Shown here: one piece after another, positions 1 to 64,000 of the stretch | Position numbering within the stretch: the stretch's first letter is position 1 | Layout of the letters: every line of letters begins with the position of its first letter | Source: a bacterium | GTDB lineage: Bacteria > UBA8248 | Length of the DNA: 64,000 bases | Reading direction: 5' to 3' | Assembly: GCA_965213625.1 (NCBI GenBank) | Contig: CBDBZU010000004.1 | Span: 2,432,001-2,496,000 of the forward strand | The notes under the pieces: generated by a model | Told to the model about the DNA's origin: nothing | Database searches by the model: none | The model's input: only the letters and a program-made list of their open reading frames with translations | Translations under genes and position numbers: made by a program

Positions 1-1
1 C

Positions 2-739
2 CTCGCTTGGGACGAAAGCGTTACATGGCACTTAAAGGGTGTCATGTGGTACATGCTCATCGGCCTGTTCGGGAGTTCGGTCGGGCGGTACATGATTTTC
101 GGCTCGATGCGCCTGATCGGCCTGGCGCGAACGCAGATTATGGTGCAGTCGGTTCTGGTGTGGTCGGCGCTCATGGGGGTGTTCATTCTGGGCGAGCGGT
201 TCTCGTCGGGCGTAGCCGTCGGTACGCTGGCGATCATGATCGGGGCAATTCTTCTCGTCTACAAAAGAGAGTACTCCAAAAGAGAATCGGGTGAGAATGA
301 TGTTTCACTCCTTTACTTTCTCGTTCCGGTAATCGCCTCCTTCCTGTTTTCCCTTACGTTTGTTTTCAGAAAATACGCCCTCCTCCTCATACCTTCTGAA
401 TCTTTGGGAATTGCGATTTCCACCACCACTGCGTCTGTCCTGCTCCTTCTCGCCATGCCGTTCACGAAGGAAGAAGGAGGGATGAAAGGCTGGAGCCTCA
501 GAGGACTGGTGACGATAGCCTGCGGGGTTCTCGCGAATATAATCGCCGCCCTCTGCTTCTGGACGGCGTTCAGGGAGGGGGAGGTAGTGCAGGTGATACC
601 CATCAACCGCCTCTCCGTCTTGTGGGTCATCGTCTTCTCCTGGTTTTTTCTGAAAAAACAGGAGAGCGTCACGCTGCGCATCGTGATAGGCGGCGTCCTG
701 TCCGTGGTGGGCGCGTTTGCGATTGCGTGGGGGAAGTAA
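2..739 (+). CDS. DMT/EamA family transporter (5' partial)
   Basis: Frame is open from the window start; multiple hydrophobic helices and EamA-type repeats (ILGERFS, FLKKQESVT..IVIGGVL). Confidence 0.85.
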   Translation, partial: LAWDESVTWHLKGVMWYMLIGLFGSSVGRYMIFGSMRLIGLARTQIMVQSVLVWSALMGVFILGERFSSGVAVGTLAIMIGAILLVYKREYSKRESGENDVSLLYFLVPVIASFLFSLTFVFRKYALLLIPSESLGIAISTTTASVLLLLAMPFTKEEGGMKGWSLRGLVTIACGVLANIIAALCFWTAFREGEVVQVIPINRLSVLWVIVFSWFFLKKQESVTLRIVIGGVLSVVGAFAIAWGK

Positions 740-775
740 AAGGGAGTTTCACCACTTGATGTGTGAGCGTCCGGC

Positions 776-1384
776 CTATTCCTCCACCCATTTGGCGGAG
801 AAAGGCACATCCCCGCCCAGGGTGATGCCTGCATCCGAATCCGCCCAGTCGGCGTAGAAAAGAAGCGCTGCTTCGTAGCTGTTCGAGCGCGTATTGCTCG
901 TGCGCGTGTGGGTGATGACCAGATGCGCCAGTTCCAGGGCCTTTGGCAGGCCCTTGGCCCAGACTTTATGCACCCCGTAGACGCCGTGTTGGATTTTCTC
1001 GCCGAATTCGGTGATTTTCCCGGGCGGTACGCTCGTGCCCGTGGGAGGGCCGCCGGGGTTGGGCGCGGATTCCAAAGGTTTCGAGATGTCGTGCAGGATG
1101 CACGAGGCGATGAGCAGGTCGCGGTCGACCTTAATTCCGTGGAGTCTTTCGGCGATATCGGCCAGAGCGAGCGCCATCTGGGTTACGCCCTGAACGTGGC
1201 CGATGAGCGTCATGTGTTTTTCTTCTTTCAGGTTTTTGGGAATATCCTCAAAACGCTCCCAGGCGGTTTCCCGGGCCAGGTCCAGCCAGATGTCGATTAC
1301 CCCATCACGCAACTTGGGGTCTTCGATTTGCTCCACCTCGGGGAAGAGAGCTCGAATCTCATCCGCGTTCGTCTGGATCGCCAT
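776..1384 (-). CDS. HD-domain protein
   Basis: LIGHVQGV...ILHDISK...IQHG...ITH...ADWAD is the HD phosphohydrolase motif set; start moved to MAIQ (AGAAGAA upstream). Confidence 0.8.
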   Translation of the reverse strand: MAIQTNADEIRALFPEVEQIEDPKLRDGVIDIWLDLARETAWERFEDIPKNLKEEKHMTLIGHVQGVTQMALALADIAERLHGIKVDRDLLIASCILHDISKPLESAPNPGGPPTGTSVPPGKITEFGEKIQHGVYGVHKVWAKGLPKALELAHLVITHTRTSNTRSNSYEAALLFYADWADSDAGITLGGDVPFSAKWVEE

Positions 1385-1407
1385 TTCTTCTCTCCGCGCT
1401 GTCTTTC

Positions 1408-1722
1408 CTATGCGTCCGGGACTTCGAGGCCGACCAGGGGTCCGAACTGCTGGCCGCCGTAACAATCACCGTCTTCCAGGTCGCAGGAGAACACGGGACG
1501 GGGGATGGATATCTTAATCGCGCGCGCGGCGTCGTGCTGCACGAGCAGCACTTTCTCCTCCGCCAGATTGTAGAGGCGGCAGAACACCTCTTTCGAGAGG
1601 ACTCCTGAATTCACCACTTGCCGGTAAGTTTCTTCTTCATCGAACATGACGTCGAATGTGAGGTTGAACGGCCCTGCGTTTTTCGAGCGGATGAGTTTTG
1701 CGAGTTCCCCGAGCGTGGCCAT
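1408..1722 (-). CDS. DUF4387-like small protein
   Basis: IRSKNAGPFNLTFD...KISIPRP...DCYGGQQ signature; start overlaps the stop of the upstream AtuA-like gene (TGATG). Confidence 0.85.
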   Translation of the reverse strand: MATLGELAKLIRSKNAGPFNLTFDVMFDEEETYRQVVNSGVLSKEVFCRLYNLAEEKVLLVQHDAARAIKISIPRPVFSCDLEDGDCYGGQQFGPLVGLEVPDA

Positions 1723-3098
1723 CAGTTCGCCACCTCCATCATCTCGCTTTGGAACATCTCGTAGGGGTCGTCCGGGTAGACGATGTGATTCAGGTTGAAG
1801 CGGTAGACGGGGCCCTTTTCGATTTCCGCCGGCGTGAAGGGAAATGCCAGCGTCGAAATAAGACCGCCCCATTCGGGAATGGGGTAGTGGAGCGCGAAAT
1901 GGGCCAGAGTGGCCGCCATGGTGTTGGCGGATACCTGGTCCTCCGCCGTCACCTCGAAGAGAACGCCCACCTCGTGGGGAATTCGTCCAGCCTCGGGTTC
2001 GAGCGTTCCCATCACGGCGTCGCGTCCGAATACACGGATGTGGAGTTGATAGGCGGGCGGCGTTTCGTGGTCAGGGAAAATTTCCTGAACGCGCGTCTCA
2101 AAGCCCTCCCGGATGCCGTCGAGCCAGGAGTCGAGTTGCTTGAGGATCATGGGGTCGCGCACCCCGCCGATGATCACCGACTGGTAGCCGACGAGTTCTG
2201 CCCCTTCGAGCTTTATGGAATACCGCTCAGCCGTATGAAACTCAGACCCTCCCACGCGAACGGCACGTTCACTCTCCGCCGAGTAGGCCGAGTGGGTCGT
2301 GTCCAGGACTCCCGCGGGTTCGGTGATGCGGTAAGGGTCTGTGTTCTCATACAGGGTGTGCGAAGCCACGCTCTGCGGGGTGCAGTACATCTGGGGGTTG
2401 AGTGGTTCGACCACAAAATGATCGTCGCGAATCCAGGCGAAACACCCATCCGGTCGCGCACGGTGCACGGCGCAAGCCGCGCCGCATTCGAGAATCTTGG
2501 CCGCATGCCAGGAAAGTCCCCGGTCCGCACCCATTCGGACAGGATGGCAGGCGAAGACCGAGGTGTCGGAAGCCCTGCCGGTCAGCACGACATCCGCTCC
2601 CTCATCGAGCGCACGGGCGATGGGTTCATCGCCCATCATACCGACGATGTGCGCGCTCTTTTCGATTATCTCCTCATCGAGCGGAGGGGCCGGATCGAGC
2701 GCCTGTATGCGACCTTCCCTGTATCTTTTCTTGAGGTACGCCTTGTCCTGTTCACCGTGGACCAGAGCGAGGTTGAAGCTCATTCCCTCTTCATTGGCGA
2801 TTTCGAGACAAATATCGCGCGCCCACTCGAGGCCCGCATCACCGCCCCCCGTGCCGCATGAACCCACGATCATGGGGACGCCCAGGCGTTCGCGCCCTTG
2901 GAGCATGAGCTTTAAGTCTCGCTTGGTCGCCGAGCGGGAGAAGTTCGGTTTTCCCGCGCCGAGAAAGGCCGGTCCGTTGTCCGTCGAACCCCCGTCGCAG
3001 GCGATGACGTGGGGCTTCATGGACAATCCGCGCTCGAAGGAGCTTTGGGGAAAACCGGAGCCGATTACGCCGCAAGGGGATAGTACACGCGCTTCCAA
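1722..3098 (-). CDS. Acyclic terpene utilisation AtuA (DUF1446) family protein
   Basis: IACDGGSTDNGP, IVGSCGTGG, GRASD, WHAAKILECG and HTLYE motifs; TTG start after GGAG. Confidence 0.85.
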   Translation of the reverse strand: MEARVLSPCGVIGSGFPQSSFERGLSMKPHVIACDGGSTDNGPAFLGAGKPNFSRSATKRDLKLMLQGRERLGVPMIVGSCGTGGGDAGLEWARDICLEIANEEGMSFNLALVHGEQDKAYLKKRYREGRIQALDPAPPLDEEIIEKSAHIVGMMGDEPIARALDEGADVVLTGRASDTSVFACHPVRMGADRGLSWHAAKILECGAACAVHRARPDGCFAWIRDDHFVVEPLNPQMYCTPQSVASHTLYENTDPYRITEPAGVLDTTHSAYSAESERAVRVGGSEFHTAERYSIKLEGAELVGYQSVIIGGVRDPMILKQLDSWLDGIREGFETRVQEIFPDHETPPAYQLHIRVFGRDAVMGTLEPEAGRIPHEVGVLFEVTAEDQVSANTMAATLAHFALHYPIPEWGGLISTLAFPFTPAEIEKGPVYRFNLNHIVYPDDPYEMFQSEMMEVAN

Positions 3099-3261
3099 GA
3101 TTGATTTCACTCCATACAGGTGAGACACATGCGCATCCTGCGCATGAAGCACGCCCCGAGGTTGCTTCGATGCTGGATGCTGCCAAGTCATTATAGCGAG
3201 CAAGCATCCTACACCGGTTTTCTCGTGAGAGAAAGACAGAAGACGAATCAGGCGCGCGGCG

Positions 3262-3963
3262 CTATTCCCCGTTTAATTTTCGGCGAACCGCAAGGAGCGC
3301 GGCCAGGTTGCTCGTCATCACAGGGAGGTCGGGGTAGCGGGCATGAATCTCAGGTAAAGCGTCCACGGCGGGCAGGTTCGTGCAGGAGACGAAAAGACAA
3401 TCCGCTTTTTTCAGGTTTTGGGTGGAGAGTTTCTCGTCAGCGAATTTGAGGAGCTTATCCGCCCGCGTGTTTCCGATCTCGATGTTGTCCGTTATCCCCA
3501 TGCCGTCTATCGAGAGTACCTCCATGCCGTCTTCTTCGAGCGACGCGCGTATGGGCCTGTTTAACTCATCGACGTAAGGTGTAAGCACCACGAGTTTCTT
3601 CGCGTTCATATCGGCGAATTCACACGCGAGCGCCGAGAGTATGGTGGCCGTCTCGGCGCCGGTTTCTTCCTCGATTTGTGCTTTTATCTTCTGGTCATGC
3701 GCCTGTCCGAAGAGCGCGCCGCCCGACGTGCATCCAAATACGCAAAAATGCGGCTCCACCGTCTTGAGCATCCGGTTCGCCTCGGGCAGGGATTCCTCGA
3801 GCATTCGGATTTCGGCCTGTTTCGTCGTCTCGTCCAAAAACATGCGGGAGGTGGCGGTGAAGACTCCCTCCGGCAGATTCCTGTGAAAATCTCGCTCCAT
3901 CGTTGCGTTCGAGGAGGGAACAAGAAGGCCGACCCGGAACTGGGCTCCATTTATCGCGTTCAT
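3262..3963 (-). CDS. Maleate cis-trans isomerase / Asp-Glu racemase family protein
   Basis: GLLVPSSN.TME, FGCTSG, LTPY and SCTNLP motifs, with both catalytic Cys present. Confidence 0.85.
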   Translation of the reverse strand: MNAINGAQFRVGLLVPSSNATMERDFHRNLPEGVFTATSRMFLDETTKQAEIRMLEESLPEANRMLKTVEPHFCVFGCTSGGALFGQAHDQKIKAQIEEETGAETATILSALACEFADMNAKKLVVLTPYVDELNRPIRASLEEDGMEVLSIDGMGITDNIEIGNTRADKLLKFADEKLSTQNLKKADCLFVSCTNLPAVDALPEIHARYPDLPVMTSNLAALLAVRRKLNGE

Positions 3964-4179
3964 CACGAACTCCAGGGCAGGTGATGGAATCAGGAATTGT
4001 AGAGCAATTCGATGGGTGAGCAAACCGGGATTAGCTGGGACATTGCGTTCGCGGTGCGGAATTGTTTCGAGGGGATACCTGTGCCTCGCCTCGAAACAAA
4101 AGGTGTTGTAAAACTTGTGGTGCTGCGCCTTTTTCGTAATTTGCAATGGTATCACTTTCATATATCGGAAGGGATTTTC

Positions 4180-5331
4180 GTGGATTTTGGGCTCGAAGAA
4201 TCGGATCGCCTGCTCCAGCAGACGGCGCGAGAACTGGCGATAAGAGAATTCGCAGGAGATGCCTTCTCCTATGCGCGAACGGGCGAGTACCCCCGGCGCT
4301 CCATGAAGATGTTGGCCGAGCACGGCATGATGGGGATGACGGTGGCCGAACCGCACGGTGGGGGCCAATCGATTTTCGAAGCCTGCCTGGTGATGGAGGC
4401 GGTCTCGCAGGTGTGTCCCCACAGCGGCGACGTGGTGCAGATGGGGAACATGGGGCCCATCCGCGTGATAGACGAGTTGGGCACAGCCGAGCAGAAGGAG
4501 CGCTTTCTGCCTCCGATATGCCGGGGGGAGAGAGTAATCTCCATCAGCATGACGGAGCCCGACGCCGGTTCGGCCGCTACGGAATTACAGACCACGGCGG
4601 AATATGACGGCGAGAGCGTTCTCGTGAATGGCCAAAAGTGCTTCAGTTCCAACGCCCCGCACGCGGACTTGTTCGTCGTATACGTGCGCTTTGGCCCCAG
4701 GACGCGTGATTGCGGGGCTGTCGTGGTGGAGACGGGAACGCCAGGCTTCACGAAGGGAAAGACCGAACACTACATGAGCGGGGAGGCGCACTGCGCGCTT
4801 CATTTCGAGAACGCCCGTATCCCCAGGCAGAACGTGCTGGTCGATGAGGAGGGTTTCCGGGTGCTCATGCCCGTGTTCAACGTTGAGCGGCTCGGAAACG
4901 CCACGCGCTGCCTTGCCCTGGCGCAGGCGGCATACGATATGACGGTCGCCCACACCAGCGAGAGACGCCAGTTCGATCGCCCCTTGTGCGAGTTCCAGGG
5001 AGTGCAGTGGATGGTGGCGGATATGCGGGTGAAGCTCGAAGCGGCGCGCCTGCTCCTCTATCGCGCGCTATCGAACGCGCGCGCGGGCCTGCCATCGGCG
5101 GTGGAGACGACGAGCGCCAAGCTCTACTGCAACGAGATGGCGCGCCAGGTGGCGGACGACGCGATCCAGCTTCACGGCGGCTATGGCTTTTCGACCGAGA
5201 TGCCGCTCGAGTTCCTCTACCGCAAGATCCGCGGGTGGTCCATCGCGGGTGGCTCCACCGAGATGTTGAGAAACCGCCTGGCTTCCCTGATCTACGAGCG
5301 CCCCTTCAGCCAGCGTCCGCCCAGGGCGTAA
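4180..5331 (+). CDS. Acyl-CoA dehydrogenase family protein
   Basis: MTEPDAGS, NGQKCF, RRQF, QLHGGYG motifs; GTG start after GGAAGG. Confidence 0.9.
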   Translation: MDFGLEESDRLLQQTARELAIREFAGDAFSYARTGEYPRRSMKMLAEHGMMGMTVAEPHGGGQSIFEACLVMEAVSQVCPHSGDVVQMGNMGPIRVIDELGTAEQKERFLPPICRGERVISISMTEPDAGSAATELQTTAEYDGESVLVNGQKCFSSNAPHADLFVVYVRFGPRTRDCGAVVVETGTPGFTKGKTEHYMSGEAHCALHFENARIPRQNVLVDEEGFRVLMPVFNVERLGNATRCLALAQAAYDMTVAHTSERRQFDRPLCEFQGVQWMVADMRVKLEAARLLLYRALSNARAGLPSAVETTSAKLYCNEMARQVADDAIQLHGGYGFSTEMPLEFLYRKIRGWSIAGGSTEMLRNRLASLIYERPFSQRPPRA

Positions 5332-5368
5332 CTTAATCCGCGATGAATTTTAGGGGATTCTCCTGATC

Positions 5369-7480
5369 ATGGAGCGCAGTACGAAAGAGAGCCTCGCGCG
5401 CTTGCTCTCGCCCAAATCTGTCGCCATCATCGGAGCGTCGGCAAACCTGGAGCAATTCAACGGCCGCGTGGTGAAGAATCTGCTGCGTCACGGTTATGGT
5501 GGCAGGGTCTATCCCGTTAATCCCAATTACGAAGAAGTGGCCGGAGTGCGCTGTTGGCCCCGGCTCGATGCGCTTCCCGAAGCGCCGGATGTCGCCTTTA
5601 TCACAGTGGGAATAGAGCGAGTCCCGGACGTGCTGAGTCAATGCGCCGAGGCGGAAGTAGGCGCGGCCATCATTTATACCGGCGGTTTTTCCGAGGCGGA
5701 TGAAGCGGGCGCAAGCCTGGAAGCTGAAATTCAGCGCATCGCCCAGGATGGAGGAGTCCGCATCTGCGGGCCGAACACGGCGGGCGTGCACAACTTTCAC
5801 CATAAATTTCACTTGGCGGGCCTGATAGCACTCGACGTGGAGGAGATGCTGCCCGGCAGCATCGGGGTGGTCTGCCAGAGCGGGAGCATCGGCGGCGCAA
5901 TGCTCTCGCGCGCGACGCAGCGCGGCATCGGTTTCAGCCACCTCATCTCCTGCGGCAACGAGATGGACTTGGAGCTTTCGGATTATCTCGATTTTCTCAT
6001 CGACGACCCCCAAACCCGTGCTATCGCGGTATATCTCGAAGGAGTTCGCGACGGCGAGAGATTCAAAAGAGTTTTGGAAAAGGCGCTGCGAGAAGAAAAA
6101 CCCCTGGTCGTCCTGAAGGTGGGCGAAGCGCGCGAGGGAGAGCGCGCGGCCTTGAGCCATACAGGGGCCATGGTGGGTGAAGACAGGGTGTACGAGGCGC
6201 TGTTCCGAAAGTGGGGCGTTACGCGGGTAGATGACCTCGAAGCGCTTTTCGAAGTTGCCCACATGTTCTGTGTTTCCCCGATACCCGATGGAAACAGAAT
6301 AGGGGTCGTAACGACGACGGGCGGGGCAGGCGCTTTAATGGCCGATAAATGCGGCGCCCTCGGCCTCGAAATCGCAGAGGTGGATGACGTCCTCAGTACC
6401 CGGATGAAGGAAAAACACCCCGCCTTCGGGCGGATAGAGAATCCGCTCGACACCACCATCGCAGACATTCACCTGTATTCGGATTTTCTCAAAACATTTC
6501 TCAAGAGCGGCTGCTTCGACGCGGTGATTCCCATCGTGGGTTCAAGCGCGCAGTTCAAACCCGAGATGGGAGTAGAGCCCATTGTGCGGTTGAAGCGGAC
6601 GAGTCCTGACGTTCCGATGCTGGCCTACTTCAACCCCCATGCCGAGGATGCGCACAGGCTGTTGGCGAGGGAGGGAATCGCTTCTTTTCAGTCGATATCA
6701 GGCTGCGCCCGCGCGGCGGCGGCCTTGGTTCGGTATGCAAAAGTATTGAAAAGAGAGGAGAAAAGCGCATCGCGACCCGTATATGAAGCGCCGTCTTCTT
6801 TGGTAGCCGAAGCACTGTCCGCTGCCGGGCCGCTGAACGAGGCGCAATCTCTGGCGCTCACCCGTGAATTCGGTTTGCCCGTGGTGGCGCATCGTTTCTG
6901 CCGCTCGGAAGAAGAAGTGCGCCTGGCGGCGCGTGATTTGCGTTTTCCGCTCGTTTTAAAGGGCGTGTCCTCGAAAATTCACCACAAAATGGAGTGGAGG
7001 CTGGTGAAAACGGGCCTCGGCGATGAGGCTGCGCTCGAAGCCGCGCTCGCGGATATCACGAGCCTTTGGGAGAAGTGCGCTTTGGAAGGTTATCTGCTTC
7101 AGGAGCAAGTCGAGGATGGCGTCGAATTCATGCTCGGCGTGAAGCGAGACTCTCAGTTCGGCCCGGTCGTGACGGTTGGACTCGGAGGGGTGAATGTGGA
7201 ATTGCTCGATGACGTAAGCGCGTGCATTGCGCCGTTTACACTCGATGACGCATACGAGATGATGGATGAACTAAAGTGCAGGAAAATTTTCGAGAGCCAC
7301 AGGGGACGCGGGCCGTTGGATGTGGAAGCCTTTTCCGAGATCATTTTACGGTTGGGGGATGCCGCTTTCGCACACCGTGAAAAAATTGAAGAAATGGATT
7401 TGAATCCCGTATTTTTGCGTGAGAAGGGTGGAGGATGCCTGGTGGCGGATGCGCTCATCATCACGGGAAACTCTGCATAA
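5369..7480 (+). CDS. Acetate--CoA ligase (ADP-forming) family acyl-CoA synthetase
   Basis: CoA-binding N-terminus (AIIGAS, GPNT), QSGS, phospho-His motif SHTGA, and C-terminal ATP-grasp (EMDLNPV). Confidence 0.9.
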   Translation: MERSTKESLARLLSPKSVAIIGASANLEQFNGRVVKNLLRHGYGGRVYPVNPNYEEVAGVRCWPRLDALPEAPDVAFITVGIERVPDVLSQCAEAEVGAAIIYTGGFSEADEAGASLEAEIQRIAQDGGVRICGPNTAGVHNFHHKFHLAGLIALDVEEMLPGSIGVVCQSGSIGGAMLSRATQRGIGFSHLISCGNEMDLELSDYLDFLIDDPQTRAIAVYLEGVRDGERFKRVLEKALREEKPLVVLKVGEAREGERAALSHTGAMVGEDRVYEALFRKWGVTRVDDLEALFEVAHMFCVSPIPDGNRIGVVTTTGGAGALMADKCGALGLEIAEVDDVLSTRMKEKHPAFGRIENPLDTTIADIHLYSDFLKTFLKSGCFDAVIPIVGSSAQFKPEMGVEPIVRLKRTSPDVPMLAYFNPHAEDAHRLLAREGIASFQSISGCARAAAALVRYAKVLKREEKSASRPVYEAPSSLVAEALSAAGPLNEAQSLALTREFGLPVVAHRFCRSEEEVRLAARDLRFPLVLKGVSSKIHHKMEWRLVKTGLGDEAALEAALADITSLWEKCALEGYLLQEQVEDGVEFMLGVKRDSQFGPVVTVGLGGVNVELLDDVSACIAPFTLDDAYEMMDELKCRKIFESHRGRGPLDVEAFSEIILRLGDAAFAHREKIEEMDLNPVFLREKGGGCLVADALIITGNSA

Positions 7481-7652
7481 AATTGCGCTTTTCTTCTGTT
7501 TGATGCCATGAAAAAGGCGCACCCCATGCGCCGAAAATCGCCGATTGACTTTGCGGTAAACAACGATTAGTGTTTTCCATACCTTGGATTCGCAAAGAGC
7601 CAATAACATTTTTTGATTTTGTTTCTTCCTGGTTGAGCAAGGTTGAGGATAG

Positions 7653-8642
7653 ATGAGTGCGCTTCTTGAAATCGAAGACTTGAGAACGCATTTTTTCACC
7701 TCCTCAGGTGTCGTGAAGGCTGTCAACGGCATCTCCTACGATGTTCAGGAAGGCGAGACGGTAGCGATCGTCGGAGAGTCGGGCTGCGGGAAGTCCGTCA
7801 GCGCGCTTTCCGTTCTCGGCCTCATACCGAATCCGCCCGGCCGCATCGTCGGGGGTGCGATACGCTTTCTGGGTGACGATCTGATCAAGCTCGAAGACCT
7901 GGAAATCAGAAACATCCGGGGCCGCCAGATCGGCATGATCTTCCAGGAGCCCATGACGTCCCTGAACCCCGTGTTGACCATAGGGCTGCAGCTCACCGAG
8001 ACAATGGAACACCACCTCGGCATGGACAGGGCCGACGCGGAGAAAAAAGCGGTCGAATATCTCCGCCTCGTGGGTATCTCAGAGCCCGAGCGGCGACTCC
8101 GGCAATACCCGCACCACCTGAGCGGCGGGATGCGGCAAAGGGTGATGATCGCGATGGCACTTTGCTGCGAGCCGAAGCTCATCATCGCGGATGAGCCGAC
8201 GACGGCGCTCGACGTCACTATCCAGGCCCAGATACTGGAGTTGATGAAAAACCTCACCAAGCGAATGGGTGTTGCGCTCATCATCATCACGCACAACCTC
8301 GGCGTGGTGGCCCGGTATGCGGACCGCGTGAACGTCATGTACGCGGGAAAGATAATCGAGCGCGGCCTGGCGGCGGACATCTACCGCGAACCGAAGCATC
8401 CATACACCCTGGGGCTGCTGAGTTCCGTGCCGAGGCTCGATCAACCGAGGCAAAAGCGACTGGACCCCATCGACGGACAACCGCCTGATCTCACACGCCT
8501 GGGCGCGGGTTGTTCTTTTCTGCCCCGGTGCAAATTCGCCGTGGATAAGTGCGCGAGCGAGATTCCGCCACTAGAGACAATCGGGAACGGCCATCTATCT
8601 GCTTGCTGGGAAAAAGAAAACCTGGAAACGGTGAAAGGTTGA
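7653..8642 (+). CDS. oppD: Oligopeptide/dipeptide ABC transporter ATP-binding protein (OppD/DppD-like)
   Basis: [29 protein letters not shown] and a C-terminal Cys cluster. Confidence 0.93.
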
Positions 8643-8646
8643 GCGA

Positions 8647-9681
8647 ATGACTCCTGACGCATCCACCCTCGAACGTGACGCTCAATACTCCCGAAACAGT
8701 GAGCTTGGCGACGTGCTCGTGGACGTCAAGGGCCTTAAGATGCACTTCCCGATCACCGAGGGCATCATTTTCAATAAGCTGGTCGGGCTCGTGAAGGCGG
8801 TGGATGGGGTAGATTTCCACATCAGGCGTGGCGAGACGCTCGGCCTCGTGGGTGAGAGCGGTTGCGGCAAGACGACGACGGGCAGGTGCATCCTCCAACT
8901 CGAACGCCCCACGGAAGGAGAGATATTTTTCGAGGGTGCGGATCTGACGAAACTCGATCAGGTGGCGCTGCGCGAGTACCGGCAGAAAATCCAGGTCATC
9001 TTCCAGGACCCTTACAGTTCGCTGAATCCGCGCATGAAGATCGGCGAGATGATAGACGAGCCCATGTACGTCCACGGTATCGAACCAGATGCCCGCAAGA
9101 GAAAGCAGAGAATCAGCGAACTTCTCAGCGTCTGCGGACTCAACCCCAAGATGGCCGACAGATATCCCCACGAGATGAGCGGCGGACAGCGCCAGCGCGT
9201 GGGAATCGCCCGCGCCTTGAGCCTCAAGCCCGAATTCATCATTTGCGATGAACCCGTCTCGGCGCTCGACGTGTCCATTCAGGCGCAAATTATCAATTTG
9301 CTCGAAGATTTGAGAGAGGAATATAATCTCACCTATCTTTTCATTGCGCACGATCTGAGCGTGGTGCGCCACCTTTGCCACCGCGTGGCGGTGATGTATC
9401 TGGGCCGGATTGTAGAGTTGGCGGATTGCGATGAGTTGTACGACAATCCCATGCACCCTTATACGAGGGCGTTGCTGTCTGCCGTTCCCGTGCCGGACCC
9501 GGAAGTAGAGCAGGGACGCGACGTCAGTTTTGTCGCGGGAGAAGTGCCCAGTCCCATAAATCCGCCGCCGGGCTGTGTGTTCCATCCCCGGTGTCCCATC
9601 GCCGTGGAGAATTGCTCGAAAGAAGTACCCTTGTTGCGTGAATTGAAACCGGGCCATTGGGTGGCCTGTACGGAAGTTTAA
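8647..9681 (+). CDS. oppF: Oligopeptide/dipeptide ABC transporter ATP-binding protein (OppF/DppF-like)
   Basis: [37 protein letters not shown]. Confidence 0.93.
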
Positions 9682-9766
9682 TTTTTCCGCATTTGTTGTT
9701 TTACTCGTGACTTGCCTGATTTGTGATGTATCGATTTTACCCTGGGAACATGAAAGGAGATTCCTT

Positions 9767-11386
9767 ATGAGAAACACTCGAATGAAAACCCTAATGATTG
9801 CGGCGGCGGTGCTCGCCCTGGGGCTGTGGAGTTTTGCTCCTGTCGAGGCGGCGCCCAAGAAGGGCGGCGTTCTCAAGTTCGTCGTCGGCAGCAAGATTCC
9901 CTCCTACGACGGTCACATCGAATCCACCTTCGGGATGATTCACCCGTTGCGTCCCTTTTACAGCCTGTTGATTCGCGTGAATCCGGAAAACCCCGCCTCG
10001 CCAACCGATTTCGTCTGCGACGTGTGTGAGGGCGGGATTCCGAAGCCGACCGAAGGGCACACGAAGTACGCCTTCAAAATCCGCGACGACATCACGTTCC
10101 ACAACGGCCAGAAGCTCACCTCGGCGGACGTGAAGGCGACGTATGACAAGATTATCAGCCCACCCAAGGGCATCGAGAGCAATCGCAAGGCGTTTTTCAG
10201 CATGGTGAAATCCGTCTCCGCACCGGACCCGAAAACGCTGGTGTTCAAGCTGAAATATCCCACGGGCGCCTTTGTGCCTGCGCTTGCGCTGCCCTACAAC
10301 TTCATCTACTCGAAGGCCGATCTCGACAAGCATGGCTACAAGTGGCACCAGAAAAACGTGAACGGCACGGGCGCATTCCGCTTCGTGCAGCACCAGCCGG
10401 GCGCTTTCGTCGAGGGCAAGCGGTATGAGAAATACCACCACAAGGGCAAACCCTATCTCGACGGCTACCGGGCGATCTCTGCTCCGAAAATGGCGATTCG
10501 TCTCCAGGCCATTCGCGGCGACCGCGCGGCCATTGAATTCCGCGGATTCCCGCCCAAGGCGCGCGACGACTTGAAGAAGGCGCTGGGTGATAAGCTCACC
10601 GTCCAGGAGAGCGACTGGAACTGCAACCTCATGGTGACGCCCAACCACAAACGCAAGCCCTTCGATGACGCGCGCGTGCGCCGGGCGCTGACGCTGGCGA
10701 TCGACCGCTGGGGCGGCTCCAAATACCTCTCGCGCATCGCCATCGTGAAGACCGTGGGCGGCGTGGTTTTCCCGAAACACCCCCTGGCGGCCACGAAAGA
10801 GGAGTTGACGAAAATAGCGGGCTACTGGCCGGACATCAACAAATCCCGCGCCGAAGCCAAGAGGCTGCTCAAGGAAGCCGGCTATCCGAACGGCTTCGAG
10901 TTCACACTGCACAACCGGGGCGTGGACCAGCCCTACAAGGTTGTTGGCACCTGGGTTATCGACCAGTGGCGGAAGATCGGACTTAAGGTCAAGCAGTGGG
11001 TGCAGCCTTCCGGGCCGTTCTACGCCACGCTGCGCAAGAAGAAGAACTTCGACGTATCCATCGACTTCAATTGCCAGTCGGTCATCAACCCGCTGGTGGA
11101 CGTCTCGAAATTCATCTCCGACGACAGGGCGGGCAACCAGTACGCGGAGTATCAGGACCGCCAGCTCGACAAGTGGTTCGACGAGATGAACCGCGAGCCC
11201 GACGTGAAGAAGCAGCGCGCCATCATGCGCAAGTATGAAAAGCGCGCGCTCGATGAGATGGCGCACCAGTTCGTGACGCTATGGTGGTACAAGATCAACC
11301 CCCACCGCAGTTACGTGAAAGGGTGGAAGATAGCGCCGAGCCACTATCTGAACCAGCATCTGGACAACGTCTGGATCGACAAATAG
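9767..11386 (+). CDS. ABC transporter substrate-binding protein, family 5 (peptide/nickel)
   Basis: Signal peptide, FHNGQKLTSADVKAT, GTGAF, PFDDARVRRAL; RBS AAGGAGA. Confidence 0.92.
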   Translation: MRNTRMKTLMIAAAVLALGLWSFAPVEAAPKKGGVLKFVVGSKIPSYDGHIESTFGMIHPLRPFYSLLIRVNPENPASPTDFVCDVCEGGIPKPTEGHTKYAFKIRDDITFHNGQKLTSADVKATYDKIISPPKGIESNRKAFFSMVKSVSAPDPKTLVFKLKYPTGAFVPALALPYNFIYSKADLDKHGYKWHQKNVNGTGAFRFVQHQPGAFVEGKRYEKYHHKGKPYLDGYRAISAPKMAIRLQAIRGDRAAIEFRGFPPKARDDLKKALGDKLTVQESDWNCNLMVTPNHKRKPFDDARVRRALTLAIDRWGGSKYLSRIAIVKTVGGVVFPKHPLAATKEELTKIAGYWPDINKSRAEAKRLLKEAGYPNGFEFTLHNRGVDQPYKVVGTWVIDQWRKIGLKVKQWVQPSGPFYATLRKKKNFDVSIDFNCQSVINPLVDVSKFISDDRAGNQYAEYQDRQLDKWFDEMNREPDVKKQRAIMRKYEKRALDEMAHQFVTLWWYKINPHRSYVKGWKIAPSHYLNQHLDNVWIDK

Positions 11387-11393
11387 CTCGTAT

Positions 11394-11437
11394 CGTCCCC
11401 CTTCGCCGCCCGGATCGCCGGGTGGCGGGGGAGGGCG
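11394..11437 (+). terminator. GC-rich stem-loop after the substrate-binding gene (mRNA stabiliser or partial terminator)
   Basis: cgccgcccgg-atcg-ccgggtggcg core stem with extensions; no U-tract. Confidence 0.5.
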
Positions 11438-11478
11438 GTCTGGAGCCTCGTCTGGCGTAAAACGCAAGGGCGCACGAA

Positions 11479-12450
11479 GTGTATAGATACACGATCAAGA
11501 GAATCCTGCTGATGTTCCCGACGCTGCTGGGTGCAGCGGTGCTGGTGTTCTTCATGCTTCGCCTCATACCGGGTGACGTGTGCGAACTCCGCATGGCCGG
11601 CACGGGTATGTTTGTTGACAAGGAAGCGATAGCGACGTGCCAGCAGAACCTGGGCATCGATGCGCCCATCTACGTGCAGTTCATCGACTTCATCACAGGG
11701 TTCTTCACCTTCGATCTGGGGGAATCCATGTGGACGGGCAAGCCAATCCTGCATGAAATCGGCCTGCGCTTCGAACTCTCTCTGCAAGTAGCCATCATGG
11801 CGACGCTCACGGCCATTCTCATCGCCATTCCACTCGGCACAATCTCGGCCATCAAGCAGGATACTTGGATCGACTACGTCGTGCGCACGTTCAGCATCGC
11901 AGGCATCGCCATGCCTTCCTTCTGGCTGGGCATCCTGATTATTCTCGGCCTCTTGATCATGACGCAAAAATTTTTCGGCGACCCCTGGATGCCGCCGATT
12001 CATTACACCCCGATATGGGAAGACCCGGTGGCGAACATATCTCAGTTGATATGGCCGGCCGTCGCGACGGGCTATCGGTATTCGGCCGTCGCCACGCGCA
12101 TGACGCGCTCGGCCCTTTTAGAGGTTTTGCGCGAGGATTACGTGCGTACCGCCCGAGCGAAAGGGCTGCTCGAGAAACTCATCATCAACCGCCACGCGCT
12201 CAAGAATTCACTTCTGCCCGTGGCGACCGTCATCGGCCTGGAGTTCGCCTTCCTGATGGGTGGGCTTGTGGTGACGGAGCAGGTCTTCAACCTGAACGGT
12301 TTGGGGAAACTCTTTGTCGAGTCGGTGACGAACCACGACTACACCATGACGCAGTCGCTCGTCATGCTCGTGGCCGTCGTCTTCATTTTTACGAACCTGT
12401 TCATCGATATCCTCTATGCGTGGCTCGACCCGCGCATACGCTACAGCTAG
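11479..12450 (+). CDS. oppB: Peptide ABC transporter permease (OppB/DppB-like)
   Basis: LIPGD, DLGES, PSFWLG, EDYVRTARAKGL (EAA loop), LDPRIR. Confidence 0.93.
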   Translation: MYRYTIKRILLMFPTLLGAAVLVFFMLRLIPGDVCELRMAGTGMFVDKEAIATCQQNLGIDAPIYVQFIDFITGFFTFDLGESMWTGKPILHEIGLRFELSLQVAIMATLTAILIAIPLGTISAIKQDTWIDYVVRTFSIAGIAMPSFWLGILIILGLLIMTQKFFGDPWMPPIHYTPIWEDPVANISQLIWPAVATGYRYSAVATRMTRSALLEVLREDYVRTARAKGLLEKLIINRHALKNSLLPVATVIGLEFAFLMGGLVVTEQVFNLNGLGKLFVESVTNHDYTMTQSLVMLVAVVFIFTNLFIDILYAWLDPRIRYS

Positions 12451-12460
12451 GAGTTGCGCC

Positions 12461-13363
12461 ATGGCGTCACCGAGTGATCTCGCCGTATCCGAGATGGATT
12501 TCGATGTCGTTCCCGAACGATCATGGGTCGACAAAATAAAGGATACGGCGCGGAAAAAGCCCCTCGGCGCGGTGAGCGCATGCGCCGTCCTCGTAATGAT
12601 CCTCCTGGCCGCTTTCGCGAACGTGATCACCTTCTACGACCCGGTGCAGAACGCCTTCGACAGCATGCACGTCGCCCCGAGCGTCACGCACTGGTTCGGG
12701 ACGGATCAGTTCGGACGCGATATTTTTACGCGCATCGTTTTCGGCGCCAGAACGGCGCTGTTCGTCGGGTTTTCGGCCTCGATTCTCGGCTCCACAGCAG
12801 GCCTCATCCTCGGCGTTGGGAGTGCTTATTTCGGTGGACGCTTCGACCTCATATTCCAGCGCTTCATGGACATCTTCATCTCATTCCCGCTCATCATCAT
12901 GGCGCTCTCGGTGGTCTCGATCTTCGGAACGGGGACGCAGAACGTGATTTTCGCCATCACGATTCCCTTAATACCCAGATGCGCCCGCGTGGTGCGCTCG
13001 AGCGCGCTCTCGATACGGGAAATTCCCTATGTGGATGCCGCGCGAGCGCTCGGCTTCGCACACGTTCGCATCATCTCCCGGCACATGATTCCCAACGTCA
13101 TGGCGCCTTATCTCATTATGCTCACTTCTTTCCTGGGGCAGGCGATCCTGCTCGAAGCCTCGCTCTCCTACCTGGGACTCGGCGTACAGGAACCCACCGC
13201 CGCCTGGGGACTGATGCTTCAGGGAGGTGCTGAGGAATACGCAGAGAGCGCGCCGTGGATTCCCGTATTCCCGGGATTGGCCATCACCGCCGCCGTCTTC
13301 GCCTTCAACCTATTCGGCGACGCCGTACGCGACACGCTCGACCCCAGACTCCGCTCCGAATAA
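12461..13363 (+). CDS. oppC: Peptide ABC transporter permease (OppC/DppC-like)
   Basis: HWFGTDQFGRD, YVDAARALG, HMIPN, LSYLGLG, DTLDPR. Confidence 0.93.
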   Translation: MASPSDLAVSEMDFDVVPERSWVDKIKDTARKKPLGAVSACAVLVMILLAAFANVITFYDPVQNAFDSMHVAPSVTHWFGTDQFGRDIFTRIVFGARTALFVGFSASILGSTAGLILGVGSAYFGGRFDLIFQRFMDIFISFPLIIMALSVVSIFGTGTQNVIFAITIPLIPRCARVVRSSALSIREIPYVDAARALGFAHVRIISRHMIPNVMAPYLIMLTSFLGQAILLEASLSYLGLGVQEPTAAWGLMLQGGAEEYAESAPWIPVFPGLAITAAVFAFNLFGDAVRDTLDPRLRSE

Positions 13364-13487
13364 TTTCATACTGGCCGCATCTTGTTCTTTACGACAGGAG
13401 GCGTACGCCTTTTATGATTTCGTGAAACGGCTCTTACGGAACGGGTGATGGACTAGAGGTGAAGCGCGCCGCGCGTGGGAGTACTCC

Positions 13488-14003
13488 TCAAAGGTTCTTG
13501 AGTTGCCGGTTGCGCCTGCGCTCTTTCTTGGAGGCGCGCCTGGGGTTTCCCTTCTTCTTCGTGTCGCGCTTAGGCGTCCTGGTCGGCTCATCCTCCGGCG
13601 CGTCACCTTCCATGAAGGCCGCCTGGTAGAGGAGATCGCGAAACTCGCCCGTGCGCATGATCGCAGAGGCGAAGGGCGCGGCCGCCTCGCCGAGGGCCCT
13701 GTCCGAGGTGACGAGAACGGCGCCCTTGTAGTGGTCTTTCAAGAGGCGCAGGATGAGCGCGTCTGCGATTTCGTGCCTTGAGAAGAGCACTTCAATTCCG
13801 CCCGCGTTTTTTCCACCTCCATGATCATGATGGGATTTACCGTCGAATACGACGGTGATTCGTGGATTGACGACGGAATTTCTGCGGTAGCTCCGGAGCA
13901 TTTCGAGCAAGCCCTCGCGCCCAGCTTCCAAATCCTGATGGAGAACGCGCCTGAGTTCGGGGATGGCGGGAATGAGATTGTATCCGTCGATGACGATGCG
14001 CAT
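13488..14003 (-). CDS. NYN-domain ribonuclease, YacP/Rae1-like
   Basis: IVIDGYNLI, VVFDG, AD and VTSDR acidic NYN motifs; basic C-terminal tail. Confidence 0.85.
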   Translation of the reverse strand: MRIVIDGYNLIPAIPELRRVLHQDLEAGREGLLEMLRSYRRNSVVNPRITVVFDGKSHHDHGGGKNAGGIEVLFSRHEIADALILRLLKDHYKGAVLVTSDRALGEAAAPFASAIMRTGEFRDLLYQAAFMEGDAPEDEPTRTPKRDTKKKGNPRRASKKERRRNRQLKNL

Positions 14004-14021
14004 GTCTACCCGGCAACTCCC

Positions 14022-14846
14022 TTAAAAGGGCTGGAAGAGGACGTCCATGAGCGCAGCCGCTTTTTGCGCGTCACCCTCGATACGAAGGGATCCATCCGCG
14101 ATTTTCCGCGCGCGATCCGAACGCCCCGCGCACAGGAGCACCATGTCGCTTCCAGATGCGGAAAGGACGGCGTCGGGGGAGTCGGAGGGACTCTCAAGGA
14201 CTGATGCTTCGCCACCGGCTATCGACATTTCCCACGCCGCAACCGGCTCGCTCGTCTCGAAGCGGAACACGCCCGCAGGCCCGGTTGCGCCCGAGCGGTT
14301 GAAGTACAGGGGAAGTCTCGTTTCGAGAATCTCGACGAGCGCGCCCAGCGATTCGGTCTCGATCGGCGCATCCGGGTCGTTTTCTAAATCCCAGCCGTGG
14401 AGCGCAACTTCATACAGCCGTTGAGCGGGGAAGGTGCGCACTTTCGTGTGGCCCTTCCGGTGCCAAAGGTCGCGGTCCAGGTCGCCGGTTTCCAGGCGTT
14501 CGATTTCGGCCTGGAGGTCGTCCTGGCTTTTCTGTATCCAATCGATGCGTTCCAGCGGGGCCATGGCGATGGATTTGCGGGTGATTTCTTCTCGCGCGGC
14601 CTGAAATTTCGCAGGCGTCTCGGCTCCAAGTGAGAGGATGACCTCGCCCCGGCGCGCCGCCCGGATGCGCTCGGCATAGGAGATGGCTCCTCCCGTCATA
14701 TGGCCGACGAGTTGGGCCGCGTTCCATCCGGGGCAGAAAGTGGGGCTCGCCCATTCGGCGTCAGAGAGAGCGCGAAGCTGCACGATGAAGCGCGCGTTCT
14801 CGTGCGCCAGCCAGGGTATCGGGGGGAGAAGGGGAGCGTTGTTCAA
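14022..14846 (-). CDS. Maleylpyruvate isomerase (MDMPI/DinB-like) family protein with C-terminal SCP2-like domain
   Basis: W.SPTFCPGW...LVGH, RLYEVALHGWDL, C-terminal LRIEGD. Confidence 0.8.
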   Translation of the reverse strand: MNNAPLLPPIPWLAHENARFIVQLRALSDAEWASPTFCPGWNAAQLVGHMTGGAISYAERIRAARRGEVILSLGAETPAKFQAAREEITRKSIAMAPLERIDWIQKSQDDLQAEIERLETGDLDRDLWHRKGHTKVRTFPAQRLYEVALHGWDLENDPDAPIETESLGALVEILETRLPLYFNRSGATGPAGVFRFETSEPVAAWEMSIAGGEASVLESPSDSPDAVLSASGSDMVLLCAGRSDRARKIADGSLRIEGDAQKAAALMDVLFQPF

Positions 14847-14945
14847 TTCGAACTCGCCAGGAGCAAGAAAATCGCCCCCAGAAACCGGGGGCGATGAAGA
14901 GATAACATGCTAGCTTGAGGAATGCGCACGCCCGTAGCGTACGCG

Positions 14946-15827
14946 CTATTTGCCCGAAGCGCGAATCCAGGCCTTGCCGATGGCGCGCGCGGTGTATACG
15001 CCCGCCAGATGACGTCTGAAGTCCGCTCCGGCGTAAAAATCATCGAGTGCGTCTACGCCTTCACCGGCCCCCGCAGCCGCTTTTCGGATCGATTCCGCAC
15101 TCGGCGCGCTGCCCATGAGGGCGTTTTCGACACTCGTGGCTCGATACGCTGCTGCGGCTACGCCCGTCACGCCGACGCGGATGGAGGCGACCACCCCGTT
15201 TCCGTCCAGCGCGAGTCGGGCCGCCACGCCGCACACCGCAAAGCCGCTGGCTTGCTGCGCCGCCTTGAGATACGCGCTTGAGCCCCGTACGGCCGAAGCT
15301 CGTATGCGGACGGAGGTGATAATCTCGCCCGCGCGTAGGGCCGTCTCGTATGCTCCGGTGAAGAAGTCATCGGCGCCGATGACGCGCTCGCCGTCCGCGC
15401 CCACGGCGGTGATTTCCGCTCCCGCCGCCAGCACGACCGCCGGGTAGTCCGCGGCGGGGTCGGCATGGGCGAGGGAGCCGCCCAGCGTCCCGCGGTTTCT
15501 CACCTGTACGTCGCCGATGGCGCCGGCCGCTTCGACGAGGGAGTGGCATTTCCCCCGAACCAGGGGTGACGCCTCGATTTCGGCGTGGGTCGTCATCGCG
15601 CCGATGCGAACTCCGCCCTCTGCTCCCTCTGATTCGGAGATGCCCGAGAGGTCCTCAAGGCCCGCGACGTCGATAAGGACGCCCGGATCGGCGAGCCTCG
15701 CCTTCATCACGGGCAGAAGGCTATGGCCTCCGGCGAGGACCCGTGCGTCTTCTCCATGCTCCCTGAGTTGCGCGAGAGCGTCTTCTAGCGATTGTGGTCG
15801 AACGTAGTCGAAAGAAGCTGGAATCAT
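14946..15827 (-). CDS. coxM: Xanthine dehydrogenase/CODH family FAD-binding medium subunit (CoxM/CutM)
   Basis: MIPASFDY.RP, LAGGHSLLP, QVRNRGTLGGSLAHADPAAD. Confidence 0.92.
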   Translation of the reverse strand: MIPASFDYVRPQSLEDALAQLREHGEDARVLAGGHSLLPVMKARLADPGVLIDVAGLEDLSGISESEGAEGGVRIGAMTTHAEIEASPLVRGKCHSLVEAAGAIGDVQVRNRGTLGGSLAHADPAADYPAVVLAAGAEITAVGADGERVIGADDFFTGAYETALRAGEIITSVRIRASAVRGSSAYLKAAQQASGFAVCGVAARLALDGNGVVASIRVGVTGVAAAAYRATSVENALMGSAPSAESIRKAAAGAGEGVDALDDFYAGADFRRHLAGVYTARAIGKAWIRASGK

Positions 15828-15829
15828 AC

Positions 15830-18157
15830 TTAAGCCCTCTTCTCGGCGATGGCGCGCCACAGTTTTTCGGGGCGCAGCGGCATGTCGATGTGCGTGATAC
15901 CGAATGGCGAAAGCGCGTCGAGCACGGCGTTCACCACGGCGGGTGTGGAGCCGATGGTGCCGGCCTCACCCACGCCCTTCGCGCCCAGCGGGTTCACGTC
16001 CGTCGGCGTGGTGGTGTGCAGAAGCTCGAAGCGTGGCAGCCTGTTCGCCTTAGGCAAAGCGTAGTGCATGAACGATGCGTTCAGCGGCTGCCCGCCCTCG
16101 CCGTAAATCATCTCTTCTTCCAGCGCCTGTCCCAACCCCTGGGCGATGCCGCCGTGGATCTGCCCGTGCACGAGCAGCGGGTTGATCATGTTGCCCACGT
16201 CATCCACCGCCACGTAGCGGAGAATTTCCACATCGCCCGTTTCCGGGTCGACCTCGGCCAGTACGATATGCGTCCCGAAGGGGAAGGTGAAGTTGCTCGG
16301 CTCAAAGAAGTGGGTTTCCTCGAGGCCCGGATCGGTGTCTTCGGGAAGCGCGATGGCACTGTAGGCCATCATCGCGATCTCGGCGAAGCCGGCCGATTTC
16401 TCGGGTGCGCTCCTGACGAATACTTTGCCGTCCTCGAATTCGATGTCGTTCTCGTCCGCCTCGAATTCCATCGCCGCGAACTTGGCCATCTTGGCTCGCA
16501 CCTTGTCGCGCGCGTAGACGACCGCCGAGCCGCCGACCACGGTACCCCGGCTGCCGAAAGTGCCCACGCCGTAGGGCACGACGTCGGTGTCTCCATGGAT
16601 GACGGTCACGTCGTTCGTGTCGATGCCGAGACCGTCCGCCACGATCTGGGCGAATGACGTCTGTTGGCCCTGCCCGTGGGGCGATGCGCCCGAAAAAACG
16701 GTGGCCTTGCCGGTGGGCTCCACGCGTACCCGCGCGCTCTCCCAGCCCTGGCCGCCCAGTGCGGCGGAGGGTCCCATGCCGCAAATCTCGACGTAGGTCG
16801 AAAAGCCGATTCCCAGATATCTGCCGTCTTTTCTGGCTTCTTCCTGCTGCGTGCGCATGGCGGAGTAATCCGCCGCTTCGAGCGCGAGGTCGAGCGCCTG
16901 ATGGTAATCCCCGCTGTCGTAGCTGAGGCCGGCGGACGTGCTGAAGGGGAACTCGGATTTGTCCGGGAAATTTTTGCGCCTGATTTCCACGGGGTCCATG
17001 CCCAGCTCTATCGCCGCGATGTCCATCATGCGTTCCAGGATATATGTCGCCTCGGGACGGCCAGCGCCCCGGTAGGCGTCGGTCGCCACCTTGTTGGTGA
17101 ACACGCCGGTGGCGTTCATCTCGATGTTCTCGATTTTGTAGGGGCCGGGCAGCATCAAACCCGTCAGCGTAAAGATGGCCACGGTGAGCAACTGGTAGTA
17201 GGCCCCGCAATCGGCGAGCACGTTGTAGCGGAACGCGGTGATGGTGCCGTCGTTCTTGAGGCCCATTTCGACATCGCCCACCTGGCCGCGCCCGTGGATG
17301 GTGGTCATGAAGTTCTCGGAACGGCTTTCCACCCACTTGATCGGCACGCCGAGTTCGCGCGAGACGAAGGCGGCCAGCGCCTCTTCGCGGTAGATGTTGA
17401 GCTTGCTGCCGAAGCCGCCGCCTACTTCTGGGGCGATGACGCGCATGCGGTTTTCCGGCATCCCGATCTGGAGCGCCACCAGCGTGCGCACCTTGTGCGG
17501 CACCTGGGTGGAGGTCCAGATCGTCAACTTGTCCTCACCGGGGAGGTAGTGGGCCAGAACGCCTCTGGGCTCGAGTGCCAGCGGGGCGACTCTGGCGTTG
17601 GTGATTTTCTCCTTGACGATGACGTCGGCCTCACTCATGCCGGCTTCCACGTCGCCGCCTGCGATTCCCCACTTGAACGCCTCGTTGCTCTCATAGGCGT
17701 CGTGCACCTTGGGAGAGCCGGACTCGATAGCAGCTTCCAGGTCCACCACGGCGTCGAGCGGTTCGTAGTCGATATCAACCAAGTCCGCCGCGTCGCGCGC
17801 GCCGTAGCGCGTCTCGGCAATCACCGCGACGACTGGCTCGCCCGCGAACAGCGTCTGTTTATCGGCCAGTATCGGCTGCTCGGGAACCTTGGCGTCGGGT
17901 ACGAGGCCGCCCACGGGAACGGGGCCGATGCCCTTTGTTTCCTCGTGCGTGTAGACGGCGACGACGCCTTCCGCCGCGGCCGCCTTGGAGACGTCGACCG
18001 AGCGTATATTGGCTTTGCCGTACGGGCTTCTCACCACCGCCATGTGCAGGGTGCCGGTTGGGTTGAAATCGTCCACGTAGTGGGCGAGGCCTTGAATGAG
18101 ACGCGGATCGTCTCGTCTTTTGATTGGTGCGCCGATGAATTTGGGTGCCTGGGCCAT
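15830..18157 (-). CDS. coxL: Molybdopterin-binding large subunit, form II CoxL/CutL-like Mo hydroxylase
   Basis: VGGGFGSK, active-site loop AYRGAGRPEA, PHGQG, GQIHGGIAQG, AKGVGEAG. Confidence 0.92.
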   Translation of the reverse strand: MAQAPKFIGAPIKRRDDPRLIQGLAHYVDDFNPTGTLHMAVVRSPYGKANIRSVDVSKAAAAEGVVAVYTHEETKGIGPVPVGGLVPDAKVPEQPILADKQTLFAGEPVVAVIAETRYGARDAADLVDIDYEPLDAVVDLEAAIESGSPKVHDAYESNEAFKWGIAGGDVEAGMSEADVIVKEKITNARVAPLALEPRGVLAHYLPGEDKLTIWTSTQVPHKVRTLVALQIGMPENRMRVIAPEVGGGFGSKLNIYREEALAAFVSRELGVPIKWVESRSENFMTTIHGRGQVGDVEMGLKNDGTITAFRYNVLADCGAYYQLLTVAIFTLTGLMLPGPYKIENIEMNATGVFTNKVATDAYRGAGRPEATYILERMMDIAAIELGMDPVEIRRKNFPDKSEFPFSTSAGLSYDSGDYHQALDLALEAADYSAMRTQQEEARKDGRYLGIGFSTYVEICGMGPSAALGGQGWESARVRVEPTGKATVFSGASPHGQGQQTSFAQIVADGLGIDTNDVTVIHGDTDVVPYGVGTFGSRGTVVGGSAVVYARDKVRAKMAKFAAMEFEADENDIEFEDGKVFVRSAPEKSAGFAEIAMMAYSAIALPEDTDPGLEETHFFEPSNFTFPFGTHIVLAEVDPETGDVEILRYVAVDDVGNMINPLLVHGQIHGGIAQGLGQALEEEMIYGEGGQPLNASFMHYALPKANRLPRFELLHTTTPTDVNPLGAKGVGEAGTIGSTPAVVNAVLDALSPFGITHIDMPLRPEKLWRAIAEKRA

Positions 18158-18160
18158 CTC

Positions 18161-18643
18161 TTATTCCCTCATCTGAGCCGCCGCCGCGGATATGGCGTCG
18201 ACGATGTTTTGATAACCCGTGCAGCGGCATATGTTGCCTTCGATGCCGTGCCTGATTTCCTCGTCCGTCGGATCGGAGTTGGTCGCAATGAGCTGGTTCG
18301 CCGTCAGGATCATGCCCGGTGTGCAGAAGCCGCATTGCAATCCGTGTTTTTCCCAGAACTGCTCTTGAAGCGGATGGAGCTGATCCCCATTGGCGAGTCC
18401 CTCGATGGTCGTGACCGCGCAGCCATCCGCCTGCGCGGCCAGGACAGTGCAGCTTTTCACCGCCTTGCCGTCCATCAGGACGGTGCATGCTCCGCAAATC
18501 GAGGTTTCACACGCGATGTGCGTGCCTGTCAGGCCGGCGTCATCGCGCAACAGGTGAACAAGAAGGGTTCTGGGTTCCACGTCGAACGTCCGGCTCTCGC
18601 CGTTGATGCTGATATTGATTTCCAAGGTCTTCGGGCCCCCCAC
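18161..18643 (-). CDS. coxS: [2Fe-2S] small subunit (CoxS/CutS)
   Basis: CETSICGAC...C, QCGFCTPG, NICRCTGY. Confidence 0.93.
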   Translation of the reverse strand: MGGPKTLEINISINGESRTFDVEPRTLLVHLLRDDAGLTGTHIACETSICGACTVLMDGKAVKSCTVLAAQADGCAVTTIEGLANGDQLHPLQEQFWEKHGLQCGFCTPGMILTANQLIATNSDPTDEEIRHGIEGNICRCTGYQNIVDAISAAAAQMRE

Positions 18644-18867
18644 GCATGAAAAAAAGTTCGAAGCGAATCCCCGATATGGGAGTCTATCGCCTCACCGAAG
18701 AATTGCGTTCCTCCACGATATGATCGAGTGAAAACATTATTGATGATAGGGCGAGGCCGTGTCAAGACGAAACTTTTTGAGGGCGGGAGCCGGGGTGTTT
18801 CGAGCCTCTCATCGTCTTTCGGGGAAAATGCGTGTAGGATACCTCTATCTCGCCGCCTGAACAGGAT

Positions 18868-19995
18868 ATGACAATGGCCCACGCAGGTTTCGCCACGACA
18901 GAGGGCACGAAAAGCTACGCAGAGGCCCATTCACCGGTCTGTCATCCCGATCATTACAGGCAGCTGAACGGCCTTTGGCTCTCCTCCATCGGGGTCGGCA
19001 CCTATCTCGGAGAAGCGGACGAGGCGACCGACGCCGCTTATCGAGAATCCGTGGCCGCCGTCGTCCGCGGCGGTTTCAACGTCATCGACACGGCGGTGAA
19101 CTACCGCTTCCAGCGCAGCGAGAGGAACATCCGCGCAGCGCTGGACGATCTGTTTGCGGCAGGCGAGGTGAGCAGGGATGCGCTGGTCATATCCACCAAG
19201 GGAGGGTTTATCCCCTTCGACACTCATCCACCCACCGGGCAGGCGGATTTTACCGAGTACATGAGGAAAACCTATTTCGAGCCCGGGGTTTGCACGCCCG
19301 AGGATATCGTTGCGAACTGCCACTGCATGACGCCTGCGTATATCAGACACGAACTCGACGCGAGTCTCGCCAATTTAGGGTTGGATACCATCGACATCTA
19401 CTACGTCCACAATCCCGAAACGCAGCTTCAGGAAGTCTCGCGCGAGGTTTTCCTGAGCAGGCTCAAGGAAGCCTTCGAGGCGCTCGAGGGCGCCGTGGCC
19501 GAGGGGAAGATCAGAAGCTACGGCACGGCCACCTGGAACGGGTATCGCATGGAGCCGGGTAAGGGGGAGTATCTCTCGCTGGCTGAGGTGCTCGGAGCGG
19601 CGCAAGCCGCGGGCGGTGAGAATCATCACTTCAGGGTCGTTCAGCTGCCGCTGAATCTGGGCATGCCCGAGGCTTTCTCCAAGCCAAACCAGAGCCTAAA
19701 CGGCGAGACGACGTGCTTTCTCGCCGCCGCCGCCCAAAGAGGCGTCACCGTCATGACGAGCGGCTCGATACTCCAGGGACGCGCCGCCGAGGGGCTTCCT
19801 CCCATAATAGGGGAGGTGTTCCCGGGGTTTTCCACCGACGGGCAGCGCGCCATACAGTTTACCCGCAGCGCGCCCGGCGTGGCCGTCGCTCTTGTAGGTA
19901 TGCGGCAGATGGACCATGTCGTCCAGAACATGGAAGTGGCCCAGTCCCCGCCCGCTCCCTTTGAGGATTTCATCCGCCTGTTCCGCGAAGAATAG
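18868..19995 (+). CDS. Aldo/keto reductase
   Basis: IGVGTY, IDTAVNY, STKGG, DIYYVHNPE, GKIRSYG, LVGM. Confidence 0.9.
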   Translation: MTMAHAGFATTEGTKSYAEAHSPVCHPDHYRQLNGLWLSSIGVGTYLGEADEATDAAYRESVAAVVRGGFNVIDTAVNYRFQRSERNIRAALDDLFAAGEVSRDALVISTKGGFIPFDTHPPTGQADFTEYMRKTYFEPGVCTPEDIVANCHCMTPAYIRHELDASLANLGLDTIDIYYVHNPETQLQEVSREVFLSRLKEAFEALEGAVAEGKIRSYGTATWNGYRMEPGKGEYLSLAEVLGAAQAAGGENHHFRVVQLPLNLGMPEAFSKPNQSLNGETTCFLAAAAQRGVTVMTSGSILQGRAAEGLPPIIGEVFPGFSTDGQRAIQFTRSAPGVAVALVGMRQMDHVVQNMEVAQSPPAPFEDFIRLFREE

Positions 19996-20110
19996 TTTCA
20001 GAAAAAAATCTCCCGCCGGCCCTTTTCCAGGCCCATGCTCTTCCCATAGAATGCGCGGCGAATCTCGACACTACGCTTCTCGACAGCATTCATTCCTAGA
20101 TGGAGGAAAC

Positions 20111-39321: not shown

Positions 39322-39852
39322 TCATTTGAGCAGCCACACGCCGTCCTCGCCGTCCACCTCGCGCATCCGCACCTGGATGTGCTCCTGAAGCGACGTGGGC
39401 ACGTTCTTACCGATGAAATCGGGCCGGAAGGGGAGTTCCCTGTGGCCGCGGTCGATGAGGGAGGCGAGCCAGATCTTGCGTGGCCGGCCCAGATCCATGA
39501 TGGCGTCCAAGGCCGCGCGCACCGTCCGGCCCGTGAAGAAGACGTCGTCGATAAGGAACACGCTCCGACCGGAAAGGTCGAAATCGATGTGGGTGGGCTC
39601 GAAACCGCGCCCCTCGGTGGGGTGGCCGCCGTCGTCACGATGGACGCCGATGTCCAGCGCGCCCAGAGGAGGTGAGATGTCCTCCAACTCCTCAATATGC
39701 TGTTTGAGCCGCCTCGCGAGCGGTTCTCCCCGCGTGAGCACGCCGATGAGCGCGATGTTCCTATCCGCAGCGCACGCCTCCATCATCTCGGAGGCGATTC
39801 TTTTAAGCGAAAGATCGAGCTCCTGCGCCGTCATAATGGATATTTGCGTCAT
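39322..39852 (-). CDS. pyrR: PyrR pyrimidine operon regulator / UPRTase
   Basis: TRG.PLA.RL, LDI..HRDD, IDDVFFTGRTVRAALD, DRGHRELP..PDFIGKNVPTS. Confidence 0.92.
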   Translation of the reverse strand: MTQISIMTAQELDLSLKRIASEMMEACAADRNIALIGVLTRGEPLARRLKQHIEELEDISPPLGALDIGVHRDDGGHPTEGRGFEPTHIDFDLSGRSVFLIDDVFFTGRTVRAALDAIMDLGRPRKIWLASLIDRGHRELPFRPDFIGKNVPTSLQEHIQVRMREVDGEDGVWLLK

Positions 39853-39921
39853 GGAAGTGTCCAGAGTTCTCAGAAACCGGTTCAGGCCATCCTAGTGTTT
39901 ATGGGCGCGGCGATCAATGGT

Positions 39922-41253
39922 TCAGCCATTTTGGGGAAGGGGAAAATTCCGCCTGGCGAACTCCTGGGCCTCCTCCTTGGTGGATATGCGCCCTTCGAGT
40001 AGCTCGTCTTCGATCGCGAAGAGGATTTCTCCCAGCTCACGCCCTGCGGGATAGCCCATCGACATGAGTTCGTGCCCGTCGAGCAGTCGCGGTGGGCGCA
40101 GGGCTTCCTCGTGGATTTCCTCAAGTTTTCGGGTGCAGAATTCATGGGTTCTCAGATTCCCGTGGCTGGCGAGGCAATCGATGCGGTGGAGTTCGAGCAA
40201 TTCGTCGAAATAGGGCTCGCGCAGGAATCGCTTGAGGCGGGCGTCCCGCATTTTCTCCACGTGCATGAAGCGCATGTGATTGGCGACCAGTTCCCGGATT
40301 CTCGATGCGCGCGCCTTAGGAATTCGGAGTCTCTCGCAGATCTCTGCGCTCATCGCCGCGCCCGCCTTGTCGTGCCCGTTGAATCGGATTCTGTCGGTTT
40401 CGGTAAAAGTGGCCGGTTTTCCGACGTCGTGAAGCAGCAAGCCCCAGCACAGCGTCGGCGATTCGGAGCGCTTGATGCGCAGCATGGCGCGCACGTGCGT
40501 CCACACGTCGCCTTCTGGATGAAATTCCGGTGGCTGCGCCACGCCTTTCATGGCGTCGACTTCGGGCAGTACGCATTCGAGGAGACCCGAGGCGTCGAGC
40601 ATGGCGAATGCGCTGTCGGCGTTTTCCTGGGTCAAAATCGTCGTCAGTTCGTCGCGGATTCTCTCGGGACTGATTTTCTCGATGAGCTGTGCATTTGCCT
40701 CGATGGCGGAGGCGGTCACTGGCTCGAGAGCGAAATCGAATCTCGCCGAGAAGCGAATCGCTCGCATCATCCGTAAATGATCTTCACAGAACCTGAGTTT
40801 CGGCTCACCGATGGCCCGGATGATTCTGCTTTCGAGATCGCGAATCCCTCCGACGTAATCGAGGACCCGGCTCGCCGTTACGTCATAAAACATCCCGTTG
40901 ATGGTGAAATCGCGCCGCTTTGCGTCTCTTTCATCATCAGAGGGTCGAACCGAGTCGGGATGTCTCCCGTCGCGATAAGCGCCGTCTTCACGGAATTGCG
41001 CCACCTCGAACTCCTGGTCATCCATGCGCACGAGCACAACGCCGAACTGCGCTCCCACGGCAACGGTTTTCTCAAAGCGGCTCTGCACGATTTCCGGAGC
41101 AGCATCCGTAGCGATATCCCAGTCCTTGGGTTGGTGCCCAAGTAAGGCATCCCTTACGCACCCGCCCGCCAGAAGCGCTCTATGCCCCGAGGCTTCCAAG
41201 GTCTTGATAATCCGAATCGCCGCATCGGGTGGCTTTATGTTCAACATTGTCAT
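39922..41253 (-). CDS. cca: tRNA nucleotidyltransferase (CCA-adding, class II) with HD domain
   Basis: GGCVRD, KDWDIATD, RRDFTING, EDHLRMMRAIRF, SPERI, HPEGDVWTH, LLHDVGK. Confidence 0.9.
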   Translation of the reverse strand: MTMLNIKPPDAAIRIIKTLEASGHRALLAGGCVRDALLGHQPKDWDIATDAAPEIVQSRFEKTVAVGAQFGVVLVRMDDQEFEVAQFREDGAYRDGRHPDSVRPSDDERDAKRRDFTINGMFYDVTASRVLDYVGGIRDLESRIIRAIGEPKLRFCEDHLRMMRAIRFSARFDFALEPVTASAIEANAQLIEKISPERIRDELTTILTQENADSAFAMLDASGLLECVLPEVDAMKGVAQPPEFHPEGDVWTHVRAMLRIKRSESPTLCWGLLLHDVGKPATFTETDRIRFNGHDKAGAAMSAEICERLRIPKARASRIRELVANHMRFMHVEKMRDARLKRFLREPYFDELLELHRIDCLASHGNLRTHEFCTRKLEEIHEEALRPPRLLDGHELMSMGYPAGRELGEILFAIEDELLEGRISTKEEAQEFARRNFPLPQNG

Positions 41254-41386
41254 CTCGCCGTAGTTGAAATGCGCGAACCAACGATACTACGATAGGCCCA
41301 AATCCAGATGCGGGCAAATCGTGGTTGATGTAGATACACGCCCGGTTTCAGAGACTGCGGCCCGCGAATTGATTACCGGAGGATAC

Positions 41387-42403
41387 ATGACACTCCATTA
41401 CGCGAGAATATTCATTTTTTTCGTCGTTTTCGCGGTTTTGACGAATCCCTCTCTTGGCGCTTCCCTGGATCAAAAATCGATTCACAAAGGACTCGAACAG
41501 GTCGCCGCGGGCGACTATTCTGCAGCTTCGGATACTTTCGATCAGGTAATAGCATCATCGCCCGAGCGTCCTGAGGGATATTTTTTCAAGGCGTCTGTTT
41601 TTCATATTCTGAAAGGACATATCCAGCGCAAGACGTATTATGAGATATGGCGGAAAAACGCCGCAAAGGCTTTGGCCCTCTCCGAAGCTTTGTTGGAGAA
41701 AAATCCTAAGGACACGAGAGCGCTCCTCCTTGCCGGGCTGACGGAAGGCATGCGGATCGTCGATGCGCTCGACAACAGCAGTTATCTCACCGCATTCCTG
41801 CGGGCCGGCGCGATGGAGAAGCACCTGGAAACTGCGCTCGAGATCGACTCGAATATTCATGACGCCTACTACGGATTGGGGATTTACCACATTAGAGGAA
41901 GCACGGAGAGCTGGGTGAGAATGTTCCGGTTTTTCGTTGGCGATACGAGTGCGAAGGGCAGGACCTATCTGCGGCGCGCGGTCGATGGAAACGGCTGGAT
42001 CTCCAACTCGGCGCGGCTGGCTCTCATTTGGGCGCTATACCGGGTGGAAAAATTCAAAGCGGCAAGAAAAGACGTCGAGTATTTGCGAACGCGCTATCCA
42101 AAGAACGTATTATACGACATCGCCTATGCGGAAAGCTATTTCATCGCCGAGGATTATCCTCGCGCACGGGCGGAATATGTGAAATTACTGCCTCGCCTGA
42201 AACAGTCGAAAAACGAGATTTTGAGATTGTATCGAGATTTTTCAAAATGGCGAGTGATTCGTTGCGATTACGCCTTGGGCAAGCAGGAAGAAGTGGAAGA
42301 AGAAACCAGGGAATTGCTGACCGAAAAGCACATGTATGCCTCACTGATGGAGCAGATTCGTCTGGAGCTGCAATCCGCACAAGGCGTTTTGAAAGAGAGA
42401 TGA
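41387..42403 (+). CDS. Exported tetratricopeptide-repeat protein
   Basis: N-terminal signal or TM segment; TPR-like helices (PERPEGYF, ALEID...DAYYGLGIY). Confidence 0.75.
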   Translation: MTLHYARIFIFFVVFAVLTNPSLGASLDQKSIHKGLEQVAAGDYSAASDTFDQVIASSPERPEGYFFKASVFHILKGHIQRKTYYEIWRKNAAKALALSEALLEKNPKDTRALLLAGLTEGMRIVDALDNSSYLTAFLRAGAMEKHLETALEIDSNIHDAYYGLGIYHIRGSTESWVRMFRFFVGDTSAKGRTYLRRAVDGNGWISNSARLALIWALYRVEKFKAARKDVEYLRTRYPKNVLYDIAYAESYFIAEDYPRARAEYVKLLPRLKQSKNEILRLYRDFSKWRVIRCDYALGKQEEVEEETRELLTEKHMYASLMEQIRLELQSAQGVLKER

Positions 42404-42442
42404 TTCTCCGATGATATGTGAAAACCAGAGAGACAGGGAGAA

Positions 42443-43297
42443 ATGAAGCGCATTCCGGCTACGCGGGTCGGTCTGGCGGTTGCCATGGCCATTGCAACGA
42501 TTTTTGTGCATGTGAGTTTCGCGTGGCCTGCCCCAACCAGCGTGGATTTGGAACTCGTTTTGGCCGTCGATGTTTCCGGCAGCGTGGATGAGGAAGAGGG
42601 TAAACTCCAGCGGATGGGATATGTGAACGCTTTTCGCTCCCCCTCTGTTTTGCGCGCCATTCAATCCGGAAGGCACAAAAGTATTGCAGTTACCTATATC
42701 GAGTGGGCGGGCTTCGATTTTCAGAGAGTCGTCGTGGACTGGAAGCAGATTCACGACGAGACGAGCGCCGAGAAATTCGCTTCCCTGCTTGCTGAGACGC
42801 CGATAGGGGTGGGCCCCTATACGTCAATCAGCGGCGCAATAGAATTTGCGCTGCCGTTGTTCGAGAACAACGGATTCACGAGTGAACGCCGCACGATCGA
42901 CATTTCCGGTGATGGGCCGAACAACAGCGGAGACTATGTGACGAATGCGCGGGATAGAGCCATACGTACCGGCGTGACGATAAACGGGCTTCCCATTGTG
43001 AACAACCGGCCGAGCCCCTGGGGAAGAATGCCGATGCCGAACCTGGATTTGTATTACAGAAATTGCGTCATCGGTGGCAGGCGCTCTTTCCTGGTGGTCG
43101 CGAATGATTTCAAATCTTTTGGGCGCGCCATCAGGAGAAAGCTGATCCTGGAGATCGTTGGCTTGCGGGGGACGAAAAAGCAGAAGCAAGCCCATGAACT
43201 GCGGAGCCCGATGGTAAGTCCTGTACTGGTATCGAGGGCGGCTCCTCCTTGTGACGCCGGGGAGAAGCGCCGCAGAAGCTGGACGGATGAGTATTAG
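42443..43297 (+). CDS. DUF1194 (vWA-like) exported protein
   Basis: LELVLAVDVSGSVD..E..LQR.GY, TSISGAI, IDISGDGPNN, INGL, YY..CVIGG. Confidence 0.9.
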   Translation: MKRIPATRVGLAVAMAIATIFVHVSFAWPAPTSVDLELVLAVDVSGSVDEEEGKLQRMGYVNAFRSPSVLRAIQSGRHKSIAVTYIEWAGFDFQRVVVDWKQIHDETSAEKFASLLAETPIGVGPYTSISGAIEFALPLFENNGFTSERRTIDISGDGPNNSGDYVTNARDRAIRTGVTINGLPIVNNRPSPWGRMPMPNLDLYYRNCVIGGRRSFLVVANDFKSFGRAIRRKLILEIVGLRGTKKQKQAHELRSPMVSPVLVSRAAPPCDAGEKRRRSWTDEY

Positions 43298-43392
43298 GTT
43301 TTCTGGCATGCCTTTATGCATTATGAAGCGGATTCTATTCACCGTTCGATAATTTTCGGACTGTTACTCAAAACAGGGGAGTGAAAATTCTG

Positions 43393-44367
43393 ATGAAAGC
43401 TGTGCGCGTACATCAATTCAACATGGATGTTCCCATGCGGGTGGACGAAGTGGAGGACGCGAAGCCAGAGCCAGGCGAGGTTTTGATTAAAGCCGGTGCA
43501 GTCGGTGTGAACCCGGTCGACCTGGCCATAAGGGCCGCCAAGCACCCTTACGCCAAGCTGGTGACGCCCCCTTATATTCCGGGTGCCGAGGCGGCCGGAG
43601 AAATCATCGCCCTGGGCGATGGCGTGGAAGGCTGGCGGATCGGGCAGCGGGTGTATGGCCGCGCCATGGGCGGAGGCTACTCAGAAAACGTGCGGCTCGT
43701 GGCAGGCGCCATGGCCGAGTTGCCAGAAGCCTACTCCTATGAGGAAGGCGCCTGCATTACGGTGGCGTTCTATACGGCGTGGAACGCGCTCGTCATCAAG
43801 GCGCAGGCGGGCCCCGGCGAGACGGTGCTGGTGCAGGGCGGCGCCGGGGGCGTGGGCATGGCGGCGGTTCAACTCGCCAAGCGGCTGGGCTGCCGCGTTT
43901 TCGCGACGGTGAGTTCCGATGCGAAGGCGAGTTTCTGCAAGGAGATGGGCGCGGATGAGACGATCAACTACCGCGAGGAGGATTTCGCCCAGCGTTGCAT
44001 GGAGCTCACCGGAGGACGCGGCGTCGACGTCGTCGTCGAGCTTTGCGCCTGCGATAATTTCGACAAGGATTTGGACGCCATTCGCGTGGACGGGAAAATC
44101 ATCGTCATCGGTACGGGCACGGGAAAAGGCCCGGGGGCTGAGTTCCGGGTTCCGTCGGTCATGACGAAAGACGCCGTGGTGCTGGGGCTGGCCGTGGTGA
44201 ATCTGTTCCCGAAAATGCCGGAACTGGTGCGCCGATTCACACCCTTGCTGCAAGAAGGAGCGTTCCGGATCAACGTCGACAAGGCGTCGAGTTTCGAGGA
44301 TGCGAACGAGGCCCATGATTACGTTCTGGATGGTCAGTTCTTGGGTAAGGTCGTCCTGGTCCCGTAG
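43393..44367 (+). CDS. NADPH:quinone reductase (MDR/zeta-crystallin family)
   Basis: GVNPVD, PGAEAAG, VLVQGGAGGVG..AVQLAK, GKVVL. Confidence 0.9.
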   Translation: MKAVRVHQFNMDVPMRVDEVEDAKPEPGEVLIKAGAVGVNPVDLAIRAAKHPYAKLVTPPYIPGAEAAGEIIALGDGVEGWRIGQRVYGRAMGGGYSENVRLVAGAMAELPEAYSYEEGACITVAFYTAWNALVIKAQAGPGETVLVQGGAGGVGMAAVQLAKRLGCRVFATVSSDAKASFCKEMGADETINYREEDFAQRCMELTGGRGVDVVVELCACDNFDKDLDAIRVDGKIIVIGTGTGKGPGAEFRVPSVMTKDAVVLGLAVVNLFPKMPELVRRFTPLLQEGAFRINVDKASSFEDANEAHDYVLDGQFLGKVVLVP

Positions 44368-44397
44368 CCGAGAGACGAGGCGTAAAAGGAGGAAGCG

Positions 44398-45372
44398 ATG
44401 AAAGCGGTACGAGTGACGCGGTTCGGCCTCGAACATCCCATGGAGTTGGAGGAGGTGGCGGAGCCGAAGCCAGGACCGGGAGAGATGTTGGTGCGGATAG
44501 TGGCGGCGGGGGTGAACCCACTGGAGGTCGCCATACGCTCGGGAAATCATCCGCGCGCCAAGGCGATGACGCTGCCTTATACCTGCGGCACGGACATCGC
44601 CGGCGAAGTGGAGACGGTTGGCGAGGGTGTCGAGGCTTTTGCGCCGGGGGACCGGGTGTGGGGCCGCGCCTCCACCGGGGCGTATGTTGAAAAAGGACTG
44701 GTGCCCGCAAACTCGACGGGGAAGCTGCCAGATTCAATGTCCTACGCAGATGGGGCCGCACTGCCCATCCCGCTCCTTACGGCCTGGAACGCCCTGGTCG
44801 TGAAGGGAGAGGCTGCTCCGGGCGATTGCGTGCTCGTGCAAGGCGGAGCAGGTGGCGTGGGCTATCTGGCGATTCAACTTGCCCGCACGTTAGGCTGCCG
44901 GGTGTTCACGACGGTCAGTTCCAAGGAGAAGGGGGATTTCTGTCTTTCGGCGGGCGCTGAGGCGGTCATCAGCTACAGAGAAGAAGATGTGCCCGAGCGC
45001 GTGATGGAGCTCACTTCCGGCAGGGGCGTCGATGTCGTTGTCGAAACCGTTGGCTGTGACAATCTGGGTTCAGACCTTAAGCTCAACGCCATCAACGGCC
45101 GAATCGTCATCGTCGGAACGGGAACGGGCAAAGGGCCGGATGTGACGATTCCCCTGCCTGTGGCCATGGGCCGGGACGCCAGGATTCTGGCGCTCTCATC
45201 AGGCAATCTGAATCCTCTCGTCCCATGTATTTTGAAGCGGCTGGATCCCTTGCTGGAAAGTGGAGCCATCAAGCCTCATGTCGGACGGGAAATGCCGATG
45301 GAAGAGGCGAATGAATCGCACGAGGTCCTTCTGAGCGGTAAATTCCTGGGTAAAATCAATTTGGCGCCTTAG
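44398..45372 (+). CDS. NADPH:quinone reductase (MDR family), tandem paralog
   Basis: GVNPLE, GTDIAG, VLVQGGAGGVG, GKINL. Confidence 0.9.
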   Translation: MKAVRVTRFGLEHPMELEEVAEPKPGPGEMLVRIVAAGVNPLEVAIRSGNHPRAKAMTLPYTCGTDIAGEVETVGEGVEAFAPGDRVWGRASTGAYVEKGLVPANSTGKLPDSMSYADGAALPIPLLTAWNALVVKGEAAPGDCVLVQGGAGGVGYLAIQLARTLGCRVFTTVSSKEKGDFCLSAGAEAVISYREEDVPERVMELTSGRGVDVVVETVGCDNLGSDLKLNAINGRIVIVGTGTGKGPDVTIPLPVAMGRDARILALSSGNLNPLVPCILKRLDPLLESGAIKPHVGREMPMEEANESHEVLLSGKFLGKINLAP

Positions 45373-45408
45373 AGAGGAATCCCCGTATTTTGAGGAGGTG
45401 GATGAGAG

Positions 45409-46098
45409 ATGCTCAAGCTGGGCGAGCATGAGATCGACCTGTGTCTGTTCGATGCCTACGGTACATTGTTCGACGTGACCGCGGCGGCGGCGGAAAAACA
45501 ATCAGAGCTTGGCGATCAGTGGCAGGCGCTCTCCGCGCTCTGGCGGACCAAGCAGATTGAATACACTTGGCTCAGAAGTCTGATGGGCAGCCACGCGGAT
45601 TTTTGGCAGGTTACGGGCGATGCGCTCGATTTCGCCCTGGATACACTGGACATGGAGAGGCCGGGCCTACGAGAAGAACTCATGATGCTCTACAAGCGGC
45701 TGAACGCGTATTCCGAAGTGAAGGGTGTGCTCCAGAAGCTGCGGGAAGACGGGGTTCGGGCCGCAATTCTCTCCAACGGTTCTCCCGAAATGCTTGATAG
45801 CGCGGTGAAAAACGCCGGAATCGAGGAATATCTCGAAGAGATTATATCCGTGGAGAGCGTCGGGATATTCAAGGTGCACCCGTCGGTCTATCAACTGGCG
45901 GTGGACCGGCTTGGCGTTCGCGCCGACAGAATCTGCTTTTTCTCCTCGAACGGCTGGGACATCGCGGGTGCGTCGCATTTCGGATACCGCGTCGTCTGGG
46001 TCAATCGTTTTGCGCAGAAAAAAGAGCGCGTCCCGCACGAAATCGATGCGGAAATCACCTCGCTCGACGAGTTGGAGAGGGTGCTGGTCCACAAGTGA
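45409..46098 (+). CDS. L-2-haloacid dehalogenase (HAD type II)
   Basis: FDAYGTLFDV, WR.KQIEYTW, LSNG, FK.HP.VY, SSNGWDIAGA..FG. Confidence 0.9.
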   Translation: MLKLGEHEIDLCLFDAYGTLFDVTAAAAEKQSELGDQWQALSALWRTKQIEYTWLRSLMGSHADFWQVTGDALDFALDTLDMERPGLREELMMLYKRLNAYSEVKGVLQKLREDGVRAAILSNGSPEMLDSAVKNAGIEEYLEEIISVESVGIFKVHPSVYQLAVDRLGVRADRICFFSSNGWDIAGASHFGYRVVWVNRFAQKKERVPHEIDAEITSLDELERVLVHK

Positions 46099-46111
46099 AG
46101 CCCCTCAGGGC

Positions 46112-46696
46112 TTATGAAACGTTCAGGGCCTTTTTTAGGGTCCGGATTCTTCCCGCATGGTCCGTATGGTTGACCGGCGGAAGTTTTTCCCTGTTCGTCA
46201 CAGGCAATACGATGAAATGAGGACCCGCTTCTGTGAGTAGTCGGGGTAGGGCGTCTTGAAACGTCTCAAGTGAATCAATGCGTTCCACCTTGCCTTTTCC
46301 CGTAGCGCCGCCACCCTCGAACCCTGAGGCGAGCGCCAATTCGACGAAATCGGTCCGCGGGGGGAGTTCCTGCCCGCCCACCATCTCGTAGCTCCTGTTC
46401 TCGAGCAGGAAGACGACCAGGTTTTCAGGCGCATACTTGGCCAGCGTCACCAGGGAACCCAGGCTCATCAACATCCCTCCATCCCCCTTCCAGACGATGG
46501 TTTTGCGCTCGGGCCGGGCGATGGCGAGGCCTAAGCCGAAATCTGCGGCGTGTCCCATGCCGAAGGCGAGAAAATCGAAATCGAGATCACTCTCCGAGAC
46601 AAGCGGCCATTGAAGAGTGGCCGTCATGGTCATGACCACAATTTCATTCGTTCTTCGCTCCGCCACTGCCCGGAACAGTTCCATGCGTTCTATCAA
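46112..46696 (-). CDS. TPP-binding beta subunit, sulfopyruvate/phosphonopyruvate decarboxylase-like (ComE-like)
   Basis: MGHA..FGLGLA.ARP, GDG-x-N TPP motif (KGDGGMLMSLG...ENRSYE). Confidence 0.78.
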   Translation of the reverse strand: MIERMELFRAVAERRTNEIVVMTMTATLQWPLVSESDLDFDFLAFGMGHAADFGLGLAIARPERKTIVWKGDGGMLMSLGSLVTLAKYAPENLVVFLLENRSYEMVGGQELPPRTDFVELALASGFEGGGATGKGKVERIDSLETFQDALPRLLTEAGPHFIVLPVTNREKLPPVNHTDHAGRIRTLKKALNVS

Positions 46697-46709
46697 GATG
46701 ATCCGCCTT

Positions 46710-47246
46710 TCAAGGCTTGAATGCGTAGCCGGTGATGACGGCCGCCGGGTAAGAAGTTTGCGCCGCCGTCTGGTCCATCAGTTCGAGTGTTCCCAGTTCA
46801 TCGTCTGACATGAGATGCCAGGTCGGGATTTTCCACGCCTGGAGAAGTGGCTCCGTGAAGGTATATGCCGAATCGATCGGCAGCTTGCCGGACATCGCTC
46901 CGCCGTATCCCCGCCAGCCGACCATCATACGCAAGGGCACCCTGGGTCCTGCGCCGCAGCCTCTCAGGGAGTCTCCCGCCTCCATCAGCCCCGTGTTCTG
47001 AATCACGAGCAACGGCTTCTGTCCGCCTGTCCAGAGACCGGCTGCGATGGCGACCGATTCCCCCTCGCGGCAAGGGGTGATCAGGTCGATATTGGGGTCG
47101 TTATCCAGTGCTTCGTATAGAAGCCGGCTTTCGCTGTCCGGGATCATGAGAACGTGCGTGAAGCCTAGTTCATGGAGTTTCTGAACTGTTTTATGTGCGC
47201 TTGCGCCCTTTTCGCTCAAGGATTTTCCTCTTGATGGGAATTTCAT
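46710..47246 (-). CDS. TPP enzyme N-terminal (alpha) subunit, ComD-like
   Basis: IPDS, REGESVAIAAG...G.KP...QNTG. Confidence 0.78.
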   Translation of the reverse strand: MKFPSRGKSLSEKGASAHKTVQKLHELGFTHVLMIPDSESRLLYEALDNDPNIDLITPCREGESVAIAAGLWTGGQKPLLVIQNTGLMEAGDSLRGCGAGPRVPLRMMVGWRGYGGAMSGKLPIDSAYTFTEPLLQAWKIPTWHLMSDDELGTLELMDQTAAQTSYPAAVITGYAFKP

Positions 47247-47429
47247 ATTCTTATCTGCCGAGGAGCCATCTTCCGCGCCGCATAACGCCTAAGTCAAGAG
47301 TTCCAGGTGAAATATTCCGGGAATCGATGATGTGGGAATACGATAACCTGCTCTAAGTGATATGCTCCGATTTGCCTGAACGCGAAGAGATATCCGCACT
47401 TGGTGCGCTGAGAAAGAAAGGGAGCAGCG

Positions 47430-48455
47430 TTGAAACGACGACCCGTAATCGCGATGACCATGGGAGACCCGGCGGGGGTAGGGCCCGAGGTCTGCCTGAA
47501 AGCCGCTCTTGAGGCCAGCGTTCAGAAAAAATGTGCGCCTCTTATTGTGGGCGACATGGCTGTGCTCAGGAAACACGCCCGGCGGATGAAGATTCCGGTG
47601 CGGTTGACTCGGGTTAAGGACGAAAACAAGCTCGAATACGGGGGCTTGGAGCAAACGCCCGTGATTGATCTTAATAACGTTACTCCAGAGCACCGCGTTT
47701 TCGGAAAGGTCCTCCCCGAATTGGGCGCTGCGGCGGGCCGGTACATCGAAAAGGCCGTCTCGATGGCGCGCACAGGCAAGGTGGACGCCATAGCCACCGC
47801 GCCGATCAACAAGGAATCCCTACAAGCCGGTGGGTATGACTACCCCGGGCATACTGAAATGCTCGCCGATTTGTGCGGCGGCGGGTGGCCCGTCATGATG
47901 CTGGCGCACCGCAAGATACGCATTGCGCATTTGTCCACGCATTGTCCCTTGCGAGTTGCTCTTCGGCGCGTCAAGCGAAAGAGAATCGTCTACGTGGCGA
48001 GCGTTCTCGATGACGCCCTGCGTCGACTGGACCGGAAAAAGCCGAGAATTGGCGTCGCGGGCTTGAACCCTCATGCGGGCGAGGCCGGGCTGTTCGGTAG
48101 CGAGGAAGTAAAGGAAATCGCGCCTGCGGTCGCGGACTTAAGGGAGATGGGCATCGATGCGCACGGCCCCGAACCGCCGGATACGATCTTTGGGAAATTG
48201 CGCGGCGGCTACTACAGCGGCGTCGTAGCCATGTACCACGATCAGGGCCATATTCCGGGCAAATTGATGTGTTTTCGCTTCGACTCCCGAGGGCAGGCGA
48301 GCGTGCGCGGCGTCAACGTGACGCTGGGCCTGCCCATCATCAGAACTTCGGTGGAGCACGGGACGGGCTTCCCCATCGCAGGGCAGGGCCTCGCCGACCC
48401 CTCCAGCATGATCGACGCGCTCATCCTCGCGGCGAAGCTGGCCGGGGATGGGTGA
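47430..48455 (+). CDS. pdxA: 4-hydroxythreonine-4-phosphate dehydrogenase family (PdxA/PdxA2)
   Basis: TMGDPAGVGPE, TAPINK, PGHTE, GLNPHAGE, MYHDQGH, GLPIIRTSVEHGT. Confidence 0.92.
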   Translation: MKRRPVIAMTMGDPAGVGPEVCLKAALEASVQKKCAPLIVGDMAVLRKHARRMKIPVRLTRVKDENKLEYGGLEQTPVIDLNNVTPEHRVFGKVLPELGAAAGRYIEKAVSMARTGKVDAIATAPINKESLQAGGYDYPGHTEMLADLCGGGWPVMMLAHRKIRIAHLSTHCPLRVALRRVKRKRIVYVASVLDDALRRLDRKKPRIGVAGLNPHAGEAGLFGSEEVKEIAPAVADLREMGIDAHGPEPPDTIFGKLRGGYYSGVVAMYHDQGHIPGKLMCFRFDSRGQASVRGVNVTLGLPIIRTSVEHGTGFPIAGQGLADPSSMIDALILAAKLAGDG

Positions 48456-48526
48456 GGGAATACGCACACCCCTCACTGCATTTTGATCCTCAAACCCGGA
48501 CAGGTCGCGCTACAAAACCACACCCC

Positions 48527-49282
48527 TCAAGATCTACAGATGGTGAGCAGGTGCACCGCCTCGGCGCCCGCCTTTTTGAGTTCCCGTGCGCAGGCGGAGG
48601 CGGTCGAACCGGTCGTGACGACGTCGTCTACCAGGATGCACGTGGCCGCTTCGAGCCTTTGGCGCGCCACCTTGGGTCGAATCCGGAAGACACCCCGCAT
48701 GTTCCGGCGCCGCTCCCTTGCGGAGAGGCCGGTCTGCGAGCGGGTATCCTTTGCGCGCTCAAGAAAATCCGCGTGGGGTTTGTCCAGGCATTCCGCCGTC
48801 ATGAGGGCGAGCAGCATCGCCTGATCGAAACCTCTCGTCTTCCAGCGGGCGGGGTCGATAGGCACGTGCGTCACTACCACGTTCCTGGCTTCTTCATTTA
48901 CGCCGAATTCGTCCGTCGCGAGCCTGGCGAGATGGGGAGCGAACTCGCGCGCGAGTTTCGTGAAGCCCTGGAACTTGAAGAGGTGGACGGATTCCCGCAG
49001 CGAGTCCTCATAGGCGCCGATGGCGCGGACCATGTCGTAGTGATGCCCGTTTTCGAGGCAATCCGCACAAACATGGGTCGGGGAATGGGCGAGGGTGGTC
49101 AGGGAATGAAACGGATTTCCGCAACGAGGGCACCAGGGCGGCTCGAAGCGTTCGAAGGCGTCCGTGCAAGGCGTGCATATCGCCTGTGGATCGCCGATTT
49201 GCATGGAAGCCGAACACAAGAGGCATTTCGGGGGGATGAGGAAATCAATTGCTGCGCCGATGATCCTGCGGAGGTAACCCAT
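48527..49282 (-). CDS. comF: ComF family amidophosphoribosyltransferase-like protein
   Basis: Double Zn-ribbon Cys pairs, RGFDQ, Q.GL...ER..N, LVDDVVTTGST. Confidence 0.9.
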   Translation of the reverse strand: MGYLRRIIGAAIDFLIPPKCLLCSASMQIGDPQAICTPCTDAFERFEPPWCPRCGNPFHSLTTLAHSPTHVCADCLENGHHYDMVRAIGAYEDSLRESVHLFKFQGFTKLAREFAPHLARLATDEFGVNEEARNVVVTHVPIDPARWKTRGFDQAMLLALMTAECLDKPHADFLERAKDTRSQTGLSARERRRNMRGVFRIRPKVARQRLEAATCILVDDVVTTGSTASACARELKKAGAEAVHLLTICRS

Positions 49283-49361
49283 GGTCCTGTAAGAGCTCGC
49301 TTCGGGTCCTGGGTATTAAGGAATGCGGCCCCCTCGCATGGGCCTGTTGCGGTGAGAAACT

Positions 49362-50507
49362 TTAAGATTTTCTTTTGAGTTGCACTCTCTTGCTGCCTGC
49401 GCCCTCGCCCAGCGCGCCGCCCTTGCGGCGGTGACGGATGAGTTCGGCGACGATGGCGACCCCAATTTCGCCCGGCGTATCGGCGCCGATGTCCAGTCCG
49501 ATGGGCGCATGGACGCGCTCGATGAGTTCGCCTCTGTCGTAGCCCTTGTCCTGAAGATGGCGATAGGTGAGCAGCACTTTGCTTTTGGAGCCGATCATCC
49601 CGATGTAGCGCGCGGGTGTCTTCATCGCCCATTCGAGGACGACCTCGTCGTTCGAATGGCCCCGGGTGATGATGGCGAGATAATCGGACTCATCGACCGG
49701 AATTTTCTCGAAAATTTCAGGGCATTCTCCGACGAAGAACGATTCCGCCATCGGGAAGCGCTCCTTGTTGGCGAACGAGGGCCTGTCCTCGACAATCGAA
49801 ACCCGGAAACCTGCGAGATAGGCCGCCTGCGCGACGCAGAATGAGACGTGCCCGCCGCCGAATATATAGACGAGTGGCTGGCCGGAAATGGGTTCGACAA
49901 AAATTTCGGTTGCCCCTTCGAGCGTGGGTCTTTTTCCGCTCGCGCGCGCGGCGTCCGTGTTGAACTGCAGGAGTGTGGGGCTGCCGTTTCGGATGATTTG
50001 CGTGCTCTCCGCCCAGATCTCCGTGGAATAGGTGGGAATCTCGCCCACGGCGCTGCCGTCGCGCCTGAAGAGCATTTTTCTGGCTTCCGGCGCCGGGACC
50101 TCGAGATCGCCCGGCTGAACGATGGTCGCCAGCGCCGCGCTGCCGCCCTGGTTTCTGATCTGGTTGATCTCATCGAGCAACTCTTCCTGAAATGCCTGGA
50201 AAGGTTCCACGAGTATCTCCACGACGCCACCGCATATGTGGCCGCTGTCTTCGGCTTCCTGCTGGGTGAGGTCGAACCTCAGCTTTTCGGGTTCGCCCGA
50301 CTCGAGGACGCTCATCGCGGTTTCCCACACTTCGGCTTCGAGACAACCGCCCCCGACGGTGCCTTCCGTGCTGCCGTCTTCGCGCACGAGCATCTTCGCA
50401 TCGCCGCTCATGGGCGCGGACCCCTTTCGAGCAACGACGGTGGCGAGCGCGCCGCCCTGGCCGTCTTCCTTGAGCTTTGCCATCTCCCTGAATACGTCCT
50501 TGCTCAT
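49362..50507 (-). CDS. xdhC: XdhC/CoxF family molybdenum cofactor insertion chaperone
   Basis: LATVV..KGSAP, GTVGGGCLE, CGG, FGGGHV, TRGHSND, YIGMIGS, APIGLDIGA.TPGEI. Confidence 0.92.
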   Translation of the reverse strand: MSKDVFREMAKLKEDGQGGALATVVARKGSAPMSGDAKMLVREDGSTEGTVGGGCLEAEVWETAMSVLESGEPEKLRFDLTQQEAEDSGHICGGVVEILVEPFQAFQEELLDEINQIRNQGGSAALATIVQPGDLEVPAPEARKMLFRRDGSAVGEIPTYSTEIWAESTQIIRNGSPTLLQFNTDAARASGKRPTLEGATEIFVEPISGQPLVYIFGGGHVSFCVAQAAYLAGFRVSIVEDRPSFANKERFPMAESFFVGECPEIFEKIPVDESDYLAIITRGHSNDEVVLEWAMKTPARYIGMIGSKSKVLLTYRHLQDKGYDRGELIERVHAPIGLDIGADTPGEIGVAIVAELIRHRRKGGALGEGAGSKRVQLKRKS

Positions 50508-50538
50508 TCCCTGCTCCGCCTACGAGAAGTGATGATCT

Positions 50539-51366
50539 CTACGCATCCGGCGTAATCCGTAAGATAACTTCACATACGTTGTTAATACAAGATGTGAAGA
50601 GGATTCCGTCCGCCGGGCCATGAGGCTTGCCTGCAAACTTCCATACAATATATGCGATTTCTCGTAATTTTTCCAGTGAGGTCTCCATATCGGCCTTGTT
50701 CACGACGATCCACTTGCACGTTCCCTCTTCGACCTTATGAAAAAGGCCGTCAGGATGTGCGCACAGTTTCCCGACAGCATGGGGCGTAATTTCCTCACCG
50801 GTTCTAATTCCGCAGATCCGCGCGAGCGCCTCGGGACGAAAAACGTGCGCCTTATCCAAGGTCGCGCCCAGCGCGTCGAATCCAACAACGCCCAATACAA
50901 TGTCGAGATTTTCGGGCAATACGGGTTCATCGGGTCCCGGCGTTTTGATGGGCAATCTTCTGGCTCCGTCCGCCTCGATGAGCATGAGGGCGCCTGGGAG
51001 CCTCAGGCGGGTGATTTCCGAGGGTGTGAAACCGCTCAGCTTCATGCGCTGTTCGCTCTCATGGCCCGGAACCGGGGCTATCCCCTCTCGCCTGCGAGCG
51101 AACCAGGATATGCCGCATGCGTTCATATAGGGTTTGAGGTTATTTGAGAGGGTCTCGGCGTCGCCCAAAGCGAGTTGGAGTTTTTCTTCCGGCAGCGGCG
51201 CGAAAATCTTCGTTGTAGTCGTGAGAATTGCAGGTTTTCCAATTTGCGCATGAAACTGCCTGGCGATGGCCGTCAGCAGGCTCGTTTTCCCGCCACCGCC
51301 GACCGCCGCGACGCTCTGGCCTGGCGTGATGCCGAGAGAACGGACAACGTCTTCTCCCGTTACCAA
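50539..51366 (-). CDS. yqeC: YqeC selenium-dependent hydroxylase accessory protein
   Basis: VGGGGKTS, TTTTKI, IEADGARRLPIK.P..DEP..P, VVG.DALG, VNKAD. Confidence 0.88.
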   Translation of the reverse strand: MVTGEDVVRSLGITPGQSVAAVGGGGKTSLLTAIARQFHAQIGKPAILTTTTKIFAPLPEEKLQLALGDAETLSNNLKPYMNACGISWFARRREGIAPVPGHESEQRMKLSGFTPSEITRLRLPGALMLIEADGARRLPIKTPGPDEPVLPENLDIVLGVVGFDALGATLDKAHVFRPEALARICGIRTGEEITPHAVGKLCAHPDGLFHKVEEGTCKWIVVNKADMETSLEKLREIAYIVWKFAGKPHGPADGILFTSCINNVCEVILRITPDA

Positions 51367-53132
51367 GTGCGGCTCTCCAAGCCGCCGAGCAGTTCACGCC
51401 TCAGGATGTTCACGAGTTCGGTGGAGAGCTGGGAGAGGTCCTGCACTACGATGTGGTTGGGGTAAATTTGCTCCACGAAGGGGTCCACCACACCGACGCC
51501 GATGACGCGGACGCCGAGTTTCTGCAGCCGGTTCACCGTGTTGACGAGGTGGGTCGCATCTCCGTTGGGCTGGCCGTCAGAGGTGATGATGATGATTTTC
51601 TCTTCCTCGGGCCGCTGGATGAGCCTGCGGTAGGCGAAGAGCAGGTGTTCTTCGTCCCAGTTGTTGAAGCGGGGATAGATGTTGACGAGCCTGTTCTTGA
51701 CCTGGGCGAAATGATCCTCGAAACCCTTGTAGATGCGATGCTGGAGCGGGGAGTGGCGGATGTGGCGGAACTTGAATGCCGGTATGTGGCCCAGGGCCGC
51801 CGCCATGGCGGCTTCAGAACTCTCGGTGGAGTAACCGATGACCTCGAAGGGTACTTCGAGGCGGTCGAGCGCTTCGGCGAAGAAGATGGTCGCCTCCCTG
51901 GCGGCCATGTACTTCGACTCGCGGTTCATGCTGCCGCTCTCGTCCACGAGCAGCGTGAAGCACACATCGAGCTTTTCGGGCTCTTCTTTCCGGTGGAAGA
52001 GATGGAATTTCCCCAGCCTTTGCTTCCACAGTTTGGGGAGATTCAGCTTGCCCGAGCGATGCGACCCGCTGAAGCGGGTGTAGGTTCTCTCCTGGATGAT
52101 CTGCATCAGCTTCCAGACCAGCACCTTGATGTGGCTGCCCGCATTATCGATGACCGCCGCGTATTCCTCGGTCTTGCCCTCGGGTGGTAATACGATGGAC
52201 CTCTCGTCGGGATGATCTGCAGTGGGGTGGATTTCCTTCTTGTTCCCTTCGAGTTCGAACCAGGGTGCTGCCCAGTGCCCGAGCGCTGCGAGTTCCTCGG
52301 GACTCAGTTCGACCTCCTCGCCCACATCTTCTTCGTTGATTTCCTCGGTAGCCTCGGGGTGAAGCATTTCGAGGGCTTCATCGTCGTCGCCCTCGAGGTT
52401 CTGGCTCTCGATTTTCTGCAGAATCTCTTCGGGAACCTCCGAGAGGTCCTGATCCTCATTCATCCGGGAGAGTTGCTCTTCGGTGAGATAGCGCTGGATG
52501 GCGTTGTAGATTTCATTGGCGCAATCAAAGGCGGTTTTTGGGTCATCGGCGGCGCAGGCGCGGTCTATCAGCGGGATGAGCCTGTGAAAAATCTGGACGA
52601 CGGCGGTATCGAACCAGGCCGCGGGCAAATCCCCGGGCCGCGAGGAGGGGACGCCGGGCGTCTGTCCGATTCCGGCGAGATAGATTCCCCACTGAATCTG
52701 GAGAAACAAGGGGAGTTGTCCGCTCATCTGGTTGCGTTCGGCCGCCTCAATGGCCGGGAGAATGAAGGCGCGGAAATTTTTCTTTGTGCCGGGCAGCGAT
52801 TCAGCGAGGCGGTTTTCGCACCGCGCGTCCTCGAGTGTGTGCCATATGTGGAAAAGTCCCGGCCTCTCGCGATTCGCGAGCGCGGCGCGCCCCGCCCAGC
52901 GGAACGTCCCCTGGATTTTGTGGGCCACCTCGATGAGCGTCATGCCCTTCTGGAACCTGAGGACGTGCTCGTCGTTCAGGTCGCCGCCCAGGCGCGCCAG
53001 GGTTTGTTCGGGGTCTTCGACGTGAATGGCGTCATCGCCGTTCTTCGCCTTTGGGCCGAAGTTCAGTGCGAGTTCGTAATCGTGCGCTGTCACCTGTGCG
53101 AGCGCTTCGAGACGGGCGCGTCGGCGTTCCAT
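51360..53132 (-). CDS. VWA-domain protein (NorD/CbbO/CobT-like)
   Basis: N-terminal LEDARCE motif, acidic linker, SGKLN, MIDAS LLVDESGSM...SDGQP, IGVGV. Confidence 0.85.
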   Translation of the reverse strand: MERRRARLEALAQVTAHDYELALNFGPKAKNGDDAIHVEDPEQTLARLGGDLNDEHVLRFQKGMTLIEVAHKIQGTFRWAGRAALANRERPGLFHIWHTLEDARCENRLAESLPGTKKNFRAFILPAIEAAERNQMSGQLPLFLQIQWGIYLAGIGQTPGVPSSRPGDLPAAWFDTAVVQIFHRLIPLIDRACAADDPKTAFDCANEIYNAIQRYLTEEQLSRMNEDQDLSEVPEEILQKIESQNLEGDDDEALEMLHPEATEEINEEDVGEEVELSPEELAALGHWAAPWFELEGNKKEIHPTADHPDERSIVLPPEGKTEEYAAVIDNAGSHIKVLVWKLMQIIQERTYTRFSGSHRSGKLNLPKLWKQRLGKFHLFHRKEEPEKLDVCFTLLVDESGSMNRESKYMAAREATIFFAEALDRLEVPFEVIGYSTESSEAAMAAALGHIPAFKFRHIRHSPLQHRIYKGFEDHFAQVKNRLVNIYPRFNNWDEEHLLFAYRRLIQRPEEEKIIIITSDGQPNGDATHLVNTVNRLQKLGVRVIGVGVVDPFVEQIYPNHIVVQDLSQLSTELVNILRRELLGGLESRTW

Positions 53133-53146
53133 GCCTCATCTCCCGG

Positions 53147-54031
53147 CTAGAAGTGGTTGTCTACGATATCCTCGAGCACTTTGGCGTCGAAAGAATTGAC
53201 CTTGCTGAAGATGGTAGAGATGGCGGCCTCCATGGGGTCGAACTGTGCCGCCATACGCGCCCAGTCGATGAGACGCCGGGTGCTGAACGTGCAGAATACC
53301 TTTTCGTTCAGCATGGCCTCGCGCACGTCGTGGCCCACGCGCACCATGCGCTTGATGAGCTCCTCATCGCGGTTCCCGCTCTGCTGCATGATGACCTCGA
53401 CTTCCGCGTCGAAGGGCAGGTAGTTCATCTTGACGGTGACGGGGAATCGATCCAGTAGCGCCTCGTTCAGGGGCTTGGTGCCCCCGTATCTGCGATCCTC
53501 ATGCGGGTTCATGCTGGCGAAAAGCCTGAAATTCGGATGAGGCTTGATGATGCGGCCGTCGTATTCGGATAAGACGATCATGCGGTCGTCGTCGAGCAGG
53601 CTGTGCAGGCAAAAGGCGATTTCGGGCAGGCACGCGTTGATCTCGTCGATAAGGAGCCAATCGCCCGACTGCATGGCGTCGACCAGGATGCCGTTCACCC
53701 AGTAGGTGCCCTGTTCGTTGATCATCAGTTTGCCCACGAACTCATCGACCGTTGTCATGCCGTTCAGGTTCACGCGACGGAAGCCGTTGTTCGTCATGTG
53801 GGCAAGGTGGCGCACCGAGAGGGTTTTGCCGACGCCGGTCTCCCCCACGAGGAGGACGGGGAGGTTCTTGCTCACCGCCCACGCGATGCGCTCGAGCGCA
53901 TCGCCCGCCGCGAGATAGAATTGGGTCGGAGGAACGAAGGAATTCCCGTTCGACTCATTGATCGGAATTTCGCTTCGCCCGATGCGGTAGGCGCCGTTTT
54001 CCACCGTTTCACTCAAAATTTCGGTACTCAA
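53147..54031 (-). CDS. MoxR-class AAA+ ATPase (CbbQ/NirQ/NorQ/CobS-like)
   Basis: Walker A GETGVGKT, Walker B LLIDEIN, HPNFRLFASMNP, LNEALLDRF, sensor STRRL. Confidence 0.9.
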   Translation of the reverse strand: MSTEILSETVENGAYRIGRSEIPINESNGNSFVPPTQFYLAAGDALERIAWAVSKNLPVLLVGETGVGKTLSVRHLAHMTNNGFRRVNLNGMTTVDEFVGKLMINEQGTYWVNGILVDAMQSGDWLLIDEINACLPEIAFCLHSLLDDDRMIVLSEYDGRIIKPHPNFRLFASMNPHEDRRYGGTKPLNEALLDRFPVTVKMNYLPFDAEVEVIMQQSGNRDEELIKRMVRVGHDVREAMLNEKVFCTFSTRRLIDWARMAAQFDPMEAAISTIFSKVNSFDAKVLEDIVDNHF

Positions 54032-54882
54032 TTCGCATACTCCATGGCTGATACGCCGAACAGAAACATCATGATGGCTTCGAGCGCGCCACCGCCGATG
54101 GCGCGCGATTTATCGGATATCGTGTGGCAATGGGAGGGCTCGGCTCTCGGGTCGACGTCACCCACCTTGAAGCCCTCGCTCACCTCGATGCCGTCTCTAA
54201 GGAGACCTCGCAAAACGCCGTCAATGGAGGAGCGAACCTCCGCATCATTCACGCGGGCGACGACCTCTCCCTCGCTCACGACGTCGCCGATCCTGGCGAT
54301 GGAGGTGAAGACGCCGGCATTGGGCGCGCGCAGCAGCCGCTCGGTGGTGTAGCCGCCGATGGGGCCCGGAATGCCCGTGTTGGCCTTCGCTGCTCCCTCC
54401 AGAATCACCCGCCCCAGGTCGTGGCCCCGGGAGGTCTCGATGACGGCGTGGCAATCTGCGCCGGCCGTGAAGCCCGGCCCCAGGCCGACGACGACTTCCG
54501 CGTCCTCGATTCGAGTACCGAGGTTTCGCTTCGCAAGAATCGCGTCTACCACGGCGGCGGGCTGGAGGTGATGTATCACCTCGGCTTGCGGGTCCACCAT
54601 CACCGGAATCGAACCCGCCTCCAGGATGGCGCGCGCGCGCGTCGATTTCTCTTCTGCGGACTCCCCGTCCGCCTGGGCGGAGGTAACGCCTTCCACTCTC
54701 CACTCATCGGCGTATAGACACTCGGCAAAGGAGACGGTGCGCCTCACCATGGTGGGGTTTTCGATTTCGGTAATCGCGACCGGAAATCCCGCCCGGTATA
54801 GGCGGTGCGCCACTCCGGTGGCGAGGTCGCCGCCTCCCTTGAGGAGCACGAGCGTCTCGGCGATGGACCTGCGGCTGCTCAT
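54028..54882 (-). CDS. yqeB: YqeB selenium-dependent molybdenum hydroxylase system protein
   Basis: KGGGDLATGVA.RL, RRTVSF, DAILAKRNLGT, LGPGF.AG.D, ET.RGH.LG, NTG.PG, GVLRGL, KVGDVDPR, ISDKSRAIGG. Confidence 0.93.
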   Translation of the reverse strand: MSSRRSIAETLVLLKGGGDLATGVAHRLYRAGFPVAITEIENPTMVRRTVSFAECLYADEWRVEGVTSAQADGESAEEKSTRARAILEAGSIPVMVDPQAEVIHHLQPAAVVDAILAKRNLGTRIEDAEVVVGLGPGFTAGADCHAVIETSRGHDLGRVILEGAAKANTGIPGPIGGYTTERLLRAPNAGVFTSIARIGDVVSEGEVVARVNDAEVRSSIDGVLRGLLRDGIEVSEGFKVGDVDPRAEPSHCHTISDKSRAIGGGALEAIMMFLFGVSAMEYAN

Positions 54883-54887
54883 AGCGT

Positions 54888-55280
54888 CTAATCTTCCACG
54901 AAGGCGATCGCGTCTATCTCGATGAGCCACTCGGGTTTCGCCAGGCCGCTCACGACAATGAGCGTGCTCGCCGGGTAGGGTTCGCCGAAATATGTCTGCC
55001 GCACTTCCATGCATCCCGGGACATTCGCAGAGTCGGTGATATAGACCGTAAGGCGGATGATGTCCTCCATACCGGCGCCTGCTGCTTCAAGGGCGGCATT
55101 GATGTTCTCGTACACCTGGCGGGTCTGGGCCTTGATGTCATTGCCGCCGACCGAATTGCCGTCCACGTCTACCGCCACCTGGCCCGCCAGCATGATGAGA
55201 TGTCCGTTCGATACCTTCCAGCCCGTGGAATACGCGGCGACCGGCTTCACTTTGTCCGAGTTGATTTGTTGTTTCGCCAT
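54888..55280 (-). CDS. RidA/YjgF/YER057c family protein
   Basis: AYS, AGQV, Q.RQ..ENI..L..AG, PAST..VS.L..PEWLIEIDAIA. Confidence 0.9.
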   Translation of the reverse strand: MAKQQINSDKVKPVAAYSTGWKVSNGHLIMLAGQVAVDVDGNSVGGNDIKAQTRQVYENINAALEAAGAGMEDIIRLTVYITDSANVPGCMEVRQTYFGEPYPASTLIVVSGLAKPEWLIEIDAIAFVED

Positions 55281-55582
55281 TGGGTTCTCCCTTTCGCATC
55301 TCATCAGAAAGAAAAAATCATCTTTCCAGGAAACGGAAATCTAGCACGGGGTCGGACCAGAGGCAACGCAAACGGGTGGATTTATCGTGTTGCATCGGCT
55401 CAAAAAGAACTTTGAGTAGAGGCGAATGAGCACCTCCGGTGATCACCCGGAATGACGCGATATTTCGTGAAATGGGCTAGTTCGTGTGATATGCTTCGCC
55501 CGTTATTATGAGCCAATCCGCCAAACCGGTATAGGGCATACGGGGGAATTTGTGCTTCGCCGGGCAAACGGAGAGAGGACCC

Positions 55583-56182
55583 ATGGGAAAATTGCCGAAG
55601 TTCGACATGGACGAGGTGTTGACGAAAGCGATGGGCCAATTCTGGCGTCACGGCTATTCGGCGACGTCGATTCGCGATCTCGAGAACGCCACAGGCCTGT
55701 TCAGAGGGAGCTTGTACCACGCGTACGGCGATAAGCGCGAGATGTTTTTCCGTGCGCTCCACCGTTACGACAAGCTCTACCGTGAAAACCCGATAAATGA
55801 ACTCGAAAAGCATCCCTCGCCGCGAGAGGCGGTGTTGTCCGTGTTCGAGGCAGCCGCCTCGCAGGTGACGGAAAACGGCTCGAGCGATGGCTGTCTCGAA
55901 GTCAACATCGCCTTGGAGCTTGGCGCGCACGACCCGGATGTTTCTTCGTTCGTGGCCGGCGCATTCGCCGGCATGGCGGAGTTTATTCGGGCTTCCATCG
56001 AACGGGGGCAGGCCTGCGGAGAAATTTGTCCCGAAGTCGACCCGGAGCAGACGGCGAAGTCTCTGCTTGCGCTGTTCCTCGGGCTCAGGGTGCTGGCGCG
56101 CGTCTCTCCCGATCAGAGCTTTCTGGAAAGCGTCGTCAAACAAGCCGGAGCTCTTTTACCGACGCCGGAAGCGGTTTCCTAG
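55583..56182 (+). CDS. TetR/AcrR family transcriptional regulator
   Basis: FW.HGYSATS..DL..ATGL..GSLY.AYGDK, GCL. Confidence 0.92.
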   Translation: MGKLPKFDMDEVLTKAMGQFWRHGYSATSIRDLENATGLFRGSLYHAYGDKREMFFRALHRYDKLYRENPINELEKHPSPREAVLSVFEAAASQVTENGSSDGCLEVNIALELGAHDPDVSSFVAGAFAGMAEFIRASIERGQACGEICPEVDPEQTAKSLLALFLGLRVLARVSPDQSFLESVVKQAGALLPTPEAVS

Positions 56183-56307
56183 ATTTGGACACCTCGTGAG
56201 GGATTCGGGCGGGTCGGCTCTTGGAGGGTGAGCGGAGTATCTCCCGGTCGTTTAATTCTTCTTCGGTCGGGATGGATTGTTGATCCGTCAATTGGTGGAA
56301 CCCAGCA

Positions 56308-56354
56308 GCAGGGACAGGTCGCGACCTCGGACAGGCACAGGGGCCTGTCCCTAC
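56308..56354 (-). repeat. GTAG-type REP element(s)
   Basis: The minus strand reads GTAGGGACAGGcccctgtGCCTGTCC; a degenerate inverted partner gcagggacaggtcgcgacct starts at 56308. Confidence 0.6.
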
Positions 56355-56373
56355 ATATCACTCTGACTCTATA

Positions 56374-57450
56374 TCAACTGGTGTCGATCTTTTGCGTCAC
56401 CGAGCGCGTGGGGCCGAAAGTGGGCATGTAGCAAGAGTGCTTGCCGGCCCCGCCCGTGACGATGAGGATCAAATCCTCCGGGCCGTCGAGAAGCGGGATA
56501 TCGAAATCGTCCTCGTCCTCGTGTTTGGCTATTTCCTCGCCCCAGGTCTGCATCCCCCACATGGCGCCGCGCTTTAACTGGCCCACGGGCTTTCGCGCGA
56601 GCTCGACGATTCTCCGCTTCACGTCCGCTTTCGTCAGGCCGTCCCCCGCGATGGTCGTCGCGTGCTCGGGGCCCAGGGCGAGAACGGGTTCGCCGCGCAG
56701 ATAGAAATTGTTGCTCCCCATGATGGACATGGTGTCGGCGGCGGTGGCGAGAATTCCCTCCGCCGTGTGGCTCACGTGATCGTTGATGTTGTGGGGTCCC
56801 TCGCAGCCCACGAGCGTCACGGCGCTCTCCTCGCGCGTAAACCCGCGCTCCACGTGCAACGGCTCCCAGGGCGAGGCCGCCTCGTTCTCGGCGATGCAGA
56901 ACGCGTATTTCGCGGGCGTTCCTTGCGTGGCACGGTCCAGGACGCCGGGGCTCGCCCCGCCTATGTTCAGGAGCGTCAGGCGCATTGCGCGGCCGATAGT
57001 CGCATTCGCCCTGTTGCCGGGGGCGAAGCATCCATATTCCGCATTCAGGCCGATTCCTTCGACGACCGGGCCGTTCACTATGATGAGAGGCGCCACCGGG
57101 TGTGTCGTTGCCTGAATGGCGTGGAGCGAGAACTCGGGCGCCAGCACCGCCCGGACCGCTGCCACCAGAACGGGCATATACGCCGGATGACAGCCGGCCA
57201 TCACGGCGTTCACGGCGAGGGCCTCGACCGTGATGACTCCCTGGCGGGGCGGCATGAGGCCGATTTCCACATCGGATGCCAAGCCTGAGCCCTCCACCAT
57301 CCGAGCGACGCGCTCGGGCGTGGGGGGAACGACGGGCAGGCCGTCGCTCCATCCCCGGGCTTCGAGCAGGCGCGCCATCGCCTCCGGCGTGTCGCGGACC
57401 TTCACGCGCTCGCTTTCAAACGCCATATCTTCCTGAGAGTGGTCGTTCAT
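56374..57450 (-). CDS. Conserved UGSC-associated protein of unknown function
   Basis: GWSDGLPVVPPT.ERV, AVNAVMAGC, IVNGP, RANATIGRA, AENE..SPW; a family usually adjacent or fused to UGSC domains (recalled). Confidence 0.8.
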   Translation of the reverse strand: MNDHSQEDMAFESERVKVRDTPEAMARLLEARGWSDGLPVVPPTPERVARMVEGSGLASDVEIGLMPPRQGVITVEALAVNAVMAGCHPAYMPVLVAAVRAVLAPEFSLHAIQATTHPVAPLIIVNGPVVEGIGLNAEYGCFAPGNRANATIGRAMRLTLLNIGGASPGVLDRATQGTPAKYAFCIAENEAASPWEPLHVERGFTREESAVTLVGCEGPHNINDHVSHTAEGILATAADTMSIMGSNNFYLRGEPVLALGPEHATTIAGDGLTKADVKRRIVELARKPVGQLKRGAMWGMQTWGEEIAKHEDEDDFDIPLLDGPEDLILIVTGGAGKHSCYMPTFGPTRSVTQKIDTS

Positions 57451-57462
57451 ATGGCAACCCGC

Positions 57463-58071
57463 CTATGCGAAGAGCGCCTTGTGGCGCACCGTCTTGCGGG
57501 GCGGGACGTATTCGCGCTCCCGGTATTCTCGCCTGAGCGATTCGGCATCGCTCGTGAGGATGCGCCGCACTTCCTCCACCGCGCCGTCTCCCAGCGCGCG
57601 CGCTTGTTCCGGCGCGATTCCCCCCACCGGATGCGCGACGACGACTATCGGCAGGCCGGGCATCCCCAGCGCTGTTCTCTCGTTCGCGCCCAGGGCCGAG
57701 AATTCACTGGAACAGAACGTGGCCGTCGGAACGCCCGCTTTTTCCATCTCCACCGAGTCATGGATACTCCATGACGTGCAGCTCCCTCAGTCGCCCACCG
57801 CGCAGACGGCCAGGTCGACCTGTTCGAGGAATTCCTCCAGGCGATCCTCCGGCAGGGTGGGGTTCGGTTTTCCCCATCGGACGATGCGCAGCGCTTCGTC
57901 CTCTTGCGCGAGAAGCTCCTCGATCCGCTCCAGCAGGACGTCGGCGTTCGGCTTGTTGTTGTGGAAGAAACCGATGCTGAGACACCCGATATCTTCGGGC
58001 CGCTCCGCCAGGGGGTGGTCGCCCGCACGGACGAAAGAGGTGGGTTTCACGATTTCAATCATCTGGCTCAT
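57463..58071 (-). CDS. UGSC-family selenoprotein (Sec at TGA 57787-57789), 202 aa
   Basis: ORF 57787-58071 (...AVGD) reads in frame through TGA into GSCTSWSIHDS and ORF 57463-57753, giving a GD-U-GSC (UxxC) motif with a SECIS-like hairpin. Confidence 0.88.
57751..57778 (-). promoter_or_regulatory. Bacterial SECIS-like hairpin
   Basis: mRNA reads UGA + 11 nt + GUCAUGGA-GUA-UCCAUGAC (perfect 8-bp stem, G-first loop) with a lower CAC/GUG pairing. Confidence 0.75.
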
Positions 58072-58093
58072 CTCGAATCTCCGTAATGGGGAA

Positions 58094-59260
58094 CTATAAA
58101 CTTAATAAATTCTGGGCGATGACCATGCGCTGAATCTGGTTGGTGCCCTCGATGATCTGCAACTGCTTCGCGTCTCTCATGAACCGCTCGAGCGGATGGT
58201 CTTTCATGTAGCCCGCGCCGCCGAGCACCTGTATGCCGTCCACTGCGGCCTTCATGGCGGCGTCGGTGGCGTAGCATTTCGCGGCGCAGATAAAATGCAC
58301 GTCTTCTTTCCGGTAGCGGCCATTATCCACCATCGAGGCTGCGCGGTAAACGAGCATGCGGGCCGCTTCTGTTTCCATGAACATGTCGGCGAGCATGAAC
58401 TGTACGGCCTGATGCTGCGCGATGGGTTTTCCGAATGCCTCGCGCTCCTTGGCGTAATTCGAGGCGTAATCCAGGCACCCCTGCGCCAGACCCACGCCCC
58501 GCGCGCCGATGGCGGGCCGAGCCTGGTTGAAGCCGAGCATGGCGGTCTTGAAGCCAAGGCCTGGCTCGCCGATCATATTCTCAAGGGGTACGCGCGCATC
58601 TTCGAGAAATACTTCACAGGTCGGGATGCCGCGCATCCCCATCTTCCGCTCATGGCGCCCCACCCGGAATTCACCCCTGGGGACGATGAAGAAAGAGATG
58701 CCCTTCGCCCCTTTGCCGGGTTCGGTCTTCGCTGCCACGGTGATGAAATCGGCCACGCTCGAGCCCGTGCAGAAGCACTTCTGGCCGTTGATCACCCACG
58801 TATCCCCGTCGCGTACGGCGCGCGTAGAAATGTTCGCCGCATCCGAGCCCGCATGCGGCTCGGTGAGCGCGAAGGCGGGACGCAACTCGCCCCGCGCGAC
58901 GCCAGCAAGATAGCGGTTTTTCTGCTCCTCGCTTCCGCCGATGGCGATGGGCCGCGTGGCGAGCAGGTGGACGGAGAAGAAGAGGGGAGAGTTCGAGCAA
59001 AACCGCGCCATCTGCTCGATAGCGATGCATGTTTCCAGGATACCGAGACCCGCCCCGCCATAGGCTTCGGGAACGTAGAGGCCGAGCAGGTCTTGGGATT
59101 TCAAGAGTTGAAAGACGTCTTCGGGGTATTCGTCGTTCTCGTCGATTGCAGCGGCGCGCGGCGCGATGTGGCGGCGGCTCAGTTCGTATACCGTCTCGGC
59201 CAGCATCCGCTGCGCCGGAGTGAGTTCAAACGCGCCTGTGGAATCCGGTATTCCCGTCAC
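58094..59260 (-). CDS. Acyl-CoA dehydrogenase (short-chain type)
   Basis: LTEPHAGSD, NGQKCF, KMGMRG, REAFGKPI, GGAGY, catalytic Glu in IIEGTNQIQR. Confidence 0.93.
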   Translation of the reverse strand: MTGIPDSTGAFELTPAQRMLAETVYELSRRHIAPRAAAIDENDEYPEDVFQLLKSQDLLGLYVPEAYGGAGLGILETCIAIEQMARFCSNSPLFFSVHLLATRPIAIGGSEEQKNRYLAGVARGELRPAFALTEPHAGSDAANISTRAVRDGDTWVINGQKCFCTGSSVADFITVAAKTEPGKGAKGISFFIVPRGEFRVGRHERKMGMRGIPTCEVFLEDARVPLENMIGEPGLGFKTAMLGFNQARPAIGARGVGLAQGCLDYASNYAKEREAFGKPIAQHQAVQFMLADMFMETEAARMLVYRAASMVDNGRYRKEDVHFICAAKCYATDAAMKAAVDGIQVLGGAGYMKDHPLERFMRDAKQLQIIEGTNQIQRMVIAQNLLSL

Positions 59261-59273
59261 GCTCGGCTTGCTC

Positions 59274-60446
59274 CTAGAGGCCGAGCAGGTTCCGGGCGAT
59301 GATCATCCGCTGAATCTGGCTCGTTCCCTCGACGATCTGGATCTGCTTGGCGTCGCGCATGAAGCGCTCGAGCGGGTGGTCCTTCATGTAGCCCGCCCCG
59401 CCGAGCACCTGGATGCCGTCTATCGCGCACTTCATGGCCATATCGGCCGCATAGGTCTTTGCCGTCGAGAAATACCTGGCGTTCTCCTTGCCGATTTGGC
59501 CCGCGTCCACCATGGCGGCCGCGCGGTAGACGAGCAGCCGAGCCGCCTCGATATCCATGAACATGTCGGCGAGCATGAACTGCACGGCCTGGTGCTGGGC
59601 GATGGGTTTACCGAACGCCTCGCGCTCCTTGGCGTAGTTAGCTGCGTAGTCGAGACAGCCCTGGGCCAGACCCACCGCGCGCGAGCCGATGGCGGGCCGC
59701 ATCTGGTTGAAGCCGACCATCGCGGTCTTGAAGCCCTGGTTCAGATCGCCCACCTGGTTTTCAAGCGGGACGGCCACGTTGTCGAGATTGAGCATGCAGG
59801 TCGAGATGCCGCGCATCCCCATCTTGCGCTCGTGCTTGGCGATGCTGAAGCCCGGCGTGTCGGTGGGGACGATGTAGTAGGTGATGCCGCGCGTGCCGGC
59901 GTGGGGGTCGGTCTTGGCGGCGACGGTGATGAAGTCCGCCTTGTCGGGCCCCGTGCAGAAGCACTTCGTTCCGTTGATGACCCACTCGTCGCCCTCCTTG
60001 ACGGCGCGCGTGCGGATGTTGCCCGCATCCGAGCCCGCGTGGGGTTCGGTGAGCGCGTAGGAGCCTCTGAGTTCTCCCTTCGCGAGGCCCGTCATGTAGT
60101 GGTTTTTCTGCTCCTGCGTGCCGCTCAGGTCGATCACGCGGCTCGAGAGCATGTTGAGCACGATGAATAGCGGGGAGTTCGAGCAGACGCGCGCTATTTC
60201 CTCGATGGCGACGCAACCGCCCAGAAAGCCCATGCCGCCGCCCCCGTATTCCTCGGGGAAGAAGATGCCGAGCAGGCCGTGTTCTTTCTGGAGCTGGAAG
60301 ATGTCTTCGGGGTATTCCTCGTTCTCGTCGATGTCGGCGGCCCGAGGGGCGATGTAGCGCTCCGAGAGTTCGCGGACCGTCTGGCGAAGCATCTTCTGCG
60401 TTTCATCGAGGTCGAATTGCAGCGTGGATTCCGTTTGCAGGCTCAT
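59274..60446 (-). CDS. Acyl-CoA dehydrogenase (short-chain type), tandem paralog
   Basis: LTEPHAGSD, NGTKCF, KMGMRG, IVEGTSQIQR. Confidence 0.93.
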   Translation of the reverse strand: MSLQTESTLQFDLDETQKMLRQTVRELSERYIAPRAADIDENEEYPEDIFQLQKEHGLLGIFFPEEYGGGGMGFLGGCVAIEEIARVCSNSPLFIVLNMLSSRVIDLSGTQEQKNHYMTGLAKGELRGSYALTEPHAGSDAGNIRTRAVKEGDEWVINGTKCFCTGPDKADFITVAAKTDPHAGTRGITYYIVPTDTPGFSIAKHERKMGMRGISTCMLNLDNVAVPLENQVGDLNQGFKTAMVGFNQMRPAIGSRAVGLAQGCLDYAANYAKEREAFGKPIAQHQAVQFMLADMFMDIEAARLLVYRAAAMVDAGQIGKENARYFSTAKTYAADMAMKCAIDGIQVLGGAGYMKDHPLERFMRDAKQIQIVEGTSQIQRMIIARNLLGL

Positions 60447-60627
60447 TTCATGGCTCCAGCGGTTTGATAATTTTGAGAAAGCGCTAGGGTTTATGCTTTC
60501 ATATTCCACCCCGCAGCGATTGCGTGTCAACGCTTCGAGGGGAATAATGCCGCAAACGCGCTATTGTACTGACCGGCGCGCGTCCCGGTTGCAGCCCGCG
60601 CCTCGTTTCACCCAAGGAGTTATGCGC

Positions 60628-61794
60628 ATGGACATCGTCATTCGCGGTGGATACGTGATCGATCCTTCGCAGGACCTGGAGGGAACGATGGACGTCGAGG
60701 TCGCGCGCGGCCGCGTGAGGCGGGTGGCTCCCCACATCGAGCCTGAGGGCAGGCAGACACTGAACGCGCGGGGAAAAATCGTCACTCCCGGCCTGGTCGA
60801 CCTCCATTGCCATTTCTATGAGGGCGTTACGCATTACGGCGTGAATCTGGATGCGGCCATGCTATCACGTGGCGTGACGACGGCGGTTGATACGGGCAGC
60901 GCGGGCGCGCAGACGTACCCGAGTTTTCAGGAATGGTTCCTGGAGAAGGCGCGCCCGACGGTGCGCGCGTACTTGAACATCTCGGAAGGCGGGCTCCTGA
61001 TAGACGGCCTCGGAGAGAACATCGACATGCGTGCGCTGCGTGTTGACAGGGCGGTGGCGTGCTACCAGAAGAACCGGAAATACCTCATCGGCATGAAGGT
61101 GCGTCTGAGTGATAATGTGGTGGAGCGAAGCGGCTCGAAACCCCTGGACGCGGCACTCGAGGCGGCGGAATATCTGAAAGTCCCGCTCATGGTCCACGTG
61201 GGCAACACGCCCTCATCTTTGCCGAGCATCCTGAAGCGCCTCCGCCCCGGCGACGTCCTCACGCACGCGTTTCACGGCAGGCGGGAGAACATACTCGACA
61301 AAAGCGGTCGGGTGCGCCGTGCGGTGTGGGAGGCGAGGGATTCGGGCGTGCTGCTTGACGTGGCGCACGGGCGCTTGAGCTTCAGTTTCGAGATTATGGA
61401 GCGCGCCATGGCGCAGGGACTGATGCCGGGCAACCTGAGCACCGACCTCCATACGCACTGCATCAATGGGCCGGTATATGATTTCCCGAGCCTCATGAGC
61501 AAGTTTCTGGCCCTGGGTTTTCCTCTTAAGGAAGTTGTTCGCCTCAGCACGCAGACGGCGGCGGAGTGGATTGGCCTTAAAGGCAAGGTGGGTACGCTCA
61601 AAAAAGGCGCAAGGGGCGACGTCGCCGTGTTCCGGATGAAGGAGGGCCGGTTCTTTTTCGAGGACTCCATGGGCGCGCGGCGGAAGGGAGACCGGATGCT
61701 CGAGGCGACGCACGTGGTCCTGGGAGGCAGGCTGCTCAGGCCGTCCGGGAGAGAGCGGCGAAGGCTCACCGAGGTGGCGGGGAAATCGAAATAA
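60628..61794 (+). CDS. Amidohydrolase/deacetylase family metallohydrolase (dihydroorotase-like)
   Basis: PGLVDLHCH, GVTTAVDTGSAG, GMKVR, MVH, LTH..HG, DVAHG..SFSF, STDLH. Confidence 0.88.
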   Translation: MDIVIRGGYVIDPSQDLEGTMDVEVARGRVRRVAPHIEPEGRQTLNARGKIVTPGLVDLHCHFYEGVTHYGVNLDAAMLSRGVTTAVDTGSAGAQTYPSFQEWFLEKARPTVRAYLNISEGGLLIDGLGENIDMRALRVDRAVACYQKNRKYLIGMKVRLSDNVVERSGSKPLDAALEAAEYLKVPLMVHVGNTPSSLPSILKRLRPGDVLTHAFHGRRENILDKSGRVRRAVWEARDSGVLLDVAHGRLSFSFEIMERAMAQGLMPGNLSTDLHTHCINGPVYDFPSLMSKFLALGFPLKEVVRLSTQTAAEWIGLKGKVGTLKKGARGDVAVFRMKEGRFFFEDSMGARRKGDRMLEATHVVLGGRLLRPSGRERRRLTEVAGKSK

Positions 61795-61818
61795 TCTGTA
61801 AATTTCCGGTGCAGGGGG

Positions 61819-61847
61819 TTGACTACCTGCTTTAGCAGGACTATTTT
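61819..61847 (+). promoter_or_regulatory. Sigma70 promoter for the aroF leader
   Basis: TTGACT-17 nt-TATTTT; the spacer contains the palindrome CCTGCT-TT-AGCAGG. Confidence 0.55.
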
Positions 61848-61900
61848 ACGGCCTTGTTTTTCAGAGAATTATCATGTTTTAAATTTCAAAGGCGGTCATC

Positions 61901-61978
61901 ATGCGGACGATGAATAGATCTTATGGCGGGTATTGCTTTTTCGGCTTTATCACCGTCCGTCTGCGCGCCGATATGTAA
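61901..61978 (+). CDS. Tyr/Phe-rich attenuation leader peptide (MRTMNRSYGGYCFFGFITVRLRADM)
   Basis: 25-codon ORF with a Y-G-G-Y-C-F-F-G-F cluster, directly upstream of the terminator and aroF. Confidence 0.75.
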   Translation: MRTMNRSYGGYCFFGFITVRLRADM

Positions 61979-62032
61979 TAACGAACGGCGGGCGGGTGGA
62001 CAGCCCGGTCGCCACGGACAATAGAGAAACAT

Positions 62033-62066
62033 TCGCCGTGGGACAGACTCACGGCGATTTTTTTTT
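62033..62066 (+). terminator. Attenuator terminator upstream of aroF
   Basis: tcgccgtggg-acaga-ctcacggcga stem followed by nine T's, about 45 nt before the aroF start. Confidence 0.85.
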
Positions 62067-62110
62067 AGAAACACGCTAAAAAACTTCGAGAGAGAAAAAG
62101 GAGATTCGTT

Positions 62111-63130
62111 TTGATTATCGTGATGAAGCAGGGCGCAACGGATGATGAGATTGGGAACGCCATCAACAGGATTAACGAACTCGGCTACAAGGAACACGTC
62201 ATCAAGGGTGTGGAGCGTACGGTGATCGGGGCCATCGGGGATGAACGGGGGAAATACATGCTGGAATCACTCGTTTCTTTAAATGGAGTGGAAAGCGCGA
62301 TGCCCATTCTCAAGCCCTTCAAACTGGCGAGCGCGGAGGGAAGGCCCGAGCGCAGTCAGTTGCCCATGGGCGAGGGGGTGGAAATCGGCGGTGAGAAAAT
62401 CATCATCGTCGGCGGGCCGTGCTCCGTGGAGAGCAGGGAGCAGATTTTGCAATCCGCCGAAATGGTGAAGGCGGGTGGAGGTCACGTGCTAAGAGGCGGC
62501 GCGTATAAGCCGCGCACATCGCCGTACAGCTTCCAGGGCATGGCGGAAGACGGCCTCAAACTCCTTGCCGAGGCGCGCGAGAATACAGGACTCCCCATCC
62601 AGACGGAGGTCATGGACTCAGAAGACATCGATGTGTGCTGCGAGTATGCCGACGTGCTCCAAATCGGCGCGCGCAACGTGCAGAACTTCTCGTTGCTGAA
62701 AAAAGTCGGCAAGACGAAAAAGACCATTTTCTTAAAGCGCGGTATGTCCACGACGATAGAAGAGTTCCTGATGTCGGCCGAATACATCATGAGCCAGGGA
62801 AATCCGAACGTCGTGCTGTGCGAGAGGGGGATACGCACCTTCGAGACGGCCACGCGCAACACGCTGGACATCAGCGCCGTGCCCGTCCTCAGGGAGCAGA
62901 CGCATCTGCCGATCGTGGTGGACCCGAGCCACGCGGCGGGCGCATGGCGGTACGTCGGACCCCTGGCGAAGGCGTCCGTGGCGGTCGGTGCGGACGGCCT
63001 GATGCTCGAGATGCACCCCGAACCCGAAAAGGCGATGAGCGACGGACCGCAGTCGCTCAAACCAGGGAAGTTCGCTGCCCTGGTCGAGGAACTCAAGGTG
63101 TTCGCAGAGGCCGCCGGCAGAACGATATAG
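62111..63130 (+). CDS. aroF: DAHP synthase, type I-beta with N-terminal regulatory domain
   Basis: [55 protein letters not shown]; N-terminal MIIVMK...G.ERT.IG.IGD. Confidence 0.95.
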
Positions 63131-63131
63131 C

Positions 63132-64000
63132 ATGTCCGTTCTATTCGTGTTCGTAGACGGCCTGGGAATCGCTCAGCCGGCGCCGGGCAATCCGCTCTCA
63201 CGCGTAAAGGAGCCTCCTCTGGGGCTTTTATGCGGGAACGAGGCGCCCGGTTTCCGCCTCATCGAGGCTGACGCCTGCCTCGGCGTCGAGGGCATCCCCC
63301 AGAGCGCGACCGGCGGAACAGCCTTATTTACGGGCGTGAATGCTCCCAAGGCGGTGGGGAGGCACGTTCAGGCCCTTCCGAATACGCAGTTGCGCCGCAT
63401 CATCGCTCGAAACGGACTTTTCAGGCGCGCCCGAGAGAGCGGCGCCGCCGTCGGGTTCGCCAACACGTATACTCCTCGTTTTTTCATACGCGGCAGAAAC
63501 CGCATACGCTCGGTGACCACGGTGATGGCCGAGAGCGCGGGCCTACGCCTGAAACGTCTGGAGGACCTCGTCGCGGGCAGGGCCGTTTATCGCGACTACA
63601 CGAATGGGCTCATCGTCGAGCAGGGTCATGACGTGGCGCGTCTCAGCGCCGAAGAGGCGGGCGCCCGCTTGGGAGAATTGGCGAAGACAAAGGATTTGCT
63701 GCTCTACGAGTTTTTTCAGACCGATCACGTCGGACATCGCGGAACCGCCGAGGACGCTTTTGAGGTTCTGGCGAATTTGAACCGATTCCTGAGGGCCGCG
63801 CTCGCACGTATCGACCCGGCTGTGGATACGTTCGTTCTCAGCAGCGATCACGGCAACGTGGAGGATATGGAAACGTCAGCGCATACGACGAACCCCGTTC
63901 CCATTTTGCTCTACGGAAAAGGCGGAAACACCTTTCTCGCAAACACAGCGAATCCGAGCATCTGCGACGTAACGCCTATGATTCTATCCATTGTTTCGTA
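63132..64000 (+). CDS. Alkaline phosphatase superfamily metalloenzyme (phosphoglycerate mutase/phosphopentomutase-like), runs to the window end
   Basis: Absent from the ORF track because no stop lies in the window; VFVDGLG, DACLGVEGIPQSATG, YEFFQTDHVGH and SDHGNVED..HTTNPVP are in one frame. Confidence 0.85.
   Translation, partial: MSVLFVFVDGLGIAQPAPGNPLSRVKEPPLGLLCGNEAPGFRLIEADACLGVEGIPQSATGGTALFTGVNAPKAVGRHVQALPNTQLRRIIARNGLFRRARESGAAVGFANTYTPRFFIRGRNRIRSVTTVMAESAGLRLKRLEDLVAGRAVYRDYTNGLIVEQGHDVARLSAEEAGARLGELAKTKDLLLYEFFQTDHVGHRGTAEDAFEVLANLNRFLRAALARIDPAVDTFVLSSDHGNVEDMETSAHTTNPVPILLYGKGGNTFLANTANPSICDVTPMILSIVS

What the first reader, a model, noticed from the sequence alone, without database searches (positions are those of the whole stretch)
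49362..55280. AAA+/VWA chaperone pair embedded between yqeB and yqeC: candidate selenium-insertion machine for Mo hydroxylases
Seen in the sequence: a minus-strand run of RidA-family, yqeB, AAA+ ATPase, VWA, yqeC and xdhC with tight coupling. The gap from the RidA-family gene to yqeB is 5 nt, the yqeB stop overlaps the ATPase start (TTGA), ATPase to VWA is 14 nt, the VWA stop overlaps the yqeC start by 7 nt, and yqeC to xdhC is 31 nt. Established: YqeB/YqeC mark the labile (non-Sec) selenium trait of Mo hydroxylases and XdhC delivers Moco. MoxR-type AAA+/VWA pairs remodel enzymes for cofactor insertion or activation (CoxD/CoxE for CODH, NorQ/NorD for NO reductase, CbbQ/CbbO for Rubisco). The ATPase motifs (HPNFRLFASMNP, LNEALLDRF, STRRL) look CbbQ/NorQ/CobS-type rather than CoxD-type. 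Inference: the pair opens an apo-Mo hydroxylase for loading of selenated Moco. I do not know of this step being described for the YqeBC system.
Basis: partly seen in the sequence, partly recalled or inferred. Interest (0 to 1): 0.88.

Follow-up and report, generated by a model that had tools for sequence, protein, structure and literature searches.

The report
Motor pair inside selenium-molybdenum maturation operon
A conserved operon that finishes molybdenum enzymes, including their selenium-linked helper genes, also carries an ATP-driven motor and its adaptor protein, a testable candidate for how the enzyme's buried metal site is opened for its last ligand.

Summary
The ATPase and VWA protein are CobS/CobT-like. 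Their nearest solved structures are CobS 9ujv and CobT 9uka, but both score far below the cobaltochelatase cut-offs. The genome has no CobN, and in a 17-sequence tree the ATPase forms its own clade.

The same pair recurs in three contexts:
- The full operon: 29 of 36 loci from this phylum have it, and the other 7 are cut by contig ends.
- A bare YqeB-AAA-VWA unit: 5 loci, with YqeC-XdhC elsewhere in the genome.
- Chloroflexota: the pair sits directly behind a split molybdenum subunit in 21 of 22 loci. That subunit is closest to selenium-dependent nicotinate dehydrogenase (3hrd).

This operon holds the genome's only XdhC, although the genome has at least 10 molybdenum hydroxylases. It also has a Sec-containing SelD and a separate CoxD/CoxE pair.

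A role in molybdenum-hydroxylase maturation is well supported. The selenium-specific step is inference, because most YqeB-bearing genomes lack the pair. I found no paper describing it. This scan reported the same operon three times before on other genomes.

The parts
54888..55280 (-). RidA/YjgF-family protein, first gene of the operon. Optional: present upstream of YqeB in 23 of 31 related loci that include YqeB.
   Evidence: Pfam Ribonuc_L-PSP 98.5 bits. ATG at 55280 with a GGGAGA upstream and a 5-nt gap to YqeB. Counts.
54028..54882 (-). YqeB, a marker of the selenium-dependent molybdenum hydroxylase trait. Its stop overlaps the ATPase start.
   Evidence: TIGR03309 370.9 bits against a cut-off of 220. 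Model pLDDT 88.7 with a Rossmann-like N-terminal part and a biotinyl-carrier-like barrel. One invariant His-Cys pair, H251 and C252, among 14 orthologues.
53147..54031 (-). CobS-like AAA+ ATPase (AAA_5 plus CbbQ_C), the motor.
   Evidence: In 12 orthologues from all three gene contexts the following are invariant: Walker A GETGVGKT, Walker B D129 and E130, N175, R195, S250-R253. Identity across phyla is 62-73%.
51360..53132 (-). CobT-like adaptor: conserved N-terminal domain, acidic linker and C-terminal VWA domain with an intact MIDAS motif.
   Evidence: CobT_C 68.1 bits and VWA 29.7 bits. The family profile matches CobT 9uka_G over profile positions 93-564 of 572. D397, E398, S399, S401 and T436 are invariant and D519 is nearly invariant in 19 sequences.
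50539..51366 (-). YqeC, the second selenium-cofactor marker, with a P-loop-like GGGGKTS. Its start overlaps the VWA stop by 7 nt.
   Evidence: TIGR03172 159.7 bits against a cut-off of 73.05; Pfam YqeC 116.4 bits. Sequence.
49362..50507 (-). XdhC-family Moco chaperone, the only one found in this genome.
   Evidence: XdhC_CoxI 94.8 and XdhC_C 126.7 bits. NF045664 scores 308.5 bits, below its cut-off of 350. The PF02625 search of the whole genome finds only this ORF. tblastn finds no paralogue.
14946..18643 (-). One of at least 10 candidate client enzymes: a three-subunit molybdenum hydroxylase (2Fe-2S 18161-18643, Mo subunit 15830-18157, FAD subunit 14946-15860), 31 kb from the operon.
   Evidence: Pfam hits. 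The whole-genome PF02738 search lists 10 large subunits. No specific link to the operon was shown.

Best explanation
The ATPase and VWA protein form a CobS/CobT-type AAA+ motor with a MIDAS-bearing adaptor. The pair has been recruited away from cobalt chelation to the maturation of xanthine-oxidase-family molybdenum hydroxylases. By analogy with CobST, NorQD and CoxDE (inference), the adaptor's N-terminal domain docks on a hexameric ATPase ring and the VWA/MIDAS domain grips the folded enzyme. ATP hydrolysis then loosens the molybdenum subunit so that the buried Mo centre can be reached. In this phylum the motor is genetically welded to YqeB. The most likely step is therefore access for the YqeB-dependent, SelD-derived labile selenium ligand, while YqeC and XdhC handle the cofactor. 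Shown: gene identities, intact catalytic motifs, conserved linkage in three contexts, and absence of CobN. Inferred: the physical client, the selenium step and the direction of action.
For: 1. The linkage recurs in three gene contexts, called architectures 1-3 here. Architecture 1 is the full operon, found in 29 of 36 loci of this phylum, with the other 7 cut by contig ends. Architecture 2 is a stand-alone YqeB-AAA-VWA unit, found in 5 loci whose flanks are unrelated genes (biotin synthesis, rhodanese). In all 5 of those genomes YqeC-XdhC sits elsewhere. Architecture 3 is in Chloroflexota.
2. In Chloroflexota an orthologous split molybdenum subunit lies upstream of the ATPase in 21 of 22 loci, with a gap of 314 nt or less in 18. 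Its N-terminal part matches the nicotinate dehydrogenase large Mo subunit 3hrd_A at 233 bits against 164 for the next hit. A paper passage calls nicotinate dehydrogenase selenium-dependent. XdhC lies 6-8 kb downstream on the same strand in 12 of 26 Chloroflexota loci.
3. Chloroflexota genomes that carry the pair have YqeB in 23 of 25 cases, against 153 of 250 in a class-wide sample. One-sided Fisher p is about 0.001, overstated because relatives are not independent. Sec-containing SelD was found in 5 of 5 tested.
4. In this phylum the VWA protein is in 48 of 51 genomes and YqeB in 49 of 51. One genus (2 genomes, 95% complete) lacks the VWA protein, YqeB, XdhC and every Mo large subunit.
5. The operon holds the genome's only XdhC, against at least 10 Mo hydroxylases.
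6. It is not a cobaltochelatase. CobS TIGR01650 scores 95.9 bits against a cut-off of 558.55, and CobT TIGR01651 scores 60.2 against 759.05. No CobN was found. The ATPase forms a separate clade in the tree.
7. The ATPase and MIDAS motifs are invariant.
8. Precedent: CoxD/CoxE complete the Mo centre of folded CO dehydrogenase (abstract of PMC4240915).
Against: 1. YqeB works without the pair in most lineages. 0 of 250 other sampled class genomes have the pair while 153 have YqeB. In one Chloroflexota family 14 of 22 genomes without the pair have YqeB. The papers read on C. difficile and C. sporogenes selenium-dependent hydroxylases mention no such ATPase.
2. In Chloroflexota the pair is not beside YqeB/YqeC. 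Those genes sit next to a different, unsplit Mo subunit.
3. Seven genomes of that family carry a 46-48% identical split subunit without the pair.
4. The one correlated loss in this phylum removes the whole Mo-hydroxylase set and keeps SelD, so it cannot separate selenium from Moco handling.
5. There is no biochemical, expression or interaction evidence.
6. Support for the Mo-linked ATPase clade is moderate (84/93), and the tree has long branches.
Confidence: 0.5

Rival explanations
1. The pair helps general Moco insertion or sulfuration together with XdhC. It opens the apo-enzyme for cofactor loading or for the ordinary sulfido ligand and has no specific tie to selenium.
For: XdhC is in the same gene cluster in the full operon and in the Chloroflexota context. 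The operon carries the genome's sole XdhC for at least 10 enzymes. The correlated loss covers the Mo subunits, XdhC, YqeB and the pair together while SelD stays. In Chloroflexota YqeB/YqeC are encoded elsewhere. CoxD acts at a sulfuration step (abstract of PMC4240915).
Against: The stand-alone unit keeps YqeB-AAA-VWA and places XdhC elsewhere in 5 of 5 genomes. The Chloroflexota client is closest to the selenium-dependent nicotinate dehydrogenase. YqeB is enriched in genomes that carry the pair, 23 of 25 against 153 of 250.
Confidence: 0.25
2. The pair is a repair activase in the manner of CbbQ/CbbO. It re-opens enzymes that have lost their labile selenium or carry an inhibited Mo centre, so that YqeB can reload them. 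It is not part of first assembly.
For: The ATPase has the CbbQ_C domain and matches CbbQ 5c3c at 78.6 bits. The selenium ligand of these enzymes is described as labile (abstract of PMC11448449). The YqeB adjacency is conserved. The pair is an optional add-on in lineages that already have YqeB.
Against: Nothing in the data separates repair from assembly. The nearest relatives by score are CobS/CobT, which drive insertion, not repair.
Confidence: 0.1
3. The pair is a genuine CobS/CobT cobaltochelatase motor for cobalamin synthesis that merely sits in this operon.
For: The nearest solved structures are CobS (105 bits) and CobT (100 bits, nearly full length). Some public records name homologues 'cobaltochelatase CobS'.
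Against: The scores are 95.9 against 558.55 and 60.2 against 759.05 on the equivalog models. No CobN was found in the 96.6%-complete genome. The pair forms a clade separate from rhizobial CobS. The linkage to YqeB or to Mo subunits is conserved.
Confidence: 0.02
4. The pair serves an unrelated client or is a mobile hitch-hiker, like the orphan CobS/CobT-like pairs of plasmids and prophages.
For: Orphan pairs exist in unrelated contexts: Caballeronia and Paraburkholderia plasmids, a Hydrothermarchaeota contig beside HEPN/nucleotidyltransferase genes, and a Clostridia locus beside a YqaJ recombinase. The pair is patchy in Chloroflexota, in 2 of 24 genomes of one family.
Against: Those orphans are distant: 24-38% identity and outside the clade. 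Within the clade every context is a Mo-hydroxylase context, and gene order holds from 98% down to 34% VWA identity.
Confidence: 0.08

Closest known systems
CoxD (AAA+) / CoxE (VWA) / CoxF of aerobic CO dehydrogenase, Oligotropha carboxidovorans
   Same: An AAA+ ATPase and a VWA protein are encoded with an enzyme of the same molybdenum hydroxylase family. They complete the Mo centre after the apo-enzyme has folded, together with an XdhC-like protein (abstract of PMC4240915; passages of PMC2997495).
   Different: It is a different sequence family. The VWA protein has no VWA_CoxE match. BLASTP against the genome's own CoxD-like and CoxE proteins gives 25 and 38 bits. This genome carries a separate CoxD/CoxE pair. 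CoxDEF add sulfur and copper, whereas here the partners are YqeB and YqeC.
CobS/CobT motor of the aerobic cobaltochelatase CobNST
   Same: These are the nearest solved structures: 9ujv at 105 bits, and 9uka_G at 100 bits over nearly the whole adaptor. The two-protein layout is the same, and the adaptor has an N-terminal domain, an acidic linker and a VWA domain. The abstract of bioRxiv 10.64898/2026.10.09.757910 gives the working model: the N-terminal domain binds the ring, and the VWA domain moves to the pore when ATP is present.
   Different: The scores are far below the CobS and CobT equivalog cut-offs. No CobN was found. The ATPase forms a separate clade, and its join to CobS is unsupported at 42/70. 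The genomic partners are YqeB, YqeC, XdhC or a Mo subunit.
NorQ/NorD (iron insertion into NO reductase) and CbbQ/CbbO (Rubisco activase)
   Same: The ATPase has the same AAA_5 plus CbbQ_C architecture. PDB matches are NorQ at 80 bits and CbbQ at 79 bits. Both systems use a VWA/MIDAS adaptor and remodel an enzyme for metal insertion or repair (abstracts listed).
   Different: The scores are lower than for CobS. NorQ-like sequences fall outside the clade. The clients differ. I did not search this genome for norB or Rubisco.
YqeB/YqeC/SelD selenium-cofactor trait of molybdenum hydroxylases (with XdhC)
   Same: YqeB and YqeC score above their curated cut-offs. SelD is present. The genome has many Mo hydroxylases.
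   Different: The papers I read describe no ATPase or VWA component in this trait. In PMC2276186 and PMC5322559 the terms AAA, von Willebrand, CobS, CobT, MoxR and ATPase occur 0 times. PMC11448449 has 0 occurrences of ATPase or chaperone and calls this selenium pathway the least understood.

Membership tests
CobS (cobaltochelatase ATPase, TIGR01650 equivalog) | Score at or above the curated equivalog cut-off | tested here: not met
   95.9 bits against 558.55
CobS/CobT cobaltochelatase | A CobN catalytic subunit in the same genome | tested here: not met
   PF02514: 0 matches in G000, which is 96.58% complete
CobS (cobaltochelatase ATPase) | Nests among genuine CobS sequences in a tree | tested here: not met
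   In the 17-row ML tree the two annotated rhizobial CobS group with Burkholderiales orphans (84/96). The Mo-linked clade is separate (84/93), and the join between the two groups is 42/70. Sampling is small and branches are long.
CobT (TIGR01651 equivalog) | Score at or above the curated equivalog cut-off | tested here: not met
   60.2 bits against 759.05. The CobT_C domain is present at 68.1 bits.
MoxR/CobS-type AAA+ ATPases (AAA_5 clade) | AAA_5 domain with intact Walker A, Walker B, sensor 1, arginine finger and sensor 2 | tested here: met
   AAA_5 100.3 bits. GETGVGKT, D129/E130, N175, R195 and S250-R253 are invariant in 12 orthologues. The assignment of motif names to these residues is from recall.
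VWA/MIDAS adaptor proteins | VWA domain with the DxSxS...T...D metal-ion-dependent adhesion site | tested here: met
   VWA 29.7 bits (cut-off 23.8) and CobT_C 68.1 bits. D397, S399, S401 and T436 are invariant and D519 is nearly invariant.
CoxD/CoxE | VWA_CoxE (PF05762) domain and a CoxD-type ATPase | tested here: not met
   No PF05762 hit for the VWA protein. The genome's true CoxE (205 bits) and the CoxD-like ATPase beside it lie elsewhere. Pairwise scores are 25 and 38 bits.
NorQ/NorD and CbbQ/CbbO | Encoded with, and acting on, NO reductase or Rubisco | not tested
   The CbbQ_C domain is present and NorQ-like sequences fall outside the clade. I did not search the genome for norB or Rubisco genes. 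None lies in the annotated flanks.
Selenium-dependent molybdenum hydroxylase accessory set | YqeB (TIGR03309) and YqeC (TIGR03172) above cut-off, with SelD and Mo hydroxylases in the genome | tested here: met
   370.9 against 220 and 159.7 against 73.05. SelD scores 333.5 bits with one in-frame TGA. Ten PF02738 matches.
Selenium-dependent molybdenum hydroxylase accessory set | Selenium actually present in the enzymes and dependent on these genes | not testable with these tools
   Needs 75Se labelling or ICP-MS on purified enzyme.
XdhC family | XdhC_CoxI and XdhC_C domains; equivalog score | tested here: inconclusive
   Both Pfam domains are well above cut-off. The equivalog models are below cut-off: NF045664 308.5 against 350, and TIGR02964 113.5 against 161.6. 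It is therefore a family member of unassigned subtype.

The most novel reading that the evidence does not exclude
The CobS/CobT-like pair is an energy-dependent step of selenium-cofactor biogenesis that has not been described. On this reading, an AAA+ ring and MIDAS adaptor pry open an already folded molybdenum hydroxylase so that YqeB can install, or re-install, the labile selenium ligand. That would make a third route for finishing Mo-hydroxylase active sites, beside XdhC-mediated sulfurated-Moco insertion and CoxDEF.
Probability: 0.35. Interest if true: 0.8.

Novelty: new variant of a known kind. Interest (0 to 1): 0.62.

Why it matters
A 2024 paper calls the route by which labile selenium reaches the Mo centre of selenium-dependent hydroxylases the least understood of the four selenium pathways (PMC11448449). 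YqeB is genetically required there, YqeC has no clear phenotype, and neither has a known activity.

The motor-and-adaptor pair is welded to YqeB in one phylum. In another phylum it is welded to a nicotinate-dehydrogenase-like enzyme. Together these give a concrete, mutable handle on that step: the Walker B and MIDAS sites, and a defined client operon.

It would also widen the range of clients known for CobS/CobT-type motors beyond tetrapyrrole chelation. It shows one genome running two unrelated AAA+/VWA pairs (CoxDE-type and CobST-type) for one enzyme family.

The limits are real. The pair is confined to uncultivated lineages and is dispensable wherever YqeB works alone.

Tried and rejected
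1. Complex prediction of the VWA protein (alignment A1) with YqeB (alignment A2): no verdict, score 0.00 against a mark of 0.32, and the controls were not run. This is neither for nor against binding.
2. Expression: no RNA holder was listed for 49300-55400, and no reads were laid.
3. The representative-library search with the ATPase was swamped by multi-domain midasin-like giants. 149 of the 150 listed proteins are 1982-7557 aa, and only P0052 is an orthologue. It was of no use for a tree.
4. Sequence searches of the PDB with YqeB and YqeC found nothing below E 0.01. The fold search with the YqeB model gave only domain-level matches, with whole-protein TM of 0.32 or less.
5. Promoter and terminator scan: the counts were no higher than in shuffles.
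6. The SelD-like hit near the YqeC paralogue (L003) turned out to be an AIR-synthase-family gene beside a thiamine-phosphate synthase gene, so it is not a second SelD.
7. I considered that the Chloroflexota Mo subunit might be a read-through selenoprotein and rejected it. The break is TAA followed directly by ATG, and in 9 of 18 loci the two parts are in different frames.
8. The distant VWA relatives in Clostridia and in an archaeon (L080-L093) show no Mo-hydroxylase, YqeB, YqeC or XdhC hit within their flanks. The two loci I annotated are in unrelated contexts.
9. Supplementary files of the papers were not consulted. Gene-neighbourhood tables in them could mention the pair.

Full report
**Observation.**
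- RidA-family: 54888-55280
- YqeB: 54028-54882
- AAA+ ATPase: 53147-54031
- VWA protein: 51360-53132
- YqeC: 50539-51366
- XdhC: 49362-50507

Profile searches confirm each identity.
- YqeB: TIGR03309, 370.9 bits (cut-off 220).
- YqeC: TIGR03172, 159.7 bits (cut-off 73).
- XdhC: both Pfam domains, though below the two equivalog cut-offs.
- ATPase: AAA_5 100.3 and CbbQ_C 37.2 bits.
- VWA protein: CobT_C 68.1 and VWA 29.7 bits.

The flanks are unrelated genes: a ComF-like gene and PdxA downstream, and a divergent TetR regulator and acyl-CoA dehydrogenases upstream. No minus-strand terminator-like site interrupts the run.

**What the pair is.** The nearest solved single-domain structure to the ATPase is CobS (9ujv, 105 bits), ahead of NorQ (80) and CbbQ (79). 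A profile of the VWA family matches CobT (9uka_G, 100 bits) over almost its whole length. Neither protein is a cobaltochelatase subunit by the curated models: 95.9 against 558.55 bits for CobS and 60.2 against 759.05 for CobT. The genome is 96.6% complete and has no CobN.

I built a 17-row ML tree from annotated plasmid references. In it the ATPases of all three gene contexts form one clade (84/93). Rhizobial CobS group with orphan Burkholderiales ATPases (84/96), and the join between the two groups is unsupported (42/70). NorQ-like, GvpN and the genome's own CoxD-like ATPase lie outside. The tree is small and has long branches.

The catalytic residues of the ATPase and the MIDAS motif of the adaptor are invariant. 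Public records name the homologues only generically: MoxR, AAA, CobS or midasin.

**Recurrence.** A scan of one-genome-per-species contigs with the VWA alignment returned 80 loci. I screened them by tblastn with the window's proteins.

Architecture 1 is (RidA)-YqeB-AAA-VWA-YqeC-XdhC.
- It covers 36 loci titled Nitrospinota, Nitrospinaceae, Tectomicrobia or plain 'bacterium'.
- 29 loci carry all five core genes in order. The other 7 are cut by contig ends and are consistent with the order.
- RidA precedes YqeB in 23 of 31 loci.
- VWA identity runs from 98% to 52%.
- As my script placed the starts, the 4-nt YqeB/ATPase overlap is kept in 13 of 15 loci examined.

Architecture 2 is YqeB-AAA-VWA alone.
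- It covers 5 loci of a sister family, with VWA identity of 41-46%.
- Its flanks are unrelated genes.
- All 5 genomes hold a separate YqeC-XdhC pair.
- The window's operon therefore looks like two modules set side by side.

Architecture 3 is in Chloroflexota.
- The ATPase is 62-73% identical and the VWA protein 34-39% over most of its length.
- The order is FAD subunit, small subunit, split Mo subunit, AAA, VWA, further dehydrogenases, XdhC.
- An orthologous split subunit lies upstream of the ATPase in 21 of 22 loci, with a gap of 314 nt or less in 18.
- The split is a TAA followed by ATG, not a selenocysteine codon.
- The N-terminal half matches the nicotinate dehydrogenase large Mo subunit 3hrd_A at 233 bits, against 164 for the next structure. 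A preprint passage calls that enzyme selenium-dependent. That 3hrd comes from Eubacterium barkeri and carries a Mo-bound selenium is my recall.

**Co-occurrence.** The window's phylum has 51 genomes in 15 genera.
- The VWA protein is in 48 and YqeB in 49, usually about 1 kb apart.
- The two genomes of one genus (95% complete, 2.1 Mb) lack the VWA protein, YqeB, XdhC and any Mo large subunit, but keep a Sec-containing SelD.
- That is one loss event. It ties the pair to the Mo-hydroxylase system, not to selenium as such.

In Chloroflexota:
- YqeB is present in 23 of 25 genomes that carry the pair, and SelD in 5 of 5 tested.
- A class-wide sample has YqeB in 153 of 250 other genomes and the pair in 0 of 250.
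- The enrichment gives Fisher p of about 0.001. It is overstated by relatedness and blurred by MAG incompleteness.
- In one family the pair is in 2 of 24 genomes and YqeB in 16 of 24.
- Seven genomes of that family without the pair have a 46-48% identical split subunit.
- In four pair-bearing genomes YqeB lies in a Mo subunit-YqeB-YqeC row beside a different, unsplit Mo subunit. In a fifth, a contig-end YqeB fragment lies next to YqeC.

So the pair is an add-on for particular enzymes or lineages. It is not a universal part of the YqeBC trait.

**Genome background.**
- SelD has one in-frame TGA.
- There are at least 10 Mo large subunits.
- There is exactly one XdhC-family gene, the one in this operon.
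- A canonical CoxD-like/CoxE pair lies behind FAD and 2Fe-2S subunit genes elsewhere. It is only remotely similar to the pair under study.

**Mechanism.**
- Shown: an intact motor and MIDAS adaptor, with conserved genetic coupling to YqeB or to a Mo subunit.
- Inferred from CobST (abstract), NorQD (abstract) and CoxDE (abstract): a hexameric ring carries the adaptor, whose VWA domain engages the folded enzyme, and ATP-driven remodelling exposes the buried Mo site.
- The step I think most likely is access for the YqeB-dependent selenium ligand (confidence 0.5).
- The rivals are general Moco insertion or sulfuration with XdhC (0.25), a repair activase (0.1), an unrelated client (0.08) and true cobalt chelation (0.02).

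On YqeB itself: its model (pLDDT 88.7) is a Rossmann-like domain plus a biotinyl-carrier-like barrel, with an invariant His-Cys pair. It has no solved relative by sequence.

**Novelty.**
- No paper in the searched library pairs 'selenium-dependent molybdenum' with 'von Willebrand' or 'AAA+'.
- None pairs yqeB with VWA or with CobT.
- The one paper with both yqeB and MoxR is a 2010 review that mentions them separately.
- Two comparative-genomics papers on the trait contain none of the relevant terms.
- Supplements were not seen, and subscription journals are not covered.
- This scan had already reported the same operon on three other genomes with the same reading. I reached my reading before that look-up and re-tested its claims here.

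The finding is a new variant of a known kind: AAA+/VWA maturation pairs of metalloenzymes.

Noticed in passing
G000:C4:1518852-1519814 (outside the window): SelD (333.5 bits) has one in-frame TGA, so the organism probably decodes selenocysteine. SelD presence alone therefore does not prove the selenium-cofactor trait. The same holds in 5 of 5 Chloroflexota genomes tested and in the two reduced genomes that lack Mo hydroxylases.
   Followed up: partly
G000:C4:2991152-2994838 (locus L104:3153-6839): A second, unrelated AAA+/VWA pair of CoxD/CoxE type lies directly after FAD and 2Fe-2S subunit genes. No XdhC-like CoxF/CoxI was found anywhere else in the genome.
   Followed up: partly
G000:C4:599528-600313 (locus L105:3529-4314): A YqeC paralogue (Pfam YqeC 112.6 bits, 27% identical to the operon's copy) lies next to an iron alcohol dehydrogenase gene. 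It is about 6 kb from another Mo large subunit.
   Followed up: partly
window 54028-54882; alignment A2: The YqeB model is a Rossmann-like N-terminal domain plus a biotinyl/lipoyl-carrier-like barrel (rmsd 1.4 A over 68 residues to 2d5d), with no whole-fold match in the PDB. H251 and C252 are invariant and could be a selenium-handling site.
   Followed up: partly
L094-L097 (Chloroflexota genomes G001-G004): In genomes that carry the pair, YqeB and YqeC sit in a Mo subunit-YqeB-YqeC row beside a different, unsplit Mo hydroxylase. These genomes therefore have two candidate selenium enzymes with different helper sets.
   Followed up: partly
L073:6671-8992, L057:6536-8848 and 19 further loci: The Mo subunit next to the pair is split into a 436-aa MoCoBD_1 part and a 336-aa MoCoBD_2 part (TAA then ATG). 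The first part aligns end to end with the 425-residue 3hrd_A chain. Paralogues 46-48% identical and also split occur without the pair.
   Followed up: yes
L106:9629-12476, L112:5668-8618 (Burkholderiales plasmids): Orphan pairs occur on these plasmids in contexts with no Mo enzyme. Each consists of a 400-aa ATPase, 35-38% identical to the window's, and a gene annotated 'cobalamin biosynthesis protein CobT'. In the tree they group with true CobS.
   Followed up: partly
tree: The Chloroflexota ATPases branch as sister to the stand-alone YqeB-AAA-VWA group (architecture 2) of the window's phylum (82/95), inside that phylum's diversity. This hints at horizontal transfer into Chloroflexota. The patchy distribution there (2 of 24 in one family, 0 of 250 others in the class sample) agrees.
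   Followed up: no
The 294-aa ATPase is 33-44% identical to individual AAA modules of giant midasin-like proteins (1982-7557 aa). These swamp any unfiltered profile search with it.
   Followed up: no
window 48527-49282 (-): A ComF/GntX-like phosphoribosyltransferase gene follows XdhC on the same strand after 79 nt. I did not test whether it is co-transcribed or conserved there.
   Followed up: no
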